Shown: positions 1 through 64,000 of the stretch, one piece after another
Layout: every line of letters begins with the position of its first letter
How positions within the stretch are numbered: the stretch's first letter is position 1
DNA from: Botryllus schlosseri
Lineage: Eukaryota
Direction of reading: 5' to 3'
Length of the DNA: 64,000 nucleotides
Assembly (NCBI GenBank): GCA_051294905.1
Contig: CM119371.1
Location: forward strand, 27,778,001-27,842,000
Translations under genes and position numbers: made by a program
Notes under the pieces: generated by a model
What the model saw: the letters and a program-made list of their open reading frames with translations, nothing else
Database searches by the model: none
Told to the model about the DNA's origin: nothing

Positions 1-1026
1 GGCCTGGTCAATAACATGTTGGATTCTCTTTTCAAACAAATCGATGTAACTATTTCAAATGAGGTTATCACAAATTCGGATAATTGTCATGCGTACAAAG
101 CTTATATCTCTCGGTTGTTGAATGATACACATGGTGCCTCGGAGAGTTTTGTGCAAGGACAGGGTTTTTATAAAGATGTCGCTGGATCTATGGATGTTCT
201 TGGTGCAGCGAATACTGGATATGTTAAACGAAAAGACCTTACAAAAAACAGCACTCCGTTAGAGTTGATCGGAAAAATTCGAATGGGTCTTTTTGAACAG
301 TCTAGATGTATGTTGGATAATGTCGACATGAAATTAAAATTTACACGTAACGAAGATAATTTCTGTCTGCTTGGTGATGCGGAAGATGTACAAATTGTTT
401 TACTCGAAATGGAGGTGTATGTCAAACAGATGAAGATCGCTGAAAGTGTAAGCTTAGCACACAAGTCTGTATTACAGAAGAATACTGCTAAGTACCCCTG
501 GATACGCTTACAAATGTCGACTCATACATTCGCCGCGGGCTTGTCGAAAATTGATAGAGAGTTAGTTAGCGGCACCATGCCAAAGAAGATCGTAATTGGT
601 TTAGTCGAGACCACGACATTTAATGGTGTTCGAGCCAAAAATCCGTTCAACTTTAAACACTTTGATGTTCAAAATCTTTCTTTAAGTGTGGATGGGCGTC
701 AAATTAACGGACGGGAATTTCATTTCGATTTTGATAAACACGGCGGCCTGGAAGGTTATATGACACTATTCTCCCAGACAGGTCGCTGGGAATCCGAGGC
801 ACCTTTAAATATTTCACGCAAAGATTATGTCAACGGATACACTCTTTTTGTGTTTGATTTGACACCCGATAATAGTTTGGGATGTTATCAACTTCATAAG
901 ACAGGAACTGTGCATCTGGTTTTGACTACGTCGAAGCCTTTACCAACCTCCGTAACCTTGTTATGTTTGAAGGAGTTTCAACATCTTCTACAGCTGAATC
1001 AAAAAAGACAAGTCGTCGAAATATGA
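1..1026 (+). CDS. Polinton major capsid protein (PY), N-terminus outside window
   Basis: Frame is open from base 1 (GLVNNMLDSLFKQID). Motifs MPKKIVIGLV, FNGVRAKNPFNFKHFDV, LSVDG and GYTLFVFDLTPD resemble Polinton MCPs. Confidence 0.88.
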   Translation, partial: GLVNNMLDSLFKQIDVTISNEVITNSDNCHAYKAYISRLLNDTHGASESFVQGQGFYKDVAGSMDVLGAANTGYVKRKDLTKNSTPLELIGKIRMGLFEQSRCMLDNVDMKLKFTRNEDNFCLLGDAEDVQIVLLEMEVYVKQMKIAESVSLAHKSVLQKNTAKYPWIRLQMSTHTFAAGLSKIDRELVSGTMPKKIVIGLVETTTFNGVRAKNPFNFKHFDVQNLSLSVDGRQINGREFHFDFDKHGGLEGYMTLFSQTGRWESEAPLNISRKDYVNGYTLFVFDLTPDNSLGCYQLHKTGTVHLVLTTSKPLPTSVTLLCLKEFQHLLQLNQKRQVVEI

Positions 1027-1466
1027 ATACGTCTGAGATCGATGATATTCTCTATAACCACCCTGACACACAAAGTCTATATCTAGGAACTTATCCAGTA
1101 GATCAGTTACCGAAGAAACCAACTAGCGGAAAATTCGCTATCACCATTAATTACGACGAATCGAGTTTGCCTGGATCTCACTGGGTGTCTATATACAGAG
1201 ATGACGATACTCATTTTCATGATTCGCTAGGCTTCGGACCACTAAAACCTCAGATAATCGAATTCCTGGAGCCGGATGAATTTTCAGTGACTGGGAAACA
1301 GTTACAGAGTAAAACTTCAGATGTGTGTGGAGATCATGCTATCGCATTCTTGATAAAAAGAGCTCAAGGGTTTTCAACCGAGGAATACTTGGATAATTTT
1401 GGCGATGATAAAAAAGTGAATGATACGATTGTACGTGTATTTGTGAAGAGTTTGATTTCAGAGTAA
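1023..1466 (+). CDS. Adenain-like (C5) cysteine protease of Polinton
   Basis: GSHWV, HDSLG and QLQSKTSDVCG supply His/Asp/Gln/Cys. Likely start is ATG 1023, overlapping the MCP stop (ATGA). Stop TAA overlaps AATAAA at 1465-1470. Confidence 0.9.
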   Translation: MNTSEIDDILYNHPDTQSLYLGTYPVDQLPKKPTSGKFAITINYDESSLPGSHWVSIYRDDDTHFHDSLGFGPLKPQIIEFLEPDEFSVTGKQLQSKTSDVCGDHAIAFLIKRAQGFSTEEYLDNFGDDKKVNDTIVRVFVKSLISE

Positions 1467-2039
1467 TAAACGAATGTGTAAATGTGTATACTTGTGATTC
1501 TTGTTGTGGATGTGAACAGCAGACTATTCTGTAGGTGCGAAACAGCGGTGTGAATAAGCCGAAAGTATTATTCGGGTAGCAATCAATAGCGAGGAAAGAG
1601 AACACGATCGGTCATTTGATACGACTAAACTACGACATCATATATCATAATTTACGATCAAACTATTTCACACTGATCGTTCTAGTGTAATAATCGATAG
1701 TAGCACACAACTGTACGGAAACAATTCAGCGCGCAGGTCATTCGAAATATAGGTCGCACTGCTTAATCCTCGCAACAAGCCACGTTTCCGTCCGCGCGGT
1801 TATTGTTGGTGACTCGTACATATTCAACACCACGCGAGAGATGCCTGAAAGTACGAATCATCGCCGCATCCATAAGAATAACGATATATCATTGTCGTAC
1901 TCGCCGTAATTTGGAATATACACATTACCTAAGGACCAATCACATGACTATTTACTTGATACATATTCAACACGAAGTACGACATGCCAACAACGAAGCC
2001 GCGTGCGAGCTATCCCTATACTGAAAAGGTGCGACCACA

Positions 2040-2286
2040 AGACACAATAGCCGCTTGCCACCCCGCCATAAGACATAAAAGCCGCTCACCACCCCCGGTT
2101 TTCCAGCCGCTCACGACCCCCGCCATAAGAAATAAGAGCCGCTCACCACCCCCGCCATAAGACGCAATAGCCGCTCACCACCCCGCCATAAGGTATAAGG
2201 AGCCGCTCACCACCCCCGGTTTTCCAGCCGCTCACCACCCCGCCATAAGAGCCCCTGCCACCCCCAGACCGATCTATATAACTACT
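2040..2286. repeat. Subterminal tandem repeats inside the Polinton TIR
   Basis: About 7 imperfect copies of AGCCGCTCACCACCCC(GCCATAAG/CGGTTTTCC) running up to the ACTACT terminus. Confidence 0.85.
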
Positions 2287-2686
2287 CACGTACTTTTGGC
2301 ATAGTTAATTAAAGATGGCTGTGTTCGAGATTGCAAGATCGGTCGTCGCTACTGATGCAAATTGACTAGTAGCATCCCAAACGGGCTCAACTTCTGGAAA
2401 TACATATATACAGTTTCCGTGATAATAATGGGTATGGTAATGGGAATGGGTATATTTCGTCAGTTGTTGTGACAGCGTCACTGATAAAATCGATGCATAG
2501 ACCTATCCCGAAACTAATAGCTACTGTGCAAAATCCAATGCGCAAGAATTACGTAGTTTCTCAGTTTTGTCAAGTAGAAGAATAAGTAATTCACAACCAA
2601 AACGATTTGTGTAAGCAGTACAAGTAGGCATCAACATTACAAAATGCAATGCGTAAAAAGTATATAGTTTTTATACAAACAGTTAT

Positions 2687-2848
2687 CTGAAAAGCTTTTT
2701 GGAGCTACAGAACTTCAATATACAATTGAATAGTATATTGTCCAACTACAATGTTCTTTCCAATTCTCCACTAGTTGCTGACGATTATCCCTGACGAATG
2801 TCAGCCGATAATGTCCGGGTTCATTTCAATATCAATATACTATTCAAT
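2687..2848 (+). mobile_element. Miniature Penelope-like insertion: inverted tail + pLTR with decayed hammerhead
   Basis: Flanked by AAACAGTTAT at 2677-2686 and 2849-2858. 2687-2740 is an inverted pLTR end. 2777-2820 matches the hammerhead at 56622 but with GATA/CC substitutions. Confidence 0.75.
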
Positions 2849-3099
2849 AAACAGTTATAGATAAGTGGGATTAGTGTACAAACACAATGGCTTGTGTAAC
2901 CATGCAAGCAGTATAACCTCATTTGAGTATACCGTAAAAGTGTGCGTACTTTGTTACCGACCACCTTCGGATATAAGTGATATCTATGATATGACCCTAT
3001 GGATCTGACATGACTCAGGTATGAGGATGCTATTGCATGGATTCCAAATCTTAGTGGGCATCAACTCACCCCCGACTACGTATAAAAAATGCGCCGTAC

Positions 3100-3244
3100 C
3101 TCATCGAACCATAGCTTGGTCACTCCGTCACGAGCCATAATTTCACCGTAGCGATAATCCCCACCGGTGTACAAATTCTCGCCCACCACTTCGAATTCGT
3201 CCGTCCGACGGTCCGTTTCGTCAGTGTGGTAGAAGCTACACGTT
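3100..3244 (-). CDS. CAP/SCP-domain secreted protein, coding exon 3
   Basis: tttcag|A...GAG|gtacgg. Translates (R)TCSFYHT...VVGENLY...KLWFDE; phase matches exon 2. Confidence 0.88.
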
Positions 3245-4329
3245 CTGAAAATGTACCGAGAAATTGTAAAAGACCTTTCCAAGTTCAGATAGCATAATAT
3301 CTCCGCAATTCTGGTTAATCGGTAGGTCTAATTAAGACTGATATAACTATGGACGCACTGGATGTCCCGCATATGTCCATGCTTCGGGTATTTTGCTGTC
3401 GCATACATTAAGAAAATAAGTGCTTCGCAACCTTTTTCAGTTCGCGAACCACTTTTGATGCAAGTTTTATAGAGCGAACGACCAAATTTGGACAACTAGA
3501 AATTTCTAGTTGTAAAATTAGACTTATTAGAGCGAAACGCCAGTGATATAATTCTCAACTTATTTGTGAAAGTCTACCTATGTTCCCATTTTAATTCCAA
3601 TATAATTTATGGCAACAGGAGAAATGTATAGTGCGAAACGAGCCGAGCTTGATGTACGGACATTTGCTATTCTCATGCACATAAGAATGAATCGTGATTT
3701 GGTAGTAACGGAACTTGATTGGATGGTCTAGTTTTTGCGAATTCTGTTAACTGTGCAGCTACAATTCTAATTATACTTTAATTTAAAAAAAAATATTTGT
3801 TGCTGTAATTCTAATTCTAATCTAATTTGGAAAAGCTGAATATTTTATAGTTGCTGAAGTCCGCGACCCGCATTGCGATATGACCAAAATCACTAGGAAA
3901 GAAACAATGTATTGTATACTCATGAAATTTACTACTAATCCGAAAGTTGAGCTGGCATATTAGATAGTATTAGTTCACGTCTGGGCTTGTTAGGCGACAA
4001 GCTTACATGCAACGTAGCGTTTGTGGTGTCCCTTTCCAGGCTGTTCCGACCTTTGAACTCAGTTACAGCTACAGTCGAGAAGCCGGACTCACAACGTTAT
4101 ATAGTGGTGAATGACAAAAGAATTTTGTAGCGCCTCCTATGATATGAATATAACCCTGTAACATGCTTCGTGACCAACTGTTTCGGAAGCACTTCTTTGA
4201 GAGATGGCCTACTGAACTTGCCGGTGATACCATTATGTGAACGCATATGATTTGTACTCACTGACGTAGTGAATATATAACTCATACTCGAATTTCCGAA
4301 CAGAGTTACATGCGCCATCCACGAGACCC

Positions 4330-4675
4330 ATTGTCGGGAGAAGCCGTGCACACTTTCATTTGCGTGCCTTGTAGTCAACTTTTTATCAAAATACGGCAAT
4401 CCAGTCTATGCCTACAGAAGGAGTTTGTATGCCATCTAAAAATAGCTCATTGAGATTGAGCGCTCTCTTGCCCCCGATTATTCGAAATTTCGTGCTGGTG
4501 ACGTCATATTTTATGACGCGATTGTTGATATACAATGTTTATTTTTCAATTCGCTACTAGTTGCTGACGAATGACGATTACGTCTGACGAGTGTCAGCCG
4601 AACATATTCGGCTTAATTTCAATATGAAAATGCTATTTAGTCGTATATTGAAGTTTTTCTCCTCCAAATAGCTCT
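4330..4675 (+). mobile_element. Decayed Penelope-like 3' end (GIY-YIG C-terminus + pLTR)
   Basis: IVGRSRAHFHLRAL*STF/IKIRQSSLCLQKEFVCHLKIAH* aligns to the end of the 34998-36149 ORF. Degenerate hammerhead at 4563-4614. Confidence 0.8.
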
Positions 4676-5112
4676 TAAATAAACTTTAATATGTTATGAG
4701 ATCTTGTTTCAATTTGTAACCCCTTTCAGCACACTAACACTATTATAGCATATATGCCGCCTAGTCCAGACAGCACTGTAGCTTGGCATTTGTAGACGAG
4801 GATTGAGTCTTTTGTAGCACCATCTGATGATCAAGTTCTATGTGGGATACCTTAATCCTCAGATTACTCGATACACTTTTCGTCGTTGCGTCACTGGGAC
4901 TCTTGATCAAGAGATATATCGTGTGTGATCTCAAAATTGTGGAGAGAGCTTAACGTACGTATGGTATTGTATATTGTATAATCTCTGGCTAGTGCTATAG
5001 CATGACTACTGGGTGCAAAATATGTTTCAGAAATAGATCTTTACCAGCTACAGTAAGCGATGGAACCCAGCACACGCATGATCACTGAATTGGCTTGGGT
5101 ATTGCAATATTT

Positions 5113-5393
5113 TGTCTGTTATTGTTGTTTGTGGTCTTCATGGTGTTTGTCGACTACAGTGGTCAACTACACCAGGCCGATATTCCTTATTTTTGATTTC
5201 GTAGCTGCCGACTTGTAGCACGGCCGACGCCTAGGCTTTTTCAGACACCGCGCTCGCGGATGAGATGACGAGGATAAGCCTATAGATAAAACTCCAACAC
5301 TATGGTAGGAATTCTGGAGCCGACCTAGGTCGGACTCGAACCCACAATACCTTGTTGATGCAGCTGTGGATTATACCACTGCGCTATCTCGCC
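5113..5393 (-). mobile_element. tRNA-derived SINE, type 1
   Basis: Minus-strand A box TAGCGCAGTGG and B box GGTTCGAGTCC, AAC-rich tail. Homologous copies at ~18350-19816 (split), 31031-31187, 44775-45068, 50904-51165. Confidence 0.85.
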
Positions 5394-5759
5394 ACAAGTA
5401 TTCTGTCTCATTCTTCTGATATTACGTGAGTGCTACCGCGCCGCATCGCTAAAAGTAAGCGACCAATTGACCAAATCCAACTTTTGAAACTGCTTACTTG
5501 AGTGCTTTTAAGATCATAATTACTGCTTTTACTAGGTGTAGGTCATCATGTCTTTGAAATATGTACTTCTACTTTACTTGAATAGCAACGCTGACTAATT
5601 CGACCACCTGGATAGCAAGGGTGGAATGGGTAAATGTTTACACAAACCCTATCCTTACATAGAGATATATCTCAACACGAATTGGTATATTTGACTCCTT
5701 TCCAAGCATTGTAGTGAGTGTGATATCAGAATTTGGTGCCCGAAAGCAAACTTGTAGGA

Positions 5760-6310
5760 ACTACCCACGGTTTTTAGAGTAGTTCTAGTTCTAGTTCTAG
5801 TTGCGAATATCGAAAAGTGATTGGTTCTAGTTCCAGTTGCATATTTTGAAAATTCGGTAGTTCAAGCTCTAGTTCTAGATGCACATTTGAAAAAAGTTTA
5901 GTTCCGAACAACTAGAAACACGTGTCGTCGTTTTGGGTGAATGGAGATGCCGGTGTTCTGTTGAATGGTGTTTGTGCACAGTGCAGCCATTGCTCGCTCA
6001 GGAGCACTGATCCCGTTAGTAGTTGTGTTTTAGTTCTAGTTGCGGATTTTTAAAGGTCATTAGTTCTAGTTCTAGTTCTAGTTCTAGTTCTAGTTGTGGG
6101 TTTTGAAAAGTGAGTGGCTTCAGTTCTAGTTGCGGATTTTGAAAAGTGACTACTTCTAGTTCTAGTACTAGTTGCGGATTTTCAAATTGGCTAGTTCTAG
6201 TTCTGATTCCGGATTTCGAAAGGTGACTAGTTCTAGTTGCGAGTTTTAAATATTGAGTAGTTCTAACTTTAGCTGCGCTCTTTGAAAATCCAGTACTTTG
6301 CAGAAGTCTG
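5760..6310. repeat. MITE-like element with (TTCTAG)n internal repeats
   Basis: Many AGTTCT/TTCTAG units. The end AAGTCTG at 6310 matches the CAGACTT terminus of the 59461-60397 element. Confidence 0.6.
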
Positions 6311-6905
6311 CCAGGAAGTGCTGATGGCCATAATTGTATACTACGATGTGGCGGTAATGTGGTACACTCACCTATTTCCACCTATGTAGTCACCCATAAC
6401 AGCGTGGCAGAAGTATAGGCTTACCCAAGTCAAGTAATAGAAACCACGCACTGTAATGGTGGTACACCAAAGCAGAACCTATTTCAGAATACAGAAACCC
6501 CGTTCGCAGGATATTAATCGAATAATTCACCAGAGTTGATAACGACTGTGTACTGAATTTCCATATGGGTGTGTTTCAATTTAGAGCCAATCAACACTAT
6601 CAATCGACATGTTATTCCCTGCTTATATTCAATCGCTAGTTTAGGTATTTTGTGTACTTCGGGGAAGAGACGGTTGTGATTGTTATTGTATTGCTATAAA
6701 TCCTACGCGCCTACTTGGATACCTATATATGTACCCATCTTCCTTCGTACATCATATGTACTTAGCCTAGTTTGTCAAGCATTATTTGGATTTAGAATAT
6801 TGTGCCCGATTTATATTGCGGTATAATTCTGAGGTTCTACGTTCGTGTAACACCTTTAGGGTGTGAATATAAACTCTTTTGGCTAGGACTACCACCGATT
6901 TTTAC

Positions 6906-7077
6906 CTTACAACCTGCTTTGCTAAATTTTCCAGGTCGGTATCCCACGTCATCAGCTTCATGTCGGCCGCTTCTGGGTTCGTGACTTGCCGCCGCAGATA
7001 GTTGTGTGCGTCGAGCCAATTGGTGCGCTGCTCGTCCTCGAGAACTAACTCGTACAGGAAATTTGGACTGTCCGCAC
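6906..7077 (-). CDS. CAP/SCP-domain secreted protein, coding exon 2
   Basis: ctctcag|GT...AG|gtaaaa. Translates ADSPNF...WLDAHNYLRRQVTNPEAADMKLMTWDTDLENLAKQVV, a typical CAP N-terminus. Confidence 0.9.
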
Positions 7078-8520
7078 CTGAGAGTGTGGATGTTCGCATG
7101 TTCTCAATGTATGAAGATGTTAATCGCTGCATTTCAAGTGATACTGTGAACGGTATGCTGTGATATGCTGTTGGGACATGGCCTCCGGTTTTACGCGCTT
7201 TTTATTCTTGTGATTTTGAGAGGTAGAATGTAGTTTGCATCACTTTTGATCCGTTAAACCATCATTACAACCGCGTGAAATAGTCAACACAGTAATTGCT
7301 GTATATATTTTCGTAGATTGTAGCTATTTCTAGCGTCACTGGTCATTTTGCGTTACTCTCGAAGATGCACCATGCAATTTCGAAAGCGGTCGCCTCCTAT
7401 GCATGCGGTCGGGAATATTTCTGGTCAAAAGAGCCACATTGAACCTATAGTTGCAATTGTAATTCCCAAAGAGCCATACAACGATGTACACTGTTAGGTT
7501 TAATTGGAAATTAGTGACGTCATTGTGACACGAAATTGAAGTTCACTATATCGGATTCGCCGTGTGATGCTATAACAACCGCACTAATCAAGGCGGTTGA
7601 CCGACATTTATGCCTGCGACACGGGCAGTTGAGCAATCAACTAACAAACAACTCGTTGGCGACGAGCCTTTTGCAGCTACATATTATTGATTCCGACTCT
7701 GTGAGAGCAAAATGTGTTTTTTTTTTGGAAATTTAAGGCAATTAGCATGGAGGTAACATTCTAAAGAAAATTCAATAGTTTTAGACAAGAATTACAATGC
7801 GAATCTACTGCTCATTCTGCAGTAGCATGCTAATAACAATACAGCCACTTTCCCAGCAATCCGAGGAATACGCATGAGCGACGAGCGTAGCCACCATCAA
7901 TGGCAGTCACGCAAGATTCAATCAGTTCCCCTGAATCAGGATAATAATAATTTTTAACTGATATCATTAGGTTAACTTAACTACTCAGAAACGTGGCTTT
8001 TGAAATCACACAAACTTCGTATCAAACTGAACGTATTAGATTTGTCCGATATATATCCCCAAATAACTCGAAGGGGCCGTGTTTGTCCTATCAAAACAAC
8101 GATTATATTGGACAGCATGTATTAATTGACATGCATTTTAGGAGTTTGAAAGGGGTACGCCACTATTTTGACCTCACATAGACTCGTATGAACATCCACA
8201 AAAAGAATGATTTTGTTTTAATGAAAACTTCCATCCAAGTTACAGAAATATTGCCAAATAGGATGTTTATTAGGTTCCAAATTGAAAATTTATCAGAGAG
8301 CTATACAATGTTCTCTCTAATTTTTCACGAGTCTGCGCGCACTCACCAACTCACTGCGCAGTCCCTTGGAAAACAGTGCGCAACGACGAAAAAGAAGGTC
8401 ATCACTTCGGCTTATGTGCGCCGCACAGATTTTTCTGTGCGCGGCAACTTTGCCAGCAGTGCGCGGTTTATGATGTTCAAGACTGTTTCTTTTACCTGTA
8501 TCGAGTAGGACGTTACCCGT

Positions 8521-9474
8521 TAGGGATAGTGTGAACCCCTGAAAGGTTCAGGTTTGTGTGAACGTGAACCTTTTTGAAAGGTTCTGTGTGAACGCGAAGG
8601 TGAATCTATGTCGTCACGTGACGTCATATTGCTAATTCCAATCCTACATTTCAGTGTAGTGACATACAAGATACCTAACGACGACTCAGGACACATTTTG
8701 CCACAATGCTGAAGTAGGCCTACATGTTGACTTTTTAAACGTCACCAAATGTATCAACTGGGGCAAACAAATGCTATAATAATCCCTTAAAATCAATATC
8801 TTCCGTCGCTTTGCCAACAATTTCGACGAGGACTTGCAAGGGAATATCAGCTTACGCCTAAACGGTTTGGAGTCAGACTATTGCTACATTGATATTGACC
8901 AGAGTGTAAACGGGTTTCTGTACTTGCTACCGATATTACCCCATAAACAAGTTATGCAGTAGCCAACACCCCAATCGCACGAATTTGGGTTTTATGATAC
9001 AATACACATACCAAATCCAGATGGATCCCGTACGCCTGTTAGATTTTTTACATTAGACAACGATGTATTCTTTTTATATAAACTGCATTGATTGGTTGAA
9101 TAAGCATCATTCACTGACTACCTACATGTAATGTATTTCATTCTTGATGTGTGATTGCGGGTCAAGCTCACAGCAGAGAGTTACTAAATATTCACGACCA
9201 GAAAGCTGAACATTTCGAGCAAACTTTTGCAACAAAGCAAGTAATTTTTTTAAGATTGGCAAGGTGCATGTCGATTCGTTTTGATTTTTTTAAATGTTGC
9301 CAGGGCCATGCATAGAGTGGTCCTATAGTTGAAATGCAAAGAATTCTAATCTAATATCTTATAATGGCGTGTAAAATTGAAATATATGAAAATGGTTCAC
9401 AGTGCAGAACCTACCAAATTTCCGAGGTTCACACACAGAACGCGAACGTGAACCTCACGTTCACACCATCCCTA
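8521..9474. mobile_element. hAT-type MITE (TAGGGATGGTGTGAAC TIR), copy 1
   Basis: TIRs present; TSD TTACCCGT/TTACCCGG; homologous along its length to 22302-23283. Confidence 0.88.
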
Positions 9475-9952
9475 TTACCCGGTACTTCCACATCTTCATG
9501 ACTAGTAACGCTGACTAGTTTTATAAACTTTGATAGCGGAGTACTTCTATCTTTTCGGATAAGCCCAATATCAAGACACTATTTTGTATGCACTGACAAA
9601 CAACCGTGGATAAGTTATATGTTATCGTAGGCCCGGTGTGTAATGTAAGGTCATCGCACAATGGAAACGGATACACGTGGAGTGTATTGTTTGAAAATGA
9701 TTGACACACATTCATATATTGATATTGGCTGTTAATCTTTAAAAACAGTTAACTTTCGGCCAATACTGAGTTATACTATGTCACACGAGGGTCAAAGAAA
9801 CAATATCGAAACGGGCGCGAGATTGCTCTATTCCACAATGAAGTTTCATACTTCATCAATGACGTGTGTCGTAACTTTTTTTCGAATAAATTCAGCTCGT
9901 GGTACACCAAGGTAGCACTTAGCGTATTCATGGTATAGTTGTTTGTACTCAC

Positions 9953-10016
9953 CGTGTACGCCTGCAGACGAGACAGCGAATACTATCACAATAGTCACAG
10001 CAGACGATTGAAGCAT
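9953..10016 (-). CDS. CAP/SCP-domain secreted protein, coding exon 1 (signal peptide)
   Basis: ATG...CACG|gtgagt encodes MLQSSAVTIVIVFAVSSAGVH-G, a hydrophobic leader. Phase 1 joins exon 2 to make GGT. Confidence 0.8.
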
Positions 10017-12822
10017 TTCGGTATTGAAGAATTATTATTTGCTGTACTAACTACTAACTGACCCAGATGGTTAATGCCGTTAATGTTGCTAATGTTTCTG
10101 TAAACAGAACAAACACCCTGTGATGTAAACCTTTTCAAAAAATACAATCTATTATTTCATAAGCCAAAACACAAACATGACATAGGCCAACTTCCGATAT
10201 AAGATCCAGTGCATCCGTTACAATATAGTCTGCATATGGCACAACACGGTGACGTCATTTTAAATACCACATCATCTTTCAGATCATGTAGCCCTAAAAA
10301 ATACAAACATCTTTATATATTGAGGGAGATATCGTAATTTATCGTGGAAAAACAGTAGTTGTGCTGCATACTAAGTAATGATTTTATGGCTGCGAAGCAT
10401 TCCTGCGCAGTGCGCATAGTACTGGTTGGAATTGAACCAAATTTGGTGTGTAGGATTAATTGGGTGACCTAACAATTTTATCAAGTAGCCAGTACGATTT
10501 GAGAAAAAAATTCATTTTTGAAGACCCCTACTGTATAATCATATCTAAGTCTACTCCACTACGTCCTTAGGTGAATTGCAGCTGAACTGCCTATCAATGA
10601 TTTCCGGTCTCAGACACGGGCAGATTCGCACATGACCTTAGCTGCACCAATGCGAGAGTAATAGAGCTTCTGGATAGACGATATTTTGTCGTATTTACGA
10701 ATCCATCAATATTAAGACTTCTCCAATCGGCGTCGAAAATATTCCTTAAAACCTCCGATGGGATAGCAATATACAATCGCCTAACGGTAAAATTGCAGGT
10801 ATTTCTCGAACTCCGGGAAACTATGTATTCAATCCTCGCGAGAATTAGTACACTGAAATGGCGTCGAAACTCTGACAAGCTGACTGAGCTCAGCAAATAT
10901 CACAAATATTCAGCTTTTGTCGATATAGTGTGACTGATCAACATATGACTCGGACGTCGCTGGTTAGGCTCAAACCTCAGGAAGCAACATTTTTCGCGAA
11001 AACACTGCACCAAAGTAACCGCAGTTCTAGTCAATAAATGACGTCTGTCAGTGTATCAGTCTACTACAAAAAGGACTGGTAATAGACACCTGCTCAACGC
11101 CTGAACTCATGCAATAGTGCCGTATATTGGCAAGTCGGACACTGAATGAACAGATGTAATAATAAATCCTAGTTAACTAGAATTACTAGATGAAACATCA
11201 ATAAGAATTGCAGCATGCTAGATTGCTCATTGCTTCACTTGGCAATGGCATGCACGTGGTGAACTAAGACGCAGCACGATGTCTCAGATTTAGCAGGATA
11301 AATACCAATAGTAACTGGATTACGTAGCGAGTTGTAGGTATCCTATACTGTCTCGCCGCGTACGCCTATCTATTTTTATCACATATAATACAATATGTCA
11401 ACTAATGCTACAATGTAACCAAACCACACACACTCGCCTGTACTGTTCATTTGCACGCGTTCTGGGCTATTCAGCTGTAGACCGACGCCTTTAACTTCGT
11501 CATTTTGTGATATATTAATCATAACAACAACTTCAACAATGGTACCTTAATCTTAGGCGTATTAGCGGCTCATTCATTCGATGTTGCTATACAATACACA
11601 AAACCGTGTCGAACTGGGAAACATCGATTCCCATAGATCTGAACTCACAACGTTTATCTGACCGATGAACCTTAAATATAAGATACACAACAGACAACGA
11701 ATACGTGCGGTATAATGTGACAGTTAGATGCCGTGAGTCATTCGTACAACGTTGTGCGAATAATTCAGGTCGGACGGCAAGTACGATGGAAGTATACCTC
11801 AATCCCAAGCCTTGTCAAAGGTCAACCAGTTGCAACCTACAGCCAAGTATGCAACGATACGAATAATGCATGCCATAAGCAGTACCAGTGCCTCTCACCG
11901 CATTTTACAGGATTGTAAGATTTGTAACTCACGGCTCAGATATCCAACAGACCTACCTACACGTTATGCGCGGGCTGATTTATGCATTTATCGTATACTG
12001 ATGATGGTAACTACAGGGCAATGTAGTTGCTTATCGACTGCTTATCGACTGCTTATCGAAATTACAAGAATATGCAAACCGCCAAAGTTGCGTGTTAAAC
12101 GAAGAGATACAAAGCTGGCGTCAGCCAGGTCGAAAGGGTGTCTTTTCCGTACGAAGTCGTATAAAGCAGTCCATTCATTACGTCTTGGAAGTACTTCCAA
12201 AAACAGATATAGCACCGTCCTAGCTCCCTTTACATTCTGCGAACGATCCACCTGGCCTCATTTTCAGCGGACACGGGACCAAAAATTCATGCACTCGCCT
12301 GCATCACTTACAAAATCGCACACACAACTCCGAATCCATAACAGCGCCATTTCAATACGTTGATAGGTCTTGCATTCGATTATGAATATACCACTTACAG
12401 TAGTCCCGCGATATAAATGCACAATGGCACTATTTATAGACGGGGTATTCCCGGATGCGACTGATGGAGCCAAGCATTTCTCATGCATATCCGCATCGCG
12501 ATTTATCTTGCCAATAATGGGGAAGTGCAGAATATTTCATTCCTACAATAATATTTCGCGTAGCCTTATTATCCTAGCAGTGCGATTAAGGCTCAAGATT
12601 TTTCCCAGCCAGGTTTAGTTAAGTATACTAATATGTAAGGATGAGGAAAATCGTTTTGTTGTGTTAAGTCGTCGCAGTCGTTGGGTATATTTTTCATCTG
12701 AGCAAGTCACACACAGTGTACAATGCGATAAGACACAATGCGATGTCATGAACAGATAGGAGGATGTCGAACGACACGCATCAGTAGCGATACTTTACTC
12801 TAACATCCACCTCGGCCTAGAG

Positions 12823-13641
12823 CAGCGGTTCCCAACCTTTTTATGCTAATTCCCCACTTCCGAATTATTCCGAGCCTTCATTCCCCACCTAAAATCTTTA
12901 TATCCATATCCACCCTAATGCTACCTCCAATAACATTGGTGATTGTTAAGATTCCCGGAATTGATCAGCACACAATAAAATTAACACAGCAGTGAATTGG
13001 TAACCGTAAACGCAACCCCGTAATAATGTATGTATCTATACCCCGACGCGCAGCCAGCAGAAAAATAGGAGGGGTTTGAAAATCTTCCAAATGCGCGGGG
13101 TAGCATCAATTTACATACGTAAATGCCGAATAATACATGGGTCAGATATAACTTCCTGATGTTGACGAACCCATGCGTGCGATATATATGTATATATATA
13201 TAAGCCGCCATAAGCTACACTTTCGCACAGTACTAAAAAAAAACTTGAAATATCATAAATATGTAATTTCATTCGTAACGAGTCCGGATGTGCTATCAAT
13301 TAGCCAGTCCATGATCTCCCTTGCATACATGTTCAGCAATATGAGCTCTTATTACAACGAAGCAGAATTTTTTTATCACTATGTTTCGTGACCGATGATG
13401 GTGGGCAAATGAATAAAAACATTTGCTGGAGATCGCGTGTCGCTATCCAGGCGATTCTCGCTAGTTGGATGCACGGATATTATGAATCGCTGAATTGCAA
13501 ATGAGCTAAGAAATATTGGAGATACGATCGGCATTTCAAAACGACATTTAATAAAGGAAAATATTACTATAAAGATTTTTGCAAAAGTGAGTCTATTCCC
13601 CACCAGAAATTCCGAAATTCCCCACCGTTTGGGAACCACTG
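12823..13641. mobile_element. hAT (Charlie/Buster-like) MITE inserted in a type-2 SINE tail
   Basis: CAGCGGTTCCCAA...TTGGGAACCACTG with perfect TSD GCCTAGAG. Flanks ~12690-12822 and 13642-13660 match 16215-16380 in reverse. Confidence 0.88.
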
Positions 13642-13734
13642 GCCTAGAGTGCCCGATGTCAGATCGCGAATCGAGTCCATTATTCGAGTATCAATTACAA
13701 TGGCGCCATAAAAATATGTACGTTGTACGTTGTA

Positions 13735-14135
13735 CCAGATGTACAAGATCAGGATTTGGGATTCTGGATCAGGAATCCGGTATTTTTCTCTCAAAGAGGT
13801 TCGGATCCGGATTCACAATTTTTCCCGACAGCGGGATCCGGGTCAGGAGAGGATTCTGGATTCTTGGTGCATGAAGGTTATTTTCTATTGTTCACTGCGA
13901 TATTTTGTATGGCTGGCTTCAGTATTCCACCACTATTTCGAAAAATCCGTAGTAGCAAACTTCAATGCATTGCCGAAGTGTATAATTAGAAAGATTTCGA
14001 TGACTGGGGCAAATAGATGCTGAACCTTGTGTAGGGTATGTTTGGATCCGGATTTTGACACTGGAGACGGAAACGGGATCCTGATAGGAGCAGGATTGGA
14101 TCCGGATCCTGAAGAACCAAGATCCGTACATCTCA
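13735..14135. mobile_element. MITE with GGATCC-rich subterminal repeats
   Basis: AGATGTAC...GTACATCT ends; TSD ACGTTGTA/ACTTTGTA. Confidence 0.72.
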
Positions 14136-14325
14136 ACTTTGTATGCGATAATAATGGAAATAATGATAGCTTTACATTACAATAAATGTAATTTGGCTAT
14201 CCCTATATTTTGCTACTTCATGACAATGCTGTGACTTGAACACTACTTCCCCGGAATGCCATTTCAACCATAGTGCGTAGCTTTGTGTGGCAAGTTTTGG
14301 ATGCTACGACATATTAAGATTTGAA

Positions 14326-15355
14326 CAGGGTTGTAACCAAGTCACAAGGTTCCACGTCACAAGCCAATCTCACGTTTATAGTTTTGACTCGAGTCAAGTC
14401 GAGTCATTTTGAATTCACCACCGAGTCAAGTCCGAGTCCAAGTCAGTGAGTAGAGCAGGGGTGCGCAAACTAGAGGTCGCCACCCCAATGGGGTCGCTTG
14501 CCTGTTCGCCGGGGTCGCGGAGACGAAAATTATACACCAATGACTATCAGAAGAATGTCAATTAGGCGGATGCTATCGGCAGCTCATTTGTGAATATTTT
14601 AGTTCATTTTTTCAAAATAGAAGAAAAACCAATGCGAACCGGCAAACAAGGTATCAGATCACGCGGAACGTCATTTCAAGCGTCACCTATAAGGTTGGTG
14701 TCTATCAGGGTTGTAACCAAGTCACAAGGTTATGAGTCACAAGTAAATCTCACTTTTTTAGTTTTGACTCGAGTCAAGTCGAGTTTTCTTCAATTCACCA
14801 CCGAGTCAATCCGAGTCCAAGTCAACTATTTGAGGGTCGTGTCCGAGTCCACAACATTGTGACATAACACGTTTGAGTCCGAGTCCAAGTCATTGTGTTT
14901 ACCATTCAGTTTTGACTTCAATCCGGTTGAACCCACTTTTTCAAGTCTGGTCGAGTGATATGGAATGGCCCACTTTCATAATATCGTAATTTTCCTCAGT
15001 TTCTGGCCCTATTTCTCAAGTATAAGGACTGATAGACGAAATACCAATAATGTGGGGACTTTACTATCCTTCGAAGGCGCAATGAAATGTCTGCCTTGGC
15101 CGTCATGAGTTGAGAAAAGTGGGCTGAACCAGATTGAGCAGAAAACTGAACAGTGCACATAATGACTTATTGACTCGGACTTGAGTCAAAACACTACGAC
15201 TCGTACTCGACCCTATAGTCCTCTACTCGCTAACTTGGACTCGGACTTGACTCGACTCGGCGGTTAATAGAAAATGACTCGACTTCACCCGAGTCAAAAC
15301 TATAACATCGAGATTGACTGGTGAATCGGAACCTTGTGACTTGGTTACAAGACTG
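14326..15355. mobile_element. MITE family with GACTC/GAGTC repeats (CAGGGTTGTAACCAAGTCAC TIR), composite locus
   Basis: Left ends at 14326 and 14706, right end at 15355. Relatives at 62584-63147 and a fragment at 34901-35003. No clean TSD. Confidence 0.75.
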
Positions 15356-15479
15356 GAGGTAAGTAACGAAGTACTTCTACTTCCGGTCTTTTTTAAGTAA
15401 TAAGATATCAAGTATGGTGCATGAATTCGTCACCTCGACTTCAAGGGCTCAATATACCAAACAGGTCGGGAAGCACTGC

Positions 15480-15880
15480 TCTGCGGAATATGTGTAAAAC
15501 ACGCGCGTCCTCGTCCTTACATTACCACAAGTTCAGCAAGAATGGCAAGAGAACAGTATTCTTTCGAGAATATTCGCATTCAAGTTAAAATACGTGGAGA
15601 TTATACTGAATGAATATCTGATCATGATCTGACATAGCGATTTCGGTTATCAACACATGCGACTTCATTTTCGTCACCTGTCCTTTTTGCGTTGTCTTAT
15701 GTTACTTTTCAGTGCAAGATTCAGTGTCCATGCCTCTTTTATTTACATCATCTAAGCGAGTGTGGAATGGTAAGAATACAACTAGTCGCTTCGACTCCTT
15801 TGCTATCGTTTCATTTCAAAGCGACCTTTTAATGCCTGAATTTCATAGACTTATTTATTAAACTCAACTAAACCGAGCTA
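15480..15880 (+). mobile_element. Decayed LINE 3' end
   Basis: Shares GAATGAATA and ATTCAGTGTCCATGCCTC blocks with 55392-56165 and 17660-17883. Confidence 0.55.
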
Positions 15881-16000
15881 AGTTAATTACTGCAACGCAC
15901 GCCACTCACAGTGCATCACGGCGAACTCCAGCACTGTGACAGATACAAGGCTACCAAGACATGACAAGTGTTATTCTCGCTTACACTACGCGAGACGCGA

Positions 16001-16385
16001 GGGGAGATACTGTAGTGGTTACGATAAGCGCCCAGCACGCAGGCGAACCGCGTTCGATTCCCGCCGGAGGTTTATCTGGGCTCCTCTTCCCTTGCCGTTC
16101 TTACGGCGACAAAAAAGCCCAGAAAAAGACCCGACGAAAGAAAGCACTCACAATGAATGGAAAAGAACTAGTAGAAAGGGCCGCGGCTTCAAAGAGATCA
16201 ACATCGAAAAAGAACTGTGACATCCGGCACTCTAGCCCGAGGTGGATGTTAGAGTAAAGGATCGCTACTGATGCGTGTTCTACACCCTGATGCGTGTTCT
16301 ACACACGTTCTACATCCTCCTATCTATCGTCCATGACATCGCTTTGTGTCTTACATTGTGTGTGACTTGTTCAAATAAAAATATA
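16001..16385 (+). mobile_element. tRNA-derived SINE, type 2, with LINE-like tail
   Basis: A-box-like TACTGTAGTGG, B box GTTCGATTCCC, central domain shared with type 1. Tail also found at ~12690-13660 (-) and 54030-54180 (+). Confidence 0.72.
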
Positions 16386-17659
16386 ACCCAACCATGTTAT
16401 GTTACACAGTTAGAAATCTGACTGAACATAGCCTCTACATGTGATTTGATGTCACCACAGCATTCAAGCCGCCAGCATAATAATCAATGATACATGTGAA
16501 AACGAGATCCTTACTCAGTACATCGTTACCAACAAGAAGCCGCACCATCCTAACCTTACTCATGATGCTAAAAAAGGTCATTAAATGACGATTTGGACAT
16601 CCTACTGCGACTATAAATAGCTGTTTTCACCGCTGCGTGAAATATATGCTGCGATATACGCGTTTTCCCAAGTTGGTAACTTTTCGTTTGAAGCATTCAC
16701 ACTTTTCTCCATGGAAATATTTTAGACCGATTACAAAACCCGAATGAAAACAAATCATCACGCGAATCACATTTATGCAACCATCGCGAGGCTTGATGCC
16801 CATCAAACTCTCCGAATAAAGACCAATAGGGTTGCATTTAAAATAATCGGGGTTTTAAAACGGCTTGGGAAAATAGCACGGAATGCAGTGGCCTGTCGCA
16901 CATACGCCACATGCGTCCAATGATTCGATGACGTGCATCAGTAAACTTAAAATACCCGCGCTTAGTTACTCATTCTCAATACGGAGCAATTAAACTTATG
17001 CGTATACAGGACAATTACGTAATCACGTGCCGGACAAGGTCGACGATTGGGCTTTCCTGAAAGCAATTCTCACTGGATTGGCTATTGGAACGGGGAATCG
17101 ACTTTGCGACCTCGTATACCCAGAGCATGTGTGAGAAATGTCGATATAAAAAATCACATGGTATGGTCGAAACCGGCGTAGTAAGTTATTTGCATGGCTT
17201 CGGTGACGTGATTGGTTGAGCATAGCGACGATCGTCCGGATAGTAAGCTTTTCTCTATCTCCGCGATTCCCGTACGCGGGAATAACTCAAGTGGTACGCT
17301 AGTAGGTTCAGCAAACGTTTTAATTTCTGTATTGAAAGTATAATATGTAGATCAAGACTTTTAGTTTGTTGGGCCTACCAAAAACTGGATTGTTCAATTG
17401 TTGCAGGGAAGGTTCACGCCCCCAGTTACCAAGAATCTTCCATGTAGTAAAAATGACCTAATATCGCAAACAATATAGATTCTAGAATGTTCGATTACTC
17501 ACGGTCTAATCTTTCCGGACCATATCTTCCCTTCTCAGTAAACAATTTGTGCCTAACTAAATCTCGGTACAATTAACTTGTGATCAAACTAAAAAGGGGG
17601 GCCGTCAGCACTTTCGAGCTAAGTGACTCTGCCCCGGCCAATAACACGAGGGGGTACGT

Positions 17660-17883
17660 GAGCCACATGACACCTCAATTTGTCGCTTGCGTCTTATAGT
17701 GTCCATATTACTTTTTATTCAGTGTACATGCCTCTTATTTACTTCGCCTAGGCTAAGGTGGGTGTCTGATCTTAAAGGCTACTCCAAGTTGTTTCGACAC
17801 CCTCCTATCTTTTCATTGTGTCGCAGTCTTGTGATGTTTTGAAACGATGGAAATATTAATAAACCTGATTGATTGATTGATTG
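17660..17883 (+). mobile_element. LINE 3' UTR fragment ending in (GATT)n
   Basis: Homologous to 55640-56165; AATAAA followed by GATT repeats. Confidence 0.7.
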
Positions 17884-18487
17884 GAAAAATGCTCGAAAGG
17901 GTACGCGCATGCAAAACGTTTGTTAAACCCTACTCTACTGCGTCTGCGCTTACTGGGCGTAGTTTATACTTAGTTTATACCTTCGTGTTAGGATTGTTAA
18001 CGTATCATACTTTCAAGCGGATGTCGCCACTATTCATAATTGTGCGGCAAACAGATTGCAAAACTAATTTCCACTTTACAGGATCCAAAGTGTTGAAGGT
18101 AAATATAGTGTTGCCCAAAACCGTGATGTAACTGTAGAAATAGCACGAGTCTTGAAACATATAACCACTGCCCAGAGACCACATATGCGTTACTCGCACG
18201 CATTCAGTGATTCAATGACTCTTATAGTAAACATAGTAAACTTTAAATACAACCGCTTTGTTACTCATTCCCAGCATGGAGAAAGCAAACCGATGCGGAG
18301 TGAGCAATCGCGTCATCAGGTGTCGGGCGAGGCCAGGCATATAAGACCTTTCTGTTTGTCTTTTGATATTTACGGTGCTTCGATTACATTGGTCATTTTA
18401 CACTATGCCGATATTCTTTATTTCTGAATCCGTATTCACAGACTTGTAGCACGACCCACTTAGGCTCTTGTAAGACACCGCTTACGC

Positions 18488-19673
18488 CAGTGGTTCCCAA
18501 CCTTTTTCGTCTCGTGCCCCCCTTGGCCGATATTTGAGCTAAAATTCCCCCCTATGAAAAAGTTGCCTGTGACTAAAAAAATGTGCTTTTTAACGCGCAA
18601 CCACTTGTTGAAAGAAAAGGAAAGAACGTAGTTTATTTTTGTCCTTGATGTTTTTTCCGGCATATACACCGACTCATGATACACATACATACGATCTGTG
18701 CATATGCATACCATTAGCGTATGGTGTGCATATGCCCCGGACAAGGAAGTGCAGTCACAGTGGTGGCTTTTGGGGTGGGCGAGGTGGGCGGTCGCCCGGC
18801 CCCCCCCCCTGGTCGAAGGGGGCCCCCCTATTCGGATTATGCGCTTTTTTTTAAGGATAATAACGAATGAACATGGAAATCCGTGTACCAAGCAAGAATA
18901 TGATTCCGTACGGATGTGTCAATCATCATCAAATCTCTGCATTTGTTAGAAAAGTCCCGTATGCCGATGATGATCACGTCTCTACATGCAGTAGAATTAC
19001 TTAGTCTTGATGTAGTCTATCCTTAGACACATGCAATAATAGACATAGCCGAATCCAGCACCTGGCCAAACCTTACCGCGGGAAAGGGGGGTCTGGGGGG
19101 CGGAGCCCCCCAGAAGTTACGGTTTAATACTTATAGGGGGGCCCCCCGGTAAGTCTCGCCCAGCCTGACCTGTTTTTCACCGGTTGGGTAGCGGCTGACG
19201 AAAAATAAATCACCAAGATCGCTCGCTATGGACTTGAGTTGAATCGATGAATTGGTACGGTATGTTTTTCACGTTAGCACATATGTTGGCTTAAAAAGTT
19301 AAACAATTTCACTAGCGGCCTTGTGCTGAAGTCGGCTTGACGTTTTCCTGCTTGGTAGCAATTTGGTCCAGAGGCTGTCGTGGACCCAACGAAATCGTCT
19401 CTTGAGTCTCACTTTATCAGGAGGTGTAATATATACGGAAGGCATTTGAACATACACCTAGCTTGAAATACGCCAAAGAAACATACAATTGTTAAGAACT
19501 AATTTCTGCTTAACAGTTCTATACCATAAAAATCTAAAAACCTTGTGAACCCAGTGTATCTTCCGATACAATGCAAAAGCCAGATTCCCGCTAAAAAAAT
19601 TAAGCCAGATTCCCCCCTAAGAATATCAAAATTCCCCCCAAGGGGGGAATTCCCCCTCGGTTGGGAACCACTG
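18488..19673. mobile_element. hAT-type MITE splitting a type-1 SINE
   Basis: CAGTGGTTCCCAACC TIRs with perfect TSD GCTTACGC. SINE halves lie at ~18350-18487 and 19674-19816. Confidence 0.9.
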
Positions 19674-19841
19674 GCTTACGCGGATGACACGACGAGGAGG
19701 AGCCTATAGATAAACATCCGTCACTTAGGTAGGAATGCTGGCGTCGATATCGGTCGGACTCGAACCCGCAACCATTGGTGTTGTAGCTGTGGATCATAGC
19801 ACTACGCTATCTCGCCTTTCTGATTTCAACCATTACTATCG

Positions 19842-21385
19842 CAGGGATTGCCAACGTTTTCGGCCGAAGGGCCAATTGAAGGTTGATGACCTTTTTAGTC
19901 GTCCCATAAGGGCGAGCTGGATTAGGTAACGATGAAAACAAGTCTTATTTTATCAACAGCATTTATGCCATGACAACTCCTTTTCAAATTTAATCAAAGG
20001 ATTCGCTAAATAATTTGGCTACTTGCATATAGTGCGGGTCGCCTGTATACCTGAGTCTATAAGAACATGACTATATGGCGCCTGGACTAGATTCGCCATA
20101 CGTCTGGAATTTCCCGGACATGTCCGGAATTTCACTGTTCAAACTAGCGTCCGGGAGGAATTTCTAAAATATGCCAAATGTTCGGAATTTTGAAGACCTG
20201 ACGTAGGCTCAGAATTTTTTTCATAAATCAAGATAAAAACATTATTTTTGGGAATATTTATGCTGATGCATGATATTTTTCTTCGCGCTGCGCGCGATTT
20301 ACTATCACATTTATTTCTTTTAATATGGGGACTACCACCCTCACAAAACTGCAATAAAATATAAATAAAAACAACCTTCATTTACTGGAATAAGCCTAAT
20401 TATTGTAATCGCAATTATCGGAGAACGGTATATTCCTAGAGACCGTTAAGGCCGTTTAAATGCTTTATTCAAAGATAGTGATTCCAAACGTGGGGGTCGT
20501 TTGCCTTTATTATGAGGTTCGCGAATATGTTGAAAGTTATCAGCTTCCAAAATTGCCCGTGAGTAAGTCTGGGCAAAGGTGCCGACTCCTTTTAGTAATC
20601 AGCTCGTCAAATTTTGATCTTGGCCACGGAACATTTTCAAATTGGAAATGGAGTCACGACCTTAAAAGGTTGGAAACCACTGGATGTGGGGTGTTTATAA
20701 AGCTCTGTGGTGCGCACCGGCATAAGGATGATAAAAAATCTTATCGGTGGGGCATGGGCATGACTTAACGATGTACAATTACGCTCCCTGTATTTTCGAA
20801 CTCTTCATCCTCCACCAGCTCTACCGCTAACTCTGATCATATGGGCGTAGAGTAGTAACTATATGGTAATATATGGAGCAACCAATATTATTGACAGAAT
20901 TAATTCAAAAATTTTAACGACCAGATGCATATAGCAAGCCCCCCTCCCGGAAGTTGCATCGATTGCCTCATGGTGGGCTCAAAATCATTGTTTATTTGGG
21001 CGGGAAGGGCTGAAAAATGTTGTTTCGGTCCCGGTTACATAACACACAGCCACATACTCCTGAACCGGATCGTGACCACCTTTGGTCTATGAGCAAAGCT
21101 TTGCTAGTGTGACGTCATAACTCATTTTGAAATCCACCAGTGGGCGCTAACGAGTCTCTGGAATTTGGTTCAAAGAAATATGGTAACCCTAGCCTGGACG
21201 TATCAACATCGAAGGTATCGGCCAACATGTATCTATCATTGATTGATTGGCAATAAATTTCAAGTTAAATAAGTCTGCCAAGAAATCTTGTACTTCATGG
21301 AAATGTACTAAGATGTACAAAAAATGTGGCTAGCCTAAGGCTTCGTCAATGCGTCGGAACAACCTAATCGGGTTGGTCACCCCTG
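19842..21385. mobile_element. Outer hAT-type MITE containing nested MITEs
   Basis: CAGGGATTGCCAAC...GTTGGTCACCCCTG; imperfect TSD TACTATCG/CGCTATCG. Confidence 0.55.
20088..21191. mobile_element. hAT-type MITE nested in 19842-21385
   Basis: TAGATTCGCCATA...TATGGTAACCCTA with perfect TSD GCCTGGAC. Contains another element at ~20476-20682. Confidence 0.8.
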
Positions 21386-22301
21386 CGCTATCGCAGTCGC
21401 AAATCGACTGTGACCTCGTCTGCTACATCCTACCTAAAATATTTCGGGGTAGCATGACTTCAAAATGAAGCATAAGACACCTCCGTAAGAATTGCAAGTG
21501 ACGAAAGTATATTTCCTCATCCCGACAAGGAGCCATAATTGTTGCCTTTGATGATTCGACGCACGTGAATTATAATGATGTCTCTGCCTGAAATTAGATA
21601 CACATACACAGTACACACCTGCAGTTAAACCACGCTCCCTCTCAATCTACGCAACATCAAACCGTGAGTGCATACCTTTTTACAGTAAAACCTGATTTGG
21701 ACTGCAGACATACAAACGTAATCGAAGCAATTAGCGAGTGGCATATCAACGAGAATAACACTTATCACTACGGAAATGACAGGCAATACCGGAAACAATT
21801 TCTACGACTGGCACGCAATGGACTTGCAACAGACTGATAGTGAAAAATTCAGGTGCTGCCTGATGTCATTCGCTTAGCAGATATATTTGAATGGTTCTGA
21901 CTTTATGACACTATCATAGTCTTCTTCATTGCCACATTAGTAGACCCTATTCCAGTACGAACCATGGTACAGAATGCTCGGTGAATATTGTTGTGAAATA
22001 CCTGACTTCTCCAGTAATGTAATATATCGTACGATCGTAACTCCTAGGATAACAACTTGCCATCATCCGCTGCATCGAAAAAAGGAAATTCCACACAAAT
22101 CTGTGAGGAGCCTCGTGAGATCATACACTACATTATACCGTAATGTGCGATAAATTGTGTATGACGTATGACCTTGTTGCAATAAAATGTTCCGTTACTG
22201 CTACGTTCTAACTGCTTGACTTGTATTGTAGAGCATGCAGTGACAAAGTTACCTGACGTCTGATGCGGCAGGAAATGATACAAATATAGTTCAGTATTCA
22301 G

Positions 22302-23283
22302 TAGGGATGGTGTAAACCTCTGAAAGATTCAGGTTCGTGTGAACGCGAACGTTTTTTGAAAGGTTCTGTGCGATCGCGAACGGGAACCTCATGACGTCAG
22401 GTGACATCATATTGCTAATTCCAACCCTATATTTCAGTGAAGTGATAGCCTATAATAATGTACAGTACACGATACCTAGCGACGACTTGGGCCACACATA
22501 ATGCCACGATGCTGAAGTACATATTGACGTTTTAAACGTCGCTAAATGTATCAACTGAGGCAATCGAATGATATAATAATCCCATAAAATCAATATCTTC
22601 CGTCGCTTTGCCAAAAATTTCCACGAGGACTTGCAAGGGAATATAAGATTACGCCTTAACGGTCTATGCCAGACCGGATAATGTATTCGGCGTTTGAGTA
22701 TTGCTACATTGATATCGAGCTGAGCGTAAAACGGGTTTCTGTACTTGCCACCGATATTAACAAGTTTTATCGCAGTCGCCAACACCTAATCGCACGGATT
22801 TGGTTTTTATGATACAGTAAACATACGAAGTCAAGATTGACCCCGTGCGCCTGCTAGATTTTGTACATCAGACAGCGATATCAATCTCATTGATTGATTA
22901 AATTGTCATCATTCACTGACTGCATGTGTTGTATTTTGCTCTTGGTGTTGTGCGATTGCGGGTCAAGCTCACAACAGAAAGTCACTAAATATTCACAAAC
23001 GGAAAGCTGGATATATCTAGCAATCTTTTGTAACAAAGCAAGTAACATCTTTGAGATTGTCAAGGCGAATGCTTGTTTGGTGTTGATATTTTATGCATAG
23101 AGTGGCCCGCAGTTGAAATGCAATAAATTGCAACCAAAGATGTTATAATGAAGTGAATATTGTAATATACGAAAAAGGTTCACAGTGCAGAACCTCCCAA
23201 AGTTCGTTTGTGAACGTGAACCTGTAATTTTATGCGGTTCACACACGAATGTTAACGGTAACCTCACGTTCACACCATCCCTA
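22302..23283. mobile_element. hAT-type MITE (TAGGGATGGTGT TIR), copy 2
   Basis: TIRs and perfect TSD GTATTCAG. Confidence 0.92.
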
Positions 23284-24264
23284 GTATTCAGTGCAGCATA
23301 GTAACTTGGCTACGAAGATTCCCGAGCAGCGCGACAACGCTCGGCGCGAATGTGAGGCCCTTGCGGACATCAAGTTAACATCGGATGTATTACAATCCTA
23401 TCAATGCGTTGCAACACCGTCATGTGATACGACATTTCTAATGTCACTATGACGTCATGGTATTCTGTAACGTCACTAATGTTGCAATTATAGGCAACTA
23501 CCAACACCATCATGCCATCTTTTACAATTAGATAATTCTAGTTTTGTAATCGCACTAATTATAGCGAAATGTCTGTAATCTAATTGCAATCAAATTTGTG
23601 CAATCTTTTCGGGCTGTAATTCTATTTCTAATGTAATTTATGAAACGTTTCTATGCTATAGTTTTAATTCAAATATGAATTCTGGTTTTCGAAAAGAGCC
23701 AAGCTTGCTGTCCAGACGTTTGTCACTCTCTTCCTTCGTGTGAATGAACTCTCTGATTTGATACTAAGTGAACTTGATTCAAATTCAAGGTTTTCGCGAA
23801 TTAAGTAACTCCAATTCTAATCAAATTTGAAAAAGAAAACTTCTGTAGCTGTAATTTTAATCCTAATTTAATTGGTAAAAACTGTGTAGCTATAATTCTA
23901 CTACTAATGTAATTCGGTGAAGCAGACAATTTTATTGTTGTGCAATGCTGCCCAGAGTGTTCCGAAATAGTGATGTGAAATCACGTAACGCCATGTATCC
24001 TTGTTGTTCACGTTCGTGAATGATAGTTGAAGCAAAAGAGTTGGTTTTGGGGATAAAACGTCGCATGCTTAAGGTCACATGCTAAATGCATGCGCAATTG
24101 CGCAATGCGCATACATCGCTTTTGATTGCATTGAAGGAGGCATATCCATTATTCGAGATAATGGTGATGGACGAGAACAGAAATTCGCATCAGCCCATTG
24201 CTTACAACGGCTGAGCTTGCATCACCTGGAAGCTTTGAGTCGTGACTGACCGCATCGTCTAGCC

Positions 24265-24579
24265 CAGCGATTCACAAACTGGGAAGGAGGTGCTCCCCTT
24301 GGGGAGCGTGAAAGCATCCGAAGGGGGCGCGAAGCTGCGGTTAACTGAAAAAATATTTCACGCTTGGCGCGATTTACCTCCAATTCAAGGATTCTGCTCT
24401 GTGTATAGCCAGAATTTCCTGGACAACTCTGTCATCAACAGTTATAACCTTCCACGCCATCAAACTATCCGTTGTGATTGCTAACACTATGGTTGCATTT
24501 TGTGATATGACGATAAGGGGGCGCGCAAATTTTTCACTGTCATAAATGGGGCGTGTCTAAGAAAGTTTGAGAACCACTG
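24265..24579. mobile_element. hAT-type MITE
   Basis: CAGCGATTCACAAACT...AGTTTGAGAACCACTG; perfect TSD GTCTAGCC. Confidence 0.88.
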
Positions 24580-27034
24580 GTCTAGCCATAGTCAAACGTT
24601 ATGCAATATCGTTTCACAGCTGCAGCAATGGAATGGGACAGCCGCACCACATCTCCAGCTTGCGACGGAGAATATCGCGCTAAACATATGCCAACCTGTT
24701 ATTCACGAGACTCTCGTAAACGCAAGTCTCATGCAAAAGTAATCCTAGTCACCGTACACTCCATTATGGTTTGAATCCCACTGTGTGATCAATCACCTTC
24801 GACACAGGTCGATCTGATCCAGGGGTAAACTTTTTAGCTCGCGGGCCGCATTCAGCATTTGAATCCATTCACGGGCTTCACTACATAAAATTGGGATACT
24901 GTGTGAGCAGCGATCTATTCATAGATTTGCTGATTGTACTTTTGCTTCAACTCCAGGACACGCGATACTGACACGAATCTGCAATATATAAATATTATAA
25001 ACATGAACACACATTAAAAGAACGAATCTATCTAACACACTCGCGAATCGGTCTTTCCAAGAACAGCACTAAAGTAATAAATTTACTCATGTTGCCAATA
25101 TGAAATCATTCTCATGGACCGAATTGAGTCCTTTACCTTTCACATTCTGTGATGTTTAGCAACTGAAAATTTTCGGAATGCATGCGCCTCGACTTCAGGC
25201 TATCGCGCCATCAATGTAATAAAAAATACTATAATAAAAAGCATGTTTAAATACATTAGGAAAAGGTTTAAACCAGTACCCACAGTAATTTGATTTTTAG
25301 TACGCATTTTATCAATATTTATCCAGCGTTTCCGGAGGCTTTCGGTGGCCGCACAAAACGGTATTGCAGGCCGCATGCGGTCCCCGGGCCGTAGTTTACC
25401 CACCCATGACTGATCAGTAGGCAGGTAGGTATTCAACATTTCCGGTGGTGGATCATAGTTAACTCGAGCATCTAATAGAAATGGAAACTGATCAACAATT
25501 ACTAGTTATAATCTAAATAATCGCTTTCCCGAATTCGTAAATCATATCCTCAAAATCGTTATCTTTCAATTCGTAATCCAAACTCATGATCATCCATGGT
25601 TTTTACTAGTCGGTATAAAAGCCCTAGTTTATACCAAGACAGTGTCATAGTGACATCAGTCATTACCGCGTGATGAGAAATGCGGCAGCGTAAATGGCGC
25701 AATATCTTACACTGTGATAACGGCCGAAACATGATACGGTTGCTTTTGTTTTAAAGACATACATAGTAAGAACCGTGAGCGCATACTAATCACGCATCGC
25801 ATGATTTGAAACAGTTATTCAGACGCTATTTCTAAAACTGAGCGTGTGTAGTAACGTTTGGAATAATTCGCGCTGGTTTCATAACGTTGCGAGCTTCACC
25901 AACGTCATTTTCAAGGCAGTGTGCAGGATAATATGGCGTTAAAGCTACTTTGTACAGCATAGTATATAAAATGAAAATATAATTCGTTCAAATATATTCA
26001 TATGGTATGACAGTATAACAGCACTAGCATCGAGTAAAGGTGAACTGCGAAGCTGTATAGGTACGCTAGCAGGGATATTAGTTATTACTGGCATATTGTC
26101 AATTACTGCGACGGGAGGTAAGAGGAGTGCACAGTACGAAATACGAATCACCAAGTCGACGGAGAAGTCTAGTAATAGGTAATAAGTATATTGGTGTCGC
26201 CTGTGTGGCTTTGGATATTATTATTTTACCTCGGGCTCTATATAGGAATATACGTTTTGAGTTGAATTTTGAGATTTTAGAAACCTACACTTCGTATAAT
26301 AATTTTTGGTAAATTATATCCTGCGAGCTAGTTCTGGTTAAAGGCGTTGCACTGATTAGCGAATCCTATATAGATTTTGCTTTTACACACTAATCATAAT
26401 CACTAACATTCACGATTAGCAGCATCTCCTCGCCAGCTTTACTCATGCAAGAGAGCATCCAGGTTATATTTTGCTAAGCAGCGAAAATATAGTACAGCGT
26501 GTATAATTGTATGTAGGTAAATTGTATTATACAATGGTATGCCTACAATTCTGATTGCTGGCCATCGACGCGACTTTGTCAGCAAATGACAAGTGATACT
26601 CTTTAAACTTTTCATTTTGCAAAGTGTAAAATGGGTTTGGATTATGCTTGCATTATTTCCATCGGTGATATTGTCATACCACCTTGTCTATATAGCTCTG
26701 TATCACGTTAGATAACTGAATGTACTTTCAAATATTACATCTATTTCTATTGTCATTAGTGAATTTGCGTCTGTCCGAAGCTGTACCCTGCAGTCTCAAA
26801 AGTAGTCACCTCTATTTAACCGCTAAAAGTAATCGACCTCACTACGAAATTCACCTTATAAACTACTTACTTGAATGCTTTTCAGGCCTTTATTTCCTGC
26901 TTCTACTTGAGGTAGTGTGTACATGTCTTGTAAATCACTACTTATACTCGTAATTAAGTACAGATTTACTGCCGTACATCTACTTTTACTTCATCACCAG
27001 CGCTGATCACTTTGACCACCTCTGCACCTTATCA

Positions 27035-27324
27035 TGGGGTTACCATACGTTCTCTTTTAGGAGGATTTGTCCTCCTTTTTCAGGTTTTTGAAAATGTCCT
27101 CCGAGGACGGCTAAATATCCTCATTTTTGAGATTTTGTCCTCCTTTTTGAGAATTTTGGTTAAATATAGGGCAAAATTCGACTGAGATACAGTAAATCAG
27201 CACTCAACCCCGACCACTATGTGGGAAAAATTTACAATTTTTTCCAGATTTTTCTCCGGTGTTCTAAGTTTCAAACGTTTTAAAAAGTGTCCTGCTTTCC
27301 CGATTCTAAAATATAGTAACCCTA
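27035..27324. mobile_element. hAT-type MITE with GTCCTC repeats
   Basis: TGGGGTTACCATA...TATAGTAACCCTA; TSD CCTTATCA/CCTTATAA; related to 46223-46701 and ~63755-63900. Confidence 0.8.
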
Positions 27325-27503
27325 CCTTATAATTTACTCCCACTGGTAACCTTCATGGTAGGATATAATGAGCAAACCTTGCATTTTCAGAAAACTATAC
27401 AATACCATAGATATCACCTACTGATGACGAATTCATATACCTTTAAGGAGGTGCCTACGTGAATTACTATTTACGGGAACCGTCGCTGTCTCGTTAACGA
27501 TTC

Positions 27504-28061
27504 ATGAACTCGACGGTCACCAATGACTGCGTCGACGGACGCCACCTTACGGTAGATTACCTTTTCAACGGAGACTTCACACCGGCGACCAGGGACGAGG
27601 TCAGGGCGGCCGTTCTGGCATCGAAAAAGTTGGAATATTCGTGGAGTATCGTGACAAGCGGTGTATACCACACCGCGGTGGTGATATATCTAGACGGGGG
27701 GCCTCGGTATACTGTAAATTGGGGGCCGAAGAGTCAGACATACACCTTTCAGCTTGTGGGAGATGTGGAAGGAGAAATAACATACGGAGTCGAAAACAGT
27801 TTCCGGATGATGACTGAATACAAAGACATCTTGGGAGAAGCTGACATAATCCAAATGAATGAAAACGCAATCGACAGCCTTCTAGACAAACTGCTAACCT
27901 TTGACGAAGAATACTACAACATGGTCCACTGTAACTGTCGAGATCACGTTGTCAGCGTCATGAAAAGACTGGGTGTCGGCGGAGAGGAAATGGCGCGGTT
28001 GAAAGACGATATTGAGAGCATTCGATTTAGATTGGAGGATCTTTTAAAGCGGACAACTTGA
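27504..28061 (+). CDS. PPPDE/DeSI-like permuted papain-fold peptidase, single coding exon
   Basis: 185 aa ORF with GVYHTAVV (His) preceding YNMVHCNCRDHV (Cys). In-frame stop upstream at 27495. Confidence 0.75.
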   Translation: MNSTVTNDCVDGRHLTVDYLFNGDFTPATRDEVRAAVLASKKLEYSWSIVTSGVYHTAVVIYLDGGPRYTVNWGPKSQTYTFQLVGDVEGEITYGVENSFRMMTEYKDILGEADIIQMNENAIDSLLDKLLTFDEEYYNMVHCNCRDHVVSVMKRLGVGGEEMARLKDDIESIRFRLEDLLKRTT

Positions 28062-28358
28062 ATTGGTGCTACCTGAATTGAAGCCAAAACGTCCATAGTA
28101 TTGTCGCCGACACTACATGAGTTAAATTGGGGTTAACTGTGATATGGTGTGGGGGAGATCGAGCAATTGAGCGTCCGGCACTTGAACATGTGGATTAATG
28201 CTTGGGATTAGCGTCGGGTTTAGAGTTAGGTCGGGATTAGTGCATGGATTAGAGTTAGCGTAGGTTTGATTTTAGAGTTAGGGTTGGAGTGGAGATTTCA
28301 AGACCCGTATACTTAAGTATCGCATGCTCAACAGTCCTTTTTCATTGTGTGACGTGCA

Positions 28359-28590
28359 CAGAGGTGGTCAGTAACGAAGTACATTTACTTTTTGAAGTAC
28401 TTGAAGTATATTTTGCCTACTCACACTACTTTTTGAAGTAGTTATGATTTTAGACTACTTCTACTTCTACTTGACAGTTTTTAGTTTTGTAGGCAAAAAT
28501 GAGCGTAGAATACCTACTTACTTACTTACTTGTGAACCACCACTCCTACTTCTACTTGAGTAGCGACGGTGACTAATTTTACCACCTATG
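28359..28590. mobile_element. MITE with ACTT/TACTT-rich interior
   Basis: CAGAGGTGGT...ACCACCTATG; perfect TSD GACGTGCA. Partial relatives near 5470-5610, 26800-27024, 32901 and 37770-37945. Confidence 0.85.
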
Positions 28591-30559
28591 GACGTGCAAA
28601 CGTCGTTCTGAACTGTCAGCTATCCCTGTGATCTATCTCTGGCTTATGATATGCTTCAATAGTCTGGTTTGCAAACGCTGGAATGAATAGCATATAGTGC
28701 AGGGACTAATCGATTTCAATGACTCACCGGCGGATCGACAGCGCGTTAATTCATACTCGCATATTTCTCATTATAATTTTTTTTCTAACTAATAATTTGT
28801 AGAGCTAACAATAATCAAAATCCCCCCGCTATGCCTTGCTATTTCTCCCTGTAATCCACCGTGTAAATACATTGTGATTGTTTTTCGAGTGCACACACGT
28901 ATAAGGTATCCTTTCAAGTTATCCAAACTCTACTTGAAGTCTTATTGCCAACTGAAGTGACATATACACCATTATTTGAAAATAACCAGCGGAAATGTCG
29001 TTTGCTGAATACCGTCGATTGTCATGAAATGATGCATCATACGCGGCTATTTCCAATACCCGCCCTTCCTCGTTAATAGTAGAAATCCTGATCGAGAGGC
29101 CACCAAATTCTCCCTACAACTCAATGCGACAATGAAAATATTCCCTATTAATCCGAATTATGATTTTGTACTTGATATTTACCGTTGTCGCATGGCTACT
29201 CGTAGTGTGTGCAATTTGTGCATACAACCTGTGTATGCAATATAAAGGTAGCTACTTATAATTTTCGTTCACGTTCATTATATTAATAGCAGTAGTTGTT
29301 GGGTGCGTGTGTTTTTGTTGTAGCACAGTTTCCTTTTAGGACGTATTTACCGTGGAAGTATTACATTGATGCCATTTGAGATACCGAATATATAGATCTT
29401 CTATTAATACATTTTTTAAATCAATCGCATCTTTCTTGGCTTTTGTTTTAGGGCGATTAGAAGGGCCGGAGTGGTGACCGGAATTGAGTGAGTCACATTT
29501 TTAAATGATCAGCCATGACATTATATTGCCTGCCCGACGCATCTTTGGCGATAGAGATAAGCACAGATACTCATCGTATCAAGTGCCTAAACTCCCGCAA
29601 CTCAAGCGCCATAATTGAATCATTTCCTGAAATGTTCATTTATCGAAGAACTTCATCTGTGACCGTGCTGCATTTTATTCTATAGGTCGGCTTTTTCGTA
29701 AATTTGAAATGCATGTTCACATGGCCTCAGAATGTTTTCATATATGGCCACAGTTCGTGTAGCCCAGATCTTAAACATTCACTTCTGACATCTTTTTTTA
29801 AATTTCTATTACCCAACACGCTCAATTCAGCTAGACTACTGTGTTTGCATTCCCTACCAACCACAGACGTGAACTGTGAAACATCCAGTAATTTTCACGT
29901 GCTATACACTTACGGAAAAGCTTTTAAAAGCGAGCAAGCGATAAAGTACAGTGTAGGATTTGTGCAATATGGGCTACATGACGGCGCGTCACGGAGATTG
30001 CAATAAATGCGTCAAGCGCACAGATAAAAGAGCAGTAAAATCGTACAATGATTTACGTAAAGGTAAATGAGAGAAAAGTGTGAAGTCACAGACACAATGG
30101 AAATGAAACATCGTAACACTGGATACTCTTAATAAATGCACCAAATCCGCGGACGAAAAGGCAGTAAAACGAACGAATATGTGCAAAGGCAATGTAAGAA
30201 GAAATAGTGAATTCATAGACACAAAGGTAATGATACATACATACAGATACACGCTACAGATCCCCACAAGACAGTTAGATGTAAATGCATTCAACACGAC
30301 TCTCCAGTAGTTTTCTCCAACATTTCAGTTAGAGTAATTGAGTCAAATGCACCCTTACGCTACGAGATGTCTACAAGGGGTTGATGATGCCTTCCATTTT
30401 CGTGTACAAATAGGATTGCATTTACAACAAAGGGTGTTTGAAAACACTTTGTCCAAAACGTGCTTTAAGAAGTGTTTGAATAAATTGACATTTTGCGCTG
30501 TGTTGCAGTTCCAACCATGTATTTAAAGCAGGGAATTTCTACACCCTGATAGTGAAATT

Positions 30560-31210
30560 TTAATCTGGAAGTATTGAAAAACTTTATGCGTCACATAATG
30601 AATCCAAGTTTGCCAACCTGAGAAAGATGGTCATGAAACTACTTGTTCTGTTCGGGTCTACATCCATTTGCGAGCAAACGTTTTCGACCATGAACATTAA
30701 CAAGACAAGGTGCGATTCGATACAACTGATTTTCTCGTGCAGTCTTTACTATAAGCGCTTCTATACATCAGACATGCGGCCAGAGTCCATAGAGCTTGTT
30801 GACAACTTTAGTCGACCACAGATGTCTAAATGACCTCAACGGCTATTAAAGTACATTAGATCAATAAATTCATTAAATACTGTTTTTGGTCCCTATGGTT
30901 TAAACTTGAAGTTTACAATAAATACTAAGGTTCATAAATACGCGATTATTGTATCGATTCTGTAATCCGGCCCGCCAAGAATTTCATTTTCCCATATCAG
31001 CCACGCCGACCGGAGAAGGTTTCTCCTTGTAATCTTATCCGTGTAAGCGATGTCTTATAAAAGTCTAAAAGTGGCCCTTGCAACAAGTCGGCAACTACGG
31101 AATAAAAATGATGAAAATTGACCTGGTGTAGATGACCATAATAGTCGACCAACACCATGAATATTACAAGTAACAACAACAACAACAGCCAGATAAGTTG
31201 CCCGCCCCTG
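30560..31210 (+). mobile_element. Non-autonomous hAT element with transposase dimerization-domain remnant, interrupted by a SINE
   Basis: LLVLFGSTSICEQTFSTMNINKTR is a hAT C-terminal motif. Right TIR GTTGCCCGCCCCTG ends at 31210. Confidence 0.8.
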
Positions 31211-31263
31211 ATTTACATTCTATACTTTGGATGTACGAGAGAAGAATTGAGCTGTTTGGACCA

Positions 31264-32775
31264 CTACAGCCGCCTTCGTATTATCTCACGTAAAATGCGA
31301 GCAAGGCCCTTTTTCGAATCGGACACCAGGTCATTGAGAACAATTTCCTCCGCTATAAACTCTTCCGAGAACTCATCAAGCCTCAAGGCCGCGAACATAT
31401 CTTCGAAGACAGCCTCTCTGTCATCGTAGTCGTGATTCACCCATTTCATTAGCGCCTCCCATACTTTATCCGCACCGGAGTCATAAGTGGACCTCGACGC
31501 GAGGTACTTTTGCATGTCATCCGGAGACAGATATACAAACTCCGACAAATGCGAAACTCGGAAGAACTCCCCGGTGATACATTCGTCGACGTGGTGTTCT
31601 GTTCGCGTGCACCCGTACTTTTTAGCGAGCTCTTTCAAAAATAAGCAGTGCTGCGGGAACCAGAAGTTCCATTCGTCGTCCGAACTGACGCCGTTCGATT
31701 CGGAGAATCCTACGAACACGCAGAGGCTCGAGAGGAAGGTGCACTCAAGATATGAGTCGGGATTCTCAACGTGGTAAAACATGTCCCGAAAAATGCAGTG
31801 CCTGTCTGAGTCGTTTTTTAGCCACTGTAATATCGACGTGAACTCAGCCGGGCTGCACATGTCCGGTATCTCTGACACGCATGCCATTAGGTCTTCGTGC
31901 GTTAATGTTTCTATGAGAACACTAGTCAGCATTTCGCGGTGATTTTGCACTATGTATTGATTGATGAGTTCTTCAACCTCGCCAAAAGCGTAGTCCCTCG
32001 CTAGAGTTTTAAGAAAAACCAACTCATCGACTTGTATTCTTTCAGGAATACGTTTAGCGCTGCCCAAAAATTGATGCGCCGCTATGCTTTTACAGTTTTC
32101 GCACGTAGAAATGTGCCCGTGTACCCACGCCTCGTTTTGGAACTGATCTACATCAAAGGAACCGAACGGAACAACGTTGACAGCGCGGCAAATTCGATGG
32201 TCAGTGTGGGCGCTCCAAGACTTGAACAATATCCAAATCTGTTCGGAGTCATCGGTAGCTGCGGATGCAATGGATTTCACATCGACTGACGACATATCGC
32301 CGATATTTCTCGTTTGGGCGACTTCGTCCGTGTTGTTGAGAATGAATTCGTTAGTGGCTTGACTCAGCTTCAGTAAGGAATACTGGGTGGACAGTATCCG
32401 CATTTGAACGCAATTGGCAAGGTTGAGATTGTCCGTTAAAAAGTTTTCGCATTGGTTTTTGGCCGGTAGCAGATTCAAATGGTCGGACAGCTCCATCACT
32501 TCAACTACATTGTGCGGGCCTATTTCCAGTTCTTCAGTATACATGTACACGAGGCATATCTCCACCGTGTCTGGCGTGTAACCCACGAGCTCGTAAGTCC
32601 CGTCATTGTTTTCCTTGAAGATGATGTCGTGGAAAAACGAGGAGTTTCGCCCTAGAAACACACGATGTACAGGGAAAAGGGTGAAGTCGACCTTTATGGT
32701 GAAGTCAGTGTAATCGCAGCTGTGGTTGGATCTCTTCAAGTGGCGGGTGCGCGTTAAAACTTGCTCGGGACTCAT
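31264..32775 (-). CDS. BTB/POZ protein with tandem BACK-like domains, no kelch repeats
   Basis: 503 aa ORF. BTB motif TDFTIKV..FPVHRVFL..SSFF..YMYT; BACK-like helices starting at CVQMRILS, LVFLKTLA and CLFLKELA; ends VWEALMKWVNHDYDDR...RL. Confidence 0.88.
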   Translation of the reverse strand: MSPEQVLTRTRHLKRSNHSCDYTDFTIKVDFTLFPVHRVFLGRNSSFFHDIIFKENNDGTYELVGYTPDTVEICLVYMYTEELEIGPHNVVEVMELSDHLNLLPAKNQCENFLTDNLNLANCVQMRILSTQYSLLKLSQATNEFILNNTDEVAQTRNIGDMSSVDVKSIASAATDDSEQIWILFKSWSAHTDHRICRAVNVVPFGSFDVDQFQNEAWVHGHISTCENCKSIAAHQFLGSAKRIPERIQVDELVFLKTLARDYAFGEVEELINQYIVQNHREMLTSVLIETLTHEDLMACVSEIPDMCSPAEFTSILQWLKNDSDRHCIFRDMFYHVENPDSYLECTFLSSLCVFVGFSESNGVSSDDEWNFWFPQHCLFLKELAKKYGCTRTEHHVDECITGEFFRVSHLSEFVYLSPDDMQKYLASRSTYDSGADKVWEALMKWVNHDYDDREAVFEDMFAALRLDEFSEEFIAEEIVLNDLVSDSKKGLARILREIIRRRL

Positions 32776-34355
32776 GAATGACTATAACCGAGTATATCCC
32801 AACAGAATTATAGAAGTACTGTGAAAACATATGTGAATACATTATGAAAATAAGTCCGGTAGAAGCCACATATATTGGTTTGATGCTTGCCTATTGTCGG
32901 CAGATGTGGTTAGTAATGACGTACTTTATTTTTGTAGTACGCAATTAGGTTTTGCTTACTTGCACTATACTTAAACACGTGGATATATACATTTCAATAG
33001 TTCTACAGAGGTTTTTGAAGCAACATCACATATATTTTTACACGTTTGATTGTACCCTGAACACGTCATCAGCCGGGGCATAGAGAGTAAAGTAACACGA
33101 TTTAACGCAGAAAAGTCAACAGAGCCTACCGAGCGAACAACCAAAGACGTTTACATCCATCTATACCAGTGGTCGGGAACCTTTTTCGCCTGAAGAGCCA
33201 TGTTAGCCCTATATTTTCCATTTTAACTCCCAAAAAGCCATACAGGTCAATCAATTGTTACGTCACAATTGAAAATTCGTGACGTCATGACAGTACAAAT
33301 TCGACCTCTTTACACGGGATCAGTCGTTGGCGCCATATTTTCTCTGTAAAAACTGGTCGACTACTAATCTTCCTGTGATAACACAATTAATCGTGAATAG
33401 CTCAGAATTTAAAATAATTCATATCAATCTAATATACCTGTAGCACTGATTCCGAAAATTTAAAAATTGATCGACTTCTCAATTCGGCGGTAACATAAAC
33501 ATTGTACTACACGCCTACATTTTTCGGCAGTACTAGAGAGCTGCTTATTATCAATGAAGAACGTTGATAGCGCATAGCGTAGTTTGTAATTTGGATTTGT
33601 TATTGAAATGTCACTTCCATGGCAATTCACTTTTAGGCGTATATCAGGAATACAATGTGTATTTGAAAACTAGATTGTCATGCAGGCGTTCCTATGTCTG
33701 ATATTCTCTTTGATTAACCAACGTGTGGTGCAATCCAAGATTACGCAGCGTGTGATGCCGGGTACATCGAATTCGCCGGGGATATTGGTCGCTGGCGCTA
33801 CAGCAACCTAAATTTTATGACTTTCTAAAGCAGGGATGTCAAACTCAATTTGTGTCTCGGGCCGGATTCAAGCCTTTAAATCGCTCGCGGGCCGGACCAG
33901 TCTATTGATTCCAAACTGTTACCTCGTGCTCTTGCTTTTCACTGAATACGTCAAAACTCAAAAGCATATATTATGGATAATACACGGATCAAGGTTTTTA
34001 AAGTAGCAGCAAGTCGCAGCACCTTTATTCACAGTGGAATTGGCAGAAATACGATGATTGTCCGGTTGAATGCAGTTCAGAACCGCCAAAACAGTGGCGG
34101 AAACGACGATATAAGTGGGCATACTCTATGCTCCCTTTGATGTAGTCCTAATCTGGCGTTATCCCTGTATATGTGGGGAGTACAAGATATTTAATTGGAA
34201 ACGCGGCCTTTGGAATTCGGTTTATTATTATTACATCGTGAGCCCGGTTTCTCTCATGTCTGGGGATCTATCGGGTTGGAAGTGACACAGCAGTGCGAAC
34301 ATAGATATTTCAATTATATATTTAATATACATTTTAATAATATATTCATATTAAA

Positions 34356-34400
34356 ACCCGAAGCTTTTCGAGCTGACACTTTTCAAGGGCAATCGTCAGC
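34356..34400 (-). ncRNA. Type I hammerhead ribozyme motif (inverted pLTR copy)
   Basis: Exact reverse complement of 36252-36296. Confidence 0.72.
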
Positions 34401-34656
34401 AAATGGAGAATTTCAAAAACATGCATCTAGCTACATTGCATACAACCAATTATGACGTCATAGAAACAAACAACATGAAATACAGGCAAACCGCGAGCGC
34501 AGCTAGTGGACAATTTTCAGATTCACTAAAAATTTCTTCTGCTGACACAAGCGCGGTCGGTGGATTTTAATATAAGTCGATTCCAGTGCAGACAAATGGA
34601 AATTAGTGCGGCCTCTACCTAATATCGAAAATCTTTCATCGCGATAGTTTTTAGCG

Positions 34657-34806
34657 CACGATCATGTTGCCGTGAGCGTCTGTGGTGACACCTCGAGGAT
34701 ACTTGAACTGAGACTCGTTGGTTCCTTCCGTTCCCAACTGGAAAAGATGTCGGCCGTACGTGTTGAAAACTTGGATTCTGTGGTTGGTGGAGTCACTGAC
34801 GACCAC
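34657..34806 (-). pseudogene. Captured exon fragment of an NHL-repeat (TRIM-NHL-like) host gene
   Basis: After ctttcactttttcgcag| reads VVVSDSTNHRIQVFNTYGRHLFQLGTEGTNESQFKYPRGVTTDAHGNMIV, a clear NHL repeat. Confidence 0.9.
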
Positions 34807-34997
34807 CTGCGAAAAAGTGAAAGGTCACGGGAGGACAAATTAAACCATTAAACCAAATTAAACTTTATGCCTCGAACCCGAGCACTCTAAACTGTCAACA
34901 ACTCGAGTCTCAGCACTATGACTCGGACCTGGCTCGGTGGTGAATTGAAAATGACTCGACTTGACTCGAGTCAAAACTATAAAATTGAAATTGACTT

Positions 34998-36149
34998 GTG
35001 ACTGTTGAGTTTAGTTTTAACGATACCATCTACATGCAAACCGACGGTGTAGCTATGGGTAGCCCTCTTGGCCCGATTTTAGCCAATATATTTGTGGGAT
35101 TTCATGAAAACAGACTTTTCGCCGCAGATGAAACCAAGCCTCCATTCATGTACCGTCGCTATGTCGACGACACCTTCGTTATCTGTCAAAATGAGACGGA
35201 GTTCGATGATTTCTTTGTTAACTTGAATTCTCTACACTCGTCTTTAAAATTCACATTTGAAAAAGAGCGTGCTAACTCGTTACCATTCTTAGACGTTCTG
35301 ATGGAAAAACGGGGTATTAGCTTTGTCACTTCGGTTTACCGGAAGCCAACGTTTACAGGGCATTACATACGCTGGAATTCTTTTAGCCCGAATCGCCGTA
35401 AATTAAATTTGATTGGCACATTGGTGCACAGAGCCTTGATGATTTGTTCGGATATAAAATTAAACGCGGAGCTAGAATATATCCGCAAAATTCTAATCGG
35501 TAACGGCTACCCCGAACACATCATCAAGAGTTCTGTGGACAGAAAACTCAGTAATTTCAATCCCAACAAATCACAAAACACGAACACACGGTCTGAGGAA
35601 AATGTATATATACATTTGCCGTGGCTGGGCCCCATCTCTTCCCGGTTTGAAAAGCAATTGATTTCTGCTGTAAATCGCTGTTACGATAACGTAAAAACTA
35701 ATGTTGTGTTTACCACCAAACAATTGCTTCCTGCAACGCGCAAAGATGTTCTTCCTGATTTTCAACAAAGCAATATAGTCTATGATTTCAAGTGCCACTG
35801 TGATTGTCGGTACGTGGGAAGAACAACTCAGCGCTTGCAGGAACGCATCAAACAACATGTCCCCAGCGTTATTAGATCACGCATATTGGACTCTCGCGAA
35901 GACGCAGCCGTAACTGATCTCCGATTACTAGAACGTAATCAGGCCATGGCTATGAACTCTGCCATCGGCAAGCATTTGGCTGAGAATGCAACTTGCGCTA
36001 AAAACTATCGCGATGAAAGATTTTCGATATTAGGTAGAGGCCGCACTAATTTCCATTTGTCTGCACTGGAATCGACTTATATTAAAATCCACCGACCGCG
36101 CTTGTGTCAGCAGAAGAAATTTTTAGTGAATCTGAAAATTGTCCACTAG
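34998..36149 (+). CDS. Penelope-like RT (C-terminal part) + GIY-YIG endonuclease, 5'-truncated; homology starts ~35004
   Basis: QTDGVAMGSPLGP, YRRYVDD, LPFLDV, YRKPT; IVYDFKCHCDCRYVGRT..RLQERIKQH..SAIGKHL..ALESTYI. Confidence 0.95.
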   Translation: MTVEFSFNDTIYMQTDGVAMGSPLGPILANIFVGFHENRLFAADETKPPFMYRRYVDDTFVICQNETEFDDFFVNLNSLHSSLKFTFEKERANSLPFLDVLMEKRGISFVTSVYRKPTFTGHYIRWNSFSPNRRKLNLIGTLVHRALMICSDIKLNAELEYIRKILIGNGYPEHIIKSSVDRKLSNFNPNKSQNTNTRSEENVYIHLPWLGPISSRFEKQLISAVNRCYDNVKTNVVFTTKQLLPATRKDVLPDFQQSNIVYDFKCHCDCRYVGRTTQRLQERIKQHVPSVIRSRILDSREDAAVTDLRLLERNQAMAMNSAIGKHLAENATCAKNYRDERFSILGRGRTNFHLSALESTYIKIHRPRLCQQKKFLVNLKIVH

Positions 36150-36251
36150 CTGCGCTCGCGGTTTGCCTGTATTTCATGTTGTTTGTTTCTATGACGTCAT
36201 AATTGGTTGTATGCAATGTAGCTAGATGCATGTTTTTGAAATTCTCCATTT

Positions 36252-36296
36252 GCTGACGATTGCCCTTGAAAAGTGTCAGCTCGAAAAGCTTCGGGT
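36252..36296 (+). ncRNA. Type I hammerhead ribozyme motif, U3-A8 core variant, predicted pseudoknot
   Basis: GCTGACG..GCCC-TTGAAAA-G-TGTCAGCT-C-GAAA-AGCT-TC-GGGT. Confidence 0.72.
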
Positions 36297-37267
36297 TTTA
36301 ATATGAATATATTATTAAAATGTATATTAAAGTTCTGTACCCCAAAGAGTCTCTTCAATTATATATTTATGTACCTAATATATTTTCCATGTAAACTGCA
36401 TGTAACGGTTATGCATTGACGTTTTCGCTTCTGTAAGTAACTACTTTTTGGTCCATATATTGGTATACAACTCTGAAATTGTGTGCCCTTTTAGGCTTCT
36501 TGACATTGGATGTTATAATTCCACCGAATTGTTGTTACTAGTAGTAACTAGGATAAAACCACAGCACCGCAGTCGGGTGGTTATAATCGGGCCTATGAAC
36601 ATGAAAGTATTTCCTGAAAAAAATGTCAATATTTGTTATAAATGGGCTGGAAAATATAAAAAATTTCAATCTGCTCAGAATTGCTTCGCGGGCTGGATGA
36701 AATCATCTGGCGGGCCGTATGTTTGACACTCCTGTTCTAAAGCGTTCCGAGCCCTTGACCCTGAATGCGCCACTGTCTTGACCTCTCAAATACATGTTTA
36801 TGCTGCCACGAGAATAACTATTCTGGAAGAAAATAGCCCCTGTATCATTGGGAGTTATTATTTTATTTTTAAAGTCCACTTATATACGCATTGTCACTGT
36901 AGTATTTTTGTGCTAGTCTTTCAATTCGAAAATAGCTACCTGCAATTGACTATTGAAAGTACATGCGATTATGCGACGCTTTGACCAAAATCCCTTTCTC
37001 GAGTGGATATGATGTCCGCCGACTTCTGCCTAAATATACTTTTTCAATTAAATCCACCTGCTTTTTATACTAGGAATTTTGTTCAGTAGTTTCTCTATAG
37101 GTTTTGCATCACCTGTACGAGGGAAATCTCATGACAACGAAGAAGAATATCCTCTGTATCAGGGCATCTTAATATTTTCCCCGAACTGCACCAATATTTA
37201 TAGTGCCATTAGTCATGTTGTGCTATAGACCTGCCGATGCCTCTATCAAATCCAAAGGGGTCCATAC

Positions 37268-37744
37268 CAGGAGTGGGCAACATGCGACCCGCGACGGTAT
37301 TTTGAGCGGCTCGCAGAGAGCTTGTACCCTGAAAGTTCAAGTTTACCAACACGAGATAGATGGTGATGAAACTACTTGTTGTGTTTGGGTCTATTATCCA
37401 TATACATTTGCCACAAATATTTTCGACCATGAACATTAACAAGACAAGGCTGCGTTCCAGTATAACTGATGTTCACGTGAAGTCTTTAGTAAGGGTTTCT
37501 ACATCCGACACGCAGCCAACGTCCAAAGGAAACTTGTTGACAACTTTGATCGACCACAGATATCTGAATGTCTTCAGCAGCTATTTAAGTACATTAAGAT
37601 ATTAAATTAATAAAATACTGTTTTGGTCTCTTTACTTTAAACTTGAAGTTTACATCAAATACGATTCTGATTCTGTAATCCGGCCCGCCAAGTACTTCAT
37701 TTTCGCACACCAGGCCCGCCGACCATAGAAGTTGCCCGCCCCTG
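37268..37744 (+). mobile_element. Non-autonomous hAT element with dimerization-domain remnant
   Basis: CAGGAGTGGGCAAC...GTTGCCCGCCCCTG; FSTMNINKTRLRSSITD motif. Confidence 0.8.
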
Positions 37745-40154
37745 GACTACGATCAGTGTACGACACCTCCACCAAATCAATTTTTGAAGTTACCTACTTT
37801 GATTCCTTTTCATACCTATCATTTTCTACTTCATCTTCAAGTAGTTTTGAGATATTTTGGAAATCACTACACTTTCAATTGTACCAATTTATGAATTAAA
37901 TATGCTTTTCTTGAGTGAAAATTCTGAACACTTTGACCGCCCTTGGCTATATGTCAGACTTTTTTGTGTCTAACTAGTGTTGTGGACTAGCTATATAGCG
38001 TTGCCAGCGTATAAGCACACTTTCCTACATGTAAATGAGGAACAGAGATTGTGAAGTGTCAGATATATCCTGTATAGCGCATCAATAGTAATTATAAATA
38101 GCCCATTATGTGTGTTCACGCGATATAAGGAACCGGAAAGCGTTTTTCACCGATAAAATATCATTGACACAATATGAGTCACATCTAAGTAAACTCGATT
38201 AGCGCTGAGAATAGTCGGTGATGTTGGGCGATTAATTGACGATATTAAATCATATCGTGCACCGAAATAAGGGACTTAAACGACCGTTTATACCTTGTTT
38301 CAGCGGGCAGGAAACGGCTTAGTTCAAAGGTGCATAATTTCTCCCGTCAGATTGATGTGATAACTTCTTTAGACGGAACAATTGCGCTCCATTGACTTCG
38401 CGGATAGAGGTCAACCATAGGACGAATCAATAATTATATGTGACGGAGATTAGTATTCCTATTGGGAATGACCACATATCTTGTATCCATCGTTCATACC
38501 GCGACTATCACAGTATGTCAAATCTCCATTTTGCGGCTCTAGAAAAAGCGGCTTGCTACAGATTAGATAGTGATGATATGAATCCAAGAATCCTTTCACG
38601 TAAAAGTATTTGCATTTTTCGTCGACATTAGGGATAAACACAAAGGAGAGGGTCTTAATATTCATCAAACGACTGGAAGACTCTATACACGAATATAAAC
38701 AGAAAATATTGTTTCAATACTTTTATTTCTGTCGCTGGAGTATCTAGATCTCGCTTGGCCATATCTCAGCATTGAAAAGCATCTTGAATAATTTACGAAT
38801 AGTCATGCTACGACACTTCTGTCAAATAATGATCGAGCCTCACGATACTTACAAACCGTTACGAAATATTCATGCTCCAGAAACAAGAAGCGATTTTCAG
38901 TGATGCGTGACTGTAACCAATCTGTTTGTGATCGCTTAAAATAGATATAAATACAAATTCCTTATTATTTTCTTTCATAACAAGTAACACTCAAATACTC
39001 GTTCGACCAGAAGCTTAATACCTGATTGGGAATTGAATCACCCCGATATTCGATTTTATATCCTGTACTCCGTTCTATCGCACCTTGCCGAGAGTCATCA
39101 ATGTGTATTCATGACCGGAATAGCCTGACCTGAAATAGACATCTGTAACATGTCCACTACTGCACCAAAGCTCGCTAGCCTGTTACTACCTAGCTATCAA
39201 TACTTCTGCATTTCCCACAACGTTGATTCGACTACCAAGTGGTATTGCCGTATTCGAAGGTTACTTCGCGCGAAAACGATTCGCCGTGCGTTATTTGTGA
39301 AGCGCGATGTAATTGTGAGTTCATCCGGTTGGCGTTGCGGCTTCGACAATAAGTTGTGTATCATAGGAAACGCGTGACGCTTGATTCCAAGGGACACTAC
39401 CTTGGGCTGATCAGGCACTGGTAACCAAAACCGTTACGCCGGTAAAAGCGTTAAGATTGCGCCATCTTACGTAACACACGACTACTCGAAGCCAATGGAT
39501 AAATAACTCGGTTCGACTGCATTACGGGGTTGTATACGCTGGTTTCGCTTATGATTTGGGTACGCACATTGCAAACGTTACCCCTACCCTTAAATTGTGT
39601 TACTGGGTAGCTAATCTGATTTTATTATACCTTGCGACTGCGCATGTTATTTGTTATCCTTTACTTGACGTTTTTGAAGGAATCAGTTCTCAATTTCAAT
39701 GTAACTGCCCTTCATTTGTATTCGGTTTTTCTGATCATTGTAACCGTCCGATTTTAGCCGATTTATTGCTTGATTACTGTTCTTCTACTCTATTCGCCTA
39801 TCTCGTCCTTGTTGCTGTTGTATCATGCTCCATCCTTTTATCAACGGACGAGGAAGCACTATTGCGAATCTCGCGCCCAAAGCAAACTTAGTATTTTAAA
39901 GGCAAATCCCGAGTTCGCATTATTATTATTCGATTTTGGCTCCTCGATTGTAATTGAATACAACACTAACACGCAACGCTTGCCGGGCTCACATTAGCAG
40001 ATTCTAGCTGGGCAGACAGGATTCGGCGTCTGGACAATCGCCACGCATTGACACTGGGCTGTCGCGTCGAAACAAAGCTCGCTCAGGCCTGAATGATAAG
40101 ATTCTTGTTGTCAAGCACGATAAGGAAAACCTTATACATACGTACCTTCCATAC

Positions 40155-40675
40155 CAGGGACGGGCAACATACGGCCCGCGAAGAGGTTTTGACCCTCCCG
40201 CAAAGAGTTTCTATCCAGATAGGGAAATACTATGCTGGAAGTATTGATGAATTTTTTCGTCACAGAATAAATCCAAGTATGCCAAACAGAGAAAGATGGA
40301 CATGAAACTACTTGCTCTGTTCTGGTGTACCTATATTTTCGACAATGTACATTAACGAGATAAGGCTATACGATCCAAAATAACTGATGTTCACGTGCAT
40401 TCTTTACTAAGGGTTTCTACATACGACATGCAGCCAGACTTCAAAGAGCTTTTTGCCAACTCTGACCGACCAGTGATGTCTGATTGACTTCAACGGCTAC
40501 TGTTAATAAATTTATTAAATTCTGTTTTGGTCTCTAAACTTATAGGTAACATTAAATACGATTTATTCTTTAGGTGGATAAATTCGTGATTAATGTATAT
40601 ATTCTGTAATCCAGCGCGCAAAGTGCTTTATTGTCCCAGATCCATCCGGCCGACCGGAGAAGTCGCCTCCACCTG
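40155..40675 (+). mobile_element. Non-autonomous hAT element, same family as 37268-37744
   Basis: TIR-like ends; TSD TTCCATAC/TTCTATAC; internal homology. Confidence 0.8.
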
Positions 40676-43600
40676 TTCTATACCCTGGCCTAGATATTTC
40701 CGTGTGGCATTTACCGATGGAAGTATAGCAACAGGGATGCTCTTTTTAGTACAGGTCCATACTGAAGTCTGAAAGTCCATCAGGTCCGTTAAAAATCTTA
40801 CATATATACTGTTTTGGTTGGCTATATACTTGTAGTGATGACTAAAAATGAAATAGAAATTCCCTCTCCCGCCTGCCGGCTCAATCCGCATAATCTGCTC
40901 GTGAATACTGTTGTTCTCGACTTGTTTGCGTTGGTTTACCTTATACTTGTGATGATGATGATGATGACTATAAAACAAAGGAATGTCAACTTTTCCGTCC
41001 GTCTACGCGCCAGATCCCAATATTGTGCTTATGGTCCGGAGTCCGGATACATTATACATCAAATGTCCACCTGATAAGATGAGTAGCCCTGCTATACACC
41101 ATCCGCACCTTGAAGTGTTAATAATTTTATTGCTAAAACGGGCAGTCGCGAGCGCGTCAAAACGTATCGATATCCAGTCGCCTACTCTTTGACGGATGTT
41201 TGGCTGCATACCATTCGTTTGAGTTATTGTGATATACGAGAGACGTTACTAACTGGACGACAGCTATTGATCTGAAGAGGTATTTGTAACCTACGCAATT
41301 ACTGCTTCGTTGCAGCAGTCGTCAAAGCCTTTAGTCGGAGATGAGGGAACATAATATTTTCAATTCCAGATCCAGAATCCATTTCAAGAGCCATGCTAAT
41401 CCAAGTTTAAGTTTAGTGACTGATGTTTATACTCATGCGTCGCTTGGACATTGAATACTGTTGAATCGTTCATGACAGAGTCCGAATTCATCTTCAAATA
41501 TTTGTATGTCCACATCCAGTCAAAGTGCTCAGCTCTGTTATTTTCTAATCCTTAGCAATTTCCGTACTAATGTCTCTCGATTAATATCATCACCTCGAGT
41601 TTCAGGTGTGCTGTAGGAGTTGCGGGTATTTAGGCGAACAGATCGGGTCAGAACATATGTTGCGTGAAGAATACTCTTCGAGGTACAGAACTTCCTTACA
41701 ATTCAATAATATATTCATATTGGAATAAACCTAATCTTCTCAGCTGAAGATCGCCTGGGTTAATCGCCAGCAACTAGAAGAGATCAAACAAACATTGTAT
41801 ATCAACAATCACGATAGGTTATATTATTAAATTGTATAACATTGTGTCCAACAGGGACTATATACTACTGTACCGTGTAATGGTACAAAATGACCGTGGT
41901 CGGTGGACATCTGCACACTCATCTCACCAACCAACCCACCAACATCCGTTGTTTCAGGAATGAAATGAATGAGATCACAATGCATCAAGTTGCGGGTATG
42001 CAGACACTATTACTCGGCATCCGATAGTTGTAACCTCTAACATTCGATTGTTTCGTCACGTGTGCATCCGGCTTAACAATACGATGAGGAGACCAGCATA
42101 CAGTGGGTGTATTTAGCTGTAGGATGGCTGTTACGTAAGCCACCTGGAAGGTGTAATGTCTGTCTGATATTAGTCGTGGCCGAGTACTATAAGGTTACAG
42201 TTACAAGCAGACTAAGAGCGAAATGCCAATAATCTAATTCTAATGTAATTTGTGAAATGTTTCCATGCTATAATTCCTGAATCTAATCTAAGTTTTGGTT
42301 TTACTGAAAATCCGACAGTAGAACTGCATCGTGCGAAACGACCCAAGCTTGGTGCACACTGTACAAACATCGCCCAATGTCCATTCTTACGCTCGCGAGG
42401 CTGAATTATGATTTGATATAAACTAATCTTGTTTTTTATTGCATTTGGCTCCAATTCAGGATTTAATTCAATTTCGAAGAGCTCAGCAATTATACTTAAA
42501 ACAAATTTGGAAAAAATGAGTAGTTCTGAGTCTAATTCGAATCTAATTGGGAAAAGCTGGGATTATCCTATATAGTTGTCCAACTTTTTTTTACAAGCGT
42601 TGATTAGCGCCGGTAACCGTGGCCTATTCATTCATTTCTAGACAGACATGCAGATTTGTTGTCTTATCCAGAAAGTCAGTAGGAACAATAGATAACGGAG
42701 TGAAAGATACAATAGCATATATTTCCACAGGTACGTAACGACGACCCCGTGCAAAGTCTGCAATGTGCATATTATTATCTTATCTGATATGCGACAGCAT
42801 AGCACAGGGGTCGGGTCAAACGTGGTCAGCAACATCCGTACTACTACTGCAGTTTTTCGTAGTAATCAAATGGATCTCTCTAGTACTATCTGCTATAGCG
42901 GTTATAATTTAAGTAAACTCTACTTCTAATTCGGTTTAGGCAAAACTATATAGGCCAGGAATACTTAGGTTGTTATTATTATAACCTATATTTATACAAT
43001 GCTTGCTCTAAATTTATCTTTTATCGCATCTGTATTGAATGTTGACTCTACGTATATAAGTGGGATTTCATATATATGTTCATTGTTCACGTTTATTACC
43101 TATATATGCATCAAACACTTCAAACGGGTGGCGACTGACTCTAAAGGCGTAACGGTCCATCGTCGTATCTCAGTCTATACCGCAATTTTGTTTCGTATAC
43201 TTCTTTATTTATTGGTGTGACGAATAAAAGCCTATCTATCTAACAGGGCGACTATTTTTTGTCATTGCAAGATAATGTTAAAAATTGGTCCAAATTGTAG
43301 CGTTAGGTCAAAAAATTGTATATAACAGTGATTCCCAACCGCGGCTCCGAGGGCCGCGTACGGCCCGCAGATAGCCTTCTTGCGGCCCCCACAAAATATT
43401 TAGAAATCGAGTATTGACAAAAAATAAAATTTTATATTGATAAAATGCACATACTTGGCTTGGAGTCTGGAGTTTTTAATTAAGATTGCAGGAAAGTCGT
43501 GAGTAGACTGCTAACGTTACGTCGCTGCTGTTCCAATGCAATGTGCCCTAACTTTCCAGTTGAACGAGCAGTAGCTACAGTTGCAATATGGTTTAATAAT

Positions 43601-44774
43601 ATTATTAAACCGCGAGTCCGGTTTCTCTCGTGTCTGGGGATCTATTGGGTCGAAAGTGACACAGCAGCGCGACCGTATGACATTTCAATTGTATACTTGT
43701 GGAACTAGTATATTTTCCATGCATACTGCATATATCGGCTCCGCATTGGCGTTTTCGCTTCTGTGAATAACTACTTTGTGGTCTATATTTGTATAATACT
43801 CTGAACTTGGTACGCACTTTTTGCTTTCTTGAAATTGGATGCCAATTTCACTGACTTGCTACTAGTGATAACTAGAGTGAAACCACAGCGCAGTATAGTC
43901 GAGTAGTTATAATGAAGCCTGTGACCTTGGAAATATTTCCTGCAAAAAAATCTCAAAATATTTTTACAAATGTGCTGGAAAATGTTAGAATTTTTCAATC
44001 TACTCAGAATTGCTTCGCGGGCCGGATGAACTCGTCTGGCGGACCGTATGTTTGACACTATTGCTATAAAGTGAGAAGTTTATGAACGATTTGGATATGA
44101 TTACGTGAATTCAAATGTATTTCTTATTTCATATGAACTGAGATTGGCTATACCGGCAAACTAGCCGCGGAGTAACTAAAGATGTCGTGGTGATTTGCGT
44201 TTGCTCTCCATATCGGTGACATAATCTGTACGATTGAGCTAACGCTAGCTTCTCAGAGCCGCATATTCGATTTTTTTTTAGTGATATTATCAGTAGTCTC
44301 AAATTTCCGATTTTATTGGTAGGTCAACCAAAGAATTACTAACGAGATCATCGCTCCGACAGCACAATAATCAAAGTTCGAACTGCTGGGTTATACTTCT
44401 CGGAAAGTGTATTGCTGATAGCGAAATGTCATGACGGCACCAGGAAGTTCGACAATTACAGCTAGTGTCATAAATAACGAGGTATTCAGAATGCAGAGTT
44501 TGTGTTTAGCTTGGGTTGAAGGCTTGAGCTCCCACCCGGGACGGAATTCCTCACTTTGGGTGAATTTTGTCTGACTTTAGGTTAGTAAAAGTAAGGTATA
44601 CCTGGACTCAGCATTTAAAGAAAAATCGATGACAGAACTTTATTGCATGAAACTATAGTTCATTCGAAATGTGTCTTCACTTTATTTAGTCCTCCTTGTT
44701 ATTTAGTTTAATTTTTTTGGCATATGAAAACGGAAACGCGCTGATTTTATGCAGCTTGAGACTTACAGCATTCC

Positions 44775-45068
44775 GTTGTTTATGTTGTTGATTGTGGTAT
44801 TCACGGTGTTTGTCGACTACAATGGTCATTTACACCAGGCCTACATTCACTATTTTTGATTCCGTAACTGCCGGCTGATTGTAGATTGTATTAGTACGGC
44901 CCACTTCTAGGCTTCTTTAAGACACCGCATGCACGGATGAGATGGCGAGGAGGAGCCTAGATAAACCTCCAATACTGTGGTAGGAATTCTGGAGTCTACC
45001 TCGGTCGGACTCGAACCCACAACCGATTGGCGTTGCAGCTGTGGATTATACCACTACGCTATCTCATC
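44775..45068 (-). mobile_element. tRNA-derived SINE, type 1, near full length
   Basis: A box TAGCGTAGTGG, B box GGTTCGAGTCC, AAC-rich tail. Confidence 0.85.
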
Positions 45069-45407
45069 ACTACATCATTCCGTAATTGCGAGGATACTCA
45101 AAATGGGCTTTTTTGTTACAGGTCGGTGGTGACTCGAGCTGAATATTTATTCAAACCATTAATCTTCGCAAGCTACCGTAGCTTTTCTTCCGTAAATGCC
45201 ACTATCACTTCAAACATGGCAAGGGGTGACCCAGATGTGAATATTGCGTCACAAAGTCAAACTGCGTCACGCTGCAAAATTCGAGGTTTATGTTGGACCG
45301 GTTCTAGAGCAGAATGAAATTCGTGTTTTCGTAATCATCTCCGTGTTATATTCCGATTGATATAGTTTTATCAAATTGCCCACTAGTGAGGCCAGTTTAG
45401 TCTATAC

Positions 45408-47513
45408 CAGTGGTTCTTAACCGCCGGTCCGCGACGACTTTCTTGCCGGCCCGCCAGGCATTTTACAATTTCATACGTTAATTTCAAGGTGCAATATATT
45501 GAAGGCTTGTCCATTGATAAAATCAATAAAGCATCAAAATTTAAACTGATTGAGAACTTCGTCAGGTAGCAGTAGGTATGGAAACATTTGACTTGAAGTT
45601 CAAGCCGTGTCATTTAACGACATGTGAGCAACCATAGTACAAGCTGACTTGCTAAAATGCGCAGTTTGCACGATGATTCGATTTCCATTCATTCATTTTG
45701 TGCAGTATAGTAACTATAGTAACTGCCACACTTCAACCAATCCCTAATTGATAGGGGCCGAGCTTGAAGGAGCCAAAAGTTATTTCGTGAATGAACATAA
45801 ACTGAAGATTATTTTAGTTGAAACTTCATCCAACTTTTAAAAACAAATATGTCACACTTTGTCCGATTTGGTGTCACTATATAAATTGGATATCGAGTGA
45901 TCAGGCATTTGCGGCGTCAGCCATTGCCGCGCCACGGCGCACCAATGCATGATGAAGTTTGGGCTAATACAGGACTGCGAAAAGTGTGCCAAACATTTGG
46001 CAGCGACAAAACCTTGGCCGAAAATGACTGCCCTTTGTAGACCACAAACCCAGATATAAATATGTCAAATTTTCCATAGGCACCTAAATGACTGGAGCCG
46101 AATTTCCCTGTACTGGCAATCTGTACCACACAGGAAAAACGCCATCCCATAAAGAAAGTTATTTTCCAGTGAAGGAATAGCAATTTGGAATCGTGTGCTT
46201 CTTTTAGCTTAGTACGCTTGGGTAGGCTTGCCATATTTTGGAAATCTGAAAAGAGGATACTTTTTCACAAATTTCAGACATGCAAAACTGGAGGAGAATT
46301 CTCAAAAACCGTTGAAGAAAAAAAAAAGGTCATCTTATCCGCTCAAAGCTCAAAATACCGTTTTTCTCTCCACATTAATTGCCAGGTGGATGACTAAATA
46401 AAAAAAAAGGTCATCTTATCCGCTCAAAGCTCAAAATACCGTTTTTCTCTCCACATTAATTGCCAGGTGGATGACTAAATAAATAAAAAGAGCTAATATC
46501 GCCGTTTTTCACTCCGAAATACCCGCCGGAGCTTCACTTCTGCGCTAATTCGCGGCATGTCACTCGCAATTTGCTCTAAATCTGAACTAAATTTTCAAAA
46601 AAGAGGACAAAAGGGCGTCCTCCGAGGACACTTTCAAAAAAGTCAAAAAAGAGGACAAATCCTCTTAAAATGGTATGGTATGGTATGGTATGGTAAGCCT
46701 ACGCTTGGGCGATTTCAATATCTATTCACTATATAACAGACAGTAGGTCATGAATTAATGACATGCAACAAAGTAATTATTGCAACAGTCCAGCCCGAAT
46801 ATGTTTAATTTGATTACATGCCATAAATTTTCCAAGACTACACCTCACTCAGCTCCACCGGAGTATCTGATTCTGATAGGATAAAATAAAATATAGAAAT
46901 ATGTACGCAATTACCAATATTATTGACGGATTCGGTCATGAATTATAGAAAATTTCAACGCTTCTAGCGATTAGGCTACGTAGACTCTTTTCGGCACTGG
47001 TTTTGTGTATGGCCATTGGCCAGGTATAACTATTGCCAGGTGTTTTCGTGCGGCGCATTGTATCCGTAGTAGCCAGAGTAGCCTACGTCTGGTGGTAGTG
47101 ACCAATCAGCATTCAGCAAGGTAGCACGACAAGGTACCTGGTTCGACTCCCAAACACTTCTTCTCGCGATATTGTCGAAGAGAATAATATTATTCGAGTT
47201 GACATGGTCGGTTAAATCCAGGGCATATACGGGGCGAAAGACTGTAAACGACTCTCCGCGGAAGCACGTTTATCTGGGCGAGGCAATTTTACCTTGACGT
47301 AACTCACTACCGAAAAATCTCATGGATACCATCATGAACATAATTAATTACGATCAAAACCCTAAAATGTCACTCTTTAGCACCATATACTTGCAAAAAA
47401 CGGCTTCATACTTTACATTTTGGGTTGATTCCAATTTCTGAAAGTCCACCGGTCCGCGAAATATTTTTTGAAATTTTACCGGTCCGCGAGGTGAAAAAGG
47501 TTGAGAAACACTG
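45408..47513. mobile_element. 2.1-kb non-autonomous hAT element with nested insertions
   Basis: CAGTGGTTCTTAACC...GGTTGAGAAACACTG; perfect TSD GTCTATAC. Confidence 0.88.
46223..46701. mobile_element. Nested hAT-type MITE with an ~80-bp internal tandem duplication
   Basis: TAGGCTTGCCATA...TATGGTAAGCCTA; perfect TSD CGCTTGGG. Confidence 0.88.
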
Positions 47514-50500
47514 GTCTATACCATTGCAGGACCTTATCAAGTAAGGATTCACGAGGTTGGTAAACATTAAGAACCAATGTTTTAACGCAAAAGTAACTAA
47601 ATAGCGAGATGCGCATCACTCAGAGCTACATATCATAAATCAGCATAGCATGACTATGCGCATGGAGATGCCAAAAAGCAGCATACAGTTGCCATTGTGG
47701 CGTTATCAGTTTTTCCGATACCACAATAGCTCGCGATAACATTTTGTTTTGCTCGGATCCCTGTCATACATACCCATTATATAGGTACTCCTACGTGACA
47801 CTCAGAATTAGCAATGTGATGTCCCCTGACGTCATAGCCTACGCGGTCACATTGTGTGGGCTACACGCTTTTACTCTTCTTCTCTAACATCTCAATGAAG
47901 GGTAAACAGAAATTATGTACCGCGCCATGTCGTAACAGATATTCCTAAGTGGATGTTACCAAAGTACGAAGATAGTCATACGGTTGGCGACATTGTGAGG
48001 TCTGGGCAAAATCACGTGCCTAAATGACTCGGGCATCACTCATTATGAAGTCACTGCAGCATGAATGATGTGGAAAGCTCATATGTGTGCCTTTTATTAG
48101 ACCACAAATAATATTACGCCAGTTCTGCATCACATTAATGGTTATTTAGTATTTATGTGACCATAACTAGTTCATTCCACTTTGAAGATAACAGATAGAG
48201 AGAGAGAGAGAGAGGGAGAGAGTCTTTATTTTTATATCCAACCGAAATGCATAACAGAGGGCAATGATGGTGGTACAGAAAATACGCATGCACACTTGCA
48301 CAGTATTCGGTATCAGATAGGAATGATCGAAACGACCTTGAAGGTCGACTGTAGTCTGATCGCACCCGGATGAAACAGGTACAATTGTCTCCATACAGTA
48401 TGGACGATGCTGTAGGTGGGTCAGTACTTCTCAGCTATGTCATTTGCACTAACGTGAGGAGCTTTGTGCTTCGTGTTTCGTGTGTTACGGTACGACCAGT
48501 CGAGATTTACAGTAAAATAGTATCGAAAGTAACATTCTCGCCGATAGATTAACTATTAGTGACGGAGAACGTATGAATTCAGTACTCGAAAAATCATCTC
48601 TTCCTCTTCAAATTGGATTAGTTATAGATTCGAATTACTACTAGCTTTAGAACCGAGTGCTCGTGTCGTTGTGCCCAGCAATCAAAGAAGGTCAACAAGC
48701 CACACGCAGGCGAGACGACATGGCGCAGATTTAGCGATGAGCGAGCTATTCCCACGGCAACTATACACCACGAGAGCTTGAATGACTATACCGAAAGGCT
48801 ATATACCTAATTCACTACTGCTTGTGATCGCGTTATTTCCATACGTTCTCGGCGTGAGATTTATCGGCCGCGCTGACGTTTCCTTTAATCAACCGACCGT
48901 GAACAGACTGTAAAATTTACGAAATATAGAGGATCGCACAGAATTATACAGGACTTCCATTGATATGATATCCAATATTGCATCAGCAGATACGGGTATC
49001 CACTATTTCGACAATGACTGAGACTTTTGGATCAAAACGCGCACGCGCATTGCACAAAAACGCATGCACGGGAAGGAATTGACACGTCCCTACTAATATA
49101 ACTATTCAAAAAGGTTTGCCTTTACGACACAGTGTCATCGGCCGAAGACACGCCTGGGTTCCCGAATCCCCAGGTTACCAACTTCGCTGCGGGTCATCGA
49201 CATAGCGGTAAGATTGTTGCACCTATGATGCAATGCGATATAGCCACTTCAGATTCCTAACGAAACAACGCTAGGGTTGAGGGTTATGCAATGCTAGATT
49301 GCCAGAGAGAAAATTATTTGTTATGACTTGAATTGGCAACTATAGTCCACTAGATTAACGAGCCAAGTTACGTTTCATTCGGTAGCTGGCATGTATATCG
49401 TCGCTATGGAAACAGTAGCCCAATGCCCATTTTACACACTTTGAGAGGATTACGTTTTTCAAAGTTCACATTTTCCATTGGCCATATGTTGACCATGCAT
49501 GGTTAAATTTTAAACAACGCGGCGACCATAACCATTACCATTACCCACCGCACCAAGGACTACTTCAAGTTGTTTCGACACCTTTCTTTGTTTTTATTTT
49601 GCCGCAATCTTGTGGTGCTTTAAATTGATGAAAATATTCGCAAACGAACCAGAAGTTTCGCCCGGACTCACTAAATGACGAATCGCTCAGTTCTCTCTTA
49701 CTTATGAGGAAGGTATGTAAACATCGATCAATTTCCTTCTGCGTTGCCCCAACATCAGTCAGGTAGTATTTTCGCCACGCACCAGACACCAGCACAAACT
49801 TTACAGGTTGGTGGGAAAAAGTCTCGACGTAACAGTTATGCGCACGTCGTGGTCTGCTCGCAACAGCGGAACCACTTAAACATTCAGATAATTTGTGTGG
49901 TTTAGCGTGTATAGTTCAGTGGGCTCGTTTTATCTGTAGTTATGGTCAAAGTTGAGTCTACAGTATCAGGTTAGTGTTGTGAGCAAAGGTATATACACTA
50001 TGATTTTTAACTTACCTATAAATTAAATGGGTGGAATGAATGTAGCTCCCAAGTTGTCGCCGTCACGTTGTGTGCAAATGAATTCTACTGCTACTGTATA
50101 GTGCGACATTCAACTTTTACCTCAATACCTGTTGCTTTAAAGTTTAAATGAACCTGGTATAGGCATTATTAATTATGCCTTATGAACGGGGTGATATTAG
50201 TTACTTTCACCAATACCACCATTTCGCGTTTTCCCGGGGTGTTGCACGTGATTGAAACGCCCCATCTCGTGGTTATGACCTCATAAGAATGGGTGCATAT
50301 GGTTCATCAGCATCAGCTGGTGTAGGTGTGACGGTTGAATGTTGTAGCAAACAATTGTGCACGTGATTACAACCATGGAAGAGCCAAGAAAGTCCACGTT
50401 TTCCCTTACAATGTATATGGTGACAGGGTTAGTTGCAGACATGCGATCTCGATTGGCTTAGACACTGTACGGTGTGAATATTTTTGTAAAATAGCAGATG

Positions 50501-50903
50501 CATGCAGTAATCTTAACAATCGTTTAATACATCCATATTGAAATGAATCCGAATATTTTGGGCTGATACTAGTCAGGGGTAATCGTATGCATCTAGTAAA
50601 AAAATGAAAGAAACTTAGCATATCAGCTGTCCTATAAAGTTCGTATTGATGTTTCCTCACAATAGCTTTATTGTTCATTGGGGCCCACAAATATTTTCTT
50701 ACAAATGCCACTCGTAGATTGTCAAAAAGTACGTACTGTATCAAGTTCTGCACATCCAAGAGTTTCTTTCAACCATAACATCTCTGATAAACATATTCTT
50801 CGAATTGAGATATCCTATCAATCACTGCTTTGCGATAACTGCGTAAAAGGGACATGGTCACACAATAAAAATGAATCTATCCTTATTGCATCACGCGATT
50901 TCG

Positions 50904-51165
50904 GTTTGTTTGCTTGTTATGTGGTATTTATGGTTTTTGTCGACTTCTATGGTAATTTACACCAGGCCGATAGTGATTATTATTTCCCGTAACTGCCGAC
51001 TTATAGCACGGCCCACCTCTAGGCTTTTTGTAAGACACCGCTTACGCGGATGAGGTGGCGCAGAGGTGCCTAGGTAAACGTCCAACACTAAGGTATCGGC
51101 TTTCTGAAGTCGACCTCGGTCGGACTCGAACCCGCACCCATTGGTGTTGCAGCCGCGGATTATAC
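50904..51165 (-). mobile_element. tRNA-derived SINE, type 1
   Basis: Homologous to 44775-45068; B box intact, head slightly truncated. Confidence 0.82.
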
Positions 51166-51369
51166 ATTATACATGCCATTTTGGTTGTGAAAGTTGTAAT
51201 GGCTCGCCTCCGTCACGGAAACAATCTAGACCAGGGGGAGCTTATGAGATTATATCATTCCTCGCAGTGGCAGATTTCGTCATTTCCGATGGAGCTACAT
51301 ATAATATTGAGGCCGGTCGTGGTAAATGTTACATCAGCTCAGTATCTTCTGTGACCAGCCCAAAAATAC

Positions 51370-51717
51370 GGTTCTATACCAATACCGAGAAAACCATTTC
51401 CGAGAATGGACATTAACGAGAATGCCATTACCGAGAATGGACATTACCGAGAATGGACACCACCGAGAATGAACATTACCGAGAATGGCCAATGTCAAGA
51501 ATATAACTTACTGGGACTGACGTTGTCGAGAAATTTATACCTGAGCATCGATACCGAATGTGGCAACGCCGTGATGCACTCACACGGCCTGGCCTGTGCA
51601 TATGCATAACATGCATGCATCGCATATATTGCATTCTCGGTAATGTCCATTCTCGGTGGTGTCCATTCTCGGTAATGGCATTATCGGTAATGGTTTTCTC
51701 GGTATTGACCGGACACC
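51370..51717. mobile_element. MITE with long TIRs built of 20-bp CCGAGAATGG units; 9-bp TSD suggests Mutator-like
   Basis: Inverted arrays of ACCGAGAATGG; flanks CAAAAATAC/CCAAAATAC. Confidence 0.72.
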
Positions 51718-54700
51718 CCAAAATACTGGACGTGAAAAAGGGATCTTTGTGGGTCAATAACTAACCAGACATTTTTTCATAATTTTACTAACGACGAGCT
51801 GATAGGAGAGCATGAGTCACATCCTCATGACTATTATACTCAGGCAGTACCTTATCCAAACAGGGGCACAGTTGGGAAGGCGAAAGTGATCGATATATGA
51901 ATTAACATTACCTAAACGTGTAATGCTTCCTACCGTCGCTAATAGACACGTTAGATGTTTGCAAACTGTAAATTCAGATTTGATAATAAATCTAACATGG
52001 ACCACAGAAACCAATGGTGCGTGTTTAACTCATGTGAATCATATGCGACCACGGGAATAACTGCCATTCCTGTCATGGCGTTTTATGTGTCTTATTATTG
52101 TGGCCTCTCGCAGTTTTTTTTTTTAAATCATTACGGCATTCATCTGAGTAACATCTGGGTACAATTATCTTATGAAATGACCTTGGAATTTTGGTGATTA
52201 ATATTCACCATCTGCCCATTCAACGTCATGAGTTATGATGGCAATCAACAGTGTAGAATTTACAGGCATTCGAACAATGTATCAAATGTAGTGATGCGAT
52301 AATCACGGTAGTATAGTAAACCTCATAGGACGGGCGCGACTCTTCACTGAGCCGAGTAAATATAGTAAATTGTGGACATTCCGTTAGCGAGTACAGTATC
52401 GCGGACACAGTTCCTAAAATAAATAATGATTGAAGAAACATCATGAAGCCGCTCAATATATCAGTATTCTGACGACTCATAATTTTTTTTATACGCGTCA
52501 CTATCCGTATTCCAGTCCATTGTACGAAATCTCGACCATGTGACTCGTACGATACAGTCAATTCGCAAGGCGTCACGGACTTCTATTATTACCCACTGCA
52601 AATATTGGGACAGGACAAGATCTATTTGAAAAAAATATCCCATGATCATTTCACCCTAGCGAACAAAACATTTTGAGGTTGGGTGTGGACACGTTTATTT
52701 TTATGTGTTCGACGACATATTTCAGTCGGATACCTTACTATTCTGCATTAATTGGCCGGATCCCGTGGTTGCGGCACCGTTGGGTTCGGTGCATCGTTTC
52801 AGGAATGCCCGACGACAAACAATTGTCTTGTCTTCGCAGCACCAAATGTTGGTTTTCGCGCGTCGTTACTCATTACTTCCCATGTGAAGAATCTACATTA
52901 CTTCAGCCGCCAACTAAAACAGCTTTGTTATACTTGATGATGTTCCCGTATCTGCAGGAATGACATGTCCGTGTCCAATATCTAATCGCAATAAAGTCGC
53001 ATTTCCCAAATTATAAATATCACATGTATTAATCTGTACGCTTGACGCATTGCTTGCCGGTTATGGGTAACTGATACTCCACCATAAAGATCCACATTTA
53101 AATATATTATTCAGATCCAGCACATTCCATGATATATGGATTCATTCATTCAAAAATATCCACTCAGAAACGTGAGAATAGAACTCAAGATACAATAAGA
53201 GATCAGTATTGCTACATAGCTATTTCGTCAACTTGTGTAAGTTTCTTAATCCAACGCTGTTGCTGAAATGCTGGCATGCGCGATGCAACTTCATCCAGTA
53301 ATGTGACGAGGTAATCCTGATCCTGCTAAACTGAATCCATTACTATCAAGCCAGCACCAGCGCGAATTTGTATGTCTGTTGAAATTACGCATATGTTTAA
53401 ACTACAACCATGTAAGCTACAAATTGACTTCTTTTTCCTCATTGCCTCCTAGTTTGTAGTCAGAACAGGGGTCTCTGTACAATCAAACATTCACTGCATT
53501 CGTGCTTACGGAAACTACGCCCACTCGTTAGTGAATGCGTATACGTTATTACAATGCAATGCAACATATGAGCTTATTTCCTTCTTTGGATGAGTCTCTT
53601 GTTGGGGAAATGAGATTTACTGCTTTTGATCGATGTGGATGTGGGTTTACGAAATCCAAATAACTAGCTTCCACACAACGGAGCTGAATGAAGACTACTC
53701 TATCTTTACCATGTGCATGCGGATGAGTGTATCGGTGTGACGAGAGATAGGTGGTGTGGTTTAAGCGGAACATGTATACGATAAACGAATGTTGAGATCG
53801 GTGGCAGCTAGGCTGAACTGGAGCTAGCCGTGGAATAGGATTATGAGGTGAATGTTCGAGTTTATCATAGACGTGTCAACTCGTACACGTATCTTTTACA
53901 TATGCAATAAAAAGAGTTTTTATGTATTTTTATATCCGTCAAATGTGTTAATCTTCCACTCTGTCGAGAATACGTGAATTTAATGACCGAGTAGGAGCAA
54001 GAATTAGCCGCAGAATAGAGCTGAACATTGAAAAGAACTATGACATCGGGCACTAGGCCGAGGTGGAGGTTAAGAGGCCGCAACTGGTCTTTCGACATCC
54101 TCCTATCTGTTCATTACATCGCATTGTGTCTTATCGCATTGTATACAATGTGTATACATTGTGTGTGTTTTGCTCAGATAACACTATAATCTGACGATTA
54201 TCTCACCCCGCAGAGTCAATGGCATGGCCTAGTTGAGAGTAGGTTGAAATGCAAAATGCTCTGCGTACACCTGTCCTTACCCCTAAGATATATATGCGTA
54301 ATAATTGGGTTGTTTTTGCTCATTTTCGACCATTTGAATGCACGTATCAGAAGGTCACTTTTACCTGAGGTGCAACCTGTACGCTATGGTGGAAACCGGT
54401 GAAGCACCCTATTTTGTTTGCAGTGTATCAAGTCGTTCGCTAATGACCGGATGGGGACCAATCGTTTAATCATTTCCAATCGTTTGATCGTTTGATCGTC
54501 ACTTAGGCATGACAGCCCTTTTATGAATCGCTGCTAACGAACCCATTATTTGCAATCTCACCAATGAAATCGTGTTCTCGTACTCGCCTGCCTGCTGACG
54601 ACTAACCGTAAAGAATATTCACTATCCACACAATATGTAAAATATATTCAATCTCGATCACTACGCGAGAGAAGTCAAATGGCGTAAAAGTGTTTAAATT

Positions 54701-55391
54701 AAATAGTCAAGGTTGAGTTCGCGAATGGCGATGAAAACTTTTAGGTAACACTCCAGTGTCTAGAGCTAGACTGTGTGCGTTAGAAAATTCTATTTTTATT
54801 GGCACTACTCACCTTTGTACGTACACTTCATAAATAGGACGAAAAAGTTCCGGCTCTGCCATTCATCTATTCACGGGGTGCCGCATCAGCTCTCGAATTT
54901 TTCTGTTTCTGAATCGGTGCCTATCGGTAGCAGCTACAGAGAAAATAGAACAAAAGCATTTTATATTTAAAGGGTCAGTTCGCAGAAAAGTATGAACTCT
55001 ATTGCGGGATGGTTATGCGACGGAGAGACAAAAGATTTTGTAAAGAGAAAGCTACGTTTAGATATTCATTTCACCTACTCTGCGAGTGACACCGCCATAT
55101 CTGTTTCTGAATCAGCGCTTGTGTAGGTAGCAGTCATACGGGCGGCCACTTCTATGTTTGTTTACAATCTGTACAATGTACATCCATGTTAACGTACGTT
55201 AGAAAGAGGAACGGATAAGGGACATCGCATGACAGGATCACAGCACCGGGTAGTTTAACGCCGAATATGTAGACAGTTGATATTTTGGGTTAGCATTAAA
55301 GTTAGGTATCAGTGTAAGGTTAGGATGGCGATTGATTTCGTACAATTTAGGTCCCCGCTGCGAATATTACGGACGCCATTGTCTGTGAATT

Positions 55392-56165
55392 TTGTTTGAC
55401 GAATATGTATTGTTTTTCTGTGATGTTTGTGTCTTGATACAAGCCAATAACTATCACATCTTTGCTCCACGAGACAGCATGTCACTAGATTTATTAGAGC
55501 ATCACGCGTGGAACAGTATCCCGATGACCATCCGTCAGTCGACAAGCATGTCCCCATTCAAGTCGAAATACAAGCAATTTCGACTAAATGAATACTGGTC
55601 CGCCTCAAGAGTACCAGACCACGACCTGATTCATTGATCCCATCTTACGCGACATGCCGCCTCATTTTTGTCGCTCGTTATTTCTATACTATCGTCTTTT
55701 ACTTTTCATTCAGTGTACATGCCTCCTCTTCTCATTACCTAGACCAGTGCATGGTTCTCAACGTGGGCGATTTTCAGATACAAGGGGGTGAAAATACCAA
55801 AGGGGTGGTGGCGGGACAAAATGTTAGAACGTCCAGTGAGATATATTTAATTACCACGGTCACAAAATGCAAGTGAAGATGGCTTATTCTTCATATGACG
55901 TGAAAAAGGTCAACTCAATGGAAAGTAGACTCGGAAACCGGTTTTTCGAGCACCTGCCACCTCGGAAAAATGGGGGGGGGGTGAAAATTTTATTGATAAG
56001 AGGGTGATCAGTCAAAAAAGGGTGGGAACCACTGGCCAAGACCAAGGTGGGTGTCTGATTCCAAAGACTACTCAAAGTCCTTTCGAAACCTTCCTATCTT
56101 TTCCATTGTATCGCAATTATTGTGGTGTATTGATCTGATAAAAATAGCTAATAAAACCGAACTGA
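55392..56165 (+). mobile_element. CR1/L2-group LINE 3' end (ORF2 C-terminus + 3' UTR) interrupted by a hAT MITE at 55745-56034
   Basis: AWNSIPMTIRQSTSMSPFKSKYK resembles the WN.LP..IR..S...FK motif. The UTR matches 17660-17883. MITE TSD ACCTAGAC/GCCAAGAC. Confidence 0.75.
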
Positions 56166-56286
56166 ATGTCATCACGTCCGGAAAAAAGATCACCCTTGGC
56201 CTTGACTCACCCACTGAAGCTTCATTCACAACAGGCAAATGCCATGGATCCTGCCAGTGGCAAACATTTGTTTGATAATTCTGTTT

Positions 56287-56696
56287 GAGGAGCTTCTTGG
56301 AGGTACAGAACTTCAATATACAATTGAATAGTATATTCATATTGAAATGTATTTTAATCAAAGGCCATTAATTCTGCTATCAGCAAACATTTGTTAGATA
56401 TTCCGATTTGTGCGAATAATTGCCGAGACGACCGATCTCGAATTGTTGGGAAGGGCCGTTCACAACTCACAACCAACGAAAACTCTGTCAACAAATGGAG
56501 TTCGTATATCACCTAAAAATAGTACATTGAACGATCTCTCATTCGAAATTTCATGCTGGTGACGTCATATTTTGTGATACGATTGTTGATATACAATGTT
56601 CTTTCCAATTCTCTGCTAGTTGCTGACGATTACCCCTGACGAGTGTCAGCCGAAAATATTCGGGTTCATTTCAATATGAATATACTATTCAATTGT
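56287..56696 (+). mobile_element. Truncated Penelope-like insertion, second family, with inverted tail
   Basis: Inverted pLTR end at 56287-56349; AINSAISKHL...IVGKGRS and KLCQQMEFVYHLKIVH*; approximate TSD ATAATTCTGTTT/ATAATTATGTTT. An older pLTR copy follows at ~56790-56950. Confidence 0.85.
56622..56665 (+). ncRNA. Type I hammerhead ribozyme motif, canonical core, predicted pseudoknot
   Basis: GCTGACG..ACCC-CTGACGA-G-TGTCAGC-C-GAAA-ATAT-TC-GGGT. Confidence 0.82.
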
Positions 56697-57302
56697 ATAA
56701 TTATGTTTATCGACGCTAATAAAGTGCATGCCCATTGCCCACAGAAAGAGTTCTTACACCATTTAACATAGTAAATTGAGTTTTTTAGGCGATCTCTTCA
56801 CCTCGAATATTCGTAATTTAATGCCGGTGACGACATATATTGTGATGCCATTGTCGATATAGAATGCTCTTTTCAAGTCTCTACTATAGTTGTTGACGAT
56901 CACCCCTTACGAGTGGCAGCCGTAAATATTCGGTTTCATCTCAATATGAATGCAGTATACAATTCTAGATCAATATAACGCTATAAAAGATCTCCAAATT
57001 CCAATTCCCTCCGAAATTGAATTTTTACGAATATGCATTGTTTCGTCTCTAGTATTTGCGCCTCGATACAAGCGAATCACATCTTTTCTGGATTATTATA
57101 ACGCTATAACAGACTTCCAAATTCCTTCCGAAATTTCCTGGGAATTTTGTTTTACGAGTATACTTTGTTTTGCTCTAACGTTTGTGTACTGCATGGTGAC
57201 AGCGAATACCAGTGAAAATACCACACCTTATCTCTTCATTTCTAGATTAATATATGGCTATAAAATACTTCCAATGATATCTATGCAACACGGATTCGCG
57301 TC

Positions 57303-57823
57303 ATGGGGAGATTAAGAACAAGAAACGCAATTTTAGTAGTGATATTTACTCTGTCTACAACGTCTTTCTTCGTCCACTACACAGTTAACCAGGCAAGGTC
57401 ATCCAAAATACAAAGGAGTTTATTTTTGAAGGAACTAGCCGAACAGAATCTTACGACCGCCTTACCCCTGACGGGTGATACAACGAACACAACCGTGGGT
57501 TGCGACAAAATTACGAAGGCCGTGATTCAAAACACTGGCGACGCCGCTTTGTTGGGAAAGATGGATGTAGACTTTGAACTGTCGGAGCGGAATTATTGGG
57601 TCCACCTAGGCGAGGATTATCCCGTCAATGCGAGCTCGACGTTTTTGGGGAATTTCACGAGCGACTTCAACCTCACAACGGACAACGTCGCGGTTGTTCA
57701 CGGGCCGCGGAACAGCACTCGGGTGGAGCGCGTGGCTATTGTGATTCCTTTCCGAGATCGCGAGTCCCATTTGAGAATATTTCTGGGACACACGCTACCT
57801 GTTTTACGGCGACAGGGGAACAC
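57303..57823 (+). CDS. GT7 beta-1,4-galactosyltransferase-family protein, coding exon 1
   Basis: Type II membrane anchor, stem region and RVAIVIPFRDRESHL; donor AC|gtgagt. Confidence 0.92.
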
Positions 57824-58896
57824 GTGAGTTCCATGAAATATATGCATATCTGGATCAGTGTTTCTTGACAGGGGTTACCGGAAAAGGAACTGCATAAAAA
57901 TTACAAATACGGTATAAGCATATGCGCTGTCTAAACTTATTACTTTGAATTATTGTCGGAAAAATTCTTTGCTTCGTTTTGCCCTGATGAATCAATTCCT
58001 CATTCTGCAAATAATGACGGTAATGTCTAGACTCCTGGATCCACTGCCACTTCGCGTCCCAGAATTTGCTTGTTAACTACTTTAGATGGGTAGTTAATCC
58101 ATTTGGAAGCATCGAATCAAGCAATCTTGCTGTAGAGGGGGAACAGCTCATTGATTTACGGAACGAGCTCTGTTTAAAATGCCGTTTACACAAATTTTAG
58201 ATACGTTTTAGCTGTTTGCTTCGAAGCAATCAATATTATTTATCAATATGCATCTTCATTCCTATGCAAACTTTGCTCTATGAGATTAATAGCTTCAAAT
58301 ATGACAGACTGGCTGGATTTGACGACCAATGTGGATGCGTTTGAGAATACTACCTCATTTCAGTCATATATTTTCAATGTTGATATAACCAGCAAATCCA
58401 TCGCATTGATACGTGAAAATAAAGTGTCACGGTAACTTTTCATCTCGTGTCATCGTGCTGCGACCGTTATAGAATTATTTTAGAGTGCCCCGATCTCAAA
58501 TCATTTGGCAACCACTGTCTTATGTGTTGGAACACGAAGTCCTGCACATTTTACAAAACTACCAACCCCAGGATGCATTCTTCCTTCTAATTAGGGCTGT
58601 CGGCCTTGATTAGAGTATACTCGAATTCGAATCGAGAATTTGTAGTGAGCAATGAGATACTATTTTTCGACTACGGAACACGCCCCTTTTCCCTACGACT
58701 TATATTATGAGCGTAAATTATAGTTTTGATGTTTTGTTTTCTAACGCGGAATTCTTGAAACATGAATCGGTGGTGACGGAGCATCCTAAACATGTGGTGC
58801 AAAGTTACGCATGTTAGTGGAAATGCCGTTTTTGTAAAGCCGTGATCGACCCATGGTATTGTCCAATATCGTATGTACATTGTACAGTGACATAGG

Positions 58897-59453
58897 TATG
58901 GTTGCATTTAAAACAAAAATCAATTTAAAACAAATATGTTTAAAACATGGTCCGTGTTTAAAACATAATTTTGCCATGACGTCAAGAATCCTTAATTTTG
59001 ACGTCACCGTTGATTGACATTGACGATGGGAAATATAGGGTAAGTATGACTCCTTCGACGAAAAAAGCTCTCGACCAGTGTCATAAACAGACCAAAAATA
59101 TCTTTAACCGGGGCTATATCGTTATGCAGCATTTTTCGGTCGGCCGTACTTATCATTGGAACAGCCATTCCGTATCACTGATCTATATCTACGTGCTATA
59201 ACTGTTGAACCGACGACGATTTCGAGGATTATAGCCACCCCACATCGTATACGTCGACTTTATTTGTGCAAATCGTCCGTATAGGCTCATGCTGCATGTC
59301 TTTTCGAAAGTATTTACAGAATTACGGCATAATTATACGACGCTTGAAAAAAAAAGAGAATTTCTTTTTAATTTTAATTTAATGAAAAACACTCTTTAAA
59401 ACATGTTTTAAACAACGTGTAATAAAACACCATTTGTTTTAAATGCAACCCGA
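58897..59453. mobile_element. hAT-type MITE (GGTTGCATTTAAAAC TIR)
   Basis: TIRs present; TSD GACATAGG/GACGTAGG, the right copy duplicated again by the adjacent insertion. Confidence 0.72.
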
Positions 59454-59460
59454 GACGTAG

Positions 59461-60397
59461 CAGACTTGGACAACTAGAAAATTTTCAGCTTTTTTGAATT
59501 AGATTAGAATTAGAATTAGAGCTCCACAGTTTTTTTCAAACTAGATTAGAATTAGAATTAGAGCTGCACAGTTTTTCCAAATTAGATTAGAATTAGAATT
59601 AGAGCTACACAGCTTTTTCAAATTAGATTAGAATTAGAATTAGAGCTACTAAGCCTTTTCCAGATTAGATTAGAATTAGAATTAGAGTTATACTTAGTTC
59701 GCAAAAACTTGGAAATGGAATGAAATTGTATATGGGAAATGAATACAGCAAAATGCAGTTCACATCAAATCACAGTGCGTGGTGCAAAAGGCCGTGAGGC
59801 GATAGGCGCCACATATTTTTGTTTAATAAACAACAACAATAGTGCATTCCCATAAACATGAGAATGGTTAACTTCTGTACACCAAGCTTGGCTCGATTTT
59901 TACTATACTTTAATAAAATATTACTTCTTTTATGGTAACCATGGGCATCGCCCATGTTAGTCAGAATGGCAATGTACTAACGTAAAGTTTTAGAAACTAG
60001 AATGCTGTTCGCAGACTAGAAGCTACTCTAGCTGGCTATATTCGTCATAATATCTACTATGACTGCACGGTGTAAGTAATGCGATGGCGGCTTGGCACTG
60101 GATTTTCCTGCGCAAGCGGGATATTCTTTTTAACTCACTGCAATAGTGCAATATGCCTCGGACAAAGAGGCATTTTCAGGAAAACAATAATTAGATTAGA
60201 ACTAGAATTAGAGAATACGGACATTTCACAAATTAGGTTAGAATTAGAATTAGAGCATACGAACATTTCACAAATTAGATTGGAATTAGAATTAGAGCAT
60301 GGAAGCATTTCACAAATTAGATTAGAATTATATTACTGGCATTTCGCTCTAATTTAGTGAAATTAGACAACTAGAATTATCTAGTTGTCCAAGTCTG
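59461..60397. mobile_element. hAT-type MITE with (ATTAGA)n arrays
   Basis: CAGACTTGGACAACTAGA TIRs; perfect TSD AGACGTAG. Older relatives at ~3482-3855, 23520-23950 and 42210-42590. Confidence 0.92.
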
Positions 60398-60783
60398 AGA
60401 CGTAGGTATATACGAAAAATTTCAAATTATATTTATGTAGTGTAGAACTGGCGAGATAGCGTCTCATAAAAGGTAAATATTTCAAGAACCATCCACATCA
60501 TCTATTTGAACCATCATCATCATCCATACTCTCATACGTCATAAGCAGTGATACCATAATACTGGTATCGACTTGAAGCTTAATGATCGATTCGGGATCG
60601 AATGACCTATGTGCTCCAATTCACCCCGCCCTGCTTGGAATGCAGTAATTGGGACGAAATGTTGAATTGAAAATCGACTTGTCACCTACTTTGGAACTGC
60701 ACTTGCTCCTAGCGAATGATGTGTCGATTCCAAAAGAATAACTGACATGTTTCACTTTGATAATATTCAGTAATAATTTATAG

Positions 60784-60957
60784 GTTCGGCATCTTCGTCG
60801 TGGAGCAGATTGGAAATGATACCTTCAACAAGGGTCGCGTCATGAACTCGGGGTTCCGGTACGCACGTACCGTCGGAGAAAAACTTGACATGCCATTCGA
60901 CTGTTTCATATTCCAAGATGTTGATACGCTGATCGAAAATGATAACCTGCTTTACAG
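60784..60957 (+). CDS. GT7 glycosyltransferase, coding exon 2
   Basis: ttatag|G...AG|gtagag; FGIFVVEQ..FNKGRVMNSGF..DCFIFQDVD (DxD motif); phase compatible with exon 1. Confidence 0.92.
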
Positions 60958-60986
60958 GTAGAGCTACTTCAGTATAGACTGTATGT

Positions 60987-61279
60987 ATTGTATTGTATTG
61001 TATTGATAGGCACAAGACAGTGGGGCTTATCGCCTTTCTAGGCCTTGTGCCCCACGACATGAATTTCATAAAGTTCATGGGTCTTTGCTTTTATTGTCTT
61101 GTTGGAAACGTCTTTATCATTCTCTCTCGCAGCCATTTTCATTGCCTCTCACTCCCATGCGTCCCCATCGTGGTCTCTGCTGCCGACTTATAGCACGGCT
61201 CACTTTCAGTCTGGGCTTTTCAATGCACTACCGTAGTAGTGAGGTCGGCGATTAGGAGCCCAGAGAAACCTCCGACACG
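60987..61279 (-). mobile_element. 5'-truncated SINE, type 3, with (CAATA)n tail
   Basis: 13-bp TSD ATAGACTGTATGT (60974-60986, 61280-61292); 3' stem GGCACAAG...CTTGTGCC; central domain shared with types 1 and 2. Confidence 0.82.
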
Positions 61280-62151
61280 ATAGACTGTATGTGTGTTGCA
61301 TTTCAAAAGCGCAAACGCATAATCTGCTTTCTCCACCTACCTGGCATACATCAGACTTGGGTTAGTGTTAGCGTATAAGGTACAGTAATACACAGCTATG
61401 CGAAGTATGCCATACGGAACACGGTACAGCGTTATAATATAAATTGCAGCAAATAGCATCATCAAATAGAGTGCTTGCGACGCCATGAAGAGGCGACGAA
61501 TGTAATTACGTACATAGCCTTCTTACATATTCTTCACATATTACATACTTGAATGAGTTTGATCGGCACTATAGAAAACCTAATTATACTGTTCGCATAC
61601 ACGTTTGTACTTTGATATTTCACGACTTATTGTAAATGTCGGATAACAATAATCCATCCCGTTCCATAGCGCCGAAAGCCATTGGATGTGATAAGCATAT
61701 CTCTATCCTCTGTTGTATCTACGGAAATAATAATAATAATCACGCTGTTGGGCACTGTGCATATTCTTCGAAAGGCCTTGAATTCACCACTGGACTAAAA
61801 TTACAATTGTGAATCACAGCATAATTTCTGTAATTTTCATTCTTTATTTTCAATCATCTCTGCCTCTGCTCTGTAACCCTTGCCAATTCTTCATCTACTG
61901 CAATTCTGTAATCCGACCTCTTCATGTATTGCATAGGAATAACGATTTGACAATACTACTGAAATTTTAAAGTTTACTCCAATCTCGCCATTTTCCTTTG
62001 GGTGCCGGTTGCTCCCCGGATTATGTGTGTATTTACCAGTTTTACTATGAATAAATAATATATTAATACAACTTGGCAAACCCTTTGCTCCGTCAAGTTG
62101 GATTGGTTGTTGTAAGTTTGATTGATAATAACTTGAGGCTTATTGATGTAG

Positions 62152-62275
62152 GTGTTCGAAGGGAGATTTGATTGATCACTTGTCGACGTCAATCAGCAAG
62201 TTTGAGTACAACACAATGTGCTGCGGCATGACTGTTGGCGGTGTACTAGGAATGACGTCCGAACAATACGAAAAG
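62152..62275 (+). CDS. GT7 glycosyltransferase, coding exon 3; gene continues beyond
   Basis: tgtag|G...AAG|gtaggc; (R)CSKGDLIDHLSTSISKFEYNTMCCGMTVGGVLGMTSEQYEK. Confidence 0.85.
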
Positions 62276-62583
62276 GTAGGCCTTACCGGGTAACTGTTGT
62301 GAAAAGATTTATGGTTAGCGGTAGTTTTCTAGTTGGCATTATAGTTGGTTTTGGGATTATAAAGTCGTATGTACAAATGTAGCATGCGCAATTGCAGTTG
62401 ATCATTACGTCCCATGCACGTATCTACCTCATTTGATGAGGGATTTTTGACTGAATGAGAAATAAGCAAGCGGTTATTGAGAAGGAAATTACACACACCT
62501 CTATATGATGGTTAGTAGTTTGTGAAATAAATGTATCGGTGGTGGTATCAGCCTTTGATTGTAGTGTGGTGAATGGTTATTTG

Positions 62584-63147
62584 CAGGGTTGTAATGAATC
62601 GTGGCATGACTCGACTCGAGTCACGACTTTTTGGTGACTCGACTTGACTCGAGCCATTGTCTCAAATGCGTTAAAATGACTCGACTTGAGTGCATTTGTG
62701 TATTAACTCGCTTGTACTCAAGTCATTGTGTATGACTCAAACCAAGTCGTATGACTCGAGACTAGGACGGCCATTACAGACATTTCATTTTAACTTCGAA
62801 AATAGTAAGGGCACCACGGTATTGGTATTTCGTTCACCAGTCCTAATACTTTGAGAATAGGGCTGAGGGAAATTACGATATTACGAATGCGAACAATTCT
62901 ATATTACTCGAGCGGAGTTGAAAAAAATGTTTGAACCGGATTGAACTTGAAACTGAACAGTTTACACAATGACGTGTACTCGGACTCGAGTCAAAGCACT
63001 ATGACTCGGAGTTGACCCTATACTAGCTGACTTGGACTCGGAATTGACTCGGTGGTGAATTGAAAATGGCTCTACTTGACTCGAGTCAAAACTATAAAAG
63101 TGAGATTGACTTGTGACTTCGAACCTTGTGACTTGGTTACAATCCTG
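62584..63147. mobile_element. GACTC-repeat MITE
   Basis: CAGGGTTGTAA...TTACAATCCTG; homologous to 14706-15355. Confidence 0.8.
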
Positions 63148-64000
63148 CGCTCAAGTAATTAGTTCGAAAAGGTAGGTTTGATATAAGAGGTCGCATACTT
63201 TTAGTTTAGTGGTCAATCGTAAATGGCTAGGTCCGAGATTGAGACGACGTGTCTTCGCTACTAACCCAAAGGGACAGTTGAAACTACTTTGAAATTTTTG
63301 GGCAATCTTTGAAAATATATTCCGTCGGGGCTTACGAACTCGTAGGCTCCAGTCCCGTTACCGTGATACCACGACTAATTGACCCTGTTCTAATGACAAA
63401 GGCGCTCATGAAACTTATACAATCCGCCCCAAAACTATTTCCTACTATTTAGAATCCAAATTGTGAAAAGTAAGTGAAAATTATCAATTAGAAGTAAAAG
63501 TATTGCAACTAGGGCTGCATTTAACCGAAATAATCTTTTTTGAAAAATGTATTTTAAATAACTAATTTTTTTAACATTTGTGTAATTAAGCAATAATTGT
63601 GTAAATACTTTCGAACACACATATATATTGAGGCTATAAGCCTACGGCAGATTTGCACCCGATAGAGTCAACGTATACAATATGGAATGGTTAGAACCCT
63701 CGTAATTGTCGTCGGTTCAACAGTTATAGAACGTAGATATAGCATATAGAAAGTGTCCTCAGAGGACGCCCAAATGTCCTCTTTTTCGAAAATTTGTCGT
63801 CTCATTTGAAAATTTTGGTGAAATGTACGTGTAAATTGAACCGAGAGACAGGAAATCAGTACTCAAGTAACGGTCCGGTTCAGGTGGGTCTTTCGGGAAT
63901 TGAGCCAGAAAGATTACCTTTTCTTTTAGTCAACACTAAAATATTTAAGAGAAAAGTGGACAATATGGCAGTCAATCAAATCGATAAGATGATGACTTCG

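Follow-up and report, generated by a model that had tools for sequence, protein, structure and literature searches.

Host NHL-gene and MITE-like sequences at the head-to-head joint of a Penelope-like insertion in Botryllus schlosseri

An insertion of a Penelope-like element (PLE) in the genome of Botryllus schlosseri was found to contain host DNA, which sits exactly at the joint between its two head-to-head arms and came in with the insertion. The window analysed is a 64,000-nt stretch of the forward strand (GCA_051294905.1, CM119371.1:27,778,001-27,842,000), to which all positions below refer, and the genome assembly searched comprises 495 Mb. The insertion is a single one and consists of an inverted 338-nt pLTR, 343-345 nt of non-Penelope DNA (here called the cargo) and a 5'-truncated Penelope-like copy. 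The cargo includes an unspliced intron-exon boundary of an NHL-repeat gene and a fragment of a high-copy repeat and, judging from its sequence, is better read as a mosaic from two sources than as a piece of one pre-mRNA.

The insertion is flanked by a direct repeat of TTCAATTATATATTTA at 34309-34324 and 36354-36369 (16/16 nt). The last 4 nt of the left copy overlap the left arm and the first 5 nt of the right copy (TTCAA) also match the Penelope unit, and the target site duplication (TSD) is therefore given as up to 16 nt. The target DNA is AT-rich and is part of a host repeat (33830-36742), a relative of which at 43597-44071 in the same window is uninterrupted. The left flank (34223-34323) aligns with 43597-43698 and the right flank (36354-36742) with 43684-44071, the target site being single at 43684-43698 in this relative, which is a paralogous repeat copy and not an allele. 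The direct repeat and the empty paralogous site support the proposal, made in an earlier sequence-only reading of this DNA, that a single insertion is bounded by a target duplication. That reading also held that the cargo arrived with the insertion, and this is upheld by its absence from the empty site and by a tblastn search of the 64-kb window, which revealed no other NHL-like sequence (the next best match had E 0.39). Flanking NHL exons, which the reading had named as contrary evidence, are absent from the window around the insertion. Right-flank-like loose ends at 34323 in sequencing runs X1 and X2 were considered as an empty allele and rejected, because they stem from 30-37 contigs of the multi-copy host repeat and are not assignable to the 34309-36369 locus.

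The left arm is an inverted, tail-less piece of the pLTR (34321-34658, minus strand), which is equivalent to the right copy at unit positions 991-1328 and is 100% complementary over its 338 nt to the direct pLTR at 35994-36331. The right copy (35002-36353, plus strand) contains an open reading frame (ORF) that ends at 36149, this direct pLTR and a 22-nt tail (36332-36353) that has no counterpart on the left arm. The ORF of the next unit has its ATG at 36303. Penelope homology begins at 35002 and not at 35004, as had been claimed, because full-length copies have CT before GTTGAG. The element unit is 2.7 kb long and forms tandem arrays at 2700-nt spacing. It is young and very abundant, with thousands of young copies in the genome, and the right copy differs from the nearest other copy at 5 of 1350 nt. 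The earlier suggestion of a recent event is strengthened by the identity of the arms (338/338) and of the repeat fragment in the cargo with a copy on contig C7 (140/140).

The ORF in the window (34995-36149) encodes a partial reverse transcriptase (RT) and a GIY-YIG motif. The RVT_1 profile matched it with an E value of 1.9e-5 and, in a tandem copy with an open frame of 859 codons, gave an E value of 1.1e-6 (29.0 bits, just below the Pfam cut-off of 29.6). GIY-YIG was detected at residues 262-289 (E 5e-4, 20.7 bits versus a cut-off of 22.6), where the region translates as IVYDFKCHCDCRYVG, and its position downstream of the RT matches the description of EN+ PLEs in Craig et al. 2021 (PMC8557442). 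The atlas neighbours of the RT are animal RT clusters, one of which has GIY-YIG in 27% of its members, and a PDB sequence search with the element ORF gave no match at E <= 0.01. The insertion has the usual build of the family and the architecture of canonical EN+ PLEs as these are described in PMC8557442 and PMC11167929, with partial tandem units, pLTRs, an inverted 5'-truncated upstream copy, a tail at one outer end and a TSD in AT-rich DNA. The element is assigned to the Penelope-like class, the RT of which is sister to TERT, by domain profiles and insertion architecture. Neither the window stretch nor a full unit gave a hammerhead ribozyme hit in Rfam at E <= 1. By eye, CTGACGA (36253-36259) and TTGAAAA (36266-36272) are seen between complementary GCTGAC and GTCAGC, upstream of the ATG at 36303.

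The part of the cargo adjacent to the left arm (34659-34806, minus strand) corresponds to the last exon of a gene with NHL repeats, of which it holds the first 148 nt (read from 34806 to 34659; Pfam NHL, E 2.8e-6), and the 2-nt TG overlap with the pLTR that had been suspected at this joint is present. In paralog L003, the corresponding exon is the last one and runs for 114 codons to the stop. The exon piece is preceded by an intron-like GT...CAG stretch of 57 nt (34807-34863, minus strand), which was aligned with paralog introns of 52-57 nt. Its CAG acceptor is common to all 11 aligned paralogs, in agreement with the earlier view that the cargo includes an unspliced host intron-exon boundary. 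Within this stretch, 34807-34847 resembles the paralog introns and 34848-34861 is an AT-rich, stutter-like tract, while the GT at 34863-34862, with which the GT of the paralogs aligns, is common to the intron-like stretch and the repeat fragment that follows. In 11/11 paralogs, a conserved exon lies directly upstream of the 52-57-nt intron. The earlier reading labelled the donor a TRIM-NHL gene. A paralog on C8 shows Pfam NHL on four exons, and no RING, B-box or coiled-coil, as expected of the N-terminal part of TRIM-NHL proteins, was found in its plus-strand ORFs of at least 70 codons over 7.8 kb upstream, a search that small exons would escape. A protein-kinase ORF is the sole domain found in that upstream region.

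The remainder of the cargo (34862-35001, minus strand) is an internal fragment of a high-copy, MITE-like repeat with terminal inverted repeats (TIRs), and is identical over 140/140 nt to C7:388208-388347. The fragment is cut at both ends (the family alignment predicts ~30 nt more to the terminus), and the C7 MITE continues as MITE beyond both sides of the matching segment. Among the matches listed, the C7 copy, which has no NHL sequence within 8.5 kb, is the sole other copy of this 140-nt variant, the next best match being 94% over 101-103 nt. None of the ~40 paralog matches to the NHL part extends into the MITE part. The sequence-only reading regarded this fragment as an intronic MITE, which is contradicted by the short paralog intron and the conserved exon directly upstream of it: the fragment occupies the place where the preceding NHL exon is expected. 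Because the place of a conserved exon is taken by a sequence identical to a C7 copy without nearby NHL, the two-source composition is the more likely one. C7 was also considered as a sister chimera and rejected, there being no Penelope sequence around the C7 piece.

The NHL part matches ~40 paralogous places at 72-84% identity (40 of 41 candidates scored), the best match reaching 84% over query positions 6-159 and the rest 72-83%. A near-identical, colinear donor had been predicted. None was found in the assembly by searches with the whole cargo (40 of 1163 first-look candidates scored), the NHL part or the C7 junction. The corresponding contig of run X1 is unbranched, which argues that an identical NHL copy is absent from the reads of that individual too, so that the central template has not been observed. 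About 6% of the raw RNA run X23 was read, and a small number of its reads fall on 34703-34850. They belong to another paralog, because 8/8 differ from the window letters at 34728 and 34735, and they do not bear on the expression of a donor. The letter pair of these reads is present in 0/11 aligned paralogs.

Short overlaps are present at all three inner joints (TG, GT, and CT plus ACTTG), and the joint at 35001/35002 adjoins the ACTTG homeology. In run X1, a 262-nt contig equals 34630-34891 with zero differences at a depth of 51 (44.9 for a unique-flank contig), and in run X2 a contig equals 34649-34758, also with zero differences, at a depth of 8.1 (unique flank, 8.35). The X1 contig reaches two joints with 29 and 30 letters beyond them, which is below the 31-per-side rule, and the check by unique contigs covers the pLTR/exon and 34861/34862 joints. 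The 34861/34862 joint is at single-copy depth in X1, which is possibly from the same individual as the assembly. Run X9, from another sample, has zero depth at 34777-34887, and such a hole proves no absence.

Six other head-to-head pairs were recognisable among the 42 element matches listed. In the four with both outer ends visible (L041-L044), one end falls within unit 1316-1328 and its counterpart within 1353-1358, and only one end carries a tail; the outer ends of the window insertion are at unit 1328 and 1350. One of the six inner joints contains a 29-nt snap-back filler and another a 75-nt stutter filler, and of the remaining four, three overlap by 2-5 nt and one is blunt. Both fillers come from Penelope itself, and host-derived filler is present at none of the six joints. 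A check of other copies for similar cargo, as the sequence-only reading had suggested, was thus negative at these six joints, and host capture would be at most a putative habit of the element family.

On balance, we consider it probable that both target strands were primed, as is usual for PLEs, and that the cDNA of the shorter arm left the Penelope RNA for an unspliced transcript of an NHL gene and then moved on to a MITE template. Both strands of the target would have been nicked, each priming reverse transcription at one of two adjacent start sites in the element RNA, one of which would yield the tailed and the other the tail-less end. The cDNA growing rightward from the left arm would have copied 338 nt of Penelope RNA, switched at the TG overlap to an unspliced NHL transcript in sense orientation, entering it in its last exon, and continued through 148 nt of this exon and ~40-57 nt of the short intron before stuttering in the AT-rich tract. 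A second jump would have led to a template with the C7 MITE, of which 140 nt was copied, and the product would then have been joined to the cDNA of the other arm at 35001/35002, beside the ACTTG homeology. The head-to-head build is consistent with the priming on both strands that had been put forward earlier. The NHL piece is in sense orientation on the strand complementary to the cDNA growing from the left arm, which is what copying of a sense transcript requires. The intron-exon boundary and the MITE fit DNA templates as well as RNA. Of the earlier idea of a template switch to a host pre-mRNA, the capture of an unspliced NHL boundary stands, a single contiguous source is less likely, and the intronic MITE is contradicted.

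It would be a long shot that each host piece ends at a natural RNA 5' end and that the RT jumped when its template ran off. The NHL piece does end at the expected 5' splice site, with the GT 57 nt before the acceptor, and this end would match a splicing intermediate composed of the intron and the 3' exon after the first step. The MITE piece, in the direction of cDNA synthesis, breaks off at a distance of 4 nt from the end of a TIR element of 2.5 kb, which interrupts the MITE on C7. If this were true, the PLE RT would have sampled nuclear splicing intermediates, and the fillers at PLE head-to-head joints would preserve fossil traces of the RNA ends that were close to the integration complex.

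Among the alternatives to jumps between RNA templates, filling at the DNA level, in which host repair (end joining or synthesis-dependent) copied two unlinked genomic sites via microhomology at cDNA ends or a broken intermediate, is unlikely but the most credible. A retained intron and a non-genic repeat are natural for DNA templates, every joint shows overlaps of 0-5 nt, and snap-back and stutter products are found at other joints of the element. However, the NHL donor is missing under this explanation too, the NHL piece has the orientation that copying of sense RNA predicts (a 1-in-2 coincidence), and templated insertions of the polymerase-theta type would be expected to be shorter than pieces of 140-200 nt from other chromosomes. 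Descent of the whole cargo from one contiguous pre-mRNA is decidedly unlikely. It supposes a rearranged NHL gene or pseudogene, missing from the assembly, in which a MITE fragment lies next to the intron. An unusual donor is conceivable, since no donor of the NHL part is present anyway, and copies of a young MITE subfamily can be identical. Nevertheless, such a donor needs the upstream exon and half of the MITE to have been deleted exactly to the 5' splice site, whereas 11/11 paralogs are normal, and the joint lies at an internal MITE position rather than at a MITE end. The NHL-free C7 copy of the 140-nt variant and the single-copy depth of the 34861/34862 joint in X1 also speak against it.

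A two-step history, in which an ordinary head-to-head insertion later took up host DNA at its inner joint by secondary insertion, gene conversion or break repair, is very improbable. Palindromic joints are fragile, but the identity of the arms and of the MITE piece leaves little time for a second event, and the cargo has neither a second target duplication nor transposon ends. An assembly chimera at this repeat-rich site is barely credible: tandem and inverted PLE structures are described as troubling assemblies (PMC8557442), but independent de Bruijn contigs of X1 and X2 match the window at depths equal to those of the flanks.

Capture of host DNA by PLEs, introns included, is already known from the rotifer Adineta vaga, in which host DNA was found between Penelope pLTRs (Arkhipova, Yushenova & Rodriguez 2013; PMC3846280). 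As described there, that capture shares with the present one host DNA between pLTRs (including an inverted one), a TSD, an empty site, retained introns and a donor from an expanded multigene family; NHL is listed among the expanded families of A. vaga, not as a captured gene. [quoted passage not shown] The rotifer case differs in that two direct pLTRs enclose a whole intron-containing NRPS gene, which was interpreted as having been mobilised in trans (PMC3846280), whereas the Botryllus cargo is a 343-nt patchwork of two unlinked sources, located where an inverted pLTR meets a truncated coding copy head to head. It lies between pLTRs inside one TSD, and a donor was identified for the MITE part (C7, 100%) but not in the assembly for the NHL part (84%). 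Host filler at an inverted joint is not described in PMC8557442 and PMC11167929. Frangieh et al. 2024 (PMC11167929) showed that a PLE protein cuts and extends both strands in vitro, with synthesis beginning at two neighbouring internal sites that have the tail between them, and we infer the same for the Botryllus insertion. The Botryllus element has a tail of 22-30 nt and start sites ~28 and 50-58 nt past the ATG, versus 111-118 nt in the anole element.

The original paper on LINE-1 twin priming reportedly explained 5' inversion by priming on both target strands. The Botryllus insertion resembles LINE-1 twin priming, as outlined in PMC13174262 and PMC4476161, in priming on both strands, inverted halves and a microhomology joint, and resembles the LINE-1 chimeras outlined there in that jumps of the RT join element and host RNA sequences within a single TSD. 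However, LINE-1 has an RT clade and an endonuclease different from those of the Penelope-like element, and its chimeras are described as holding mostly processed (spliced or small) RNAs (PMC13174262, PMC4476161), whereas the Botryllus piece is unspliced.

An outcome of exon shuffling, as the sequence-only reading had envisaged, is unsupported, because the exon piece is a 148-nt fragment with a stop 3 codons into the pLTR. The cargo sits in a host repeat, and the closest ORF that can be recognised is ~1.5 kb away. Nothing indicates that any gene gained an exon, and the product appears to be inert mosaic filler rather than a new gene. By itself, the locus alters no gene and adds no new principle. 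It provides a clean, datable case in which a PLE deposited unspliced sequence of a host gene at a new site, illustrates that unrelated templates can be combined into a mosaic at a head-to-head joint, and backs the published view that PLEs, unlike LINEs, can move intron-bearing host DNA.

The sequences at 34321-34658 and 35994-36331 are perfect inverted copies of each other (338 nt), and TTCAATTATATATTTA is present as a perfect 16-nt direct repeat at 34309-34324 and 36354-36369. The exact size of this duplication is blurred, because the last 4 nt on the left are possibly arm sequence; on the right, TTCAA doubles as the continuation of the element's unit. Both flanks are parts of a host repeat, an uninterrupted relative of which is present within the window (34223-34323 aligns to 43597-43698 and 36354-36742 to 43684-44071). 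Because this relative (43597-44071) contains the duplicated site only once, all of the DNA between the direct repeats came as a single insertion. An intronless ORF of 505 codons with BTB and BACK domains (31264-32781, minus strand) starts approximately 1.5 kb from the insertion.

The right-hand Penelope copy contains an ORF of 384 codons (34995-36149, plus strand) with matches to RVT_1 (E 1.9e-5) and, further downstream, GIY-YIG (E 5e-4), both scoring just under the Pfam cut-offs. GIY-YIG downstream of the reverse transcriptase (RT) is a hallmark of Penelope-like elements (PLEs) according to PMC8557442, and a tandem copy with an open frame of 859 codons contains both domains. The Atlas neighbours of the element are animal RT clusters. 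A search of the own genome (495 Mb, 219 contigs) yielded 3867 first-look candidates, and the 40 that were scored show 96-100% identity; among these, many are in tandem with a spacing of 2700 nt, several are head to head, and the closest other copy has 5 differences over 1350 positions. At C12:24286558-24322578, at least 13 units form an array of 36 kb, in which inverted blocks meet near C12:24297415. Three short stretches of the window (56295-56707, 41673-41747 and 2751-2847) are 73-87% alike to the pLTR end and probably represent older or different PLE families. Full-length copies have ACTTGCTCTGTTGAG where the window has ACTTGTGACTGTTGAG, which places the start of Penelope homology at 35002. 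The element's ATG (36303) is closely preceded by CTGACGA and TTGAAAA between complementary GCTGAC/GTCAGC (36253-36282, mirrored at 34370-34399), a motif that looks like a minimal hammerhead; an Rfam search reported no hammerhead at E <= 1.

Six other head-to-head pairs were mapped using one contiguous tandem stretch as a ruler. In all four pairs with both ends in view (L041-L044, stretches of the genome), a tail-less end at positions 1316-1328 of the approximately 2.7-kb unit is paired with a tailed end at 1353-1358, as would be expected if two fixed RT start sites served opposite strands. The outer ends in the window lie at unit positions 1328 (left arm) and 1350 (right arm), and the right arm is longer by 22 nt (36332-36353). 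This extension matches the one-ended 'tail' described for PLEs in PMC3846280 and PMC8557442. A 2024 in vitro study (PMC11167929) attributed the tail to two adjacent internal reverse-transcription start sites and found that PLE protein cleaves and extends both DNA strands. The two head-to-head priming events proposed in the sequence-only reading agree with this biochemistry and with the other family copies, and the build of the window insertion is the normal one for its family.

The cargo (34659-35001) is described here as read on the minus strand. An NHL exon piece of 148 nt (34806 to 34659; Pfam NHL, E 2.8e-6) is 72-84% identical to approximately 40 genomic places among the matches listed. 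The 11 best matches returned as loci were aligned as paralogs, and all 11 share the CAG acceptor; in the C8 paralog, the corresponding exon is the last exon, with 114 codons. Upstream of this paralog's NHL exons, among plus-strand ORFs of at least 70 codons within 7.8 kb, neither a RING nor a B-box was found; a protein-kinase-domain ORF at 5.8 kb (L057:1073-2068; C8:2211072-2212067) may or may not be part of the gene. At the exon/pLTR joint (34659/34658), the paralogs read ATCGTGTGCGAC, the element AACTTGCGCT and the window ATCGTGCGCT, bearing out the TG overlap suspected earlier. The exon is preceded by a stretch resembling the paralogs' intron (34807-34847) and by an AT-rich tract (34848-34861) in which a 9-nt unit seems to run three times. 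The remainder (34862-35001) comes, by repeat-family alignment, from the interior of a very abundant TIR repeat (MITE), whose family copies extend approximately 30 nt beyond it to the CAGGGTTGTAACC terminus and >150 nt in the opposite direction. The window has four further copies of the family's 84-nt terminal module (14356-14438, 14735-14817, 15238-15324 and 63035-63118; 82-92% identical).

The inner joints were compared with reads from two runs of one sample. Run X1, possibly the assembled sample itself, gave a 262-nt contig that agrees with 34630-34891 at every position, at a depth of 51 (44.9 for the unique flank contig 34062-34269). In run X2, a 110-nt contig covers 34649-34758 at 8.1, versus 8.35 for the flank. 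With 29 letters ahead of the pLTR/exon joint and 30 letters past the intron/MITE joint, the X1 contig falls short of the bridging rule of 31 letters on both sides; it breaks where the 31-mer graph must, since the pLTR exists in further copies and the MITE piece has its twin on C7. We take this to mean that the words of these two joints, to which the read support applies, occur at single-copy depth, and the graph branching suggests that this individual has no second copy of the NHL stretch. The MITE/Penelope joint and both target junctions lie in repeats, outside contig support.

The near-identical, colinear donor predicted in an intact gene is absent from the matches listed in the own genome, where the NHL part reaches at best 84% (C10:15483805, query 6-159) and 83% (C8:2218584). 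The MITE piece matches C7:388208-388347 at 140 of 140 positions, the second-best match listed being 94% over 101-103 nt. The C7 MITE runs on leftward and resumes rightward after 4 nt and a nested 2.5-kb TIR element; no NHL-like sequence was found within 8.5 kb (best E 0.76), nor any Penelope sequence around the piece. The nested element (L050:4353-6877; C7:388352-390876; termini CAGAGGTGGTC...GACCACCTCTG) lies 4 nt from the cargo-matching MITE end, and its family adjoins the MITE family at further loci and at about 15325 in the window. The MITE had been read as intronic, which the paralogs contradict: their intron before the NHL exon is only 52-57 nt (11 of 11), directly preceded by a conserved exon ending in ...TTCAAACGGCAGA|GT. 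The window has a GT (34863-34862) exactly 57 nt ahead of the acceptor; these two letters are also the final ones of the C7-identical piece, so that the MITE fragment occupies the expected place of the upstream exon. This alignment puts the break in the cargo no more than about 16 nt from the predicted 5' splice site, if not at the site itself. A contiguous donor would have to be a gene that had lost the exon and half of a MITE as far as the 5' splice-site region; two separate templates are the simpler reading.

At both outer ends, a canonical RT start site adjoins the target duplication, and the cDNA expected from the left nick is complementary to the strand on which the NHL piece reads in sense. 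These features fit a series in which the left-arm cDNA, after copying 338 nt of element RNA, would have switched to a sense NHL transcript that was still unspliced, run through the intron with a stutter, jumped onto a MITE-bearing template and been joined to the right-arm cDNA at 35001/35002, next to ACTTG homeology. The templates could equally have been DNA, copied during repair of an intermediate; the NHL orientation is the sole point for RNA, and it has a one-in-two chance of arising anyway. Self-derived filler is present at two of the six other head-to-head joints, namely a 75-nt stutter of repeated GCATTGTTACCAA (L043:4139-4213; C3:19606500-19614500) and 29 nt of snap-back sequence copied from the adjacent arm (L041:3088-3116; C9:17119000-17125000), indicating that the joints of this family are messily made. 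None of the six contains host DNA.

Exon shuffling, the outcome envisaged in the sequence-only reading, is not indicated: the captured NHL frame stops 3 codons into the pLTR, the site is a host repeat approximately 1.5 kb from the BTB-BACK ORF, and there is no sign of a gene gaining an exon. PLEs are able to retrotranspose host genes with their introns, as Craig et al. 2021 restate (PMC8557442). In Arkhipova et al. 2013 (PMC3846280), host DNA is framed by Penelope pLTRs, accompanied by target duplications and an empty site; among the examples are an NRPS gene with introns, several non-coding captures and host-derived spacers. The window locus likewise has host DNA between pLTRs within a target duplication, well preserved; relative to the cases seen there, its particular points are the position at a head-to-head joint and the two-source mosaic. 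Host capture between Penelope pLTRs has thus already been described in that source, and the window locus is a further case.

Follow-up and report, generated by a model that had tools for sequence, protein, structure and literature searches.

A putative pseudoknot-braced type I hammerhead in the pLTR of a Penelope element from Botryllus schlosseri

The window analysed here, a stretch of 64,000 nucleotides of Botryllus schlosseri DNA, carries at 36252-36296 (+), within a Penelope element's pLTR, a minimal hammerhead motif of type I. In the reading that we favour, with some reservation, a conserved knot helix of 6-7 bp, formed by the 5' flank with loop II, likely takes the place of most of stem II and steadies the active fold, and the RNA would be cut after C36292 only once two same-sense copies have joined through AAGCTT, likely with the help of the element's protein. 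Comparison with related elements revealed that pairing persists despite sequence change in the knot helix, in stem I and at the 3-8 pair. Judged from this comparison of sequences, the helix between the 5' flank and loop II is very probably real, and it probably acts as a brace between stems I and II.

The motif and the insertion that carries it

The motif reads GCTGACG-ATT-GCCC-TTGAAAA-G-TGTCAGCT-C-GAA-AAGCTT-C-GGGT. The sister-family hammerhead at 56622-56665 (+), with an endonuclease remnant upstream (56364-56527), reads GCTGACG-ATT-ACCC-CTGACGA-G-TGTCAGC-C-GAA-AATATT-C-GGGT and combines a C3-G8 core with the same knot. In the variant, the 5' strand of the knot helix, GCTGACG (36252-36258), faces 36274-36280, with six Watson-Crick pairs at a probability of 0.96-0.99 in the nested fold, and stem I joins GCCC (36262-36265) to GGGT (36293-36296). 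The core U3 U4 G5 A6 A7 A8 A9 lies at 36266-36272. It is followed by G10.1 (36273), loop II and C11.1 (36282) within 36273-36282, and by G12 A13 A14, the palindrome AAGCTT (36286-36291) and C17 (36292) within 36283-36292, where helix III would form only as a dimer.

The original prediction had described most of these features, and the sequence read-out agreed with it. The core changes from CTGACGA to TTGAAAA, which converts C3-G8 to U3-A8 with the pair kept (N7 differs too, C to A); stem III is palindromic in both motifs (AATATT and AAGCTT); and stem I goes from ACCC/GGGT to GCCC/GGGT by a single A-U to G·U change. The proposed complement between the 5' flank and loop II was found as 7 bp, six Watson-Crick and one G·U, and C17 falls at 36292, in the cut register proposed. 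Stem II is indeed the single G10.1-C11.1 pair, but loop II of the variant has 8 nt, not 7, with an extra U at 36281. What had been overlooked is an identical copy of the motif on the minus strand at 34356-34400, inside an arm of 338 nt with 100% complementarity.

Scanning the window on both strands with a descriptor gave three matches, namely 36252-36296 (+), 34356-34400 (-) and 56622-56665. The knot-plus-core pattern likewise matched three times in the window, versus 0 in each of 100 shuffles, and a 6-bp Watson-Crick match to loop II is expected in 0.4% of the window's random 16-mers. An Rfam search of the whole window at E<=5 returned zero hammerhead matches, the C3-G8 copy included.

The components of a type I core (3-8 pair, G12A13A14, A15.1-U16.1 and H17) are all present, with the published U3-A8 substitution. 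Stem I is open-ended, 4 bp long and paired beside the core, and the G10.1-C11.1 pair that closes stem II is invariant across families. Stem III of the monomer consists of A15.1-U16.1 and a short loop, and a 6-bp helix is possible between two copies. The palindrome of Penelope minimal hammerheads recurs across families as AAGCTT, AATATT and AAAGCTTT, with a near-palindrome, AACTTGTT, in the distant L038. A Watson-Crick helix of at least 4 bp from the stem I side to stem/loop II, as in pseudoknotted hammerheads, was found in 8/8 families with 5-6 pairs. Published Penelope minimal hammerheads have a helix II of at least 3 bp, usually an additional base following A9, and are described as free of tertiary contacts; because the motif has a 1-bp helix II, no extra base and a covarying knot, it is a variant and not a plain member of that class.

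Several other readings of the motif were rejected. The upstream CTGACGA (36253-36259) lacks a matching stem I and UH site and cannot serve as an alternative core. Nor does a non-circular permutation, as described in part of PMC10085705, apply, since the order of the blocks is the usual one of type I. Conservation of a distal stem I was visible by eye only in the L006 family, and folding z-scores (-0.86 to +0.89) were set aside as uninformative for a pseudoknot. We also observed that in the C3-G8 family (56636-56649) the core CUGAC can pair with GUCAG of loop II as an inactive hairpin, to which the GCUGAC upstream would be a competitor; with the U3-A8 core this hairpin trap is weaker.

The original prediction of a minimal type I hammerhead motif within a Penelope pLTR is supported by its reverse transcriptase and GIY-YIG context, the tail and the pLTR layout. 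A 5'-truncated Penelope ORF at 34995-36149 (+), with homology from about 35004, encodes the reverse transcriptase end as well as, at its C-terminus, a GIY-YIG endonuclease (Pfam RVT_1 and GIY-YIG at E 2e-5 and 5e-4, both below the curated cut-offs). Among 4,656 candidates, 2,815 were relatives at E<=1e-20, and full-length relatives have about 840 aa and up to 59% identity. No extra CxxC zinc-finger motif was visible by eye in the linker between the reverse transcriptase and endonuclease of the translated ORF. The motif lies 3' of the stop codon that ends the endonuclease, and its predicted cut site, after C36292, falls 11 nt before the ATG at 36303, where the ORF start is repeated in the pLTR (MNILLKCILKFCTPKSLF; 36303-36358, +). 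The post-cut peptide MNILLKCILKFCTPKSLF matches the N-terminus of the closest full-length relatives, such as P0122 (MNYLLIAIFKFCTT), P0123 and P0133. The element ends at 36358, beyond which reads of other copies diverge from the reference.

An inverted, further truncated copy of 35994-36331 lies at 34321-34658 (-) and is 100% identical to it; the tail at 36332-36358 (+) is missing from this arm. The insertion is flanked by a 16-nt target-site duplication, TTCAATTATATATTTA on the left (34309-34324, 4-nt overlap with the arm) and its right copy at 36354-36369 (5-nt overlap with the element end). Penelope insertions are described as having a truncation, an inverted 5' copy and a tail at one end, in the part of PMC8557442 drawn on here. 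The ORF, inverted arm, tail and target-site duplication thus match that layout, and the canonical arrangement of endonuclease-bearing Penelope-like elements (reverse transcriptase and GIY-YIG, a pLTR repeating the ORF start, a tail and an inverted truncated copy) is found here. Since the arms are perfect and the target-site duplication is intact, we infer from the sequence that the insertion is young. It would be a dead copy, because its 5' part is truncated and its two motifs do not share a strand. The locus probably cannot cut, because its two motif copies face opposite ways and give no dimer within one transcript, and it is probably inert, because in a transcript spanning the two arms the motif would be paired along its whole length. 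A non-LTR retrozyme, by the definition in the accessible part of bioRxiv 10.64898/2026.07.22.740005, was rejected: the motif is joined to a coding Penelope fragment and is not tandem.

Further observations were made around the insertion. Inside the target-site duplication, about 345 nt of non-Penelope filler (34659-35003) separate the inverted arm from the reverse transcriptase fragment; its last 85-100 nt or so match a dispersed repeat (14356-14438, 14735-14817, 15238-15324 and 63035-63118), and template switching in the course of insertion may have brought the filler in. The window also contains decayed C3-G8 family copies near 2780, 4570, 41750 (-), 50570 (-) and 56890. A weak match to the Penelope protein lies at 33053-33178, and a 505-codon open frame at 31264-32781 (-).

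Pairing of the 5' flank with loop II across families

Related loci were gathered by the endonuclease domain, and the best 80 of 274 confirmed metagenome loci, from 30 of 64 collection parts and mostly of one family, were used. The tally came to 83 loci, 70 of them with the endonuclease end on the + strand; 5 of these were too short downstream, 58 had a core within 2 substitutions and 7 had none. The coreless loci were L012, at a contig end, L017, with an unrelated flank, and five decayed copies of the large family (L020, L021, L023, L072 and L079).

The knot was present in all eight families with a readable pLTR, two from the window and the others from the loci gathered above. Each family combined a single G-C stem II with a Watson-Crick helix of 5-6 bp from loop II to the 5' flank, and the 5' strand always stood 3-6 nt before stem I. 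Five kinds of knot sequence were found: GCTGAC/GTCAGC in both window families, TCTGAC/GTCAGA in the L006/L033 family and L004, TCCGAC/GTCGGA in L013, TGACGC/GCGTCA in L022 and L001/L091, and GCATT/AATGC in the distant L038, which has the extra U of the window variant. The changes in L022/L091 could represent one slippage instead of several substitutions. The chance of a knot match was 0-2.4% per family, and these family counts are not independent, because the families are related. The seventh knot pair was G·U in 7 of 8 rows, which fits an RNA of this strand and not a DNA palindrome.

The pairing of the 5' flank with loop II pointed out in the original prediction was supported by compensatory changes between families. 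With rows anchored on loop II, five of the six Watson-Crick columns changed on both sides. In an unedited MAFFT alignment of six rows, all 84 of 84 cells paired and 6 of 14 pairs changed on both sides, with covariation at 2/7 knot pairs and 3/4 stem I pairs; related rows inflate these counts, and the structure was taken from one row. None of 500 shuffles reached the paired fraction, and slid controls paired at 29-39%. U4, G5, A9, G10.1, C11.1, G12, A13, A14, A15.1, U16.1 and a non-G at 17 were kept in the representatives of all families, and A6 was lost only in the single L004 copy.

In the two genomes from which L001 and L004 come, a pattern search yielded 10 matches, of which three were Penelope copies already in the set and the other seven were not recovered by a hammerhead scan. 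Among viral contigs, 0/10 candidate stretches were related to the Penelope protein, and the knot-plus-core pattern had no match. A separate observation concerns a 52-kb contig (C3 of G001) in a bacterial assembly, which is probably host DNA: it carries three repeated Penelope units with inverted pLTRs (L001-L003, L091-L093), in which the minus-strand hammerheads are intact and the plus-strand ones have core changes.

The 3-8 pair and comparison with known hammerheads

The large related family L005-L083 (e.g. L006:1165, L029:1359 and L033:643) is amplified and carried U3·G8 at 48 of 55 sites, C3-G8 at 5, other letters at position 8 at 2 and U3-A8 at 0, in a count drawn from the best 80 of 274 loci in which L046-L048 are probably one site counted three times. 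H17 was U at 53 of the 55. A Watson-Crick 3-8 pair is thus not needed for this family to spread. When a tree was built from the endonuclease region, the window's two families came out as sisters (98/92; the sister row fills 28% of columns), and the C3-G8 copies L033/L074/L077 formed a clade (99/88) inside the U3·G8 family. The tree was midpoint-rooted, its clades were read without a clade test, no named Penelope or Poseidon reference elements were among its rows, and L004 (36 residues) was left out. The simplest reading would be that U3 arose twice, was fixed once by A8 and reverted once, with U·G tolerated. Among the rows listed, with 66 weaker rows beyond them, N7 (36270, A/G polymorphic among copies) was the sole variant between 36143 and 36316 (38/81 and 17/37 RNA reads; 40 DNA contigs). 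N7 is the one free core position, so its variation fits the hammerhead register.

The U3-A8 swap on which the original prediction centred is not a novelty. About 1,300 U3-A8 hits are reported for Penelope hammerheads of S. mansoni in the text consulted of PMC4209133, Fig. S3 of that paper prints a UUGAAAA core (S. mansoni 4), and natural U3-A8 is active in prokaryotic hammerheads, as far as PMC3088659 was available. It had also been argued that CUGANGA searches would miss the variant. The motif is indeed hidden from the published descriptor, but the core is not the sole cause: the 1-bp stem II and the 6-nt palindrome hide it as well, and because of them the C3-G8 sister is missed too. This descriptor (PMC4209133; stem II of at least 3 bp, 'gaaannuh') cannot match the window motif. 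Since Rfam and the published descriptor miss the whole motif group, counts of Penelope hammerheads are too low. The term 'U3-G8' and a rate for it were absent from the literature found, subscription papers and bioRxiv supplements being outside reach.

The behaviour of position 8 bears on an alternative that is possible, though unlikely, namely that the fold is conserved while catalysis is weak or dispensable, the knotted RNA serving as a protein binding or folding site or as a translation leader and the 3-8 pair drifting. The prevalence of U3·G8 and the nesting of C3-G8 copies within that family agree with such drift, as does the UUGAAGA core of a published Penelope example (Saccoglossus 1; Fig. 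S3, PMC4209133); against it, the window family regained a Watson-Crick pair at 3-8. Catalytic mutants of the anole element still insert in vitro, with no effect of the mutations according to the available part of PMC11167929, and Naiad elements spread without canonical hammerheads, as described in a section of PMC8557442. The catalytic core residues are, however, kept in the representatives of all families and the palindrome is kept through letter changes, and these are the features needed for catalysis and dimer formation. A catalytic role of the knotted fold is the reading we retain.

Each feature of the motif has a precedent, and the combination in Penelope pLTRs was not found in the literature, though the 2017 work of Lunse, Weinberg and Breaker may contain it. 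That work is said to call it common for hammerheads to form a pseudoknot that joins loop II to bases preceding stem I, and the form with a 1-bp stem II and a knot may already be among its alignments. Reviews (PMC6765202, PMC6466107), in the portions available, describe hammerheads from it that share with the window motif the Penelope association, a short palindromic stem III and cleavage as dimers. Our literature search gave no description of a 1-bp stem II with a pseudoknot in Penelope elements, with Lunse 2017, other subscription papers and bioRxiv supplements outside reach.

One of the closest known forms is the Penelope minimal hammerhead of Cervera and De la Pena (2014, PMC4209133). In the text consulted, it is likewise of type I, lies in the pLTR of an element with reverse transcriptase and GIY-YIG, and shares the short stem I, G10.1-C11.1, the palindromic stem III implying dimers and the U3-A8 variant; truncated elements there also carry a second copy on the opposite strand. 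All 56 rows of its Fig. S3, however, have a helix II of at least 3 bp and usually an extra base after A9, whereas the window motif has 1 bp and no extra base, and the form with a 1-bp stem II and a knot occurs in 0/56 of these published examples. A review describes Penelope minimal hammerheads as lacking tertiary contacts (PMC6155905, in the excerpt available), whereas the window motif has a Watson-Crick knot.

The pseudoknotted hammerheads of Perreault et al. (2011, PMC3088659, as seen in part) share a Watson-Crick knot tying stems I and II, a 1-bp stem II with a 6-bp knot, and U3-A8. The example tested there is of type II and from a metagenome, whereas the window motif is of type I (5' flank to loop II), sits in a eukaryotic retrotransposon and needs a partner molecule for stem III. 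The anole Poseidon element PAc also has a hammerhead at the ORF start in the pLTR, upstream of the tail, and likewise shows no RNA-seq read ends at the cut site, but its cut lies 26 nt downstream of the start codon and its core is C3-G8, whereas the predicted cut here falls before the start codon (PMC11167929, available sections). Type I hammerheads in RNA-virus UTRs that drive cap-independent translation share a short helix II and a cut shortly before the start codon (7 nt in PtFV1); their context is viral and their activity demonstrated, according to the text available of PMC13725137, whereas cutting by the window motif is a prediction.

The U-A swap by itself offers nothing new; what the comparison adds is the knot covariation across families and the U3·G8 family. 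Tested hammerheads of Penelope elements cut poorly, need partners or protein and are said to lack the contacts that give speed. The plain Watson-Crick knot of this clade makes available a 45-nt system for breaking and restoring such a contact, in which natural C-G, U·G and U-A core pairs can be compared.

Proposed dimer cutting and the probable pLTR leader

In the mechanism proposed, the knot would cross stem I as an H-type pseudoknot and stand in for the contact that fast hammerheads make between loop I and loop II. A lone copy would have no stem III and would misfold; a source transcript running from one pLTR to the next would unite two copies and be cut to unit length. Modelling and analogy make it reasonably likely that such a transcript is occasionally cut at both copies, a proposal made because of knotted, Penelope and anole precedents together with the predicted misfold of the monomer and the possible 6-bp dimer helix III. 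A hammerhead whose stem II is 1 bp and whose pseudoknot is 6 bp long reaches a cleavage rate of >1.2/min, for which the knot is required (PMC3088659), Penelope minimal hammerheads cleave weakly and slowly, only as multimers (PMC4209133), and the anole Penelope hammerhead cuts only with the element's protein (PMC11167929), each as stated in the passages accessible of these papers. The predicted dimer helix III has -4.3 kcal/mol for AAGCTT versus -0.2 for AAUAUU of the sister. Cutting would be slow or occasional, because the template must keep the tail downstream of the cut.

A broader version of this mechanism appears rather unlikely: a whole clade of Penelope elements would carry a fast, pseudoknot-braced hammerhead gated only by dimers, two pLTRs on one transcript would lead to removal of the capped leader shortly before the start codon and to cap-independent translation or circle formation, and the 3-8 pair (C-G, U·G or U-A) would be a rate dial between families. 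Its translational part was considered because cleavage just before the start codon has been linked to cap-independent translation in RNA viruses (PMC13725137, consulted in part).

The folding of the monomer raises another alternative, in which the helix of the 5' flank and loop II is a brake that keeps new RNA inactive until a partner copy or the element's protein remodels it; we regard it as quite improbable. With a program that folds nested structures only and cannot score pseudoknots, the monomer formed the knot helix and a competing hairpin in which G12 is paired to C17 (probability 0.33-0.65), while stem I was absent. G12 and C17 are thus sequestered in the nested minimum-energy fold of 36245-36305, the extra U36281 of the variant lets helix and hairpin coexist, the helix is the first to form during transcription and the element needs uncut RNA as template. 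The helix itself, however, shares no position with stem I, the core or stem III, all families have it in one geometry (6 bp, a single spare base in the loop and a 3-6-nt linker), and knots of this kind activate the hammerheads tested in PMC3088659, insofar as that report was consulted. We retain the brace as the preferred role of the helix.

Two single-cell RNA runs over the site, of each of which 3-4% was read, showed no pile of read starts or ends; such libraries would not keep cut ends, and the absence, which would agree with weak catalysis, carries that limit. The motif was covered mostly on one strand, with the depth after 36290 inflated by sister-family reads. Reads across the motif indicate that uncut RNA exists and say little about cutting in source transcripts. 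In both runs some reads (13 and 4) switched strand at 36306, either at the inverted junction of another sister-family copy or by a fold-back artefact.

Counted from the predicted cut, the in-frame ATG of the sister family stands at +15, that of the L006/L033 family at +4 and that of L038 at +22. L004 and L013 have an earlier ATG that is out of frame, and a search of 40 nt in L022 and L091 met no ATG. TATA-like boxes were found 46-52 nt before position 3 in six relatives, and none at this distance in the window copy. Given these ATG and TATA-like box positions, the hammerhead likely fills a short leader from the transcription start to the start codon. A TGACGTCA box is kept in both pLTR families (36192-36206 and 56560-56567), followed by ATTGG in the variant; both are likely promoter elements, which we take to be CRE and CCAAT.

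That the complementarity is a DNA inverted repeat or promoter element (TGACG half-sites near the transcription start) with no RNA helix is very improbable: TGAC or CGAC persists in 7 of 8 families and the motif lies just downstream of where relatives have their TATA-like boxes, with the TGACGTCA box at 36192, but L038 has an unrelated knot sequence at the same place, the G·U pair works on the RNA strand only and the 3' arm always fills loop II exactly.

Two ATTAAA hexamers lie upstream of the element end (36314-36319 and 36326-36331), and RNA depth peaks 100-200 nt upstream, which would fit polyadenylation near the tail if the libraries are of the 3' type.
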